Source of the DNA: a candidate division WWE3 bacterium
GTDB lineage: Bacteria > Patescibacteriota > WWE3 > UBA101185 > UBA10185
Direction: 5' to 3'
DNA: 44,112 nt
Assembly (NCBI GenBank): GCA_945897985.1
Contig: CAMDGN010000003.1
Location: 1 to 44,112, forward strand
Position numbers and translations under genes: made by a program
Part shown: in pieces, positions 1 to 44,112 of the stretch
Layout of the letters: the number at the start of each line of letters is the position of its first letter
Numbering within the stretch: position 1 is the stretch's first letter
Notes under the pieces: generated by a model
What the model saw: the letters and a program-made list of their open reading frames with translations, nothing else
Database searches by the model: none
What the model was told of the DNA's origin: nothing

Positions 1-221
1 TTATAAGCTCTATGAACAACGAATTCCTAAGACAAGAGCTTATTTCTGCCAAATTAAAGTTCGAGGGAGACGGCCCTTTTAAAGTTTATATCAAGGAAAA
101 AGACCTTCAAACTCTCTTTCAAAAACTAAAATCAAAACTCTCACTAATACAAGTTCACAACCCAACTTTAGAGCAGGTTTATCTAAAAATTATAGGAGAT
201 GCAAAACATGAGAACCTTTAA
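1..221 (+). CDS. ABC transporter ATP-binding subunit, C-terminal fragment (5' end outside window)
   Basis: Frame is open to the window edge; ends in PTLEQVYLKIIG, typical of DrrA/NodI-type ATPase C-termini; overlaps an ABC-2 permease. Confidence 0.75.
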   Translation, partial: ISSMNNEFLRQELISAKLKFEGDGPFKVYIKEKDLQTLFQKLKSKLSLIQVHNPTLEQVYLKIIGDAKHENL

Positions 222-987
222 TGCGATCTTTATTATCGCTTATAGAGATGTTTTAAAGCTCTTTAGAGACAAAAGAAGGTTGGTAAGCGGTTTAATATTC
301 CCAATCGCTTCTATTGCGATTTTGGGGTCTAGCTTAGATGCAAATTTATCTAAGACAATTGGTTTTAACTTTTTAGTCTTTGTTTATTTAGGAGTCATGG
401 TTCAAAATATGTTTTCATCCACCGCATCTGGAATTGCTTGGTTAATAGAGGATAGGCAAAATGATTTTTCTCAATCCTTTTTTGTAGCTCCAATTTCTAG
501 ATACGCAATTATTATCGGTAAGATTTTAGGGGAAAGTATTGTTTCTTATACCCAGATTGTAGGTTTGTTGGCAATTGGTTATTTACTAAATATTCCACTA
601 GATTTTGAAAAATTATTACTTCTTTTACCAGTTCTATTTTTGATCTGCTTCTTTGGAGGAGCTTTTGGGGTTTTAATTATGGCTAACTTTATGGATAAAA
701 GAAGTATTGACCAGGTTTTTCCTTTTTTTATCTTTCCACAATTTTTTCTTTCAGGTGTATTCACTCCAATGAAAAACCTGCCTGAGTACCTAATAATACT
801 ATCAAGAATCACCCCATTATTTTATGCAGTCGACTTTGTTAGAGGGATTTATTTTTTTGGTAAGCCTGAATACAGCGAAGTTGTAGTTTACAGCCCTTTA
901 ACCAATTTAATCGTAATGATTATTATGTTTTTCGCGTTTATCATTACCGGTACTTATATCTTTGTTAAATCAGAGAAAGAGAGATAA
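208..987 (+). CDS. ABC-2 type exporter permease
   Basis: About 6 hydrophobic segments; EDRQ..FFVAPISR..IIIGK, FLSGVFTP and TPLFYAVD motifs; AGGAG at 194-198 favours ATG 208 over 199. Confidence 0.9.
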   Translation: MRTFNAIFIIAYRDVLKLFRDKRRLVSGLIFPIASIAILGSSLDANLSKTIGFNFLVFVYLGVMVQNMFSSTASGIAWLIEDRQNDFSQSFFVAPISRYAIIIGKILGESIVSYTQIVGLLAIGYLLNIPLDFEKLLLLLPVLFLICFFGGAFGVLIMANFMDKRSIDQVFPFFIFPQFFLSGVFTPMKNLPEYLIILSRITPLFYAVDFVRGIYFFGKPEYSEVVVYSPLTNLIVMIIMFFAFIITGTYIFVKSEKER

Positions 988-996
988 AATACAGCC

Positions 997-1551
997 ATGT
1001 TTTTAAGAAACGTAAAAAATTCAATATTAGAGATTGTTGAGACTCTTTTGACCTCATTTATAGTACTAATGACTGTGTACGTAGTTGTTGCTTTTCCGGT
1101 CGGAGTCTCTGGATCCTCGATGTCGCCAAATTTAGAAACTGGGGATAGGTTACTGGTTGAAAAGGTGACTAGGCTATTTGAAGGCTATTCCAGAGGAGAT
1201 ATTGTAGTTTTGCATCCTCCTGAGAACGATTATATTGATTATGTCAAAAGAATTGTTGGGATGCCCGGAGACACAATCAAGATAGTTAACTGTAAGGTCA
1301 TGATTTCAAGAAATGATACTAAATTCTTATTAAATGAAGAACTTTATCTTTCCCCAGAGGTTTGCACTAATGGCGGAAAGTCCTTAGCAGAAGGTAGGAT
1401 TTACAATCTTAAAGTTAATGAGTATGTAGTTTTGGGCGATAACAGGGGTAATTCCTCCGATTCCAGGTACTTTGGGATTGTTTCAGAGGATAGAATTCAA
1501 GGTAAAGTGGTAGCAAGACTGTGGCCTTTTGAAAAAGCTAAGCTATACTAA
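997..1551 (+). CDS. lepB: Signal peptidase I
   Basis: N-terminal TM; SGSSMSP (catalytic Ser), YVKRIVG (catalytic Lys), GDNRGNSSDSR. Confidence 0.95.
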   Translation: MFLRNVKNSILEIVETLLTSFIVLMTVYVVVAFPVGVSGSSMSPNLETGDRLLVEKVTRLFEGYSRGDIVVLHPPENDYIDYVKRIVGMPGDTIKIVNCKVMISRNDTKFLLNEELYLSPEVCTNGGKSLAEGRIYNLKVNEYVVLGDNRGNSSDSRYFGIVSEDRIQGKVVARLWPFEKAKLY

Positions 1552-1591
1552 ATTTTACTGAGATAAAAATAAACGCAACAAATTAAATATG

Positions 1592-1620
1592 TTGACAGAG
1601 ATAGTTTATTGTATTATCAT
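1592..1620 (+). promoter_or_regulatory. sigma70-type promoter for rpoBC and downstream cluster
   Basis: TTGACA (1592-1597), 17-bp spacer, TATCAT (1615-1620), AT-rich upstream. Confidence 0.75.
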
Positions 1621-1662
1621 GTCCGTATTCGTTTCTTGATTTATAAATAAAAAAACCACTTA

Positions 1663-4600
1663 ATGAGATATAACCTAGCAAAAAATTCAAAGAAGTTCCC
1701 AATACCAAACTTATCAAGCTCACAAAAAGAGTCATACAACACCCTTATTAAAGAAGGTTTTAACGAATTATTAAAAGAATTCGGAACTATTATTGATGAA
1801 AGTGGTAGAGGCTGGGAATTAACTTTCTCAAACCCTACATTAGAAAAACCAGTTATTTCTTTGGAAGAGGCTATTAGAAAAGGAAAATCATACGAGGCTC
1901 CTTGGTATTTAACAGCTACACTTAAAGACGCAGTTAGAAGAATTGAAAAAGTTCAAAACATATACATGGGAGATATCCCATTGATGACTGATACAGGAAC
2001 TTTCATTATTAACGGAACTGAAAAAATAGTACAACACCAACTTGTAAGAGCTGAAGGATCCTACTTCACAGCTGATATCTCTCCAATGACAAGACAAATT
2101 TTAGGAGGAGTTAAAATCCAACCTAAAATTGGATCATGGGTTGAAATCGAAACTTCAAGAACTGGTGTTCTTTCTGTAAAAATTGACAAAAAAAGAAAAT
2201 TTACAGCCACAACTTTACTAAGAGTATTCGGAATTGAATCAGACGATCAAATCAGAGAATTATTCAAGGATGTTGACATTAATCCTGAAGTATCCTATAT
2301 CGAATCAACAATCGTTAAAGACCCTTCATCTTCAAAAGAAGAAGCTGCAATTGAAATCTTCAGAAAAATGAAACCAGGGGAGCCTTTAATTTTAGAAGAT
2401 GCTCAAAGACAAATCAATCAATTATTTTTCGACCCAAACAGATATTCACTTGGTAAAGTTGGAAGATTTAAAATCAATCAAAAATTTGGTTTAGATACAC
2501 CAAACGACGACATTCACAGATTACTCACTAAGGAAGACTTAGTAGAAATTATCAAATATATTATTAAAATTAACAACGGTTTAGGTCAACCTGATGATAT
2601 CGATCACTTAGGAAATAGAAGACTTAAATCAGTTGGTGAATTACTACAAATTGAAGTTAGAAGAGGTTATTTACAACTTAAGGCTAATATTTTAGAAAAA
2701 ATTTCTCTACAGCAAAGAGACTCTTTCCCAGAGCCTTCAGTTTTGATTTCAACCAAGCCTGTTTCATCAAAGATTCAATCTTTCTTTAATACTGGTAGAT
2801 CAACTGCTCTACACGAACAGTTCAACCCATTAACAAGACTTGACTACTTACGAAGAATGAATGCAGCTGGTCTTACTAAAGAAAGAGCTGGACTTGCGGT
2901 AAGAGACGTTCACTATTCACAATACGGTAAAATTTGTGCCGTTAGAACTCCAGAAGGTGCAAGCATTGGTCTTACAACTTTCTTATCTATCTACGCAAGA
3001 ATTAACGAGTATGGTTTCATTGAAACCCCTTACTTCGTACTTGATAAATCAGGAGACAAAGTAAAAGTTACTGATCAAGTAGTTTACCTTGCAGCTTACG
3101 ATGAAGATAATTCCTACATCATAGGGTATGGAGCTGAAATTGACGAAAAAGGATTCATTGTTGAAAAGCAAGTTCCTCTTAGAAAGAAAGGTCAATTTAT
3201 CCTTGGTGATCCAGCTCAAGCTGATTACATTGACGTTGACTCAGCTCAGGTTATCGGTATCACTGCAGGACTTATTCCTTTCATTCAATCTGACGACGTT
3301 ACTAGAACCTTGATGGCTTCATCCCAATTGAACCAAGCTGTTCCTCTGATTAAAGCTGACGCCCCATTAGTTGGAACTGGTATTGAAGAAGATATTGCTA
3401 AAAATTCTGAATGGATTCAATTTGCCGATAAAGATGGTGTTGTTGAATACGCTGACTCTTCTAAAGTTATTGTTAGATACGCAGGAGATAAAGAATTAAC
3501 AACTTATAACCCAACTAAGTTTAGAAAATCAAATCAAAATACAAACTATAACCAAAAAGTTACAGTTAATTCAGGTCAAAAAGTTAAAGCCGGAGAAATT
3601 CTTTTCGAAGGACCTTCAATCTCTAATGGTGAGTTAGCAATTGGTGCTAACGTTAGAGCTGCTTACATGGTATGGAGTGGTTATGAATTCGAAGACGGAA
3701 TTGTAATCTCTGACAGACTTGTAAAAGAAGACATTTTAACATCTATTAAAATTGAAATTAAAGAGTGTGAAGTTGTTGAAACTAAACTTGGAAATGAAGA
3801 GATCACAAGAGACATTCCTAACGTTTCTGAAGATTCACTTAGACACTTAGACAAACACGGTATCATCGCTGTTGGATCAGAAGTTTTCCCAGGAGATATC
3901 CTAGTTGGTAAAGTCGCACCTAAAGGTGAAGGAGATTTATCAGCTGAAGAAAGACTTCTACGAGCTATCTTCGGAGAAAAAGCTAAAGATGTCAGAAACA
4001 CCTCCCTATCTATGGATAACGGAGAAAAGGGAACTGTTATTGAGGTTAGAAGACTGTCTAGAAAAGATTCAAGCTTCAGCAAAAACGGTGTTATTGAAAA
4101 AGTTCAAGTTTTCATTGCACAACAAAAGAAGATTGAAATCGGAGACAAATTGGCTGGAAGACACGGAAACAAAGGAGTTATCTCCGCTATCGTTCCTGAA
4201 ATTGACATGCCTCACATGGAAGACGGAACTACAATAGATATTATCTTCTCAGCAGAATCTGTACTTAAGAGAATGAACTTAGGTCAAACCTTCGAAGCTC
4301 CTCTAGGACTTGCTGGAAGAAGATTAGGTAAAAGGTACACAGTTCCTGTTCTTAAAGAGATCGATAACGATATTATTGCTAAAGAACTTGAAGATGCCAA
4401 TATACCTGCTAACGGTAAAGTTAGATTGGTTGATGGTAGAACCGGTGAGTTCTTTGACAGACCAATTACTGTTGGAGAAACTTATATCCTAAAACTTCAC
4501 CACATGTCTGAGGATAAGATTCACGCAAGATCTGTTGGACCTTATAACTTGATCCACCAACAACCTCAACAAGGTAAACAAAACATGGGTGGTCAAAGAC

Positions 4601-4980
4601 TTGGAGAAATGGAAGTTTGGGCATTGCAAGCTTATTCAGCTGCAAACTTACTACAAGAAATGTTGACAATCAAATCAGACGATATGATTGGAAGAGATAA
4701 AGCTTATAGAGCAATTCTTGAAGGTCAACCAATTCCTGAGCCTACAGTTCCTGAATCATTCAAACTTCTTGTAAGAGAGTTGAACGGTCTAGGTCTAGGT
4801 ATCGATCCTTTAGAAGCTATTAGACAAGAAGTGGAAGATGTTGTTACTCCGGAAACACCTCTTGTTGAAGAAGAAAGCACATTGGCTGATGAAGATACAG
4901 CAGACAAAATAACTGAAGGTATGTCAGAAGTTGATGATAAAAAAGATGTTAATTTCGAAAATATGGAGGAAATAGAATAA
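1663..4980 (+). CDS. rpoB: RNA polymerase beta subunit
   Basis: DDIDHLGNRR, RDVH, GDKLAGRHGNKG, KLHHMSEDKIHARS, GGQRLGEMEVWAL, KSDD motifs. Confidence 0.99.
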   Translation: MRYNLAKNSKKFPIPNLSSSQKESYNTLIKEGFNELLKEFGTIIDESGRGWELTFSNPTLEKPVISLEEAIRKGKSYEAPWYLTATLKDAVRRIEKVQNIYMGDIPLMTDTGTFIINGTEKIVQHQLVRAEGSYFTADISPMTRQILGGVKIQPKIGSWVEIETSRTGVLSVKIDKKRKFTATTLLRVFGIESDDQIRELFKDVDINPEVSYIESTIVKDPSSSKEEAAIEIFRKMKPGEPLILEDAQRQINQLFFDPNRYSLGKVGRFKINQKFGLDTPNDDIHRLLTKEDLVEIIKYIIKINNGLGQPDDIDHLGNRRLKSVGELLQIEVRRGYLQLKANILEKISLQQRDSFPEPSVLISTKPVSSKIQSFFNTGRSTALHEQFNPLTRLDYLRRMNAAGLTKERAGLAVRDVHYSQYGKICAVRTPEGASIGLTTFLSIYARINEYGFIETPYFVLDKSGDKVKVTDQVVYLAAYDEDNSYIIGYGAEIDEKGFIVEKQVPLRKKGQFILGDPAQADYIDVDSAQVIGITAGLIPFIQSDDVTRTLMASSQLNQAVPLIKADAPLVGTGIEEDIAKNSEWIQFADKDGVVEYADSSKVIVRYAGDKELTTYNPTKFRKSNQNTNYNQKVTVNSGQKVKAGEILFEGPSISNGELAIGANVRAAYMVWSGYEFEDGIVISDRLVKEDILTSIKIEIKECEVVETKLGNEEITRDIPNVSEDSLRHLDKHGIIAVGSEVFPGDILVGKVAPKGEGDLSAEERLLRAIFGEKAKDVRNTSLSMDNGEKGTVIEVRRLSRKDSSFSKNGVIEKVQVFIAQQKKIEIGDKLAGRHGNKGVISAIVPEIDMPHMEDGTTIDIIFSAESVLKRMNLGQTFEAPLGLAGRRLGKRYTVPVLKEIDNDIIAKELEDANIPANGKVRLVDGRTGEFFDRPITVGETYILKLHHMSEDKIHARSVGPYNLIHQQPQQGKQNMGGQRLGEMEVWALQAYSAANLLQEMLTIKSDDMIGRDKAYRAILEGQPIPEPTVPESFKLLVRELNGLGLGIDPLEAIRQEVEDVVTPETPLVEEESTLADEDTADKITEGMSEVDDKKDVNFENMEEIE

Positions 4981-7900
4981 TGAAAAATATACAGGATCTT
5001 AAAAAATTTGAAGCGTTAAAAATTTATATTGCGTCAACTGACGACATTTTAAATTGGTCCTATGGTGAGATTACTAAACCTGAAACTATTAACTATAGAA
5101 CTTTTAAACCTGAAAAATTTGGTTTATTCGATGAAAGAATTTTCGGACCTCATAAATCTTACGAGTGTGCTTGTGGAAAATATAAAAGAATTAGATACAA
5201 AGGTGTAATTTGTGATAAATGTGGTGTTGAAGTAACTACCTCAAAAGTTAGAAGAGAAAGAATGGGCCACATTAAACTTGCTACTCCTGTTGCACACGTA
5301 TGGTTTTTTAAGGCAAACCCTTCAAAATTAGCTACATTATTAGACTTATCTCCTAGAAATCTTGAATCTGTTATTTATTTCTCATCTTTCATCGTAACTG
5401 AAGTTGAGAACTCTAAAAAACCTTCCGCAGTTACTAAAGTTGAAAAAGACTTGATGGCTGAGAAGGAGCTGTTAGTTAGAGAAATGGAACTTAAGATCGC
5501 TGACTTAGAAGCTACAAAAGGTGCCGAACTCAGAGCTAAAAAAGGCCTATCTGTAGAGGAAGCTTTAAACAAGCTACAAGGCCAAATACAAAAAATTAAA
5601 AACAATTATGCTGATAAACAAGCTGATGTTGAGTCTCAATACAAGATGTTTATTAAGAGAATTGAAAGCATGGATGTTCATACAATTATCCCTGATACAG
5701 AATATACAGTTTTGATGTCTTACCTACCATTGTTTGCAAAATTAAGCATTGGTGCTGAAGGAATTCAACAAATTCTTAAAGACTTAGACTTGAATAAAAT
5801 CGCTCTTGAGTTAAAAGAGGGTCTTGAGAATGCTAAAGAAGCTAAAGCTATCAAACTTCTTAAGAGATTAAAAGTTGTTGAAGGCTTCAGAAGATCAAGC
5901 ATTAACCCAGACAGAATGATTATGGAAGTAATTCCAGTAATCCCTTGTGACTTAAGACCAATCGTTCCTATTGAAGGTGGAAGAGCTTTCTCATCTGACT
6001 TAAACGACTTATATAGAAGAGTTATCAATAGAAATAACCGATTGAAGAGACTTATGGATCTTGGTGCCCCTGAGATTATCTTAAGAAACGAAAAAAGAAT
6101 GTTACAAGAAGCTGTTGACGGTTTATTTGACTCTTCAAAACAAAGAGTAAGTTCAAAAGCAGCTAGAGGTCCTCAAGCAGCTAAAAAACAATTAAAGTCA
6201 CTTGCTGACCTACTAAAAGGTAAATCTGGACGATTCAGAGGTAACCTTCTTGGTAAAAGAGTGGACTACTCAGGAAGATCCGTTATCGTTAACGGCCCTG
6301 ATTTGAAGATTAATGAGTGTGGTATTCCTAGAGAAATGGCTCTTGAGTTATTCAAACCAATGGTTCTAAGAGAACTTATGGTTAGAGGTAATCCAAATGA
6401 AAGATCAGCTAAGGCTGTACTTGATTCAAGAGTTGGTGAAGTTTATGACGTATTGGAAGAGGTTGTAAAAGGCCATCCAGTTCTTCTAAACAGAGCTCCT
6501 ACACTTTGGAGACTTGGTATCCAAGCTTTCTATCCAAAATTAATTGATGGAAACGCAATCAGATTACACTTATGTGTTGCTTCTGGTTATAACGCGGACT
6601 TTGACGGTGACACTATGTCTGTTCACGTTCCTCTATCCGAAAAAGCTATTGATGAAGCTAAGAATTTAATGATTTCAACCAATAACTTGTTGAAACCTTC
6701 AGACGGTACTCCAGTTGCTAACCCAGCTAAGGAAATGATCTGGGGATGTTTCTACCTAACTAAGATGGATGAAACAATGCCTGAATACTCAAAAGTATTC
6801 TCAAACTTTGACGAAGCAAGGTACATTTTAGATTCAACTTCTGAAATTGATGTACACCAACCAATCAAAGTAAGACACAATGGGGAAATTATTAGAACAA
6901 CTGTTGGAAGAATTATTTTTAACGAAATTATCCCTTCAGATGTGTTTGAAAATAAATCTTTTGACAAAAAAGCTATCAACAAATCAATTCTTGACGCCTT
7001 TAAAATCGTTGATAATGAAAGACTTGGTCAATTTATTGACGACCTAAAGAATATCGGTTTGAAATACGGAACCAGTTCTGGTCAATCAGCTTCTGCTAGG
7101 GATATTGTCTCTCCAGAATCTCTTGATATTGTTATTTCTGAAGCTAAGCTAAAAATGGAAGAGCTAAACAAAGCTCTAAAAAGAGGTCTTGCTACTCAAC
7201 AAAACGTTTCCCAAAGAGCCAACGAGATCTGGAAAGATGCGTTCGCAAAAATCCAAAGTGATTTATGGAACAACTTATCAGCTACTAACCCTGTTAAAGA
7301 GTTGATCGAATCAGGATCTTCAAAAGCTACAAAAGATTCTATTACTCAGATTGCTGGAATGAAAGGTCAGATCGTTGACACATCAGGTAAAACTGTTGAT
7401 TTCCCAATCTTAGGAAATTATATTTCAGGACTTTCAGGTTTTGAATACTTCTTAAGCTCTAAATCAGCTAGAAAAGGACTTTCAGACCGAGCTCTAAAGA
7501 CTGCTGACTCCGGTTATTTAACTAGAAGATTAGTAGACGTTGCTCAAGACGTTATTGTTAGACAAGAAGATTGTGGAACAACAGACGGATTTGCAATGGA
7601 AGTTACAGATAAAGGTTTCTCTCTTGATTTCGAGTCAAGAATGGAAGGAAGATTTGTAGCTAAAGATGTTAAAGACGGAAGCAAAGTTGTGATTAAAGCT
7701 GGAACAATGTTAACCGCTGAGATTATCAAAGAGATTAAATCTCTTGGTATCAAGGAGATATCAATTAGATCACCACTATCTTGTCAGACAAATAGAGGAA
7801 TCTGTCAAAAATGCTTTGGAATAGATTTAATGACTAAGGAAATGATAAAGATTGGTACTCCAATTGGAGTTGCTTCCGCACAATCTATCGGAGAGCCAGG

Positions 7901-8660
7901 AACTCAGTTAACAATGAGAACATTCTGGGGAGGAGGAGTTGCCGGAGGAGCTGACATTACTGTTGGTCTTGAAAGAGTTGAAGAAATTTTCGAGGCTAGA
8001 ATTCCAAAAGCTCAAGCAACCCTTGCTGAAATTGACGGTAAAGTTAAGATTATAGAGACCGGAGATGATAGAAAGATTATTATTCTACCTAAGAACAAGA
8101 CTGAGGAAGAAGAAGCTGAGTATATTATCGATACAGTTATGAAGATTATCGTTGAAGATGGTCAAGAAGTTGTAAAGGGTGACAAATTAACAGACGGACA
8201 CAAAGACCTAACTGAGTTACAAAGACTAGTTGGAGTTGCTGGAACTAAGAAGTACATCGTAGATGACGTTGTTAAGATGTATTCATCACAAGGTGTTGCT
8301 TTAAACGACAAATATGTGGAAGTTATTGTAAGACAAATGTTTAATCACGTTAGAGTTGAGGATTCAGGAGACACAACATTTATGGTTGGTGAAACTGTAA
8401 CAAGAGCAGGATTTAAAGAAGAGAATGAAAAGATTATTGCTTCAGGTGGAAGACCTGCAATTGGAAACGTTATCTTACTTGGAATCAAGAGAGCTGCTAT
8501 CGGATCAGATTCATTCTTATCCGCTGCATCATTTGAGCAAACATCGCTAGTATTGACCGATGCTGCTGCTTCTGGTAAAGTTGACTCGCTAATCGGATTG
8601 AAGGAAAACGTAATTATAGGAAGACTAATTCCAGTAGGTGATTACGTAAAGAAAATATAA
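4980..8660 (+). CDS. rpoC: RNA polymerase beta' subunit
   Basis: KPETINYRT, Zn finger [42 protein letters not shown]. Confidence 0.99.
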
Positions 8661-8661
8661 T

Positions 8662-9081
8662 ATGCCAACATTTAACCAGTTGTTGAAAACAAAAAGAAAA
8701 TCGAAAAAACTTAAATCAAAAGCTCCGGCTCTAGGTGAAATTTTTAACTCAAAAAAGAAGGTTTCTAAGAAATTAATCTCTCCTTTCAAGAGAGGTGTTT
8801 GTTTACAAGTTAAAACACAAACTCCTAAGAAACCTAACTCAGCTTTAAGAAAAGTTGCTAGAGTTAGACTTTCAAACGGTAAAGAGCTAACTGCTTACAT
8901 CCCAGGAGAAGGACATAACTTACAAGAGCACTCTGTTGTAATGATCAGAGGTGGAAAAGTTAAAGACTTGCCAGGTATTAAATATACAATTGTTAGAGGT
9001 ACTTTCGACTTACAAGGAGTTAAAAATAGAAAAACTTCAAGATCAGTTTACGGTACTAAGAAAGAGGTAGTTAAAAAATAA
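8662..9081 (+). CDS. rpsL: 30S protein uS12
   Basis: [26 protein letters not shown]. Confidence 0.99.
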
Positions 9082-9084
9082 CCT

Positions 9085-9549
9085 ATGAGATCAGGAGCCA
9101 TTAAAAAAAGACAAGTAAACCCAGATATCGTTTTCAAATCAAAAACTGTATCTAAATTAATTAACATCTTAATGTTACACGGTAAGAAGTCTCTTGCTGA
9201 AAAAATTATTTATTCTTCATTAGATAAAATTAATGAAGACAAGAAAGAGTCATTAAGAATTTTCGAACAAGCTATCAAGAATGTAATGCCTAAAAATGAA
9301 GTTAGATCAAGAAGAGTTGGTGGAGCAACCTACCAAGTTCCTTATCCAGTTAAACACGAAAGATCTGAAAGTTTAGCTTTAAAATGGATTGTTGAATCTG
9401 CTAGAAAAAAACAAGGTAAAGAGATGGTAGAATTTTTGAAAGATGAGATTCTAAACGCATACAATAATATGGGCGACGCTATCAGAAAAAGAGACGACGT
9501 TCATAAGATGGCTGAATCAAACAAGGCCTTCTCTCACTTAAAGATCTAA
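9085..9549 (+). CDS. rpsG: 30S protein uS7
   Basis: EVRSRRVGGATYQVP, HKMAESNKAF. Confidence 0.99.
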   Translation: MRSGAIKKRQVNPDIVFKSKTVSKLINILMLHGKKSLAEKIIYSSLDKINEDKKESLRIFEQAIKNVMPKNEVRSRRVGGATYQVPYPVKHERSESLALKWIVESARKKQGKEMVEFLKDEILNAYNNMGDAIRKRDDVHKMAESNKAFSHLKI

Positions 9550-9599
9550 TCTAATAAGTATAAATTTTTGAGGAAACTTCGTTACAAGAGACTTAAAAT

Positions 9600-11687
9600 A
9601 TGAGTGAAAATATTACATATCCATTAGAGAAAATTAGAAACATTGGTATTATTGCGCACGTTGATGCCGGTAAAACTACAACTACAGAGAGAATTTTATT
9701 TTATACAGGTAAATCCCACAAAATTGGAGAAGTGCATGAAGGCGCAGCTCAAATGGACTGGATGGAACAAGAGCGAGAAAGAGGTATTACAATTACTTCT
9801 GCTGCTACAACATGTTTTTGGGATAATCACAGAATTAACATTATAGATACACCAGGTCACGTTGACTTCACAGCTGAGGTTGAAAGATCCTTAAGAGTTC
9901 TTGATGGTGGTGTTGTATTGTTTGACGGAGCTCAAGGAGTAGAACCTCAATCCGAGACTGTCTGGAAACAAGCAGAAAAATACGGAGTTCCACTACTTGC
10001 TTTCATAAATAAATTAGACAAAGTTGGAGGAGATTTCTTCATGACTATGGATACTATCCACGAGAGACTTTCCAAAGACGCAGTTGCTGTCCAACTTCCA
10101 TTAGGCTTTGAAGAAACATTCTCAGGAGTTATCGATCTTATCGAACGAAAAGCCTACAAATTTGAAGGAAAAATGGGTCTTGACGTTATAGAGATTGAAA
10201 TCCCTCAAGACATGCTTGAAAAAGTTGAAACTTATAGAAGCACCCTAGTTGAAAAAATTTCTGAAAAAGATGATGTTTTAATGGACAAATTCTTAAATGG
10301 AGAAGAGATCTCAGTTATTGAACTTAAAACAACTCTAAGAAAATTAGTTATTAGTACAACAATCTACCCTATTTTTTGCGGGTCCTCTCTTAAAAATGTT
10401 GGAACCCAAAAATTACTTGATGGTGTTGTAGATTACCTACCTTCACCTAAAGATAAACCTCTTATTAAAGCTAAAAAAGATAATCAAGATGGTGAAGAAA
10501 TTGAACTTATCCCAAACCCAAATGGTGAATTTGCGGCCCTTGCCTTCAAAATCCAAACCGATCCTTATGTTGGAAGAATTACTTATTTCAGAGTTTACTC
10601 TGGAAAAATTTCTGCAGGATCTTACGTCTTGAATCCAAAGAATGGTAAACGAGAAAGAGTTTCAAGACTTCTTCTTATGCATGCAAATCACAGAGAAGAG
10701 ATTAAGGAAGTAGGCGCTGGAGAAATTGCTGTTGCTGTTGGACTAACAGAAACTAGAACAGGAGATACAATGTGTTCTGAAAACACACCAGTTGTGCTAG
10801 AGTCAATTAAATTTGCTACTCCGGTTATCGGACTTGTTATCGAACCAAAGACAAAAAATGATAGAGACAGATTAGGTGAAGCTTTAAGAAAATATCAAGA
10901 AGAGGACCCAACCTTCAAAGTTGAAACTGATGCTGAAACTGCTGAGACTCTTATCTACGGAATGGGTGAATTACACCTTGAGATTATCGTAGATAGATTG
11001 AGAAGAGAGTTTAAAGTTGAGGTTACTACTGGTAAACCCCAAGTTGCCTATAGAGAAACTATTAAGGGTACTGCTGATGTTGAAAATAAATTCATAAGAC
11101 AAACTGGAGGTAGAGGTCAATACGGTCACGTATACATAAGAATTAAACCTCTTGATCAAGGTACTGGATTACAGTTTATTGATAAAATCGTTGGAGGTTC
11201 AATTCCTAGAGAATTTATTCCGGCTGTAGAAAAAGGATTTAAGGAAGCTTGTGAAGCTGGAACTACTGCTGGATACCCTGTAGTAGATATTGAATGCACT
11301 CTATATGATGGGTCATATCACGATGTGGACTCTTCCGAAATTGCCTTCAGGATTGCAGCAATTGAAGCTTTTAGGACAGCACAAAAGAAAGCTACCCCAA
11401 TATTACTTGAACCAATTATGAGTGTTGAGGTTGTTGTCCCTGAAGAATTCATGGGAGATATTATTGGAGATCTATCCTCAAGAAGAGGAAAGATTGAAGG
11501 TACTGAACAAAGGAGCATGTCCAGAGTTATCAGCGCAAAGGTTCCTTTGTCTGAAATGTTCGGGTATGTAACTCACGCTAGAGGTCTAACTCAAGGAAGA
11601 GCTGTTCCAAATATGGAATTCTCACACTATGAGGAGGTACCTTCAAACTTGGTACAGGATATTGCATCAAAAAGAGCTAAGAAATAA
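9600..11687 (+). CDS. fusA: Elongation factor G
   Basis: [45 protein letters not shown]. Confidence 0.99.
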
Positions 11688-11717
11688 CCATAAAAGCACT
11701 TTATTTCAGTAAATTTT

Positions 11718-11726
11718 TGGTATAAT
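11718..11726 (+). promoter_or_regulatory. Extended -10 promoter for tuf
   Basis: TG-G-TATAAT, a consensus extended -10, in the fusA-tuf gap. Confidence 0.7.
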
Positions 11727-11781
11727 ATCGGAGTTATTATTTGTAATTAATTGAGGAAACCCCTCACATAGAAAGATTTAT

Positions 11782-12960
11782 ATGGCAGAGTTTATTAGAA
11801 CAAAACCACACGTAAACATCGGTACTATTGGTCACGTTGACCACGGTAAAACAACATTAACTGCGGCTATTACTACAGTATTGGCTAAAAAAGGCCAAGC
11901 TGAAGCTAGAGCTTACGCACAAATTGATAATTCCCCAGAGGAAAAAGCTAGAGGAATTACTATCTCTATTACTCACGTTGAGTATGAGACAGAAAAGAGA
12001 CACTACGCGCACGTAGATTGTCCAGGACACAAAGACTATATTAAAAACATGATTACTGGTGCTGCACAGATGGATGGAGCAATCCTTGTTGTTGCTGCAA
12101 CTGACGGAGCAATGCCTCAAACAAGAGAGCACTTACTACTTGCTAAACAGGTTAACGTTCCTCAAATTGTTGTATTCTTAAACAAATGCGACATGGTATC
12201 CGACCCTGAACTTCTTGAACTTGTTGAGTTAGAGATCAGAGAATTACTATCAAAATACGGATTCGATGGAGATAACACACCTATAGTAAGAGGCTCAGCT
12301 CTTAAAGCTCTTGAAGGAGATTCTAAATACGAAGACGCTATTATTGAATTAATGAGCGCAGTTGATAGCTTCATTCCAGATCCAATAAGAGATTTAGATA
12401 AAGCTTTCTTAATGCCAGTTGAAGACGTGTTCTCAATTGCAGGAAGAGGTACTGTAGTTACTGGAAGAATCGAAAGAGGAAAAGTAGCTGTTGGTGAAGA
12501 AATCGAAATTGTTGGAATTAAGGATACTGTTAAAACAGTTGTTACCGGAGTTGAAATGTTTAAAAAACAATTAAAAGAAGGTATGGCTGGAGATAACGTA
12601 GGTCTTCTATTAAGAGGAACTAAGAGAGAAGATATCGAAAGAGGTCAAGTTTTGTGTAAACCAGCATCAATTAAACCAGCAACTCAATTTGAGGCTGAAG
12701 TTTATATTCTTTCCAAAGATGAAGGCGGAAGACACAAACAGTTCTTTTCAGGTTATAAACCACAGTTCTATCTAAGAACTACAGATGTAACTGGAGAAAT
12801 CACTTTACCAACTGGTATTGAAATGGTAATGCCAGGAGATAACGTAAAATTCATCGTTAAATTACTTTCCCCAGTAGCTATTGAAGACGGACTAAGGTTC
12901 GCGATCAGAGAAGGTGGGCAAACAGTAGGAGCTGGAGTTGTAACTAAAGTTATAGCTTAA
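11782..12960 (+). CDS. tuf: Elongation factor Tu
   Basis: [26 protein letters not shown]. Confidence 0.99.
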
Positions 12961-12968
12961 CCCAAAAA

Positions 12969-12997
12969 GGGCGGATGCGGAGCTACCGCATCCGTCC
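12969..12997 (+). other. GC-rich stem-loop between tuf and rpsJ
   Basis: GGGCGGATGCGG-AGCTA-CCGCATCCGTCC: 12-bp stem with one G-U pair; no U-tract on + strand. Confidence 0.8.
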
Positions 12998-12999
12998 AC

Positions 13000-13323
13000 A
13001 TGAAAGAAAATATGAAAAAAGACTCAAGAATAAGAATAAAATTAAAATCATACGACAGCAGAATCATTGATCTGTCATGTGAGAAGATAATTGATACAGC
13101 TGTTAGAACAGGTGCTAAAGTAGTTGGGCCAGTTCCTCTACCTACTAAAATAGAAAGATTTACTGTTATTAGAGGTCCTTTTATCGACAAAAGATCAAGA
13201 GAACAGTTTGAATTGAGAACTCATAAGAGAGTTATTGATGTTTTAAATCCTACCCCGTCAACAATCGAAAATCTGTCACACTTAAGCTTGCCTGCAGGTG
13301 TCGGTATTTCAATTAAGATGTAA
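13000..13323 (+). CDS. rpsJ: 30S protein uS10 (start may be 13012)
   Basis: [26 protein letters not shown]. Confidence 0.98.
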
Positions 13324-13360
13324 TTCTTTAAAGAAATCCCTTCAAATTTCTATCATTTTT

Positions 13361-13386
13361 TGGTAGAATACTGACATTGATAAAAT
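13361..13386 (+). promoter_or_regulatory. Tandem extended -10 elements upstream of rplC
   Basis: TG-G-TAGAAT (13361-13369) and TG-A-TAAAAT (13378-13386) in an 86-bp gap. Confidence 0.5.
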
Positions 13387-13409
13387 GATAACTTGTCAGA
13401 GAAATATAT

Positions 13410-13844
13410 ATGTTAAAAATAAATGCTTTAAAATTAAATATGACCCAGGTTTTCATGGAAGACGGAAAAGTTATCCCAGTGACCATATTAAAAGCAGAAT
13501 CTGAAATATCAGATATTTTACTAAATCAAACAGCTAAAATGACTTCAACATCAAAAGGTAAAGGTTTTACTGGTGTAATGAAGAGATGGAACTTCTCAGG
13601 TCAACAAGCTACTAGAGGTCAATCAGACCGACCTAGAGCAGCTGGTTCTATTGGTGCTCAAACTCCAGGAAGAGTTTTTGCAGGAAAGAAAATGGCTGGA
13701 AGACACGGTAATAAAAAGGTTACTTTAAAAAATATCGCTGTTTTACAAGTTGATTTGAATGCAAAGACTTTATATGTTTCAGGACCCGTTCCTGGAAGCA
13801 GAAACACTAAAGTTGAATTATATTTCGAGGGATTAGGTGAATAG
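13410..13844 (+). CDS. rplC: 50S protein uL3, internally shortened (144 aa)
   Basis: MTQVF..G..IPVT, SKGKGFTGVMKRWNF, GSIG, PGRVF.GKKMAG, GPVPG; position between rpsJ and rplD. Confidence 0.96.
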   Translation: MLKINALKLNMTQVFMEDGKVIPVTILKAESEISDILLNQTAKMTSTSKGKGFTGVMKRWNFSGQQATRGQSDRPRAAGSIGAQTPGRVFAGKKMAGRHGNKKVTLKNIAVLQVDLNAKTLYVSGPVPGSRNTKVELYFEGLGE

Positions 13845-13845
13845 T

Positions 13846-14484
13846 ATGTCAAATTTTAAATTAGATGTTTTAAATAATAAAGGCGACGTAGTTTCTAATA
13901 TTTCATTATCAGAAATTTTATTTGGAAAAGAAGCTAACTCTGACCTAGTTGCTCAATATATTAGAGTTTACTTAACAAACCAAAGAGTTGGAAACGCTTC
14001 TACTAAAACTAGAGGTGAAGTTTCTGGCTCAGGTAAAAAACCTTATAAACAAAAGGGTACTGGTAACGCTAGAAGAAGTTCTCTTAGAACACCTTTGGCT
14101 AGAGGTGGTGGTATTACTTTCGGTCCAAAACCAAGAAAATTTAGATTAGAGATGCCAAGGAAAATGAGGATTGGAGCTTTATTAAATGTTCTTTCCTCAA
14201 GACTTGCTTCCAATAATATGTTTATCTTAAATTCTTTTGGTACCTCCGATATTAAAACTAAACAAGTTTTGGAGATCCTTGAGTCTATCAAATTAGCAGG
14301 AACTAAAACTTTAATTATTACTAGCGAGAAAGATGATAATGTCTTAAAATCAGCTAGAAATATTGATAGAGTTTCTGTACGAATGGTTAAAAACTTAAAT
14401 GCTTACGATGTTATTTCACATAAGAATATTCTATTTTTAGAAGATTCTATTAAATCTTTAGAGGACAAATATGAGAATAAGTAA
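13846..14484 (+). CDS. rplD: 50S protein uL4
   Basis: TKTRGEVSG, KQKGTGNAR, GGGITFGPKP; ATG 13846 follows the rplC stop. Confidence 0.98.
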   Translation: MSNFKLDVLNNKGDVVSNISLSEILFGKEANSDLVAQYIRVYLTNQRVGNASTKTRGEVSGSGKKPYKQKGTGNARRSSLRTPLARGGGITFGPKPRKFRLEMPRKMRIGALLNVLSSRLASNNMFILNSFGTSDIKTKQVLEILESIKLAGTKTLIITSEKDDNVLKSARNIDRVSVRMVKNLNAYDVISHKNILFLEDSIKSLEDKYENK

Positions 14485-14776
14485 TGATATAAAAAAATTA
14501 ATAGTTACTGAGAAATCAACCGCTCTTAAAGATAGAAACATCTATGTTTTTAAAGTTGACGAATCTCTAAGTAAGTTCGGTATTGCTGAGAATATTGCTA
14601 AGTTGTTTAATGTTGATGTTGTCGATGTTAGAACAGTTATAATGCCAAGCAAGAGAAAAGTTATCTATTCAAAATCTACCAGAAAACAAACAAAGATCAG
14701 AACCGGAAGATTTAAAAAAGCTTACGTTGAGATTAAAGATGGTCAAGTAATAGACCTAAATAAGGAGAATAAATAA
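14471..14776 (+). CDS. rplW: 50S protein uL23
   Basis: VTEKS, LFNVDV..VRT, FKKAYV; synteny. Confidence 0.96.
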   Translation: MRISNDIKKLIVTEKSTALKDRNIYVFKVDESLSKFGIAENIAKLFNVDVVDVRTVIMPSKRKVIYSKSTRKQTKIRTGRFKKAYVEIKDGQVIDLNKENK

Positions 14777-15600
14777 TGCTTAAGTCATATAAACCTAGAA
14801 CTCCTGGAACAAGAAATAAGAGATCTTTAGTAGCAACTAAAGTTACTAGATCAAAACCTGAAAAATCACTAATTGTTCCTCTTAAAGGCCCAGCTGGTAG
14901 ATCCAATGGAAGAATATCTGTAAGACATAAATCTAGAGGTGCTAAGAAATTCTATAGAATTATTGATTTCAAAAGAGATAAATTAAACATCCCAGCTAAA
15001 GTTGCTGCAATTGAATATGATCCAAACAGAGGACCACTAATTGCTTTACTTCACTATGCCGATGGTGAGAAGAGATACATCTTAGCTCCAGAAGGCTTAC
15101 AAGTTGGTGCTATGATTTTATCAGGCGATCATATAGAATTTACACCTGGAAACACTACTAAATTAGCTAGAATTCCCGCTGGAACTGTTATTCACTGCAT
15201 TGAATTAAATCCTGGACAAGGTGCTTCGATGGTAAGAGGTGCAGGTAACTTCGGTACCTTACTAGCTAAAGAAGGAAACTTCGCTCAAATCAAGCTACCT
15301 TCTGGTGAGTTCAAAAAAGTCTCACTTGAGTGTTTTGCTACAATCGGTGTATTGAGTAATCAAGATGTTAGAAACATCAGACTAGGTAAAGCTGGTACTA
15401 ACAGACACAAAGGTGTTAGACCTTCTGTTAGAGGTGTTGCTATGGCTAACCCATCAGATCACCCACATGCTGGATCTTATAAAGATAACGGTATTGGTAT
15501 GCCTTCACCTAAATCACCGTGGGGTTGGAAAACAAGAGGTGTTAAGACTAGAAGCAGAAGACATACAAATAAGTTTATTGTGAAAGATAGGAGAAAATAA
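14776..15600 (+). CDS. rplB: 50S protein uL2
   Basis: [40 protein letters not shown]. Confidence 0.99.
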
Positions 15601-15601
15601 A

Positions 15602-15868
15602 ATGTCTAGATCACTTAAAAAAGGACCTTATATTGATGAAAAATTAATGAAAAAAGTAGCTACCATCCGACAATTAGGTAGTAAATTAACTTTTAAAACA
15701 TGGTCAAGAAGATCTACTATCACTCCTGAAATGATCGGATTCACAATAGAAGTTCACAACGGAAAGATTTTCCACCCTGTATTTGTTACAGAAGCCATGG
15801 TAGGGCATAAGTTGGGAGAGTTTTCTTTAACCAGAAAATTCGTTAAACACTCAACTAAGAAGGATTAA
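15602..15868 (+). CDS. rpsS: 30S protein uS19
   Basis: [25 protein letters not shown]. Confidence 0.99.
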
Positions 15869-15871
15869 TAT

Positions 15872-16225
15872 ATGAATGAACCAAAATCACAAGTATACGC
15901 TAAATTATCAAGTAGCCATACTTCTGCAAAAAAAGTCAGAATTATTATGGAATTGATTAGAAATAAAGATGCTGTATTAGCTGAAAGAATCTTAGCCTTC
16001 CATCCTTCAAAAGGTGCTAGAATCTTAGCTAAGGTTTTAAAATCAGTTATTAGTAACGCATCAACTAATCTTAATCTTTCTAAAGAAAATTTAGTTGTTA
16101 CCGAAGTATTCGCTAACGAAGCTCCTACTCTTAAAAGAGGTCGACCTGCTTCAAGAGGTAAATACTCTCCAATATTAAAAAGAAGAAGCCACGTTATTAT
16201 TGGCTTATCAGGAAGGAACAAGTAA
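15872..16225 (+). CDS. rplV: 50S protein uL22
   Basis: SAKKVR, LKR.RP.SRG, KRRSHV; synteny. Confidence 0.97.
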   Translation: MNEPKSQVYAKLSSSHTSAKKVRIIMELIRNKDAVLAERILAFHPSKGARILAKVLKSVISNASTNLNLSKENLVVTEVFANEAPTLKRGRPASRGKYSPILKRRSHVIIGLSGRNK

Positions 16226-16857
16226 TGGGACAAAAGATTAATCCTATAGGTTTTAGAATCGGAATTTCAAAAGACTGGACTTCAAAATGGTTTGCCGAAA
16301 AAGATGAGTATTCAAAAAATACTATTGAAGATTATAGAATTAGAAGATTCCTTGAGAAGAAATTCGAGCCAGCAGGATTAAAAGATATCTTGATTGAGAG
16401 ATCCGGAAACATATTAAGTGTGACCATTAGAGTTTCAAACCCTGGTATTGTTATCGGTAAAGGTGGAGCCGGTGTTGAATCAGCTGAAAAAGAAATCAAG
16501 AAAATTACAAAATCAGTTGTAAGAATTACTGCTGAAGAAGTTAAAATTCCTGAAATTCACGCAAGCATCGTTGCTAACAATATTTATAGACAATTAAAGA
16601 AGAGAATTAAAGCGAACAGAGCTGCTCAACAAGCTGTAAAAGCTGCAATGGATAAAGGTGCTAAAGGAATAAGAATTAAAGTCTCTGGTTTATTAGGGGG
16701 TGGTTCTACTATCGCTAGAACTGAGACTTTCAGAGAAGGCTCTATCCCAGCTCAAAAATTAAGAGCTGATATTGATTACGCACAGTTGCACGCACATATG
16801 ATGTATGGTGCAATTGGAATTAAAGTATGGATTTATAAAGGTGACTTGGAGTTATAA
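16225..16857 (+). CDS. rpsC: 30S protein uS3
   Basis: MGQKINPIGFR, PGIVIGKGG, LRADIDY, GIKVWIYKG. Confidence 0.99.
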   Translation: MGQKINPIGFRIGISKDWTSKWFAEKDEYSKNTIEDYRIRRFLEKKFEPAGLKDILIERSGNILSVTIRVSNPGIVIGKGGAGVESAEKEIKKITKSVVRITAEEVKIPEIHASIVANNIYRQLKKRIKANRAAQQAVKAAMDKGAKGIRIKVSGLLGGGSTIARTETFREGSIPAQKLRADIDYAQLHAHMMYGAIGIKVWIYKGDLEL

Positions 16858-16863
16858 ACAATT

Positions 16864-17274
16864 ATGTTGATGCCAAAGAAAGTAAAATTTAGAAAACACC
16901 AAAGAGGTAACAATAAAGGACTAGCTGTAAGAGGTTCTTCTATATCATTTGGTGAATTTGCTTTAAAATCTGTTACTAGAGGTCTTATTACTTCAAGACA
17001 GATTGAATCAGCTAGAAAAGCCATCTCAAATAAAACTAAAAGAGGTGGTAAGGTTTGGGTTAGAATTTTCCCAGATAAGCCTATTCACAAAAAACCTGCT
17101 GAAACAAGAATGGGATCAGGTAAATCTCCTGTTGATCATTTTGCAGCAGTTATTAAACCAGGTAAAGTATTATTTGAAATTGGTGGTGTTGATGAAGCAA
17201 CAGCTAGAGAGGCTTTCAAAAGAGCTGAAGCAAAATTACCACTTAAGACCAAATTTGTGAAAGATGGGTTATAA
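16864..17274 (+). CDS. rplP: 50S protein uL16
   Basis: [24 protein letters not shown]. Confidence 0.99.
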
Positions 17275-17275
17275 T

Positions 17276-17494
17276 ATGATGTCTCAAGAATTAAGGAAAA
17301 AAACAGTAGCTGAGTTAAAAGAGATGATTTCTGGTAAAAAGTCTGAAATCCTTGATTTATCAAAGGCTATTCTTAAAGGTACTGAGAAAAATGTTAAAAA
17401 AATAAATTTTTTAAGAAAAGAAGTTGCTAGAATCTCAACTATTCTTAATGAGAAGGTTTTGATTTCTACAATTGAGGAAGCTAAAAATGAGTAA
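17276..17494 (+). CDS. rpmC: 50S protein uL29
   Basis: ELR..T..EL, RKEVARISTILNE; synteny; ATG follows the rplP stop. Confidence 0.93.
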   Translation: MMSQELRKKTVAELKEMISGKKSEILDLSKAILKGTEKNVKKINFLRKEVARISTILNEKVLISTIEEAKNE

Positions 17495-17729
17495 GAAAAT
17501 ATTTACTGGTGTTGTAACATCAAACAAAATGAATAAAACTGTGGTAGTTACTGTTGATACAGTTAAGTCACACTCTCTTTACGAAAAAAAAGTAAGGTTA
17601 ACTAAGAAATTCATGGCTCACAACGAATTAGAAGTTAGCGAGGGAGATATGGTTACTATTCAAGAATCTAAACCTTTCAGTAAGAATGTTAAATTTGAAG
17701 TTGTAAAGGTAGAGAAAGAGGCTAAATAA
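17487..17729 (+). CDS. rpsQ: 30S protein uS17
   Basis: GVVTSNKMNKTVVV, KKFMAHN, GD.V.I.ESKPFSK. Confidence 0.98.
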   Translation: MSKKIFTGVVTSNKMNKTVVVTVDTVKSHSLYEKKVRLTKKFMAHNELEVSEGDMVTIQESKPFSKNVKFEVVKVEKEAK

Positions 17730-17730
17730 T

Positions 17731-18099
17731 ATGGTACAAGTCGGAACAGTTTTAAAAGTTGCAGATAATTCAGGTGCTAAAAAGCTTAAACTTATTGGTA
17801 TTCCTGGGGATTCAAGAAGAAGATTTGCATCTCTTGGTGATATTGTTACTGTAGCGGTTAGTGGAGCTGATTCCGCAGGTTCTGTAAAAGATCACTCAGT
17901 TGTTAAAGCTGTAATTGTTAGAGTTAGAAAAGAGATTAGAAGAAAAGATGGCTCTCATATAAGATTTGATGATAACGCGGCTGTTGTTATTTCTAAAGAT
18001 AAAACAATGGTTGGGTCTAGAGTTTTCGGCCCTGTTGCTAGAGAGCTAAGAGATTCAGGCTTTTTAAAAGTTGTTTCTTTGGCTAAGGAGGTTTGGTAA
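17731..18099 (+). CDS. rplN: 50S protein uL14
   Basis: VADNSGAK, IRFDDNAAV, GSRVFGPVARELR. Confidence 0.99.
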   Translation: MVQVGTVLKVADNSGAKKLKLIGIPGDSRRRFASLGDIVTVAVSGADSAGSVKDHSVVKAVIVRVRKEIRRKDGSHIRFDDNAAVVISKDKTMVGSRVFGPVARELRDSGFLKVVSLAKEVW

Positions 18100-18104
18100 A
18101 AAAT

Positions 18105-18416
18105 ATGAAATTAAGATTAAAAGATAAAGTAAAAGTAATATCAGGAAAAGATAAAGGTAAGACTGGTGAAATCATCAAAGTTCTTCTTCTTGAAAACAAG
18201 GTTATTGTCCAAGGAATAAACTTTGTTAAAAAACATGTTAAACCTGGTGTTGTAAACAAAGAAGGTGGAATTATAACTTTTGAAAAACCTGTCCATGTAT
18301 CAAACGTAATGTTTCTTGATGAAAAAGAAAATAAACCTTCAAGATTAGGTTACACTCTTGTTGATGGTAAGAAATTTAGAGTTATTAAAGAAACAGGAGA
18401 AGTTTTAAAGAAATAA
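18105..18416 (+). CDS. rplX: 50S protein uL24
   Basis: KOW motif DKVKVISGKDKGKTG, HVSNV. Confidence 0.98.
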   Translation: MKLRLKDKVKVISGKDKGKTGEIIKVLLLENKVIVQGINFVKKHVKPGVVNKEGGIITFEKPVHVSNVMFLDEKENKPSRLGYTLVDGKKFRVIKETGEVLKK

Positions 18417-18425
18417 TTGGATTAT

Positions 18426-18965
18426 ATGAATAGATTAAAAGAATTATATTTTAATAATGTTAAGAGCGAATTACTTTCTGAGCTTGTGCTTAAGAATGTA
18501 ATGCAGCTTCCTTCTCTTGAGAAGATTGTAATCAACTCTGGTGTTGGTTCTTTTAGAGACAATAAAGATGCTTTGGATTCATTTTATAATGAAATCACCG
18601 CTATCTCCGGTCAAAAACCTACATTTAGAAAATCTAGAATTGCTGAAGCTGGGTTTAAAGTAAGAAAGAACGATATCGTTGGTATAACTGTAACTCTTAG
18701 AGGTGAAAGAATGTGGAACTTTTTAGAGAAGTTTATTTCTGTCTCTTTACCACGAGTTAGAGATTTCAAAGGTGTTAGCACTAAAGCTTTCGATAAATTG
18801 GGTAATTACTCAATTGGTATTAAGGAACAAGTAATCTTCCCTGAAGTTGACTCAAATAAAACTAAAGGAATTAGATCATTGCAACTTACTTTTGTGTTTA
18901 AAAATGGCTCACCTGTAAACAGTATGAATTTATTAAAGAAACTTGGATTGCCTTTTTCTAAGTAA
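18426..18965 (+). CDS. rplE: 50S protein uL5
   Basis: EKIVINSGVG, GQKP, VTLRG, PRVRDFKG, FPE. Confidence 0.98.
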   Translation: MNRLKELYFNNVKSELLSELVLKNVMQLPSLEKIVINSGVGSFRDNKDALDSFYNEITAISGQKPTFRKSRIAEAGFKVRKNDIVGITVTLRGERMWNFLEKFISVSLPRVRDFKGVSTKAFDKLGNYSIGIKEQVIFPEVDSNKTKGIRSLQLTFVFKNGSPVNSMNLLKKLGLPFSK

Positions 18966-18970
18966 TATTG

Positions 18971-18979
18971 TGATAAAAT
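18971..18979 (+). promoter_or_regulatory. Possible internal extended -10 upstream of rpsN
   Basis: TG-A-TAAAAT, 11 nt before the ATG, in a 25-bp gap. Confidence 0.45.
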
Positions 18980-18990
18980 AACCAAACATT

Positions 18991-19176
18991 ATGGCTAAGC
19001 AAGGAAAATTACAAAGACATAAAAGACCCCAGAAATTCTCTTCCAGAGATTACCATAGATGCAACATTTGCGGCAATCCAAGAGCTTATATGGGAAAATT
19101 TGGTATTTGTAGAATTTGTTTTAGAGAATTAGCTCACAAGGGAGAACTTCCTGGAGTAAAGAAAGCAAGCTGGTAA
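18991..19176 (+). CDS. rpsN: 30S protein uS14, Zn-binding (type Z) form
   Basis: 61 aa, [20 protein letters not shown]. Confidence 0.99.
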
Positions 19177-19181
19177 ATTAT

Positions 19182-19577
19182 ATGGATACAATAGCTAACT
19201 TATTATCAAGTTTAAAGAACGCTTCTATGGTTTCAAAAGAATCAATTGAGGTTCCTTATTCAAAAATATCAGAAGAAATTTTGAAATTATGTAAAGTAAA
19301 TGGATTTATTAAAGCTGTTAAGCCTTTTAAACATAAAGATAGCGTTATTAAAGGTCTTTCTATCGAACTATCCTACCTTGAAAGCGGTAAAGCTAAAATT
19401 TCAGAGGCAAAAAGACTTTCAAGACCTGGAAGAAGGATTTATAGAGGATTTACAGAAATTAAAGATGAAAGAAAAGGATTTGGTTTAATCATTGTATCAA
19501 CTTCAAGGGGATTGATGCCTATCGCTGAAGCTAAAAAGAAGCACTTAGGCGGTGAGTTAATCTGCGAAATATATTAA
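19182..19577 (+). CDS. rpsH: 30S protein uS8
   Basis: SRPGRRIY, IVSTSRG, GGELIC. Confidence 0.98.
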   Translation: MDTIANLLSSLKNASMVSKESIEVPYSKISEEILKLCKVNGFIKAVKPFKHKDSVIKGLSIELSYLESGKAKISEAKRLSRPGRRIYRGFTEIKDERKGFGLIIVSTSRGLMPIAEAKKKHLGGELICEIY

Positions 19578-19578
19578 T

Positions 19579-20127
19579 ATGTCAAGAATTGGAAAAAAAC
19601 CTATAACAATACCTTCTGGAGTTACTGTTTCTTTCGACAACGAGTTTGTTAAAGTGACAGGACCGCTAGGATTTTTAGAAGCTAAACTAAGGCCTGAAAT
19701 TGGTCATTCTATTGAAGACAACATTTTAACTTTTGTTGTAGCAAAAGAGACTAAAGAATCTTCAGCTTTTTTTGGTTTAGTAAGATCATTAGTTAATAAT
19801 ATGGTTGAAGGTGTTACAAAAGGCTTTGAGAAGAAATTAGAACTTGAAGGTGTAGGTTACAGAGTTATTCCAGAAGGAGCTTCAGATTTGAAGTTTACTT
19901 TAGGTTTCTCACACCCTGTAATTATAAAAGCTCCTCAAGGTATAAAATTTGAAACTGAAGGAAATACCAAATTTACTATTAGAGGTATTGATAAGTGTTT
20001 AGTGGGACAGATTGCATCAGATATTAGAAAATTAAGAAAACCTGAGCCTTACAAAGGTAAAGGAATCAGATATGCTGGTGAAGTTGTTAGAAGAAAAGCA
20101 GGTAAATCTGCAGGTAAAGGTAAATAA
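19579..20127 (+). CDS. rplF: 50S protein uL6
   Basis: MSRIGKKPI, GVGYR, LGFSHP, PEPYKGKG. Confidence 0.99.
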   Translation: MSRIGKKPITIPSGVTVSFDNEFVKVTGPLGFLEAKLRPEIGHSIEDNILTFVVAKETKESSAFFGLVRSLVNNMVEGVTKGFEKKLELEGVGYRVIPEGASDLKFTLGFSHPVIIKAPQGIKFETEGNTKFTIRGIDKCLVGQIASDIRKLRKPEPYKGKGIRYAGEVVRRKAGKSAGKGK

Positions 20128-20129
20128 TA

Positions 20130-20468
20130 ATGAAGTTATTAAACAATAATAAAAAAAGAATTAAACTTAAGATCAGAGGTAAAATTTCTGGTACTGAGTC
20201 TAAACCAAGATTAACAATTTTTAGATCTAACAAGTTTGTTTATGGTCAACTAATTAATGATTCTCTAGCTCAAACTTTGGGAAATATTATTAGTAAAGTT
20301 GAAGGCATGGCTAAAGTTAATGCCTCATTTGAAGCTGGAAAACAGATTGCTAAAATTGCTTTAGATAAGAATATCAAAGAAGTTGTATTCGACAGAAATG
20401 GTTACAAATATCACGGAAGAGTTAAGAGTTTTGCAGAAGGAGCAAGAGAAGGGGGCTTAAAGTTCTAA
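20130..20468 (+). CDS. rplR: 50S protein uL18
   Basis: PRL..FRSN, VFDRNGYKYHGRV, AREGGL. Confidence 0.98.
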   Translation: MKLLNNNKKRIKLKIRGKISGTESKPRLTIFRSNKFVYGQLINDSLAQTLGNIISKVEGMAKVNASFEAGKQIAKIALDKNIKEVVFDRNGYKYHGRVKSFAEGAREGGLKF

Positions 20469-20469
20469 T

Positions 20470-20901
20470 ATGGATAAAAAAGATATTTTTGAAAAAGTTA
20501 TTCAAATGAAAAGAGTAGTTAAGAAAACTACTGGTGGAAACAAGCTTACTTTTACATCTTTAGTTGTTGTAGGTGATAAAAAAGGTAAAGTAGGTGTTGC
20601 TCTTGGAAAAGGTCAATCTGTTGCTCAAGCAACTCAGAAAGCTATCGCTTCTGCTAAAAGAAGCATGGTTGAGATTAAAATAGTTAATAACACTATTTCT
20701 CACAGAGTAGACGCTAAATATAAAGCATCCGTTCTTTTAATGAAACCAGCTCCTGAAGGTACTGGTGTTGTTGCAGGTGGGTCTGTAAGAGAGCTTATTC
20801 AACTTGCTGGAATCCCAAATATTTCAGTAAAGATGCTTGGATCTAGCAACAAAGTAACTAATATTTATTGTGCTTTAAAAGCATTTGCGGAATTAAATTA
20901 A
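20470..20901 (+). CDS. rpsE: 30S protein uS5 (short, 143 aa)
   Basis: LVVVGD..GKVG..LGK, PAPEGTGVVAGG. Confidence 0.98.
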   Translation: MDKKDIFEKVIQMKRVVKKTTGGNKLTFTSLVVVGDKKGKVGVALGKGQSVAQATQKAIASAKRSMVEIKIVNNTISHRVDAKYKASVLLMKPAPEGTGVVAGGSVRELIQLAGIPNISVKMLGSSNKVTNIYCALKAFAELN

Positions 20902-20902
20902 T

Positions 20903-21343
20903 ATGGAATTAAGTAACATTAACAAATCAACAGGTTTTTCTAGAGGAAAAAAAAGAGTTGGAAGAGGCTCTGGATCTGGAAAAGGTTTCCATACAACAGG
21001 AACTGGAACCAAAGGTCAAAAATCTAGAACAGGTCATAGCCATAAATTTGGTTTTGAAGGAGGACAAACTCCTTTCTATAAGAAATTACCCCAAATTGTT
21101 GGATTTACTAATCCTAGATCTAAAGAAATTTATAATGTACCTGTAGATTACTTTAATAAATTTGAAGATAATGCTCAGATTACACCAGAAATCTTACTAG
21201 GGGCTAAATTTAAAAGCCTTCCTAAATACGGAGTAAAAATTCTTGGTAACGGAGAGTTAACAAAGAAGTTAAATTTTAAAAACTTCACCTATTCAACTAC
21301 AGCTAAAGAGAAAATCGAAAAAGCTGGTGGTAAAATAGAGTAA
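20903..21343 (+). CDS. rplO: 50S protein uL15
   Basis: RVGRGSGSGKG, GQKSR, FEGGQTP, KILGNG. Confidence 0.98.
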   Translation: MELSNINKSTGFSRGKKRVGRGSGSGKGFHTTGTGTKGQKSRTGHSHKFGFEGGQTPFYKKLPQIVGFTNPRSKEIYNVPVDYFNKFEDNAQITPEILLGAKFKSLPKYGVKILGNGELTKKLNFKNFTYSTTAKEKIEKAGGKIE

Positions 21344-21344
21344 T

Positions 21345-22607
21345 ATGAAGACCCTGTTCTATAAGATTCCTGAGATTAGAAACAAAATATTCTTTACTTT
21401 ATTTATAATTCTAATATTTAGAGTTCTATCCCATATACCCGTTCCTAATGTAAATATTGCTGTAATTAAAGATTACATTCAACAAAACCAAATTTTAGGT
21501 TTATTTGATTTATTCAGCGGAGGTGGTTTAAAGAACTTCTCCATTGTTACCCTAGGACTAGCTCCTTATATTAATGCCTCTATTATTGTTCAGCTTTTCA
21601 CTACCATTATTCCGTCTTTAGAGGAACTTTCCAAAGAAGGTGAGTATGGTCGAGAGAAAATCAATCAATATACTAAATTTTTAACTTTTCCAATTGCTTT
21701 AGTTCAATCCTTTGGTTTTTATTCTCTGCTTAAATCTCAAAATGTTGCCCCAGCACTTAACTTTATTGATACAGCTGTTGTTGTCGCAAGTATGGTTGCC
21801 GGCACTTACATTTTAATGTGGGTAGGAGATTTGGTTACTGAAAGAGGTTTAGGTAACGGTATATCCCTGTTAATCTTTGTTGGAATTGTTTCAACATTAC
21901 CTGAAAGTATTTACAGATTTATTTACCTTTTAACGCCCGAAACTATTATGAACGCTTTAATTTTTGTTGCGGCAACATTACTAATTGTTGCCAGTGTTGT
22001 GTTAACTAATGAAGGTGTAAAGAACATTCCCTTAGAGTACGGTAGAAGAATGGCTGTTGGCGGCTCTAGAGTTAATTCCTCTCTTCCTTTAAAGGTTAAT
22101 CAGGTTGGCGTAATTCCTGTAATTTTCGCAGCCTCGATTGTATTAATTCCTTCGTTTCTTGGTACTTCCCTTATCGGCTCTTCAAATAATCTGCTTAGGG
22201 ACTTAGGGTACTTCTTTAATAACAATTTTCAGGACACTTCTTTTTTATATAATTTTGTAATGTTTTTGATGGTTATCTTATTTACCTACTTCTACACATC
22301 GATTCAATTTAATCCTGAAAAGATTGCTGAGGATGTTAAGAAAAGAGGAGGCTTTATTCCTGGGATAAGGCCGGGTATAAACACTATTTCATATTTAAAA
22401 GGTGTAATTAACAAGATAACTTTAGGTGGAGGCGTCTTCTTAGGTACAATTGCTGTTCTGCCTTATATAATCCACTCCTTTATAGGCTTTACTGGGTTTA
22501 CACTAGGTGGAACTTCCTTATTAATTGTTGTTTCTGTAGTATTAGAAACAATAAGGAAAATGGATTCATTGATGGTAAGTAAAAAGTATGATAGTTTTCT
22601 TGATTAG
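21345..22607 (+). CDS. secY: Preprotein translocase SecY
   Basis: LGLAPYINASII, GLGNGISL, IPVIFA, FIPGIRPG, GGTSLLIVV. Confidence 0.99.
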   Translation: MKTLFYKIPEIRNKIFFTLFIILIFRVLSHIPVPNVNIAVIKDYIQQNQILGLFDLFSGGGLKNFSIVTLGLAPYINASIIVQLFTTIIPSLEELSKEGEYGREKINQYTKFLTFPIALVQSFGFYSLLKSQNVAPALNFIDTAVVVASMVAGTYILMWVGDLVTERGLGNGISLLIFVGIVSTLPESIYRFIYLLTPETIMNALIFVAATLLIVASVVLTNEGVKNIPLEYGRRMAVGGSRVNSSLPLKVNQVGVIPVIFAASIVLIPSFLGTSLIGSSNNLLRDLGYFFNNNFQDTSFLYNFVMFLMVILFTYFYTSIQFNPEKIAEDVKKRGGFIPGIRPGINTISYLKGVINKITLGGGVFLGTIAVLPYIIHSFIGFTGFTLGGTSLLIVVSVVLETIRKMDSLMVSKKYDSFLD

Positions 22608-22620
22608 GAGGAACAATTAA

Positions 22621-22890
22621 ATGCTAGACAAAGTTAAACAAGCGTATCAATTAAAAAAAGCCCAGTCCGATTTGCAAAAAATGGTAGAGAAGCTATCTGT
22701 TTTCGAGCAAAAGGGGGAAAACTCTGTTGTTGTTACAGGTGATAAAAAAATTTCTAAAATCATAATCAATGGTGTTGAAAACAAACAAATCAAAGATTTG
22801 GTAAATGACGCTATGAAAAAAATGGATACCAAACTTCAAAAAGAAATGAAAGCTAAAGAAGACGAGCTACGAGCCTTGTTAGGAATGTAG
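22621..22890 (+). CDS. YbaB/EbfC-family nucleoid-associated protein (probable)
   Basis: 89 aa helix, V-V-V-x-G strands, VNDA.KK helix pattern; AGGAGG SD upstream. Confidence 0.65.
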   Translation: MLDKVKQAYQLKKAQSDLQKMVEKLSVFEQKGENSVVVTGDKKISKIIINGVENKQIKDLVNDAMKKMDTKLQKEMKAKEDELRALLGM

Positions 22891-22891
22891 A

Positions 22892-23494
22892 ATGAATTTA
22901 CTGCTTATTGGTCCCCCTGGAGCTGGAAAAACTGTTATAGCCAATAAAATTTCTGAATACTACTCAATCCCTTTTATTAAAACTGGATCCTTACTAAGAG
23001 ATATTTCTCAGGAGAATCCAAACTATGAAGTTATTTCTTCTGCTATGGAAAAGGGGGAACTTGCCCCTAATTCAATTGTGGCTAAGGTTGTTAGCGAAGA
23101 GGTAGCTAAAAATTCAGACGGATTTGTCTTGGATGGTTGGATGAGGCAGTTATCAGACAAAGATCAGTTTAATCCTAGTTTAGATAAAGTTATTTTTTTA
23201 AATTGTCCTAAAAATATATCTGAGGATAGGATCTTAAATCGTGTAATTTGTAGAATTCACGGTTCAGTTTATTCCTATTCGGATCAAGTTTGTCACTTAT
23301 GTGGAGGTTTGTTGGAAAAAAGAAACGATGACACCCCGCAAACTTTTGAAAGTAGATGGTCAATCTATGAAGAATTAACTATTCCAGTAATTGAGTATTA
23401 TAAAAATTTAAACCTCCTCCTTGAAGTTGATGCTTCGAAAAGTATCCCTGATATCATGAGTGATGTTATAAAAGGTCTAAGTGATAACAATTAA
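22892..23494 (+). CDS. adk: Adenylate kinase
   Basis: GPPGAGKT P-loop, TGSLLR, LDG..R, RNDD; synteny after secY. Confidence 0.93.
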   Translation: MNLLLIGPPGAGKTVIANKISEYYSIPFIKTGSLLRDISQENPNYEVISSAMEKGELAPNSIVAKVVSEEVAKNSDGFVLDGWMRQLSDKDQFNPSLDKVIFLNCPKNISEDRILNRVICRIHGSVYSYSDQVCHLCGGLLEKRNDDTPQTFESRWSIYEELTIPVIEYYKNLNLLLEVDASKSIPDIMSDVIKGLSDNN

Positions 23495-24218
23495 AACACC
23501 AAACGAAATTGAAATAATGAAAAAAGGTGGCAACATCTCTAAAAATGCTCTTAACCTAGCTTTAAACATGGCTAAAGAAGGCACTACACTTAGTGAGATT
23601 GATAATGCAGTTGATGACTTTATAGTTAACCACAAGGCTTTTCCATCATTCAAGAAGGTCCCAGGTTATCATCATGCTACCTGTATTAATGTAAACGAAG
23701 GTTTAGTTCATGGAATTCCTAATAAATACAAAATTAAGCACGGAGATCTTGTAAAGGTAGACCTAGGAGTGTACTACGATGGTTTTCATACTGACACCTC
23801 GGCTACAGTTGAGGTTGGAACTAATAATGAGGGGAAGTTTATTCAGGCTGGGAAAGATTGTGTTGAAAACGCTATAGCTGCCTGTATTATCGGTAATAAG
23901 CTCGGAGATGTCTCTTTTGAGATGCAAAAAGCTATTGAATCTAAGGGTTATACTGTATCCAGGTCCCTTGTGGGTCACGGAATTGGGAAAGACCTCCACG
24001 AAGAGCCTTTAATCCCTCCATATGGCAAAAAAGGGACTGGTTTACTACTTAAAGAAGGTATGGTATTTGCCATAGAAATCATTTATCAAAAGGGATCCCA
24101 CCAGATTAAATCCTTAGAAGACGGATGGACTTTGGCTACAAAAGACGGTTCTTTAGCTGGTTTACATGAGCATACAGTTGCAATAACCAAAGAAGGGCCT
24201 GTGGTATTAACCAAATAG
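23481..24218 (+). CDS. map: Methionine aminopeptidase type I (GTG start)
   Basis: VHGIP, D..D metal ligands, GHGIG..LHEEP, AIE, EHT. Confidence 0.97.
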   Translation: MITIKTPNEIEIMKKGGNISKNALNLALNMAKEGTTLSEIDNAVDDFIVNHKAFPSFKKVPGYHHATCINVNEGLVHGIPNKYKIKHGDLVKVDLGVYYDGFHTDTSATVEVGTNNEGKFIQAGKDCVENAIAACIIGNKLGDVSFEMQKAIESKGYTVSRSLVGHGIGKDLHEEPLIPPYGKKGTGLLLKEGMVFAIEIIYQKGSHQIKSLEDGWTLATKDGSLAGLHEHTVAITKEGPVVLTK

Positions 24219-24238
24219 TAAACATGTTGACAAGTAGG

Positions 24239-24267
24239 TTGATAATTTTAATTAATTTTGATAAAAT
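24239..24267 (+). promoter_or_regulatory. Promoter for infA-rpmJ-alpha cluster
   Basis: TTGATA (24239-44), 17-bp spacer containing TG, TAAAAT (24262-67). Confidence 0.65.
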
Positions 24268-24309
24268 TCACCTTGTTACTGCAACTACTTGCAGAGAAGC
24301 TTTATCTTA

Positions 24310-24531
24310 ATGAATACTAAAGAAGTTGTAAAAAAAGACGGGAAAGTAATAGAGAATTTGATGGGTGGTATGTTAAGAGTAGAGTTAGAGGATAAGACTA
24401 TCGCTATTTGTACTATTTCTCAGCTTTTGAGAAAAAATAGCATTAAAGTTTTCCTTGGGGATAGGGTTCAAGTTGAATTCTCTCCTTATGATTTAACAAG
24501 AGGTAGAGTTTGTTACAGATACAATAAATAA
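24310..24531 (+). CDS. infA: Translation initiation factor IF-1
   Basis: [26 protein letters not shown]; ATG 24310 preferred over TTG 24289. Confidence 0.96.
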
Positions 24532-24533
24532 AA

Positions 24534-24650
24534 ATGAAAGTAAGAGCATCAGTTAAAAGAATATGTAAAGATTGTAAAGTCGTTAAACGACAAGGTGTAG
24601 TTTATGTTACTTGTAAAAGAGATCCAAAACATAAACAAAGACAAGGATAA
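24534..24650 (+). CDS. rpmJ: 50S protein bL36, Zn-binding form (not in ORF track)
   Basis: Translated by hand: [38 protein letters not shown]. Confidence 0.99.
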
Positions 24651-24652
24651 TT

Positions 24653-25039
24653 ATGGCCAGAATATCAGGAATTGACTTACCAAATAATAAAAGAATAGAG
24701 ATCGCATTAGGATATATTAAAGGAATTGGTCTCCCACTTTCTAAAAAAATTCTTTCAGAAATTGGCATTGATTTCAATATTAGAGCAAAAGATTTGACAG
24801 ATGCTCATGTTGCTAGTATAAATGCTAAAATCGTAGAACTTCAAATTCCTGTGGAAGGTGAGTTAAAGAGAATTGTCTCACAGAATATTAGAAGACTTAT
24901 TGAAATTAAATCTTACAGAGGTTCCAGACATCAAAAAGGTCTACCTGCAAGAGGTCAAAGAACAAGAGCCAACGCAAGAACAAGAAAAGGTAAAAAGAAA
25001 ACTGTTGGTGGTACAAAGAAAAAGTTAGCTAAGAAATAA
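24653..25039 (+). CDS. rpsM: 30S protein uS13
   Basis: MARISGIDLP, YRG.RH..GLP.RGQRT..NARTRKG. Confidence 0.99.
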   Translation: MARISGIDLPNNKRIEIALGYIKGIGLPLSKKILSEIGIDFNIRAKDLTDAHVASINAKIVELQIPVEGELKRIVSQNIRRLIEIKSYRGSRHQKGLPARGQRTRANARTRKGKKKTVGGTKKKLAKK

Positions 25040-25041
25040 TT

Positions 25042-25446
25042 ATGGTTGTTAAAAATATAAAAGGAAAAAAAGTTACAAAAAAGAATATTGCTAAAACATA
25101 TCCAGCTGTTGGAAATGTATACGTTTCTTCAGGAATGAATAATACTATTATTTCAATTACCGATGAAAAAGGTAATGCTTTATTTAACGGATCCTCAGGC
25201 ATGTTTGGTTTTAGAAATTCAAGACAAGCTACACCTTATGCTGCAACTAAAGTAGCAGAAGAAACTGGATTAAAAGCTTTCAAGGCTGGTGTTAGAGAAG
25301 TAAATGTATTTGTTAAAGGTGCTGGTCAAGGAAGAGTATCTTCCATCAAAGCACTTAAAACAACAGGATTAAAAGTTGTATCAATTACTGATATTACTCC
25401 ATTACCACATAATGGATGTAGACCAAGTAAGAAAAGAAGGAATTAA
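25042..25446 (+). CDS. rpsK: 30S protein uS11
   Basis: NNTII, TPYAA, DITPLPHNGCRP. Confidence 0.99.
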   Translation: MVVKNIKGKKVTKKNIAKTYPAVGNVYVSSGMNNTIISITDEKGNALFNGSSGMFGFRNSRQATPYAATKVAEETGLKAFKAGVREVNVFVKGAGQGRVSSIKALKTTGLKVVSITDITPLPHNGCRPSKKRRN

Positions 25447-25448
25447 TA

Positions 25449-26051
25449 ATGGCTAGAAATACCGGACCAAAATGTAGACAATGTAGAAGAGAAGGCACAA
25501 AGCTTTATTTAAAAGGAGCTAGATGTGAAACTCAAAAATGTGCAATGACCAGAAGACCAACCAGACCAGGTCAACACGGTGCCAAAAGAACCACACTAAC
25601 TCCATTCGGTGTTCAATTAAGAGAGAAACAAAAATTAAAGAGAATTTACGGTGTCTTAGAAAAACAATTCGGAATATATGTTTCTAAAGCATTAAATTCC
25701 AAAGGAATTGCCTCTGAATCACTGCTACAAATTCTAGAATCAAGATTAGATAATATTGTGTATAGATGTGGTTTTGCTACTTCAAGAGCTGAAGCCAGAC
25801 AACTTATCAGAAGAGGAATTTTCAAATTAAACAATGTAGAGGTTAACGTACCTTCCATACAAGTTAAAGCTGGCGATATAGTTATGCCAATAGCTTTCGA
25901 TAAACTTCACTTAAAAGAAGGTTACACAATCCCTAAGTGGTTAGAAGCTAATGTTCAGGAAAAGTATGTTAAAATTGACAGACTTCCATCAGGAGATGAC
26001 GTCAATGAACCTGTAAATGCTCAGTTAATAGTTGAATCTTATTCTAGATAA
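25449..26051 (+). CDS. rpsD: 30S protein uS4, Cys/Zn form
   Basis: CRQCRREG, PGQHG, QLREKQK, LESRLDN. Confidence 0.99.
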   Translation: MARNTGPKCRQCRREGTKLYLKGARCETQKCAMTRRPTRPGQHGAKRTTLTPFGVQLREKQKLKRIYGVLEKQFGIYVSKALNSKGIASESLLQILESRLDNIVYRCGFATSRAEARQLIRRGIFKLNNVEVNVPSIQVKAGDIVMPIAFDKLHLKEGYTIPKWLEANVQEKYVKIDRLPSGDDVNEPVNAQLIVESYSR

Positions 26052-26066
26052 GGAGAATATAAAAAT

Positions 26067-26972
26067 ATGATAAATCAATACGAATTAAATTTTATAAAAG
26101 TTTCTGAGAGTAAAAACTCAGCTGTATTTTCATTTGAGCCATTACCTTCAGGTTTTGGTCAAACTTTAGGATCAGTCCTAAGAAGAGTTGCGTTAACATC
26201 TGTTAAAGGTGCTGCTGTAACTTCTTTCAAAATTCCTGGTGTTACTCATCAATTCACAACAATTGAAGGTATCAAAGAGGATTTAGTCGAAGTTACTTTA
26301 AATCTTAAAGAACTTAGATTCAAACTTCACTCAGATGGTCAATTCACAGCTAAAATCTCTAAAAAAGGTCCTGGAGTTGTTACTGCTGCTGATATTGAAG
26401 TTTCATCAGAAGTTGAGATTATCAACAAAGACGCAATAATTGCAACTATTTCTGATAAAACAAAATCATTTGAACTTGAGTTAACAATTGAGTCTGGAAT
26501 TGGTTACTCTCCAGTTGAAAACAGGGAGAATCCAAAACTTGGCATCGTATTAGTTGACGCAATCTTCTCACCAGTTGTTTCAGCTGCTTATAGCGTTGAA
26601 AATACTAGAGTTGGAAGACAGTCTGGATTAGATAAATTAGTAATTACTATTCAAACTGACGGAAGCATTAAACCTTCTGATGTTATCAAGGTTTCCGCTT
26701 CAATTTTAAGAGATTTCTTTAATAAGTTTGCTTCAGCAAATGAATCTCAAAATATTGAAACATTATTTCAACAAACTTCTATTGCAGAGTTGAAATCAGA
26801 TAATTCTTCTGTTGATGATTTACCTCTACCAACAAGAACAATTAATGCATTGAAGAAGCACGGAATTAATACCCTTTCTGATTTAAGAACTAAGTCAGAT
26901 GAAGAAATTTCTGATATAAAGAACTTAGGTGAGAAATCAATTGATGAAATTAAGAAGCTACTAGGAAGATAA
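26067..26972 (+). CDS. rpoA: RNA polymerase alpha subunit
   Basis: EPL..GFG.TLG..LRR, DAIFSPV, VENTRVG, CTD KNLGEKS. Confidence 0.99.
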   Translation: MINQYELNFIKVSESKNSAVFSFEPLPSGFGQTLGSVLRRVALTSVKGAAVTSFKIPGVTHQFTTIEGIKEDLVEVTLNLKELRFKLHSDGQFTAKISKKGPGVVTAADIEVSSEVEIINKDAIIATISDKTKSFELELTIESGIGYSPVENRENPKLGIVLVDAIFSPVVSAAYSVENTRVGRQSGLDKLVITIQTDGSIKPSDVIKVSASILRDFFNKFASANESQNIETLFQQTSIAELKSDNSSVDDLPLPTRTINALKKHGINTLSDLRTKSDEEISDIKNLGEKSIDEIKKLLGR

Positions 26973-26976
26973 TTAA

Positions 26977-27468
26977 ATGAGACATAGAATTGTTGGTAAA
27001 AAATTAAGTAGAGATAAAGATCACAGAGCTGCTTTACTAAAGAATTTAGCTTCTGCCTTAATCTTGAATGGAAGAATTGAAACTTCAGTTGTAAAAGCTA
27101 AGTTTGTACAACCTTTCGTTGAAAAATTGATTACCAAAGCAAAAGACAACTCTTACGCTTCCCTTAGACTTTTAAGATCAAGGTTAGGAAACGAAGAAGC
27201 TCTAAGAAAGCTTTTTACTGAGATCGCTCCTGAGTTCAAAGAAAGAAACGGTGGTTATACTAGGGTCAGAAAATTAGGGATCATTAGAAAAGGCGACAAT
27301 TCTGAACTTGCTATGATTGAGTTAGTTTCTAATACCAAGGATATCCCTGAAGTTAAAGAGATTAAGGAAACTAAACAAGTTTCTAAATCAAAGGCTAAAA
27401 AAGTAGTACAAGTTTCTACACCCGAAGTTTTGACTGAGGAAGTGACTCAAGTTAAGGAAGAAAAATAA
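26977..27468 (+). CDS. rplQ: 50S protein bL17 with low-complexity C-terminal extension
   Basis: MRHR..KLSR, EKLITKAK, RNGGYTR. Confidence 0.98.
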   Translation: MRHRIVGKKLSRDKDHRAALLKNLASALILNGRIETSVVKAKFVQPFVEKLITKAKDNSYASLRLLRSRLGNEEALRKLFTEIAPEFKERNGGYTRVRKLGIIRKGDNSELAMIELVSNTKDIPEVKEIKETKQVSKSKAKKVVQVSTPEVLTEEVTQVKEEK

Positions 27469-27881
27469 TGAAAACTGCAGCTATAAACCCTAAAAATGTA
27501 AATATTGAGTGGCATTTAATTGATGCTAAAGATCAAGTTCTTGGAAGAGTAGCTTCTAAAATTGCTCAAATTCTTTCTGGAAAAAACAAGGTTGAGTTTT
27601 CTCCTAATCAAGTTATTTCCGATAGGGTAGTTGTTATAAATGCAGCTCAAGTTAAAGTTACTGGAAATAAAGCTCAGGATAAGATCTATTATACTCACTC
27701 TAATTTTCCTGGTGGACTTAAGTCACAATCATTTGAACAAAGAATGGCTAAACACCCTTCAAAAGTTTTAGTTGAAGCTGTTAAAGGTATGCTACCAATT
27801 AACAGACTAAGAGATAGAAGAATTGTTAATTTATATGTTTATGAAGGTGAAACCCACCCTCATCAAGGACAAATCAAATAA
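27468..27881 (+). CDS. rplM: 50S protein uL13
   Basis: WHLIDA..LGR.AS, HS.FPGGL, VKGMLP, HPH. Confidence 0.98.
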   Translation: MKTAAINPKNVNIEWHLIDAKDQVLGRVASKIAQILSGKNKVEFSPNQVISDRVVVINAAQVKVTGNKAQDKIYYTHSNFPGGLKSQSFEQRMAKHPSKVLVEAVKGMLPINRLRDRRIVNLYVYEGETHPHQGQIK

Positions 27882-28294
27882 TGGCTAGAGATATCAAATC
27901 AAACTTAATAATCGCTAGTGGCAGAAGAAAGACTGCAACTGCATCTTTGTTTTTAAAATTGGATAAAGGCGCAATTGTTGTTAATGATAAAAAGATAGAA
28001 GAGTACTTTCCGTCAGAGAAGGAATCCTTAATCTGGAAAAAACCTTTCTATTTACTTGGTATTGCTACTCCTGAAGCTAAATATGACCTATCTATTAAAG
28101 TTAAAGGATCTTCTAAATCTTCTCAACTAGGTGCTGTTACTTTAGCTATCTCTAAAGCATTAGCTTTATTAAACGAAGAATTTTCATTAGTTCTTAAGAA
28201 GAACGGTATGCTTACTAGAGACCCAAGAATGGTTGAAAGAAAGAAACCAAACTTAAGAAAAGCTAGAAAAGCTTCCCAATTCTCAAAGAGATAA
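27881..28294 (+). CDS. rpsI: 30S protein uS9
   Basis: GRRK, LTRDPRMVERKK, KARKASQFSKR. Confidence 0.98.
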   Translation: MARDIKSNLIIASGRRKTATASLFLKLDKGAIVVNDKKIEEYFPSEKESLIWKKPFYLLGIATPEAKYDLSIKVKGSSKSSQLGAVTLAISKALALLNEEFSLVLKKNGMLTRDPRMVERKKPNLRKARKASQFSKR

Positions 28295-28407
28295 TATTTA
28301 ATAAAAATATCTTTATTTATCTAACAATCATGTTTTCTTTTTAAATGTCTATTAATAATAGATATAAATATAGATCTAATATCATATTTTCATTTTAGAG
28401 TGGTAAA

Positions 28408-28680
28408 TTAGAATGATAGGGATTCTTTGAAGATGTTTTGAAGCTCCATTAACGATCTCTGAAGTTCTTCTATTTTTCTCTCGATTTCTCTATTAGTTTT
28501 TTTAACAAAGTTAACCTCAAATTCTTCAGATATCTTATTTAATACCTCAATAGGTGGCGAAATTTTACCTGTTTCATAGGCACTGATTGTTTTTCCGGTT
28601 AATCCAATTCTCTTACCAAACCTATCCTGAGATATGTTTAATTTTATTCTTAAATTTTTGATTTGTTTTCCAATCTCCAT
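28408..28680 (-). CDS. XRE-family HTH regulator with C-terminal coiled coil
   Basis: IGKQIKNLR..ISQ..GLTGKTISAYETG..PP..L.KI; ATG 28680 follows TG-G-TATTCT by 9 nt. Confidence 0.9.
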   Translation of the reverse strand: MEIGKQIKNLRIKLNISQDRFGKRIGLTGKTISAYETGKISPPIEVLNKISEEFEVNFVKKTNREIERKIEELQRSLMELQNIFKESLSF

Positions 28681-28756
28681 TTGTGCTAGAGAATACCACA
28701 AATATTTTTGCTTACAACATTTAAAATTCTATTAGTAAAAATTTATTTCTTAGGAG

Positions 28757-29347
28757 GTGATAATTATAAAAATAAAGCTTAAATTAAGAAGATTAATTTC
28801 TTATTTACTTGCTGGAGTGTTAGTTGGGGGAGTTGCATATGCTGCAATTAGTAATAAAATTTTCATGAAAGGAACATCGTTTTCAACTTCAACCGTGCAA
28901 TTAAAATTCTTGAAAAATTTAAGTCAGGATTTGAGTACTGCAAATCTTACTTCGGAGCTAATTGGTATTTCTTTTGAAGGTATTTTAAATGGTTGGCAAC
29001 AGGACTATCCTGTTAAGATCACAAATACGTCAACTAAGAACATGAATGTTTGGACTTACGCTAATTACCAAACAGATCAAGACCCAGCATCGCTACGATA
29101 TTCACTATATGTAGAACTGCTTCCTTGGAACGACCTTAATAATGACGGCGTAGTAGATTCTGGAGAAGAAGGGGCTTCTCTTGGTAAAAAGTCATTTGTT
29201 AAATGGAAAACAGAAGGGTTTGACTTAGGGAGTCTTGAAGGAAATAAAGCTTATGGATACATCCTGAGATTTTCGTCTTTGGACATTACAGATGCAAAAC
29301 AAGGGGCTTCGGGTATCTTTGATTTCGAGTTCGGCGTGCTTCAGTAG
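28757..29347 (+). CDS. Secreted TasA/CalY (camelysin)-like protein; start codon uncertain
   Basis: Basic N-terminus, hydrophobic stretch, GGVAYA-A cleavage site; TSFSTSTVQL, VKITNT and QG..F.FEF...Q recall TasA/CalY; DLNNDG Ca-binding-like loop. Confidence 0.6.
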   Translation: MIIIKIKLKLRRLISYLLAGVLVGGVAYAAISNKIFMKGTSFSTSTVQLKFLKNLSQDLSTANLTSELIGISFEGILNGWQQDYPVKITNTSTKNMNVWTYANYQTDQDPASLRYSLYVELLPWNDLNNDGVVDSGEEGASLGKKSFVKWKTEGFDLGSLEGNKAYGYILRFSSLDITDAKQGASGIFDFEFGVLQ

Positions 29348-29371
29348 TTAACTGCCCTTCTGCCCACTAAG

Positions 29372-29380
29372 TGATAAAAT
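29372..29380 (+). promoter_or_regulatory. Extended -10, leaderless-type promoter of prfB
   Basis: TG-A-TAAAAT, 7 nt, ATG. Confidence 0.65.
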
Positions 29381-29387
29381 CTAGTTT

Positions 29388-30389
29388 ATGGAAGAACGAG
29401 TTCAAAATTTAAATTTTCTTAAAGAGAGTCTTGGTTATCTCAAAAAATCTACTCGAATAGCGGAACTTAAAGATGAGTTAGAATCAGAAAAGGTTTGGAC
29501 TGACTGGGAATTAGGTCAAAAATTATCGAAAGAGCTAGGTTCTCTACAAAAAGATGTAGCTGCAATAGATGAAATAGAGTTTTACTTGCTTGAAGAGGAT
29601 TTCAGTGGGTTTGATAAAAACTATCAAAAATTACGACTCAAAACATTCTTAGGTAACAACTACGATAAACTTGGTTGCATTTTTACAATTCACGCCGGAC
29701 AAGGCGGTGTAGAAGCTATGGACTGGGTAGCGATGCTAGGTAGAATGTATCAAATGTATTTTGATAAGAAGAAGTACCATTATCAACTAATTGAGGAGAT
29801 TTCTGGAGACGAAGCGGGTTATAAGCAGCTTTCTTTTGAGATTACAGACGAGTATGCTTTTGGGTTTTTAAAAAATGAAGCAGGGGCACATAGGCTTGTT
29901 AGAAATTCTCCTTTCAATTCAGATAATTTGAGACAAACTTCTTTTGCGTTAGTCGAAGTTATTCCTCTAGTGGATGAAACTATTGAAATTGAAATTAAGG
30001 ACGAGGATATAGAGTTTGAAGCTTATAGATCTGGAGGAAAAGGTGGTCAAAATGTTAATAAAGTATCCACTGCAGTTAGAATTAAACACAAACCTACTGG
30101 AATTATTGTTGAGAGTCAAACCGAACGATATCAAGGAAAAAATAGGCAAATTGCTCTGGATGTTTTAAAATCAAAATTATATGCAATTGAAGTGGAGAGA
30201 ATGGAGAAAGCTAGAAAAGAAATTAAAGGTGAATATAAGATTCCTGGGTGGGGAAACCAGATTAGAAACTATGTACTTAATCCGTACAAATTGGTAAAAG
30301 ATCTAAGAACTGATTATGAAACAGTTGAAGCACCAGCTGTTTTAGACGGAGATTTAGAAGAATTTATTCAAAGAGAAGTTGGTATTTAG
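29388..30389 (+). CDS. prfB: Peptide chain release factor 2, no programmed frameshift
   Basis: SPF specificity motif, [19 protein letters not shown]; uninterrupted ORF. Confidence 0.97.
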
Positions 30390-30584
30390 ATATTTTATTG
30401 CAATTAAAATTCCAAAAGAAATAGCAATCAAAACTAATGTTTTGATTAAATCTTGATTAATCATTTTGGTTAAGTCTTTGTTTTCAGTAACCTTCTCTGT
30501 TTTTTCTAGCACAATTCCTTTTGCCTTTAACTCATTGTTTAAGGCTTGTACTTTAGCGCTTAGGTTTGGGTATCTTTTTTTCAT
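30354..30584 (-). CDS. Small hypothetical protein with C-terminal TM helix
   Basis: ATG 30584 lies 6 nt after TATAAT; [21 protein letters not shown] segment. Confidence 0.7.
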
Positions 30585-30725
30585 GAAATTATTATATATC
30601 AATTTGTTTTTATTTTTATGAATAAAAGTTATACCCTTTATAGGTTATTTTATGTAATCAAGCAAAAAAGAGCCTTTATCATCTAAAAATTTTTGCTAGT
30701 ATATTAGCATCGAGAACAAATTATT

Positions 30726-31304
30726 ATGTTAAAAGAATTATTCATTTCAGAAGTAAGAGTCAATTTAATTAAATTTTTGGTTAAAAACTATGATCAAGAG
30801 TTTCACGTCAGGGCTTTAGTTAGAGAGCTAGGTGTTGAGATCAACGCAATAAGAAGAGAACTAGAAAAATTAACTAAACTTGATATTTTAATCAAAAGGC
30901 CTTGGGGGAATAAAATTTTTTACAAAATGAATATTCTTAGCCCTTTTTATCCGGATTTTGTTTCGTTGATCTACAAAGAAGAGGGCATATCCCTGAAATT
31001 TCTAAAAGCAAAAGATAATTTGGGTAACATCAAATTTTTAGCTTTGTCTAAAGAATTCTGTAAAGGTAGGCAGGCCTCAGCTTTAGAGCTTGATTTGCTT
31101 ATTGTGGGAAACCCAAATCTTAATGTTTTAGAAAATATTATTTCTAAATTTGAGCAAGAAGAGAGGGAAATTAATTATTCAATTATTTCCGAAGAAGAGT
31201 TTATTCAAAGAAAAAGAAAGTTTGATACATTTGTAATTAAATTTTTAATTCAACCAAGGATCATGATTTTTGGAGATGAGTTTGAAATTACAAGGATAGC
31301 CTAA
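30726..31304 (+). CDS. Winged-HTH protein with degenerate nucleotidyltransferase-like C-terminal domain
   Basis: HVRALVRELG..INAIRRELEKL..GNKIFY wHTH; ELDLLIVG and REINYSI NTase-like strands. Confidence 0.7.
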   Translation: MLKELFISEVRVNLIKFLVKNYDQEFHVRALVRELGVEINAIRRELEKLTKLDILIKRPWGNKIFYKMNILSPFYPDFVSLIYKEEGISLKFLKAKDNLGNIKFLALSKEFCKGRQASALELDLLIVGNPNLNVLENIISKFEQEEREINYSIISEEEFIQRKRKFDTFVIKFLIQPRIMIFGDEFEITRIA

Positions 31305-32653
31305 TGTTTAAGAACAATTCTTCAAAATTACTATTAATCACTGTTTTATCTACTTTAGCTGTCCTAATTTCTCTACCAAGAATAGACATCAAGTATGAAG
31401 GTAAATACTTCAATATCAATTCTTATATTGGAGGCTACATTATAAATATACCTTTTACATCAAAATTTTTAGATTTTAGTGATTTTAAAAAAGGATTGGA
31501 TATTGAAGGAGGCGTTAAAGTTGTTATTAGGTTAGATATGTCCGAAGTTCCTGCAGCAGATCAGCAGAAATCTGCAGAATCAGTTCGGGATATTCTTAAT
31601 CGAAGAATAAATTACTTAGGAGTTTCAGAAACATCTACTTACATTTCTAAGGCAAATAACGATTACAGAGTAATAGTTGAAATTCCTGGACAGAAGAATT
31701 TAGAAGCTGCTATTAAATCTATTGGATCTACGGCCCAGTTAAAGTTTAAAGTTATCAAACCAGGTTTAAGCTGGCCAATTACAGACCCTAAATTAACAAT
31801 TAGCGATATATTTGTTGATAGCGAGGTTAATGGAAAAGATCTGATTGGAAGTGAGGTAAGTTTTGATTCTACAAAGAACCAACCAATTATCCAGCTTAGA
31901 TTTTCGAACGAAGGACGAGAAAAGTTTTCAAATTTAGTTAAACAGAATGTAAAAAAACCGATCGGTATTTTCTTAGATGAATCACTACTTCAAGCTCCGG
32001 TTGTATCTGAGGACTTAGCTAATGGCTTAACCTCTGACCCTACAATTACTGGTGTAGATCTAGAGACCGCTAAAAATATATCTTCCCTACTAAGAGCAGG
32101 CGCTTTACCTGTTCCTATTGAGATAGTTCAACAATCTTTAATAGGTGCAACATTAGGTCAAGAATCTGTTAACAAAAGCTTAATTGCTGGATTTATTGGG
32201 TTATTTATTATATTTATTTTCTTAAATATTACTTATAAGAAATTAGGATTAATAGCTTCTGTTTCTTTACTTATTTACGTGGCTTTTGTACTTGCTACAT
32301 TTAAGTTGCTTAATGTTGTAATTTCTCTACCGGGAATTGCTGGATTTGTATTCTCAATCGGGGTTGCCTGTGATGCTTGCATTCTTATATTTGAAAGAAT
32401 TAAGGAAGAATCGAGGTGGGGTAAACCATCAGCAATTGCTATTGTTAACGGTTATAATAGTGCCTGGTCAAGTATTAGAGACTCGAATATTTCTACCCTA
32501 ATTGCTTCATTTATTTTATTTCAATTTGGATCGGGATTTGTACGGGGCTTTGCTTTAACCTTAGCGATAGGAATTATGTTTTCGCTCTTATGTTGCGTTT
32601 ATATTTCTAGGATTTTGGTAACTACATTTATTAAGGAAGTTAAATTTAAATAA
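31304..32653 (+). CDS. secD: Protein translocase subunit SecD
   Basis: GLDIEGG, RRIN.LGVSE, LRAGALP, LPGIAG..IG.A.DA.ILIFERIKEE, VRGFA.TL. Confidence 0.97.
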   Translation: MFKNNSSKLLLITVLSTLAVLISLPRIDIKYEGKYFNINSYIGGYIINIPFTSKFLDFSDFKKGLDIEGGVKVVIRLDMSEVPAADQQKSAESVRDILNRRINYLGVSETSTYISKANNDYRVIVEIPGQKNLEAAIKSIGSTAQLKFKVIKPGLSWPITDPKLTISDIFVDSEVNGKDLIGSEVSFDSTKNQPIIQLRFSNEGREKFSNLVKQNVKKPIGIFLDESLLQAPVVSEDLANGLTSDPTITGVDLETAKNISSLLRAGALPVPIEIVQQSLIGATLGQESVNKSLIAGFIGLFIIFIFLNITYKKLGLIASVSLLIYVAFVLATFKLLNVVISLPGIAGFVFSIGVACDACILIFERIKEESRWGKPSAIAIVNGYNSAWSSIRDSNISTLIASFILFQFGSGFVRGFALTLAIGIMFSLLCCVYISRILVTTFIKEVKFK

Positions 32654-32654
32654 T

Positions 32655-33542
32655 ATGAAAATTTTAAACTACTCAAAATTATTAATTTCAGTCTCTGTTT
32701 TGATTATAGTAAGTGGAATATACATTATTTCTTCCTACGGGTTCAAAACATCTATTGAATACACAGGTGGAACAGTATTTTCATATAATAGTTCCAAGCA
32801 AGAAGATTTGAATTCTATTAAAAACTTTTTAAAGAGCGTAGGTTATGAAACTTCTGAAGTTTCCCAAGAGGGTAATTTCATTAAAATAAAAGTTTCAGAA
32901 ACTAATTCTGATAAGGTTGTTGATTTAAAGGCTAAAGTTTCCAACTTTAATAACGATCTTAAAATCGAAAGTGCGGAGACAATTGGTTCTTCAATGGGAA
33001 TCGAGTTTGCTAAAAACTCTTTCCTAGCTCTTCTATTTTCACTCTTAGGAATACTATTGTTTGTAACTTATTCTTTCTATAACCTTCCTAACAATATTCC
33101 GTCTTGGCAGTTTGGGGTTGCTACATTGATTGCTATGTTTCATGATGTTTTGATTGTTATATCTTTATTTAGCTTGATGGGGTATTTCTATGGTGTTGAG
33201 ATTGACTCATTGTTTCTTACAGCGTTATTAACAATAATTGGCTTTTCAGTTAACGATACAATCGTAGTATTTGATAGAATCAGGGAAAATTTAATTAAAT
33301 TCAATAATAAAATGAATTTTTATGAAATATGTAATTTATCAGTATTTGAAACACTAAACAGGTCGTTAATAACTTCATTTACGGTAATTTTGATTATGTT
33401 TGCTCTTTACCTGTTGGGCGGGGAGTCTATTAAATATTTCTCTTTAGCTTTAGTTGTAGGGATTACCGCTGGAACCTATTCTTCTATTTTTATTGCAACT
33501 CCATTTGTTCTACTAATTAATAAGCAGTTCAAAAAGAACTAA
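32655..33542 (+). CDS. secF: Protein translocase subunit SecF
   Basis: IEYTGG, FHDV, IGFSVNDTIVVFDRIREN, GTYSSIFIA. Confidence 0.97.
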   Translation: MKILNYSKLLISVSVLIIVSGIYIISSYGFKTSIEYTGGTVFSYNSSKQEDLNSIKNFLKSVGYETSEVSQEGNFIKIKVSETNSDKVVDLKAKVSNFNNDLKIESAETIGSSMGIEFAKNSFLALLFSLLGILLFVTYSFYNLPNNIPSWQFGVATLIAMFHDVLIVISLFSLMGYFYGVEIDSLFLTALLTIIGFSVNDTIVVFDRIRENLIKFNNKMNFYEICNLSVFETLNRSLITSFTVILIMFALYLLGGESIKYFSLALVVGITAGTYSSIFIATPFVLLINKQFKKN

Positions 33543-35179
33543 TGTTTGACTGGGATATAAAAGTATCATCAAACAATTTCAAAGTTCTTTCTGAGAATTT
33601 GCTCGCTTCTAGAATCGGAAATCTCACCAAGGAACAGTACTTTAACCCTCCTCAGCCCGTATCTTTTATTTCCGAAGCTTATTTTGACCCATTCTTTATA
33701 GAGAACCTTAAAAAGGCTAAAGAGATAATTTTTGATGCAATTAAAAATAATGAGTTAATAATCATCCATGGTGATTACGATGCAGACGGAGTTTGTGCTA
33801 CATCTATTATTCTTAAAACAATAAAAGAGACCCTTAACTATCCCCTATGTGAGTATATAATTCCTGACCGTTTTGAGGATGGTTACGGACTCAGCGATAA
33901 AACGCTTCAAAAAATTCTTGACCTCTCGTTTAATCAGAAACACTTACTTATTACTGTAGATTGCGGTATTACTTCGATTTCTCAAATTAATGAACTTAAA
34001 AAAAAGGGAAATCGAATTATCTTGACTGATCATCACCACAAACCTGAGATCCTCCCAGAAGCGGATGCTGTCGTTTGGAGCGATAAGGTTGTTGGGTCAA
34101 CTCTAGCTTGGATTCTTTCCTTGGGACTTGGTAACAAAGACCCTAAATTTTTATCTTTGGCTTCGATAGCTACAGTTACCGATGTTTTTCCTTTAACTGA
34201 CATGAATAGGTCTATTGTTAAACATGGTATAAAAGTTCTTCAGACTAATCCCCCGCTTCCGATTAAAAGTCTTTCTGCATACCTTGGGAAGTCATTTAAG
34301 GATATTGGTACCTATGAGCTTGGGTTTGTAATTGGGCCAAGACTTAATTCCTCTGGAAGAATTGGTAGTGCTGATTCATCGATAGAGTTTATGATCTCTG
34401 AGGATGGGGATATTGTAAAAGAGTTAATTTCAAAGATAGATACTATAAATCAAAAGAGACAGCAGATAACTGAGGAATCCTTGGAAAGTCTTGTTGTCGA
34501 TGAACTAAACCTTCCAAAAATAGTGGTTGTATACAATCCAAATTTCCATGAGGGCGTAATGGGCCTCATAGCTTCTAAAATAGTTCAGAAATATCATAGA
34601 CCTGCATTAGTAATCTCAAATAATCACGATAAATTAAAAGGCAGTGCTCGTTCCATTAAAGGAATTAATGTAATTGAAATCTTAAATAACTATAAGGATT
34701 TATTTATATCCGTTGGTGGTCACGAACTCGCCGCGGGTTTTTCACTTTCAGAGGAAAAGCTTGCAGAATTAACTGAGAAACTAAACTCTCATATGGAGGT
34801 AAATTTTTCAAACTTTTCATTTATTAAAAAGATAAAGGTTGATGCTGAGATTGGGTTTGATTTAATTGATATGGGGCTACTTAATTTTATTAAATCAATG
34901 GAGCCGTTTGGTCCTTCTAACGATGAGCCAAATTTTAGTACCAATCAAACTGTAATCAAGGATAAAAAGTTTATGGGCGAAAAAAAGAATCACATGTCAT
35001 TAATTCTGGAGCATTCAGGCAAAACTTTTAAAGCCTTACTTTTTAATTTTGATAAAGCTTACGAAAATTTGTATTTAGGTCAAAAGATTGACATTGTCTA
35101 CAAAATTAGAAAAAATGAATACAACAATAAAATCTCAATTGATTTAAACTTAATTGATATAAAGCTAAATAATGATTGA
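33542..35179 (+). CDS. recJ: ssDNA-specific exonuclease RecJ
   Basis: GDYDADG, DGYG, TVDCG, TDHH, GPRLNSSGR, GSARS, GGH..AAG, EPFG..N.EP. Confidence 0.97.
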   Translation: MFDWDIKVSSNNFKVLSENLLASRIGNLTKEQYFNPPQPVSFISEAYFDPFFIENLKKAKEIIFDAIKNNELIIIHGDYDADGVCATSIILKTIKETLNYPLCEYIIPDRFEDGYGLSDKTLQKILDLSFNQKHLLITVDCGITSISQINELKKKGNRIILTDHHHKPEILPEADAVVWSDKVVGSTLAWILSLGLGNKDPKFLSLASIATVTDVFPLTDMNRSIVKHGIKVLQTNPPLPIKSLSAYLGKSFKDIGTYELGFVIGPRLNSSGRIGSADSSIEFMISEDGDIVKELISKIDTINQKRQQITEESLESLVVDELNLPKIVVVYNPNFHEGVMGLIASKIVQKYHRPALVISNNHDKLKGSARSIKGINVIEILNNYKDLFISVGGHELAAGFSLSEEKLAELTEKLNSHMEVNFSNFSFIKKIKVDAEIGFDLIDMGLLNFIKSMEPFGPSNDEPNFSTNQTVIKDKKFMGEKKNHMSLILEHSGKTFKALLFNFDKAYENLYLGQKIDIVYKIRKNEYNNKISIDLNLIDIKLNND

Positions 35180-36197
35180 AATCTCGCCTAGTAAAAAATT
35201 GCTTGTAAATCTATTTCTCCTTTACACGAAAGGTCTCCATTTTTTTGATTTACAGATTAGAACCGTTCTTTTAGTTGTTCTTACAACGGCTTTTTCTTAC
35301 ATTCTTTGGAATGCTAGGGGAATGAACCTTGAGGATTTCATGAAAATTACCAGAAGAAAGCCGATTTTGGCTTTATCTGAAACTGTTCCGTTTAATGTCC
35401 TTAATTCAAGTTCTCAATTAGCTTCCAATGAGAATAAGGTTATTCCAAGCACCATCCCAGCCAGAAAAATTCTTAAACTAAAACCTACAAATATACAAGC
35501 TAAGAGTTACATTGTTTATGATCTAGATGACAGTAGATTGGTAGCTGAGAAGAATAAAACTTTGCAGCTCCCTCCTGCTTCGTTAGTTAAACTACTTTCT
35601 GTAATGGTTTTTACTGATAACTTAAATTTAGATAATTACACTTTGGTTCCACAAGAATGTACTCAAGTTAATGGTCAAAAAGCTGGTTTAAAGTCCGGTG
35701 AGAAAATTTCTGTTAAAGATTTATTATTCTCTTCTCTAATATATTCTGCTGCTGATTCCGTATGCACTCTTTCTAGAATTAATTCTGATCGAGATCTACG
35801 TTTTTTTAATAACTATGCAGAATCAATCGGTATGAAAAATTCTAATTTTACTAACTACATTGGACTTGATTTTGAAGATAACGTTACAACTTCAGAAGAC
35901 ATTTTGAATATGACACTTAGCTTTATCAAAAAAGATTTATTTAACAGTATCGTGAAGTTAAAAAGCTACCAAATGGAGAACGGGAGGGTTATATATAATA
36001 CTAATAAAATGTTATTTGAGAACCAGTATTCGATTGGAATTAAAACAGGTACCACTGGGGGAGCTAATGAGAACTTAATCTATAGGTATAAAAATGACGA
36101 TCTTCAAAGGGATGTTTTAGTTGTAATCTTAAATTCGTCCGACCGCTATCAGGATTCAAGAAATATAATCTCAAATCTTTATCTAGATGTTGAGTAG
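35172..36197 (+). CDS. D-alanyl-D-alanine carboxypeptidase family (peptidase S11) protein
   Basis: N-terminal TM; PASLVK (SxxK), GM..SNF.N..GLD, KTG; SxN position reads SAAD. Confidence 0.88.
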   Translation: MIEISPSKKLLVNLFLLYTKGLHFFDLQIRTVLLVVLTTAFSYILWNARGMNLEDFMKITRRKPILALSETVPFNVLNSSSQLASNENKVIPSTIPARKILKLKPTNIQAKSYIVYDLDDSRLVAEKNKTLQLPPASLVKLLSVMVFTDNLNLDNYTLVPQECTQVNGQKAGLKSGEKISVKDLLFSSLIYSAADSVCTLSRINSDRDLRFFNNYAESIGMKNSNFTNYIGLDFEDNVTTSEDILNMTLSFIKKDLFNSIVKLKSYQMENGRVIYNTNKMLFENQYSIGIKTGTTGGANENLIYRYKNDDLQRDVLVVILNSSDRYQDSRNIISNLYLDVE

Positions 36198-37354
36198 TAT
36201 TTAGGGTTTAGCGCTGGGGTATAGATTGTAATTTTGCCCTTTTCTCCTGAAGCTAGCTCCATAGACCCCTTGAATACGTAAATTGGCTGGATATTAGTAT
36301 TAATTGAAGTATCATCAAAGTTATCATAATAAGACACTTCAACACTTTCTACTGAAATAGTCTTAATATTTGTGTTTTCTTTATTTGGAACAAATCTAAA
36401 TTCTGAATTATTGACTTTAATCTCTGAAATAACAAAATTCTTGGCTTTCAACTGGCTTTCAACTACTGTTGGGATAGGGTTTAAGTCAAACAGATCCCCA
36501 TTATATGAGAGTTTATAATCAATTTTATTGAGTTTTATAAAGGGGAATCGATAGTTTTTAAAAGAATTTTCGATTTCCGGCCTTAGACTAGCGATAAAGA
36601 AATAAATCTGGGGAAAATCGTATCTCTTTGAAACTACTTTTTTGTTCTCAATGCTTCGATAGATCTTTAAATAAGAAAGTTCTGAACTAATATTATTACT
36701 TTCTACAAGATAGTTGCTTTCGAATCTCAGGAAAGTTGGTTCTAAAATTAAGCTATTAACCTCTTCTTTGGTAAATCTTCCGGTTAGACCTAGAAAATTT
36801 AATGCAAAATTTCCTGGAATATTGTTTGAGATAAAGTTTCCTCCATTTACATAGCTCTTCAAGAAGGCAATTTCATTACCTTGAGGAAATTGAGACATTT
36901 TTTTATTTACTTTATTAATTTCGAATTGAAGTCCGTTTTTACTCCAGACGAATTTATTACTAATATCACCATTATCTACTAGATTAAGATCGTCATACCC
37001 TGATTCAAAGGCAATTCTTTTTGCGGTAGGAAGGTAGTCGATATCTTCAAGCTTTGAAAAGTTATATTCATACAGTTTGATTTGTTTGGATTCTAAATTC
37101 TTCCATTGAGAATCTGGATTTCCAATATAAAGGATAGTTGTATTAGAGAGGTTGTAGTTTAGAGCCTGATCCTGAGTAAAGTTGATTGGGCTTACATAGT
37201 TTGCAATAACTTCTTTTTGAGTTGCTTTTTGGGCTTGGGAGGCGTAGTCGGATATAATGGGTGAGATATAAATAAATATCGCTACAACTATCACTACTCC
37301 TATTAAGACATTAATCATTTTTTTTATATAGCTAGATACTTCGTAAAGCTTCAT
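36179..37354 (-). CDS. Hypothetical membrane-anchored extracytoplasmic protein
   Basis: 391-aa ORF, single N-terminal TM, C-terminal IQPIYVFKG strand; extended -10 6 nt upstream of the ATG. Confidence 0.8.
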   Translation of the reverse strand: MKLYEVSSYIKKMINVLIGVVIVVAIFIYISPIISDYASQAQKATQKEVIANYVSPINFTQDQALNYNLSNTTILYIGNPDSQWKNLESKQIKLYEYNFSKLEDIDYLPTAKRIAFESGYDDLNLVDNGDISNKFVWSKNGLQFEINKVNKKMSQFPQGNEIAFLKSYVNGGNFISNNIPGNFALNFLGLTGRFTKEEVNSLILEPTFLRFESNYLVESNNISSELSYLKIYRSIENKKVVSKRYDFPQIYFFIASLRPEIENSFKNYRFPFIKLNKIDYKLSYNGDLFDLNPIPTVVESQLKAKNFVISEIKVNNSEFRFVPNKENTNIKTISVESVEVSYYDNFDDTSINTNIQPIYVFKGSMELASGEKGKITIYTPALNPKYYSTSR

Positions 37355-37395
37355 ACAAAAATATTATCATATTTAATCGTGATAAAATTGGAGTT
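37355..37395. promoter_or_regulatory. Back-to-back leaderless-type promoters
   Basis: Minus: TG-A-TAATAT (37369-37361), 6 nt, ATG. Plus: TG-A-TAAAAT (37380-37388), 7 nt, ATG. Confidence 0.65.
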
Positions 37396-38856
37396 ATGTC
37401 AGTCAGAACAAGAATAGCACCAAGCCCAACCGGGGAATTTCATGTCGGAGGTTTAAGAACTCTGTTATTCAATTATGCTTGGGCAAAAAAGAATAATGGT
37501 CAATTCCTAATTAGAATCGAGGATACCGATAGGAATAGGTTTGTCGATGGTGCCACTAATAGAATTTTAGAAGTTATTAAAGAGTACGGACTTGATTGGG
37601 ATGAAGGTCCTGTTAAAGGCGGGGACTGTGGACCTTATATTCAATCCGAAAGACTAAATATTTATAGAGAATATATCCAAAGATTGTTAGAGAGTAAAAA
37701 TGCTTACTATTGTTTTTGTACACCTGAAAGATTAGACAAGCTAAGGGAGCAATATTCTTCTGAAAATAAAACTTTTAAATACGATAGGCACTGTCTTTCC
37801 TTAAATGATTTTGAAATTAATAATAGAATAGACTCTGGAGTAAAATACGTAATTAGACTTCTGGTGCCTGAGGATGAGTTAGTCACTTACGAGGATGTTG
37901 TATTAGGAGAGATCTCCGTTCCTTCAAAAGAGATTGATGATCAAGTTCTAATGAAGTCAGATGGTTACCCAACTTATCACTTTGCTGTTGTAGTAGATGA
38001 CTATCTAATGAAGATTACTCATGTTCTTAGAGGTGTCGAATGGCTGCCTTCAACACCAAAGCATATTCTCCTTTATAAATTCTTTGGGTTTCCGCTTCCT
38101 AAATTTGGACATCTCCCTAATCTTAAGAATTTAGGTTCTAGCAAAAAAATGTCAAAGAGAGATGGTTCAGTTTTTGCCATCGACTTTTTAAAGGAAGGTT
38201 ACTTACCTGAAGCAATGTTAAATTTCTTAATGTTTCTTGGATGGAATCCAGGTACTGAAAAGGAGATTTATTCTTTGGATGAGTTTATCCAAGACTTCGA
38301 TTTAAGTAAGATTCATCAAACTGACTTGGTTTCATTTAATAAAGAGAAACTTGATTGGTTTAATAATCAATATCTTTGGAAATTAACTAACGAGGAATTT
38401 CTTGAAAGACTAAAGTATTGGTCTCATAGATTTAATACTCCTTGCTTAATACAAGATTTGTCTGAAATTTATTCTCATTTACAATTACTTAAAATTATTT
38501 CTTTGATTAAAGAGAGGATTACTGTTTTTTCGGATTTTGATAAAAGTGTTGATTACTTTATTAATTCACCTCAAGTGGATTCATTAGTCTTAGGAAAATA
38601 TTCTAACGATCCAAAAAAAGTTTTAGAATTTTTTTACGAATTAATTTCAAGTCAATCGGATTTCTCTTTTGAAAAATTAGATCCCCTACTTCATAACACT
38701 GTAAAGGAAAATGGGTTTTCTATGAAGGAATATTTCATGACACTACGAATCGCCCTTACCGGAGAAACTGTAACTCCACCAATAATAGATATCATTTGTG
38801 TTCTTGGTAAGGACATTACACTAATTAGAATCAAATCAGCGCTTCAAAATTTTTAA
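37396..38856 (+). CDS. gltX: Glutamate--tRNA ligase
   Basis: RIAPSPTG.FHVGG, RIEDTD, PTYHFA.VVDD, RG.EW, KMSKR. Confidence 0.98.
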   Translation: MSVRTRIAPSPTGEFHVGGLRTLLFNYAWAKKNNGQFLIRIEDTDRNRFVDGATNRILEVIKEYGLDWDEGPVKGGDCGPYIQSERLNIYREYIQRLLESKNAYYCFCTPERLDKLREQYSSENKTFKYDRHCLSLNDFEINNRIDSGVKYVIRLLVPEDELVTYEDVVLGEISVPSKEIDDQVLMKSDGYPTYHFAVVVDDYLMKITHVLRGVEWLPSTPKHILLYKFFGFPLPKFGHLPNLKNLGSSKKMSKRDGSVFAIDFLKEGYLPEAMLNFLMFLGWNPGTEKEIYSLDEFIQDFDLSKIHQTDLVSFNKEKLDWFNNQYLWKLTNEEFLERLKYWSHRFNTPCLIQDLSEIYSHLQLLKIISLIKERITVFSDFDKSVDYFINSPQVDSLVLGKYSNDPKKVLEFFYELISSQSDFSFEKLDPLLHNTVKENGFSMKEYFMTLRIALTGETVTPPIIDIICVLGKDITLIRIKSALQNF

Positions 38857-38900
38857 TTCTATTCTGAATAGATTTAACTTATTACTAAAAAATAAAATGG

Positions 38901-38909
38901 TGTTAAACT
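38901..38909 (+). promoter_or_regulatory. Extended -10, leaderless-type promoter of recA
   Basis: TG-T-TAAACT, 6 nt, ATG. Confidence 0.55.
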
Positions 38910-38915
38910 TAATTC

Positions 38916-40004
38916 ATGAAAAATAAAACACCAATAAAACAAGAAATAAACCCAAATAAAAATATAGCTCTTCAATCTGCAATTGCTCAGATTGAAAAAA
39001 ACTTTGGTAAAGGTTCCATCATGAAGTTAGGGGAAGGAAGTTTATACAAAGATATAGAAGTTACTCCAACTGGATCACTTGCTTTAGATTTAGCTTTAGG
39101 TCTAGGGGGCGTTCCTAAAGGAAGAATTATTGAAATTTATGGACCTGAGTCTTCAGGTAAGACAACTTTAGTACAACACATAATTGCTGAAGCTCAAAAA
39201 ATGGGTGGAACTGCTGCCTTAATTGACGCCGAGCACGCATTCGATCCCGTATATGCCGAAAAAACCGGAGTTGATGTAACAAATCTTTTAGTTTCTCAAC
39301 CTGACAATGGAGAACAGGCCTTAGAGATTGCTGAAACACTTATTAGATCAAACGCAGTTGATATTATAGCAATTGACTCTGTAGCTGCTTTGACACCAAG
39401 AGCGGAGATTGAAGGTGAGATGGGTGATAGCTTTGTTGCTCTTCAAGCAAGACTGATGTCCCAAGCTTTGAGAAAAATTACAGGAGCAATTAGTAGATCA
39501 AACTGTACTGTAATATTTACAAATCAATTAAGAATGAAGGTTGGTGTAATGTTTGGAAACCCAGAAATAACTCCAGGTGGAAATGCTTTGAAATTTTATG
39601 CGTCAGTTAGAATGGAAATTAGAAAAGCTGAAACTATTAAAGACGGAGATAATGTTATAGGAATTAGAGCTAAAGTTAAAGTTGTGAAGAATAAAGTAGC
39701 CCCACCTTTCAGAACCGCTGAGTTCGATATTATGTTCAGTAAAGGGATATCCAAAGAAGGAAACGTACTTGATATTGCTTCTGATATGAATCTGATTAAG
39801 AAAAGTGGGTCTTGGTATGAATACAATGGTGCCAAGATTGCACAGGGTAGAGACAGCGCTAAGCAGTACTTAGTAGAAAATCCTAAGATTACAGAGACCT
39901 TATACGCTGAAATTAAGAAATTAGTTCTATCCGGTAAAGAAGCTGTTCCTCTAGAGATTGCTATAGAAGAAACAGAAGATGATTCCTCAAAAACTGAAGA
40001 ATAA
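38916..40004 (+). CDS. recA: Recombinase RecA
   Basis: [48 protein letters not shown]. Confidence 0.99.
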
Positions 40005-40440
40005 TTTCTACTTTAAGAAAATCTTAAAATACTGCTCTCTTTCCATTAAATCTGAAAGTGAGGTAATTCGTAAGCTTCGTGATTATGAAGTCCCCCCTGA
40101 GGAACTAACGGAGATGGTAGATACCCTCAGAGTGTTCAAGTTCTTTTTTTCTGACGAAGAATATGTCTCAAGATTTCTAGAAAATCTATCTTCTCAAAAA
40201 GGATATTCAAAAATTCAATTAAAACAAAAACTACTTCGAAAGGGTCTTCCAACTAAGATTGTTAGTATTCAACTTGACGAATTCTATAAAAAAAACGAGT
40301 CAGAGCAGATTGGGAAGTTTATTAAAAAAAATTACTCTAAGTTACTTAGAAAAGATAAGAACAAGAGGCTAGCTTTTCTTATTTCTAAAGGATTTGGAGT
40401 TGATAATATTAGAAGGCAGTTGAAAGAACTAGACCTATAG
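39979..40440 (+). CDS. recX: RecX regulatory protein (divergent)
   Basis: Overlaps the recA end; SE.EV..KL, L..KG and FL..KGF helical repeats. Confidence 0.8.
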
Positions 40441-40455
40441 TTATTACTACTTTAA

Positions 40456-40484
40456 TTGACATAATTACCTAAACAACCTAAAAT
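40456..40484 (+). promoter_or_regulatory. sigma70-type promoter for rny
   Basis: TTGACA (40456-61), 17-bp spacer, TAAAAT (40479-84). Confidence 0.75.
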
Positions 40485-40559
40485 CTATTTGTTTTTGTAA
40501 AGTAATTATAATTATCGGAAAGGTTTACTGTAGTCTACGTATGGTAAAAATAACAAACT

Positions 40560-42095
40560 ATGAACTTGATACTCATTCTCCTTATTATTGCTCTAATTGC
40601 CTTTGTTCTATACCTTGTTTTGGTTAAAAAGGTCGATTTATCTTCTTTATTTCCAAATTCAACACAACCAAGTAATTCATTTGAGAAAACTGAAATTTTC
40701 TTAGAAGCAAAACAGAAGTCTTTTGAAATCGTTCTTGATGCTAAAAACGAAGCATTGAGAATTAAAAATGAGACTGATGAATACGTCAGAAGTAAGAAAA
40801 ATGAAATTTCTGACGAAAGTGCGAAGATTACAGCTAGAACAACTATGCTTGAATCTAGAGAATCTGAGCTTAAAAGAAAAGAAGAAGATTCATCCACTCT
40901 AAAAACAAGTCTAGAATCAAAGGTTAAGAATTATGATGAGCTTATTCACGCTGAACAAGAGAAGCTTGAAAAAATTTCAAGATTAACAGTGGAAGAAGCT
41001 AAAAAAAGATTAATTGAAACTGTTGATAGAGAGTTAAAAGAAGAATATGGAAAGAAGATTAGAACCTATGAGGAGGAATTAAAGTCTAATGCAGAGGAAA
41101 AAGCTAAACAAATTTTAATCGATGCAATGAGACAAGGTGCTTCTGACTATGTTGTTGAGTACACATCATCAAGAATTAGACTTCCTGACGAAGAGTTAAA
41201 AGGGAGAATCATTGGTAAAGAGGGAAGAAACATTAAGACTTTTGAAGAAGTTACCGGTGTAGAAGTCGACTTAGACTCCTCACCAGGTGATTTAGTTATC
41301 ACCTGTTTTGATCCTGTTAGAAGGGAGATTGCTAAACTTGCAATGCAAAGATTGATTGCTGATGGAAGAATTCAACCAGCTAAAATTGAAGAAATAGTCG
41401 AAAAAACTAGAACTGAAATGGATCAGGTTATCTTCAAAGAAGGTACCGAGTTATGTCATAAGCTAGGAATCTTCAACATACCAAAAGAGATCATTCAAAC
41501 CCTTGGTAGGTTCAGATATAGATTTTCTTACGGTCAGAACATGATCGAGCACGTGATGGAAGTTGTAAAAATAGGAGTATCCATCGCTTCTGAACTTAAA
41601 GCTGACACTGAAATAGTCAAACTTGGTTGTTTACTTCACGACATTGGTAAGGTCATCATGGATAAAGAAGGATCCCACGTTGATATTGGTGTTGATTATT
41701 TAAGAAAATTTAAGATCAACGAAAAAGTAATTAACTGTGTTGCAGAACACCACGAAGATAGGCCTTTCAGCTCTATTGAGTCCGCGATTGTTGCGTTAGC
41801 AGATCACGTTAGTGGTGCTAGACCTGGGGCACGAACTGAGGATTACGAATCATATGTTAAGAGAATGAGAAATCTTGAAGAAGCTGCTACATCCTTTGAT
41901 GGAGTTGATCACGCTTTCGCTCTTTCGGCAGGTAGAGAAGTTAGAGTTTATGTTAAACCTACACAAGTTGACGATTACTCAACTTCATTCCTTGCACGTG
42001 AGATTGCAAAAAAGATCGAACTCGAGCAAAACTACCCTGGCGTAGTAAAGATTATTGTTATTAGAGAAACTAGACAACTAGCAACTGCAAAATAA
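40560..42095 (+). CDS. rny: Ribonuclease Y
   Basis: N-terminal TM, coiled coil, KH domain KGRIIGKEGRNI, HD domain LLHDIGK, ARPGAR, AGREVRV. Confidence 0.98.
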   Translation: MNLILILLIIALIAFVLYLVLVKKVDLSSLFPNSTQPSNSFEKTEIFLEAKQKSFEIVLDAKNEALRIKNETDEYVRSKKNEISDESAKITARTTMLESRESELKRKEEDSSTLKTSLESKVKNYDELIHAEQEKLEKISRLTVEEAKKRLIETVDRELKEEYGKKIRTYEEELKSNAEEKAKQILIDAMRQGASDYVVEYTSSRIRLPDEELKGRIIGKEGRNIKTFEEVTGVEVDLDSSPGDLVITCFDPVRREIAKLAMQRLIADGRIQPAKIEEIVEKTRTEMDQVIFKEGTELCHKLGIFNIPKEIIQTLGRFRYRFSYGQNMIEHVMEVVKIGVSIASELKADTEIVKLGCLLHDIGKVIMDKEGSHVDIGVDYLRKFKINEKVINCVAEHHEDRPFSSIESAIVALADHVSGARPGARTEDYESYVKRMRNLEEAATSFDGVDHAFALSAGREVRVYVKPTQVDDYSTSFLAREIAKKIELEQNYPGVVKIIVIRETRQLATAK

Positions 42096-42120
42096 TTTCA
42101 ACATCTAAAAATTATTCATC

Positions 42121-42151
42121 GGAACTTTCTTAATTAATTTAAGAAAGTTCC
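42121..42151 (+). terminator. Hairpin after rny, probable terminator or stabiliser
   Basis: GGAACTTTCTTAA-TTAAT-TTAAGAAAGTTCC, perfect 13-bp stem; weak U-tail. Confidence 0.65.
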
Positions 42152-42189
42152 TTGATATATTAGCTAAATTTCATAATATAATACTTAGT

Positions 42190-42393
42190 ATGTTGATAAC
42201 CAACTTAATTTACTTCTTACTAGTAATTTTAGGAATCTATCTTTTATCCCATGTTCTAAATTCAATCTTTAAATCTATATCAATCATATTGATTATATTG
42301 ATTTTGATTGTATTATTGAAATCAATGAATGAACCTGTGGTTATTTTGAATAAACTTAAAGTTTCGAATTTGAAAATGGAGATACTTAAATGA
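42190..42393 (+). CDS. Small hydrophobic membrane protein
   Basis: 67 aa with two hydrophobic helices; TATAAT 7 nt upstream; stop overlaps the next start. Confidence 0.65.
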   Translation: MLITNLIYFLLVILGIYLLSHVLNSIFKSISIILIILILIVLLKSMNEPVVILNKLKVSNLKMEILK

Positions 42394-43160
42394 AATTATT
42401 ATTTATAGGAGATATTGTTTCTAATCCTGGTCTATCAGTGGTAAAAAAATTTTTACCAATTATAAAAAAAGAATATGAACCAGATTTTGTAATCGCCAAC
42501 GCTGAAAATGCAGAAGGAGGAAGAGGGGTTTCTTTTGAAACTTTAAATATATTACAAGCTTCTGGTTGCGATTTTTTTACCAGCGGTGACCATGTTTTTT
42601 GGCAAAAAAATTCAGAGGACCTGTTGGATAAATTCCCAATTATTAGACCTGCAAATTATCCAGTTGAAACACCAGGGTTTGGTTATAAGATAGTTGATAC
42701 TGCAAACGATAAAAGAATTTTAATTATTAACGCTATGGGAAGGACTTTTCTTAACGAAAGATTAGACGATCCATTTAGAAAAATAGATGAGATTTTAGAA
42801 ATTACTTCATCTCAAAAAATTGATTTAAGGGTTGTTGATTTTCATGCCGAAGCAACAAGTGAAAAGCTTGCTATGGGTTTTTATCTTGATGGCAGAGTGG
42901 ATATTGTAGTTGGAACACATACTCATATTCCCACATGCGACCAAATGCAACTTCCTAAAGGTACATTTTATGTATCAGACTTAGGTATGTGTGGAAACAT
43001 TGACTCAGTGCTAGGGGTTAAAAAAGAAATCATTATTGACCTATTTTTGACAGCTAGAAACCAGAGATTCACCTGGGAGGAAGCCGGAAGAAAAGCATTT
43101 AGAAGTGTATTTGTGGATACAGTAAGCAACGTGATTAAGAGAATTGACTACGAAGATTGA
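42390..43160 (+). CDS. ymdB: YmdB-family (TIGR00282-like) metallophosphoesterase
   Basis: FIGD, NAEN, RPANYP..PG.G, VDFHAEATSEK, VGTHTH, D.GM.G. Confidence 0.93.
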   Translation: MKLLFIGDIVSNPGLSVVKKFLPIIKKEYEPDFVIANAENAEGGRGVSFETLNILQASGCDFFTSGDHVFWQKNSEDLLDKFPIIRPANYPVETPGFGYKIVDTANDKRILIINAMGRTFLNERLDDPFRKIDEILEITSSQKIDLRVVDFHAEATSEKLAMGFYLDGRVDIVVGTHTHIPTCDQMQLPKGTFYVSDLGMCGNIDSVLGVKKEIIIDLFLTARNQRFTWEEAGRKAFRSVFVDTVSNVIKRIDYED

Positions 43161-43212
43161 TTAGATTACTTATGATTATTTTTTTGAAAAATTTGAAAGG
43201 AGGTGTATTTAA

Positions 43213-43488
43213 ATGAACAAACAAGATGTTGTAAACGCACTTGCTGAATCAACTGGTATGACTAAAGTTGACTCTACAAAAGCTTTAGATGCTTTCATAG
43301 AAGTTATTACTACTGCTTTAGTTAAAGGTGAAAAAGTAACTTTAACTGGTTTTGGAACTTTTGAATCAAGATCAGTTGCTGCTAGAATGGGAAGAAACAT
43401 TAAAACTGGTTCTCCAATTAAAATTCCAGCTGGCAGAAGACCTGCATTCAAAGCAGGAAAAACTCTTAAAGATGCTGTTAAAGCATAA
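43213..43488 (+). CDS. hup: DNA-binding protein HU
   Basis: MNKQD, GFGTF, GRNIKTG, PAFKAGKTLKDAV; SD AAAGGAGGTG. Confidence 0.98.
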   Translation: MNKQDVVNALAESTGMTKVDSTKALDAFIEVITTALVKGEKVTLTGFGTFESRSVAARMGRNIKTGSPIKIPAGRRPAFKAGKTLKDAVKA

Positions 43489-43506
43489 TTAAGTCAATGC
43501 TAAATA

Positions 43507-43544
43507 AATGACGGAAGCTTTTATATAAAAAAGCTTCCGTCATT
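43507..43544. terminator. Likely bidirectional terminator between hup and the kinase gene
   Basis: AATGACGGAAGCTTTT-ATATAA-AAAAGCTTCCGTCATT, perfect 16-bp stem between convergent genes. Confidence 0.85.
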
Positions 43545-43560
43545 ATGTTGTAAGGTCTGT

Positions 43561-44112
43561 TTATTTTTTTTGAAGGAAGAAGAAGAACTCGGAGCCTTTT
43601 CCAGTTCCGTCGCTTTTAGCTGAAATTTTACCACCCATACCTTCGACAAGTTGTTTTGTAATATAAAGTCCTAGGCCGGTTCCGGTTGATTCCGCCATTG
43701 TTTCGTATGAGTTTTCTAGTTTTCCGAATTTTTTAAATAGTTTTGGCATATCTTCTTTGGAAATACCTTTACCATCGTCAATTACAGAAATTTTAACAAA
43801 GTTATCATTGTGGGAAATTTTTACTTTGATTGTACCGTTCTTAGTGAACTTAATTGAATTACCGACAAGATTATAAATAACTTCTTTCAACCTCTTTTTG
43901 TCACCTAAAACGTTATTATCTGTTCCATCATGTTCGAAAACAATTTTAGTGCCGTTTTCTTTGACTTTAGCTTCAAAGTCAGAAAGTGTTTCTCCGACAA
44001 ATTTTTCAATTTCCATTATTTCTAGTTTGAACTCAATCTTGCCTTGTTCGATTTTAGAAACACTTAACATATCGTTTATAAGGCTTAGCATTCTCTCTGA
44101 CGAGTTAATGGC
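43561..44112 (-). CDS. Sensor histidine kinase, C-terminal HATPase part (5' end outside window)
   Basis: NL.GNSIKFT N-box, D.G.GI G1, LFKKF F-box, GTGLGLYI G2; frame open to the edge. Confidence 0.93.
   Translation of the reverse strand, partial: AINSSERMLSLINDMLSVSKIEQGKIEFKLEIMEIEKFVGETLSDFEAKVKENGTKIVFEHDGTDNNVLGDKKRLKEVIYNLVGNSIKFTKNGTIKVKISHNDNFVKISVIDDGKGISKEDMPKLFKKFGKLENSYETMAESTGTGLGLYITKQLVEGMGGKISAKSDGTGKGSEFFFFLQKK

What the first reader, a model, noticed from the sequence alone, without database searches (positions are those of the whole stretch)
2782..2988. Rifamycin pocket of RpoB rebuilt in all four clusters, with a 3-aa fork-loop-2 deletion
Seen: cluster I reads FFNTGRSTALHEQFNPLTRLDYLRRMNA---AGLTKERAG versus canonical [40 protein letters not shown]. 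In E. coli numbering (from memory) this gives Q510R, L511S, Q513A, D516E, H526Y, S531N and loss of LGP (533-535). Cluster II (ICAVRTPEGASIGLTTF) gives N568S, I572T, S574F. The N-cluster V146 is Q (2032-2034) and cluster III R687 is N (3331-3333). Known: 513, 516, 526, 531, 572, 574, 146 and 687 are classical Rif-resistance positions. Inference: intrinsic rifamycin insensitivity and an altered RNA/hybrid path, while flanking motifs (NPL, RR, RDVH, TPEG) are kept.
Basis: partly seen in the sequence, partly recalled or inferred. Interest (0 to 1): 0.75.

Follow-up and report, generated by a model that had tools for sequence, protein, structure and literature searches.

The report
Rebuilt rifamycin pocket in WWE3 RpoB
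A small group of uncultivated, tiny-genome bacteria has an RNA polymerase whose rifampicin-binding pocket is heavily altered and shortened, so it is probably naturally insensitive to that class of antibiotics, and this change is part of a wider reshaping of the enzyme's interior.

Summary
Window 1663-4980 is the genome's only rpoB.

The rebuild is not a general Patescibacteria or WWE3 trait. It defines one monophyletic sub-lineage: 22 of 120 nearest cluster representatives. The other 98 keep a canonical cluster I.

At sites at least 95% conserved in those 98, the pocket is changed at 12 of 24 sites, against 44 of 379 elsewhere in RpoB and 58 of 474 in RpoC.

Five substitutions (514L, 516E, 526Y, 531N, 574F) belong to a published cross-species Rif-resistance panel. 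The deletion overlaps laboratory Rif-resistant deletions. Rifamycin insensitivity is therefore well predicted but not measured.

Some changes are class-wide background: S574 to aromatic, R687 lost, R540K, often F514L.

The pocket is one of several clade-specific hot spots (beta' lid, rudder, trigger-loop base, beta switch-3-like stretch, sigma finger). Beta, beta' and sigma are accelerated; alpha and translation proteins are not. I rate this a new variant of a known kind.

The parts
1663..4980 (+). rpoB, RNA polymerase beta subunit, 1105 aa. It is the only copy found in the 584-kb genome.
   Evidence: ORF; six Pfam RpoB domains; PDB beta subunits at E down to 5.6e-295; one match in G000; catalytic motifs intact.
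2032..2037 (+). N-terminal Rif cluster: V146Q and S147H (residues Q124, H125).
   Evidence: Q and H occur in 22 of 22 clade members. The 39 outgroup rows shown (28 loci, 18 proteins) have V or I followed by N or S.
2788..2865 (+). Rebuilt Rif cluster I (E. coli 507-532): NTGRSTALHEQFNPLTRLDYLRRMNA. Changes are G507N, Q510R, L511S, S512T, Q513A, F514L, D516E, N518F, H526Y and S531N. N519, P520, L521, R528 and R529 are kept.
   Evidence: For the contact residues, the outgroup has Q513 in 97/98, H526 in 96/98 and S531 in 97/98; the clade has 0/22, 0/22 and 5/22.
2863..2868 (+). Junction of the 3-residue in-frame deletion at the start of fork loop 2. E. coli L533-G534-P535 are missing and G536 is A.
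   Evidence: Gap. All 22 clade members have a gap: 16 of 3 aa and 6 of 4 aa. None of 150 diverse RpoB representatives has a gap of 2 aa or more here.
2866..2898 (+). Remaining fork loop 2 / CRE-pocket segment (E. coli 536-546): AGLTKERAGLA.
   Evidence: The boundaries of fork loop 2 (533-546) are taken from PMC4499132.
2935..2982 (+). Rif cluster II region (E. coli 559-574): CAVRTPEGASIGLTTF. Changes are P560A, P567A, N568S, I572T, N573T and S574F.
   Evidence: S574 is already Y in canonical WWE3 relatives.
3316..3333 (+). Cluster III region (E. coli 682-687): ASSQLN, with R687N.
   Evidence: R687 is S in the outgroup, so the loss of R is class-wide and not specific to this clade.
4564..4587 (+). 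Switch-3-like stretch (E. coli 1258-1265): PQQGKQNM in place of the PLGGKAQF shared by E. coli and the WWE3 outgroup.
   Evidence: In 147 diverse representatives L1259 is L in 132 and G1260 is G in 135, and Q is not among the five commonest residues at 1259 or 1263. The name 'switch 3' for this stretch is recalled.
4980..8660 (+). rpoC, beta' subunit, 1226 aa. It overlaps the rpoB stop codon by one base.
5946..5990 (+). beta' lid region: [15 protein letters not shown]. Changes are P247C, L255I, F260A and A261F. The GGRFAT tip shared by E. coli and the outgroup reads GGRAFS here.
   Evidence: Lid residues V253, L255, D256 and R259 are named in PMC5386594.
6120..6227 (+). beta' rudder / switch-2 region, with a 2-residue clade-specific insertion plus R314K, M330L and Q335S.
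   Evidence: Rudder R322 is named in PMC5386594. The element boundaries are recalled.
7950..7973 (+). beta' trigger-loop C-terminal base: ADITVGLE in place of KDITQGLP (K1132A, P1139E).
   Evidence: The element name is recalled.

Best explanation
The window carries the single, catalytically intact housekeeping rpoB of a Patescibacteria genome. Its nearest named homologues are 'candidate division WWE3'.

On the stem of one WWE3 sub-lineage the rifamycin pocket was rebuilt:
- The residues that bond or pack against rifampicin were replaced: Q510 to R, Q513 to A, H526 to Y, S531 to N, I572 to T.
- V146Q and S574F line the pocket with different side chains.
- Three residues at the start of fork loop 2 were deleted (E. 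coli L533-P535, including the almost invariant G534). This loop forms one wall of the pocket.

Each of these classes of change alone makes model bacteria rifampicin-resistant. The enzyme is therefore predicted to be insensitive to rifamycins, and probably to other ligands of the same pocket. This step is inferred.

What is shown: the rebuild is part of a burst limited to the cleft-forming subunits (beta, beta', sigma). Alpha and translation proteins did not take part. The same burst changed the beta' lid tip, the rudder, the trigger-loop base, a switch-3-like beta stretch and the sigma finger. Within the clade the pocket now evolves 1.4 to 2.7 times faster than in its relatives.

What I infer: this polymerase changed the way it handles the sigma finger, the 5' end of nascent RNA and the hybrid. 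That change released the usual constraint on the pocket residues. Whether inhibitor pressure or functional retuning came first is open.
For: - Identity and single copy.
- True E. coli numbering of every change.
- Clade-specific: 22 of 120 nearest cluster representatives carry the rebuild and 98 are canonical. The clade is monophyletic with support 1.0 on a tree built without the pocket columns. Its stem of 0.31 substitutions per site is the longest internal branch within WWE3.
- Excess over background: 12/24 against 44/379; 10/22 against 46/381 with the strict clusters; RpoC background 58/474.
- Rarity: P0002 deviates at 24 of 53 conserved positions in E. coli 505-575. The median for 150 diverse RpoBs is 6; only 2 of 150 reach 24 or more, and none has a gap of 2 aa or more. 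A search with the pocket segment alone found only clade members plus one canonical protein, 18 hits of 74 candidates.
- Resistance logic from papers:
  - 526Y, 531N, 516E, 514L and 574F are panel mutations in PMC12337354.
  - S531N gives higher-level and I572T low-level resistance in E. coli, and G534S/S574F has MIC above 1500 (PMC7073797).
  - Salmonella delta532-534 has MIC 500 against 12 mg/L (PMC6269455).
  - E. coli delta531-533, delta535-542 and delta533-546 are Rif-resistant (PMC4499132).
  - Rif contacts are Q510, Q513, F514, S531 and R540 (PMC13404664).
- Catalytic motifs are intact.
- The pocket is identical across members 95-100% identical overall, so it is under selection and not decaying.
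- RNAP-specific acceleration, given as clade-to-outgroup distance over outgroup-to-outgroup distance: RpoB 1.38-1.50, RpoC 1.35, sigma 1.65. Comparators: RpoA 1.14, EF-G 1.12-1.14, EF-Tu 1.23, S7 1.13, S12 1.03, S4 1.20, S11 1.31 (7 genomes), L17 1.18 (2 genomes).
- Other hot spots.
Against: - No assay exists. Insensitivity rests on transferring results from E. coli, Salmonella and M. tuberculosis to a protein only about 45% identical to E. coli RpoB.
- Part of the 'rebuild' is class-wide background: Y574, S687, K540, and L514 in 30/98. By the published panel criterion the whole WWE3 class already scores as 'intrinsically resistant' through 574Y.
- In the sister subclade the strict-cluster excess is not significant: P0018, 6/22 against 54/381, p=0.09. 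That subclade keeps D516, S531 and N568.
- The pocket is not the only hot spot. A window over the flap region (E. coli 909-1064) ties with it at 12 of 25 changed conserved sites.
- Other Patescibacteria families have their own variant pockets, with H526 as I, D, Q or N and Q513 as A, R or S. Pocket variation as such is not rare in this phylum.
- The sigma-finger comparison rests on only two clade genomes.
- The AlphaFold2 model has pLDDT below 50 exactly at 378-434, so it gives no structural support.
- S12 shows no streptomycin-type change, so there is no sign of general antibiotic-target remodelling.
Confidence: 0.75

Rival explanations
1. Inhibitor arms race as the driver. The pocket was rebuilt, and keeps turning over, because these bacteria meet natural products that bind the rifamycin pocket, made by hosts or neighbours. 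Resistance is the selected function, and the other RNAP changes are compensatory.
For: - Five substitutions are identical to cross-species resistance mutations.
- None of the 22 members has regained Q513, H526, Q510, I572 or the deleted residues.
- Contact positions keep changing within the clade: 526 is Y/N/F/I, 513 is A/T/N/I, 531 is N/T/S.
- Laboratory Rif-resistant deletions are costly and are compensated by rpoB and rpoC changes (PMC6269455), which fits a burst in beta and beta'.
- The authors of PMC12337354 attribute natural resistance clusters to rifamycin-like compounds in the habitat.
Against: - I have no information on habitat, host or exposure.
- S12 is canonical.
- The sigma-finger, lid-tip and trigger-loop-base changes are not known compensatory sites.
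- The faster but still constrained evolution of the pocket is equally expected under relaxed constraint.
Confidence: 0.35
2. Functional retuning or a compensatory cascade, with resistance as a by-product. A change in how this RNAP initiates and holds the hybrid removed the need for the canonical pocket residues. Examples are a shorter fork loop 2 / CRE pocket, an altered sigma finger, lid and switch 3, and possibly different promoter escape, open-complex stability or non-canonical 5' capping. The pocket residues then drifted to whatever fits.
For: - Acceleration is limited to beta, beta' and sigma.
- Clade-specific changes fall at residues identical between E. coli and the WWE3 outgroup in the lid, the switch-3-like stretch and the trigger-loop base.
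- The sigma-finger region is changed.
- Fork loop 2 forms the CRE pocket, and its deletion changes open-complex stability, elongation and termination (PMC4499132).
- Rif-pocket residues tune NAD+ capping and sigma region 3.2 gates bulky initiators (PMC5737558).
- S531 substitutions change the transition from initiation to elongation (PMC5737076).
- One outgroup lineage (P0092, G006) has a 3-aa deletion with an otherwise canonical pocket. The deletion can therefore exist on its own.
Against: - No functional data exist.
- This reading does not explain why the replacements so often match known resistance residues.
- The flap hot spot and general long-branch effects could inflate the impression of coordination.
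- The element boundaries for switch 3, the rudder and the trigger-loop base are recalled and not measured on a structure.
Confidence: 0.4
3. Plain background divergence of a fast-evolving lineage. On this reading the pocket is no more changed than the rest of the protein.
For: The clade sits on a long branch: clade-to-outgroup identity is 58% against 70% among outgroup members. A flap-region window is as diverged as the pocket window.
Against: - Pocket sites are changed at 45-50%, against 12% at equally conserved sites in RpoB and RpoC.
- Translation proteins and alpha are barely accelerated.
Confidence: 0.05
4. Artefact, pseudogene or second specialised rpoB copy, as in the resistant rpoB2 of some actinomycetes.
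For: None found.
Against: - G000 has one rpoB match.
- The frame is intact, the gene is translationally coupled to rpoC and the catalytic motifs are kept.
- The same architecture occurs in 22 cluster representatives from several sources.
Confidence: 0.02

Closest known systems
Naturally rifampicin-resistant RpoBs with target-site substitutions: Spirochaetia (531N), Mollicutes (526N/Q), Bifidobacteriales and many Actinomycetes (PMC12337354)
   Same: A chromosomal, single-copy housekeeping rpoB carries lineage-fixed substitutions at classical resistance positions. 531N and a replaced H526 are shared.
   Different: Those lineages mostly carry one or two panel substitutions. In the part of Dataset S3 that I read (part 1 of 7) the most was three. 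None was scored for deletions, and the paper states that every species in its set has G at 534. Here five panel substitutions occur together with further non-panel changes at contacts (Q510R, Q513A, I572T, V146Q) and a 3-residue deletion.
Laboratory Rif-resistant in-frame deletions in rpoB 530-535 and fork loop 2: Salmonella delta532-534 (PMC6269455); E. coli delta531-533, delta535-542 and delta533-546 (PMC4499132)
   Same: An in-frame loss of about three residues at the boundary between cluster I and fork loop 2. In the laboratory it raises the rifampicin MIC (500 against 12 mg/L) and perturbs transcription.
   Different: The laboratory alleles are costly (relative fitness 0.46) and recent. 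Here the deletion is fixed in a whole clade, at 3 or 4 aa, and sits in a co-adapted background. Its phenotype is untested.
RpoB of rifamycin producers (Amycolatopsis mediterranei, A. rifamycinica, Actinomadura rifamycini: 522D + 531N in Dataset S3 of PMC12337354)
   Same: 531N is combined with a further cluster I change as a natural means of target-site insensitivity.
   Different: The producers keep Q513, H526 and fork loop 2, as far as the listed mutations show. A 584-kb genome is unlikely to hold a biosynthetic gene cluster, but I did not search for one.
Variant pockets of other Patescibacteria families (unnamed families f15, f19, f29; loci L122-L126)
   Same: The same phylum also has natural replacements at 513, 526, 529 and 531.
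   Different: Those families keep the full-length G-P-G-G fork loop 2. They are family-wide and old, whereas this is a recent rebuild inside an otherwise canonical class.

Membership tests
Bacterial RNA polymerase beta subunit (RpoB), housekeeping copy | RpoB domain architecture and similarity to solved beta subunits | tested here: met
   Six Pfam Rpb2/RpoB domains; PDB beta subunits at E down to 5.6e-295.
Bacterial RNA polymerase beta subunit (RpoB), housekeeping copy | Catalytic and nucleotide-binding motifs present (E. coli R678, E813/D814, K1065/K1073, H1237) | tested here: met
   All are conserved in the alignment to E. coli.
Bacterial RNA polymerase beta subunit (RpoB), housekeeping copy | Single copy, in an operon with rpoC | tested here: met
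   One match in G000, which is 92.3% complete. rpoC starts at 4980 and overlaps the rpoB stop codon.
Intrinsically rifamycin-resistant RpoB (target-site type) | Carries at least one substitution of a curated cross-species resistance panel | tested here: met
   514L, 516E, 526Y, 531N and 574F are all listed as panel mutations in Dataset S3 of PMC12337354 and are present in P0002.
Intrinsically rifamycin-resistant RpoB (target-site type) | Measured insensitivity of the enzyme or organism to rifamycins | not testable with these tools
   The lineage is uncultivated and there is no assay. No rifamycin ligand is offered by the complex predictor, and the fold is of low confidence at the pocket.
Intrinsically rifamycin-resistant RpoB (target-site type) | The change is fixed in a lineage rather than sporadic | tested here: met
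   All 22 clade representatives lack Q510, Q513, H526 and I572 and carry the deletion. The clade is monophyletic.
Second, resistant rpoB paralogue (rpoB2 type of Nocardia, Nonomuraea and Actinomadura) | Two rpoB genes in one genome, one sensitive-type and one resistant-type | tested here: not met
   Only one rpoB match in G000 and one in G019.
Rif-resistant in-frame deletion alleles of rpoB (region 530-535) | In-frame deletion inside E. coli 530-535 | tested here: met
   A 3-residue gap at 533-535, give or take one or two positions, in three independent alignments.
Rif-resistant in-frame deletion alleles of rpoB (region 530-535) | Raised rifampicin MIC caused by the deletion | not testable with these tools
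   Known only for the Salmonella and E. coli alleles.

The most novel reading that the evidence does not exclude
This WWE3 sub-lineage carries a naturally re-engineered RNA polymerase cleft. Fork loop 2 / the CRE pocket is shortened. The lid tip, switch-3-like stretch, rudder, trigger-loop base and sigma finger are changed, all at residues otherwise shared from E. coli to WWE3. Together these alter how the enzyme starts RNA chains and separates the hybrid. The 'universal' rifamycin pocket becomes dispensable, and multi-site rifamycin insensitivity follows as a by-product. It would be a natural experiment showing which 'invariant' cleft residues can be replaced as a set.
Probability: 0.3. Interest if true: 0.7.

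Novelty: new variant of a known kind. Interest (0 to 1): 0.5.

Why it matters
- Natural target-site insensitivity to rifamycins is known and common; a published survey predicts it for 8% of 18,127 species. That survey's text does not mention Patescibacteria and did not score deletions.
- This clade goes further than any entry I saw there. It combines five panel substitutions, further replaced contact residues and loss of a fork-loop-2 segment that includes a glycine reported as invariant.
- If the prediction holds, single-substitution panels undercount and under-describe natural resistance in uncultivated phyla. It would also show that the rifamycin pocket is less indispensable than its conservation suggests.
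- The co-occurring changes in the lid, switch-3-like stretch, trigger-loop base and sigma finger offer a ready-made set of co-adapted substitutions. They could be used to study why these elements are normally invariant.
- The finding has no clinical bearing. These are environmental, uncultivated bacteria.

Tried and rejected
- **Structure.** AlphaFold2 on a 56-row alignment gave mean pLDDT 75.8 but below 50 at 378-434 (the pocket) and 948-1004. It is uninformative there, so I ran no fold search and made no structural claim.
- **Donor for the pocket segment (HGT).** A search with residues 366-445 alone gave 18 hits of 74 candidates. Seventeen are clade members and one (P0122) is a canonical, unrelated RpoB. 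There is no donor. The search needs shared 5-residue words, and five clade members (P0018-P0022) were themselves missed.
- **Loss of a transcription factor as the cause.** None of these separates the clade from its relatives.
  - GreA is present in G000 and G019, and in 40 of 41 genomes.
  - The CarD/Mfd RID domain was found in 0 of 41.
  - RelA/SpoT was not found in G000 (92.3% complete) or G019 (94%). It is also missing in 12 genomes with canonical pockets; 27 of 41 have it.
- **General antibiotic-target remodelling.** S12 keeps the usual lysines and proline at the streptomycin positions.
- **Organism names.** The 'WWE3' label therefore rests on names that sources give to outgroup homologues. 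No clade member carries an organism name.
- **Published panel.** Dataset S2 of PMC12337354 turned out to be a reference list. I did not see the full 57-mutation panel, so whether 513A, 572T, 511S, 510R or 146Q are panel members is unknown to me.
- **Earlier notes of this scan.** held nothing on this feature.
- **Literature.** A search for rifampicin + rpoB + Patescibacteria gave 5 papers; from the listing alone, none is on this topic. 'Candidate phyla radiation' + RNA polymerase + rifampicin gave 0 papers.
Full report
**What is there.** Window 1663-4980 (+) is a 1105-aa ORF. It has six RpoB/Rpb2 Pfam domains and matches solved bacterial beta subunits at E down to 5.6e-295. rpoC (4980-8660) follows and overlaps the stop codon by one base. 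The genome (G000) has 584,298 bases in 37 contigs and is 92.3% complete. It has one rpoB match.

**Check in true E. coli numbering.** I fetched E. coli K-12 rpoB from NC_000913 and aligned it with 30 relatives and with 120 database homologues.
The codon coordinates were verified.
- The 3-residue gap at 533-535 appears in both MAFFT alignments and in all three HMMER alignments to solved structures printed. Its placement is ambiguous by one or two residues.
- The catalytic motifs (R678, E813/D814, K1065/K1073, H1237) are intact.

**Whose feature is it?**
- Among 40 genomes of the same family, order or class, only G019 (72% identical) shares a rebuilt pocket. The others (51-61% identical) read [36 protein letters not shown], which is close to E. 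coli.
- In the 5.8-billion-protein collection the 120 best hits fall into two groups. One is a graded series of 22 cluster representatives (P0002-P0023, 100% down to 65% identity). The other is a plateau of 98 at about 56-61% identity, several of them named 'candidate division WWE3' or 'Patescibacteria group' by their sources.
- All 22 carry the rebuild. Sixteen have a 3-residue gap and six (P0018-P0023) a 4-residue gap.
- On a tree built from 974 columns, leaving out the pocket regions, the 22 are monophyletic with support 1.0. Their stem of 0.31 substitutions per site is the longest internal branch within WWE3. It ranks 2 of 119; rank 1 is the branch to E. coli.
- A search with residues 366-445 alone returned 18 hits of 74 candidates: 17 clade members and P0122, which is canonical. 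I found no donor for the segment.

- At sites at least 95% conserved in the 98 outgroup sequences, P0002 differs at 12 of 24 sites in the resistance clusters (146, 507-535, 563-574, 687). Elsewhere it differs at 44 of 379 (Fisher p=1.2e-5).
- With the strict classical clusters the figures are 10 of 22 against 46 of 381 (p=2e-4).
- RpoC gives an independent background of 58 of 474, or 12%.
- Against my reading: for the sister subclade (P0018) the strict-cluster excess is 6 of 22 against 54 of 381, p=0.09.
- Also against it: in a sliding window of 25 conserved sites the cluster I window (E. coli 494-537) only ties for first place with a flap-region window (909-1064), both at 12 changes.

**What is class-wide and not specific.** The WWE3 outgroup already has Y574, S687, L527 and R562. 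It has K540 in 86 of 98, L514 in 30 of 98 and R510 in 9 of 98. Two outgroup proteins have N526. The WWE3 family f4 has G516 in 3 of the 4 genomes examined. One outgroup lineage (P0092, G006/L016) has its own 3-residue deletion in an otherwise canonical pocket.

The clade-specific changes at contact positions are:

| Position | Outgroup (of 98) | Clade (of 22) |
|---|---|---|
| Q513 | 97 | 0 |
| H526 | 96 | 0 |
| I572 | 96 | 0 |
| S531 | 97 | 5 |
| Q510 | 78 | 0 |
| residue 533 | present | deleted in 22 |
| R529 | 98 | kept in 22 |

**How unusual among bacteria?**
- I took 150 diverse RpoB representatives, the best hits in a 50%-identity library. I scored 53 positions of E. coli 505-575 that are at least 70% conserved.
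- The median number of deviations is 6 and the maximum 27. P0002 has 24, P0018 has 21, a canonical WWE3 protein has 9 and E. coli has 0. Two of the 150 reach 24 or more.
- None of the 150 has a gap of two or more residues at 528-540, and three have a 1-residue gap. G534 is G in 147 of 150.
- Across 401 Patescibacteria genomes, 393 matched a canonical WWE3 pocket query. G000 was the weakest of the 25 WWE3 genomes in that sample.
- Some other families score lower still (f19, f29, f15). Five examples show their own variants, with H526 as I, D, Q or N, Q513 as A, R or S, and R529 as K or F. All five keep a full-length fork loop 2. Pocket variation is therefore recurrent in the phylum, but the deletion and the size of the rebuild are special.

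**What the changes should do (from papers; I read passages unless stated).**
- PMC13404664: rifamycin B contacts Q510, Q513, S531 and R540 and the F514 main chain. Fork loop 2 closes the pocket.
- PMC7073797: H526, R529, S531, L533 and I572 contact rifampicin. In E. coli S531N resists the higher concentrations and I572T only low ones. S574F and S574Y act at low level alone, but G534S/S574F reaches MIC above 1500 ug/ml.
- PMC6269455: deletions within 530-535 give resistance. Salmonella delta532-534 has MIC 500 against 12 mg/L and relative fitness 0.46, compensated by rpoC changes or a mutation upstream of dksA.
- PMC4499132: fork loop 2 (533-546) and residues 443-451 form the pocket for the non-template +2G. 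Delta533-546 destabilises open complexes, slows elongation and raises termination. The paper also treats the rpoB deletion alleles it studied as rifampicin-resistant. Delta531-533 and delta535-542 are known resistant alleles.
- PMC12337354 (abstract, sections 5 and 7, passages, Dataset S3 part 1 of 7 and a term search):
  - A 57-substitution panel was screened in 18,127 species, and 8% carry at least one.
  - 531N occurs in 565 species, 526N in 546 and 574Y in 183.
  - In Dataset S3, 526Y appears in 5 rows, 574F in 2 and 516E in 20. 514L is listed for Liberibacter and Cardinium.
  - Only point mutations were considered, and 'Patescibacteria' occurs 0 times in the text.
- P0002 thus carries five panel substitutions at once (514L, 516E, 526Y, 531N, 574F) and lacks the 534 region. 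By the same criterion the whole WWE3 class already scores through 574Y.
- PMC5737076: N531 occurs in rifamycin producers and spirochetes, and most substitutions at S531 decrease the transition from initiation to elongation.

**Evolutionary mode.**
- The pocket is not decaying. Members 95-100% identical overall have identical pocket segments. Within the clade, region 505-575 remains more conserved than the rest of the protein: 74% against 67%, 78% against 73% and 90% against 85% identity in three divergence bins.
- It is nevertheless 1.4 to 2.7 times more divergent than in outgroup pairs of the same overall divergence.
- Among sites at least 95% conserved in the outgroup, 11 of 23 pocket sites vary inside the clade, against 87 of 379 elsewhere (p=0.01; 18 dereplicated members).

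**A wider RNAP event.**
- I took the clade-to-outgroup distance relative to the outgroup-to-outgroup distance.
  - Cleft-forming subunits: RpoB 1.50 (16 family genomes) or 1.38 (protein sets), RpoC 1.35, and sigma regions 2-4 1.65.
  - Comparators: EF-G 1.12-1.14, EF-Tu 1.23, S7 1.13, S12 1.03, RpoA 1.14, S4 1.20, S11 1.31 (7 genomes) and L17 1.18 (2 genomes).
- In RpoC the clade changes the lid. The GGRFAT tip, shared by E. coli and the outgroup, reads GGRAFS, GGRPFS or GGKIMS. P247C and L255I also occur there.
- The clade also adds two residues to the rudder region and changes the trigger-loop base from KDITQGLPRVE to [11 protein letters not shown].
- PMC5386594 names lid residues V253, L255, D256 and R259. 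It describes the lid, switch 3 and rudder as the elements that end the hybrid at -9.
- In RpoB, QQPLGGKAQFGGQRF is identical in E. coli and the outgroup but reads QQPQQGKQNMGGQRL here. In 147 diverse RpoBs L1259 is L in 132 and G1260 is G in 135.
- The sigma-finger region reads AQKVGKEEDTTLADFIADS in place of the outgroup's ETPVGKEEDTRLKEFIEDE, but only two clade genomes were available.
- The names and boundaries of switch 3, the rudder and the trigger-loop base are recalled, not measured.

**Reading.** I am confident the feature is real, clade-specific and beyond background, and that the enzyme is very probably rifamycin-insensitive. The driver is open.
- An inhibitor arms race would explain the resistance-like identity of the replacements and the absence of reversion.
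- A retuning of initiation and hybrid handling would explain the restriction to beta, beta' and sigma, and the changes outside any rifamycin contact. Resistance would then be a by-product.
- PMC5737558 shows that pocket residues tune NAD+ capping and that sigma region 3.2 gates bulky initiators. This gives one concrete function that could have shifted.

**What led nowhere.** The AlphaFold2 model is below pLDDT 50 at the pocket. Tests for factor loss did not discriminate. S12 is canonical. Organism names for the clade could not be looked up. Earlier notes of this scan held nothing relevant.

Noticed in passing
L021 (G017:C1:606118-612291); also P0247, P0255, P0326, P0379, P0380, P0385: In G017 the open frame through rpoB is 2330 aa. 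Several of the 150 representatives are 2246-2794 aa long. This suggests fused rpoB-rpoC genes in some relatives. My own ORF listing of L021 gave 1104 aa for the longest ORF, so the point is unresolved.
   Followed up: no
G014:C5:382327-385614: The rpoB match in relative G014 contains 10 stop codons (3 TGA, 4 TAG, 3 TAA). It is either a degraded copy or an assembly problem.
   Followed up: no
L016 (G006:C52) and protein P0092: An outgroup WWE3 lineage has its own 3-residue fork-loop-2 deletion (RRLSA---GGLSKERAG) in an otherwise canonical pocket. Like the window's subclade it has A at 532 and G at 544. This is a possible convergent event and a natural 'deletion-only' control.
   Followed up: partly
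L122-L126 (G042, G200, G046, G056, G207): Three other Patescibacteria families carry family-wide variant Rif pockets. H526 is I, D, Q or N, Q513 is A, R or S, and R529 is K or F; family f29 reads DPVTSPES in place of CPIETPEG.
   Followed up: partly
L129-L131 (G029, G316, G230): WWE3 family f4 has D516G, a classical resistance position, in 3 of 4 genomes examined, with an otherwise canonical cluster I.
   Followed up: no
window 199-1551: The genes just upstream of rpoB are an ABC-2 transporter permease and a signal peptidase I, not the usual rplJ-rplL.
   Followed up: no
whole genomes G000 and G019: No RelA/SpoT domain was found in either clade genome (92.3% and 94% complete), whereas 27 of 41 relatives have one. 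No CarD/Mfd RID domain was found in any of the 41 WWE3 genomes.
   Followed up: partly
window 8662-9081: Ribosomal protein S12 has a 13-residue insertion near its N terminus relative to E. coli. Its streptomycin-position residues are canonical.
   Followed up: no
window 28757-29347 (+), 30726-31304 (+), 36179-37354 (-): Three ORFs of 196, 192 and 391 aa have no Pfam match at E 1e-5 or better.
   Followed up: no

Follow-up and report, generated by a model that had tools for sequence, protein, structure and literature searches.

The rpoBC locus and its trigger-loop codon

The window (the whole stretch of DNA analysed here, 44,112 nucleotides in length) carries an rpoB–rpoC pair followed by genes for four translation proteins, and the features that matter for the polymerase are listed below.

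1663..4980, + strand: rpoB, encoding the RNA polymerase (RNAP) beta subunit, 1105 aa, with a stop codon that shares one base with the start of rpoC (TAATG)
4980..8660, + strand: rpoC, encoding the RNAP beta' subunit, 1226 aa, from the open reading frame and its translation, with Pfam Rpb1 domains 1, 2, 3 and 5
6591..6611, + strand: NADFDGD with the catalytic Asp triad, residues 538–544, intact and followed by TMS in this subclade in place of the usual QMA (translation and alignment)
7890..7994, + strand: trigger loop, residues 971–1005 (GEPGTQ...EEIFE; translation and alignment)
7926..7928, + strand: TGG encoding W983, in the column of E. coli beta' H936, the NTP beta-phosphate contact (translation and alignment)
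8662..12960, + strand: rpsL, rpsG, fusA and tuf, directly downstream of rpoC (open reading frames), which served as rate controls

The RpoC protein matched PF04997, PF00623, PF04983 and PF04998, all above their cut-offs (no match to PF05000, Rpb1 domain 4, was reported at E ≤ 0.001), and its best PDB matches were bacterial beta' chains (E = 0). The bridge helix, F-loop and trigger loop align to E. coli 729–808 and 892–1150, without SI3, and the trigger-loop Met and Arg are retained. NADFDGD is intact, as had been claimed earlier, and the Asp triad was kept in every RpoC row we used (it should be noted that NADFDGD was itself the filter used to pick RpoC frames for the alignment). The protein shares with E. 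coli RpoC (TMRTFH, H936) the domain set, NADFDGD, bridge helix, F-loop, trigger-loop frame and position after rpoB, but differs from it, as do its clade relatives described below, by H936 to Trp, P1139 to Glu or Gln, G778 to Ser or Ala and Q736 to Ser. The trigger-loop His that is conserved in the RpoC family is here a Trp; the protein nonetheless remains an RpoC because H936 is a conserved feature and not a criterion for family membership. The placement of the gene at a normal rpoBC locus was only partly upheld, as rpsL–rpsG–fusA–tuf lie downstream but the upstream genes encode an ABC-2 transporter and signal peptidase in place of ribosomal proteins.

In most polymerases the trigger-loop His donates a hydrogen bond to the beta-phosphate of the NTP that is about to be added. 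In a 147-row RpoC alignment which includes E. coli K-12 (locus L050), W983 lines up with H936 and E998 with P1139, establishing the homology of the trigger-loop column, and no His occurs anywhere in residues 971–1005 of the translated trigger loop. Trp fills the H936 column in 20/20 clade rows, and His in 26/28 of the kin and 98/98 of the more distant rows. The original prediction had read TGG at 7926–7928 as W983 and had counted three base changes between CAY and TGG; both statements are correct, and residues 972–1000 match the string it gave.

An artefact of some kind, be it an error of sequencing or assembly, a pseudogene, a paralogue without a housekeeping role or the recoding of TGG, is an extremely improbable source of this Trp, and we found no point in its support. 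Contigs crossing the codon in four runs, X1 (the possible source) and X3, X4 and X10 (from three other studies), read only TGG at 7926–7928 and never CAY, an agreement that rests on assembled contigs and not on raw reads. The same Trp is present in 11 metagenome contigs and 12 protein clusters, the codon is TGG in 7/7 independent DNA copies from the clade, and the reading frame is intact over 1226 aa with Pfam Rpb1 domains. Single rpoC matches were obtained from the window's own genome (92.3% complete, 584 kb) and from the sister genus genome G019, with no second, canonical rpoC found in either. Within the clade dN/dS is 0.04–0.16, far under 1, with synonymous sites close to saturation. In RpoB, too, TGG specifies the Trp of a conserved motif, GEMEVWAL, which is common to E. 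coli, and this argues against recoding. Sequencing error, a pseudogene, a second copy and recoding were all rejected on these grounds, and the gene has the features of a housekeeping rpoC in being single-copy, adjoining rpoB and being under purifying selection. We note separately that a candidate rpoB–rpoC fusion in another genome (G017, an open frame of 2330 aa) was not confirmed, as two distinct open stretches, of 1225 and 1104 aa, were read at loci L028 and L071.

Distribution of Trp and of other replacements

One well-supported clade, which spans two GTDB genera and takes in the protein clusters and metagenome contigs counted above, has Trp in every one of its 20 RpoC sequences, and these rows formed a single clade with a support of 100 in two trees, so that Trp is inherited here. 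The stem of the clade has a length of 0.41 in the FastTree tree (56 rows) and 0.48 in the quick IQ-TREE tree (49 rows), and RpoC identity among the 20 rows goes down to 68.9%. Close relatives are named 'candidate division WWE3' in the sources, and the clade is one of freshwater Patescibacteria.

A motif scan of the genome_contigs collection, which covers about 185,579 GTDB species with one genome per species, and detecting only trigger loops of the form GEPxTQxxxxTF, found Trp in two species, including that of the window's own genome, and no RpoC with Trp outside the clade. The phylum sample of 401 genomes was read through the narrower form GEPGTQxxxxTF, and Trp was found in 1/304 and His kept in 302/304 of the pattern-readable genomes (97/401 genomes fitted neither pattern, and C-initial codons other than CAY, encoding Gln, Arg, Leu or Pro, were uncounted). 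Trp is very rare in these surveys, and the possibility that it is already common at this position can be set aside. The literature searched contained no report that we could find of a natural Trp at the trigger-loop His, of Patescibacteria trigger loops, or of an H936W-type change.

An rpoC search of other genomes matched 60 of them, and the trigger-loop column was read in the 30 which were given as loci. Gln lies at the H936 column in 14/14 clusters plus G035 and Tyr in G023 plus one cluster, all of the same family, and Lys was found in one other Patescibacteria genome; all three variants keep TQGLPR. His has been lost at least three times in this one family, with the Trp, Gln and Tyr clades each having a support of 100 (IQ-TREE), and the Gln and Tyr lineages probably arose independently of the Trp clade. 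These two lineages are like the Trp clade in family, in the column affected, in having a sole rpoC (one match each) and in the presence of GreA, but differ from it in that one base change suffices for each and in that TQGLPR, G778 and Q736 are kept, and both the companion changes described below and the long stem are restricted to the Trp clade. The GreA family was present in 6/6 genomes searched (the Trp, Gln, Tyr and Lys genomes plus one His genome), and a Gre factor is therefore no discriminator between them. The sisterhood of the Gln lineage to the Trp clade was tested at the base of the family, which is a polytomy in both trees, and we therefore claim no order of events such as a His–Gln–Arg–Trp path; by codon-table reasoning only, His–Arg–Arg–Trp, His–Gln–Arg–Trp and His–Tyr–Cys–Trp are possible paths.

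Companion changes in RpoC and RpoB

The replacement of His by Trp is a state of the whole clade, and it is accompanied by numerous other changes specific to the lineage, which are spread over the two large subunits. Those in RpoC include the following.

5946..5990, + strand: segment with clade-specific P247C, L252I, L255I/F and A261F/M (E. coli columns, near-universal; alignment), which we take to be the lid region
7338..7340, + strand: S787, E. coli Q736 column, F-loop; Ser in 20/20 clade rows
7464..7466, + strand: S829, E. coli G778 column, bridge helix; Ser in 12 and Ala in 8 clade rows, Gly in 28/28 kin and 97/98 distant rows
7929..7931, + strand: G984, the residue after Trp, E. coli I937 column; small in the clade (Gly 15, Thr 3, Ala 2), Thr in 24/28 kin
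7962..7964, + strand: V995, E. coli G1136 column, trigger-helix 2; hydrophobic in the clade (Val 9, Leu 8, Met 3), Gln in 28/28 kin
7971..7973, + strand: E998, E. coli P1139 column, GLPRV to GLERV; Glu in 17 and Gln in 3 clade rows, Pro in 28/28 kin and 94/98 distant rows

The change of GLPRV to GLERV noticed in the original prediction is real and extends clade-wide (P1139 to Glu in 17/20 rows and Gln in 3/20), and the bridge-helix change is likewise real, being G778 to Ser or Ala. Further clade-only changes at near-universal columns affect P247, L255, A261, K370, W409, E677, Q1238, H1252 and L1314, and the clade rows depart from the 310 near-universal RpoC columns at 32–41 positions compared with 17–28 for the kin. 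The co-variation with Trp of P1139E/Q, Val, Leu or Met at 1136, G778S/A and Q736S is specific to the clade. As to the F-loop change, Q736 and Q739 are described as making backbone hydrogen bonds with I937 and H936 of the closed trigger loop (Mueller 2026, PMC13198411).

The four RpoB features of interest are given below.

2788..2868, + strand: segment aligned to E. coli 507–536 (rifampicin cluster I, running into the beginning of fork loop 2), rewritten and three residues shorter (alignment)
2845–2847, + strand: H526 column, Tyr (alignment)
2974..2976, + strand: I572 column, Thr; Val in 4 and Thr in 3 clade rows, Ile in 25/25 others (alignment)
4546..4602, + strand: segment aligned to E. coli 1252–1270, PLGGKAQFGGQRF in others and PQQGKQNMGGQRL in the clade (alignment)

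Five RpoB positions which we take to be those of rifampicin resistance and sensitivity (Q513, D516, H526, S531 and I572) are not conserved in the clade as they are in the rifampicin-sensitive type of pocket: across the seven clade rows Q513 is Ala, Asn or Ile, H526 is Tyr, Phe or Ile, I572 is Val or Thr, S531 is Asn in three, Thr in two and Ser in two, and D516 is Asp in four and Glu in three, whereas the non-clade rows have Q513 in 25/25, H526 in 24/25 and I572 in 25/25. The active-site and NTP-contact residues R678, E813, D814, K1065, K1073, R1106 and H1237 of beta were kept in 7/7 clade rows. Departures from the 396 near-universal RpoB columns number 59–63 in clade rows and 1–17 in rows from the same family.

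RpoC has a divergence ratio of 1.31 compared with 1.02–1.19 for S12, S7, EF-G and EF-Tu. The Trp clade is also low in GC (0.344 vs 0.399 for rpoC) with a raised FYMINK amino-acid content, and part of the extra divergence accompanies this lower GC. AT pressure cannot by itself account for the extra substitutions, however, as the low-GC His-type kin (L003, L015 and L017, GC 0.355–0.366) carry ordinary RpoC burdens of 19–24 departures.

These burdens bear on the idea that the clade has simply drifted under relaxed constraint, with a slow or inaccurate RNAP tolerated in ultra-small, slow-growing and probably host-dependent cells, His lost (possibly via Gln, Arg or Tyr), other conserved residues decaying with it, and the resulting state frozen rather than optimised. 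The raised departures in both RpoC (32–41/310) and RpoB (59–63/396) would fit, as would the 584-kb genome with its low GC and raised FYMINK, the presence of a GreA that could cover a cleavage defect, and the repeated loss of His, at least three times in the family with a further loss, to Lys, in another part of the phylum. We consider drift a doubtful explanation, nevertheless. Trp is invariant despite near-saturated synonymous sites and dN/dS values of 0.04–0.16, the co-changes fall at the same positions in all 20 rows, the low-GC His-type kin have ordinary burdens, and the acceleration is stronger in RpoC than in the four translation proteins. Furthermore, His is kept in 302/304 pattern-readable genomes, and the phylum as a whole is therefore not relaxed at this position.

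The greater excess of change in RNAP than in the translation proteins would also be expected if inhibitor resistance had driven Trp and its companions, with the RpoC changes blocking a natural inhibitor (a microcin J25-like lasso peptide or a streptolydigin-like compound) whose site is in the secondary channel or on the trigger loop or bridge helix, and the altered RpoB pocket blocking rifamycin-like compounds of neighbours or hosts. This concerns the origin of the Trp state and is compatible with the account of a working enzyme that we prefer below; as such it is a live alternative for the driver, albeit one that we judge unlikely. H936Y is listed among E. coli microcin-J25 resistance mutations, being viable there (review table, PMC7680869), and the essential Tyr9 of microcin J25 is described as buried against bridge-helix S775/G778/A779, F-loop R744/M747 and beta D675/N677 (PMC6347699), of which G778 is Ser or Ala in 20/20 clade rows. 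RpoB Q513, H526 and I572 are altered in 7/7 clade rows and S531 in 5/7. The other listed resistance positions, Q921, T931 and T934, are unchanged, on the other hand, and beta D675 and R678 are kept; no producer, host or inhibitor is known for the clade; and some overlap with drug sites is expected by chance since conserved parts of the cleft bind many drugs. The lid region, beta 1252–1270 and many surface columns have changed too, and the changes therefore extend beyond any single binding site. A search of the window's own genome (92.3% complete) for PF13471, a lasso-peptide maturation gene, found none, and the genome therefore gives no sign of the self-immunity of a lasso-peptide producer.

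We give similarly little credence to the proposal that the active centre was rebuilt as one package (Trp, loss of the helix-2 Pro, G778, Q736, a shortened fork loop 2, the rifampicin pocket and beta 1252–1270) and selected as intrinsic resistance to several natural inhibitors. If this were true, the 'universal' His would be dispensable in the right epistatic background, and natural sequences would reveal what that background is.

Trp as a putative positional substitute

The explanation which we prefer, and which we regard as probable on the strength of the sequence comparisons, is that the clade's sole RNAP is a working housekeeping enzyme in which His was replaced by Trp once, in the ancestor of the clade, and that Trp has been retained ever since as a positional substitute in a co-evolved active centre. 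The original prediction of a natural housekeeping RNAP operating without the canonical trigger-loop His is supported to this extent, with purifying selection and the single gene copy pointing to an active enzyme. At the tip of trigger-helix 1, the large Trp side chain would pack against the triphosphate, and the indole N–H may donate a hydrogen bond in place of His. Acid–base chemistry would not be required, and catalysis would otherwise rest on the Asp triad, which is unchanged, the trigger-loop Met and Arg, and the phosphate contacts of beta-subunit Arg and Lys residues. The companion changes, i.e. the smaller residue after Trp, the loss of the helix-2 Pro and Gln, Q736 to Ser and G778 to Ser or Ala, are candidate epistatic adjustments which would accommodate the indole and alter the folding of the trigger loop to suit it, and any of these might be compensatory.

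Whether the trigger-loop His acts as a general acid or has a positional role has been debated for years. A natural, sole and selectively maintained polymerase with Trp, together with its Gln, Tyr and Lys relatives, constitutes independent evolutionary evidence for the positional model, and the co-varying second sites could be transferred to the E. coli or yeast enzymes for tests of active-centre epistasis. From the changed residues of the secondary channel and rifampicin pocket one would also predict that these abundant, uncultured freshwater bacteria respond unusually to RNAP inhibitors. We take yeast P1099 to be the equivalent of P1139, with GVPRL aligned with GLPRV. Most P1099 substitutions are reported as loss-of-function (PMC5127505), and the clade's Pro to Glu or Gln change can therefore not be called a simple gain-of-function compensator.

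Current structural and genetic papers describe the trigger-loop His as universally or ultra-conserved (PMC13198411; PMC11343019; bioRxiv 10.1101/2023.02.27.530048) and, in E. coli, as a positional catalyst at which Gln has very minor effects (PMC13198411; PMC11343019). E. coli rpoC H936Y (PMC7680869, as cited above) resembles the clade in that an aromatic residue has taken the place of the trigger-loop His in a bacterial beta' and that cells with it are viable, but it was selected in the laboratory and has Tyr rather than Trp. The yeast Pol II rpb1-H1085 W, Y, Q, L, K and R alleles have the same residues replacing His in the same column, and cells with K, R, W or Y are reported to survive in poor health, whereas Q has a mild effect, L leaves them healthy, and A, N, D and F are lethal (PMC5127505); H1085Y is suppressed by most gain-of-function trigger-loop mutants (bioRxiv 10.1101/2023.02.27.530048). 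H1085W alone is given as a severe loss-of-function allele (PMC5127505; bioRxiv 10.1101/461210), and the clade enzyme may therefore simply be slow. That allele is a single laboratory substitution, however, whereas the clade's Trp is fixed in nature, under purifying selection and accompanied by co-varying second sites.

Plant RNA polymerase IV is likewise a natural multisubunit RNAP lacking the His, with Ser in its place (PMC11343019), but it is described there as a second polymerase that is specialised and slow, with a trigger loop that makes no NTP contact, and which works in organisms that have kept Pol II, whereas the clade has no other polymerase. The natural replacements that we encountered in the Patescibacteria, Trp, Gln, Tyr and Lys, are all among the residues listed as viable at H1085 in yeast (PMC5127505).

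The rpoB–rpoC locus and the trigger-loop Trp

1663–4980, + strand: rpoB (open reading frame and translation)
4980–8660, + strand: rpoC (open reading frame and translation)
RpoC residues 538–544, + strand: NADFDGD (translation)

The rpoC start shares one base with the rpoB stop, which agrees with the normal rpoBC locus of the original prediction, but the agreement ends upstream, where window positions 199–1551 hold an ABC-2 type transporter and a signal peptidase (S26) and none of the ribosomal protein genes (rplL) that precede rpoB in E. coli. RpoC is intact (1226 aa, with Pfam Rpb1 domains 1, 2, 3 and 5), its NADFDGD motif is unaltered as had been claimed, and it is the only rpoC match in its own genome (584 kb, 37 contigs, 92.3% complete). 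Every structural feature tested places it in the RpoC family, and it departs from that family only at the “universally conserved His”. We note that after the Asp triad (6612–6620) the window's own subclade has TMS for the near-universal QMA, which is kept in rows like that of the sister genus G019, with AMA in protein clusters P0013 and P0014.

In an alignment of 147 RpoC sequences that included E. coli K-12, W983 (TGG, 7926–7928) aligns with E. coli H936, with G984, V995, E998, S787 and S829 matching I937, G1136, P1139, Q736 and G778, respectively. The translation of residues 972–1000 is identical to the trigger-loop string first reported, and a scan of residues 971–1005 found no His. Among the matches listed, 20 sequencing runs (13 studies) contain the stretch 7400–8500, and each is labelled as a freshwater or lake water metagenome. 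Contigs spanning the codon in each of X1 (the possible source) and X3, X4 and X10 (runs from three other studies) read only TGG at 7926–7928, the nearest listed difference being at 7946 in X3, these being contigs, which lose rare variants, and not raw reads. The two alternatives named earlier, CAY in the reads or a second canonical rpoC, therefore fail against these contigs and the single rpoC match, an artefact is rejected on the same grounds, and the observation of a trigger-loop Trp is confirmed. In the same four runs, short contig pieces belonging to other organisms match the conserved trigger-loop DNA at 7881–7925, end at 7925 and read CAC or CAT beyond it, the His codon of their own rpoC; such foreign pieces inflate depth in this bin around 7881–7925.

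Distribution and inheritance of the Trp clade

Sixty relatives were matched and the 30 given as loci were read (28 same-family and 2 same-order genera), of which 26 have His, two Trp (the window's own genus and G019, at 70% identity), one Gln (G035) and one Tyr (G023). Trp could have been common here, but a DNA scan for GEPxTQxxxxTFW across 185,579 species, one genome each, gave four matches with only one in RpoC, on a G019 contig titled Patescibacteria MAG. The same scan of a metagenome collection gave 15 matches (11 RpoC trigger loops with Trp and four chance matches), and among 120 proteins from a region search of a 5.8-billion protein set, the top 12 (P0003–P0014) all have Trp and the remaining 108 comprise 104 with His and four in which the motif pattern was unmatched.

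The Trp rows are monophyletic in our trees (support 100), divide into G019-like and own-like subclades with a lowest RpoC identity of 68.9%, and sit on a stem (0.41 or 0.48 in two trees) that exceeds every other inner branch in the family. Because they form one clade, with TGG in 7/7 DNA copies and pairwise dN/dS of 0.04–0.16, Trp must have been gained a single time and then kept by selection across a divergence with near-saturated synonymous sites. The clade's branch is rather long in general, and RNAP shows a further excess, the acceleration ratio (clade-to-kin divergence versus divergence among kin) being 1.31 for RpoC, 1.02 for S12, 1.15 for S7, 1.14 for EF-G and 1.19 for EF-Tu. The GC content of rpoC is 0.344 in the clade (vs. 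0.399), and His-type kin of low GC have ordinary burdens of changed columns.

An evenly spread sample of 401 genomes from the phylum had the His form of the motif in 302 (301/400 without the unpublished G207) and an A-, G- or T-initial codon at this column in two, the window's own (Trp) and G142 (Lys), with 97 matching neither pattern and C-initial codons such as Gln falling outside the count. The Lys genome belongs to another Patescibacteria family (L082, G142:C1:192460-192496) and reads TMRTFKSGGVAG... Gln is found in 14/14 clusters returned at E <= 1e-33 for a separate lineage of the window's own family (P0243–P0256, sources “candidate division WWE3 bacterium”), which together with L008 of G035 has TFQTGGV in its trigger loop. 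Tyr occurs in one of 117 newly listed proteins (P0126, 15 member sequences; the other 116 have His), and this narrow lineage, with L017 of G023, has a His-type genus as its tree sister. Gln, Tyr and Trp each mark a monophyletic group, and the tree gives a polytomy at the family base and hence no order. In another genome of the family (G014:C5) rpoB and rpoC match as fragments interrupted by numerous in-frame stops (3 TGA, 4 TAG and 3 TAA in rpoB), and this locus may be degraded or misassembled.

Companion changes in RpoC and RpoB

We filtered for columns with at least 95% conservation across 98 diverse RpoC proteins and unchanged in 26–28 of 28 kin, and at these the Trp clade has P247C, L255I/F, A261F/M, K370R, W409Y, E677N/D, G778S/A, H936W, P1139E/Q, Q1238I/V/L, H1252Y/F and L1314I. 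E998 lies in the P1139 column, which bears out the GLPRV to GLERV change described originally. The clade also has Q736S (Gln in 94% of other rows), V/L/M at position 1136 (vs. Gln in 28/28 kin) and mostly Gly at 937 (vs. Thr in kin). Of 310 near-universal columns, clade rows depart from 32–41 (n = 9) and kin from 17–28 (mean 23.0, sd 2.9, n = 28). The package is specific to Trp, because the Gln, Tyr and Lys variants all retain TQGLPR, G778 and Q736. In the closed trigger loop, Q736 and Q739 make backbone hydrogen bonds to I937 and H936 (Mueller et al. 2026, PMC13198411), and the F-loop change would therefore adjoin the Trp.

The rpoB regions concerned are:

2788–2868: rifampicin cluster I region (E. 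coli 507–536 columns), rewritten and 3 residues shorter clade-wide
2974–2976: I572 column, V/T in the Trp clade
4546–4602: near-invariant beta segment (E. coli 1252–1270 columns), PLGGKAQFGGQRF to PQQGKQNMGGQRL in 7/7 clade rows

We take the last of these to overlap a switch region near the end of the RNA–DNA hybrid. Q513 (A/N/I), H526 (Y/F/I) and I572 (V/T) are changed in 7/7 clade rows and S531 (N/T/S) in 5/7, positions which we assume to be those known for rifampicin resistance, and the clade RNAP is predicted to be naturally rifampicin-insensitive. R678, E813, D814, K1065, K1073, R1106 and H1237 are kept in 7/7 rows. Of 396 near-invariant RpoB columns, clade rows depart from 59–63, same-family rows from 1–17, and three same-order rows from 5–9, with up to 45 departures in two further rows at class level.

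Pressure from a natural inhibitor would be a plausible reason for such remodelling, because E. coli H936Y is among the microcin J25 resistance mutations in a review table (PMC7680869), the rifampicin pocket is rewritten, and G778, changed in 20/20 clade rows, is among the residues on which the essential Tyr9 of microcin J25 packs (bridge-helix S775/G778/A779, F-loop R744/M747 and beta D675/N677; PMC6347699). We nevertheless consider it unlikely, as the clade has no known inhibitor or producer, further listed resistance positions stay unaltered, the changes spread over more than one site, and a lasso-peptide maturation gene was sought in the 92.3%-complete genome and not found.

Predicted function without the trigger-loop His

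Apart from the His, the catalytic and phosphate-binding residues of this sole polymerase are all retained, and our comparisons show purifying selection on the enzyme together with co-variation of the neighbours of the Trp. The trigger-loop His hydrogen-bonds the NTP beta-phosphate and is now seen as acting by position, with no acid-base role in catalysis; replacing it with Gln changes very little in E. coli (PMC13198411; PMC11343019). Yeast cells with L at this site are healthy and those with Q mildly affected, K, R, W or Y leaves them alive but sick, and A, N, D or F kills them (PMC5127505); H1085Y is suppressed by most gain-of-function trigger-loop alleles (bioRxiv 10.1101/2023.02.27.530048).

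We suggest that Trp takes over the positional role of His, perhaps by donating a hydrogen bond from its indole N-H, and that the companion changes would give it room and retune trigger-loop folding. Yeast P1099 is presumably the equivalent of P1139. The majority of P1099 substitutions are loss-of-function (PMC5127505), which argues against simple compensation by the P1139 change, and the enzyme may be slow.

Departures from the His were previously known in two settings, yeast and E. coli alleles of laboratory origin, and plant Pol IV, where a second, specialised polymerase has Ser (PMC11343019); in contrast, Trp is the natural state of a sole polymerase. Our search of a literature collection found no publication joining the trigger loop with Patescibacteria or naming H936W or its equivalents, with earlier mention of natural variants possible. 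With the Trp-clade RpoC, a very well-known enzyme gains a new natural variant, one that lends itself to direct tests in vitro. The original prediction of a natural housekeeping RNAP working without the His is thus supported and extended to a whole clade by the sole rpoC and the dN/dS values, with activity itself predicted from sequence. The window's own genome has GreA, as do the Gln, Tyr and Lys genomes and one genome with His.
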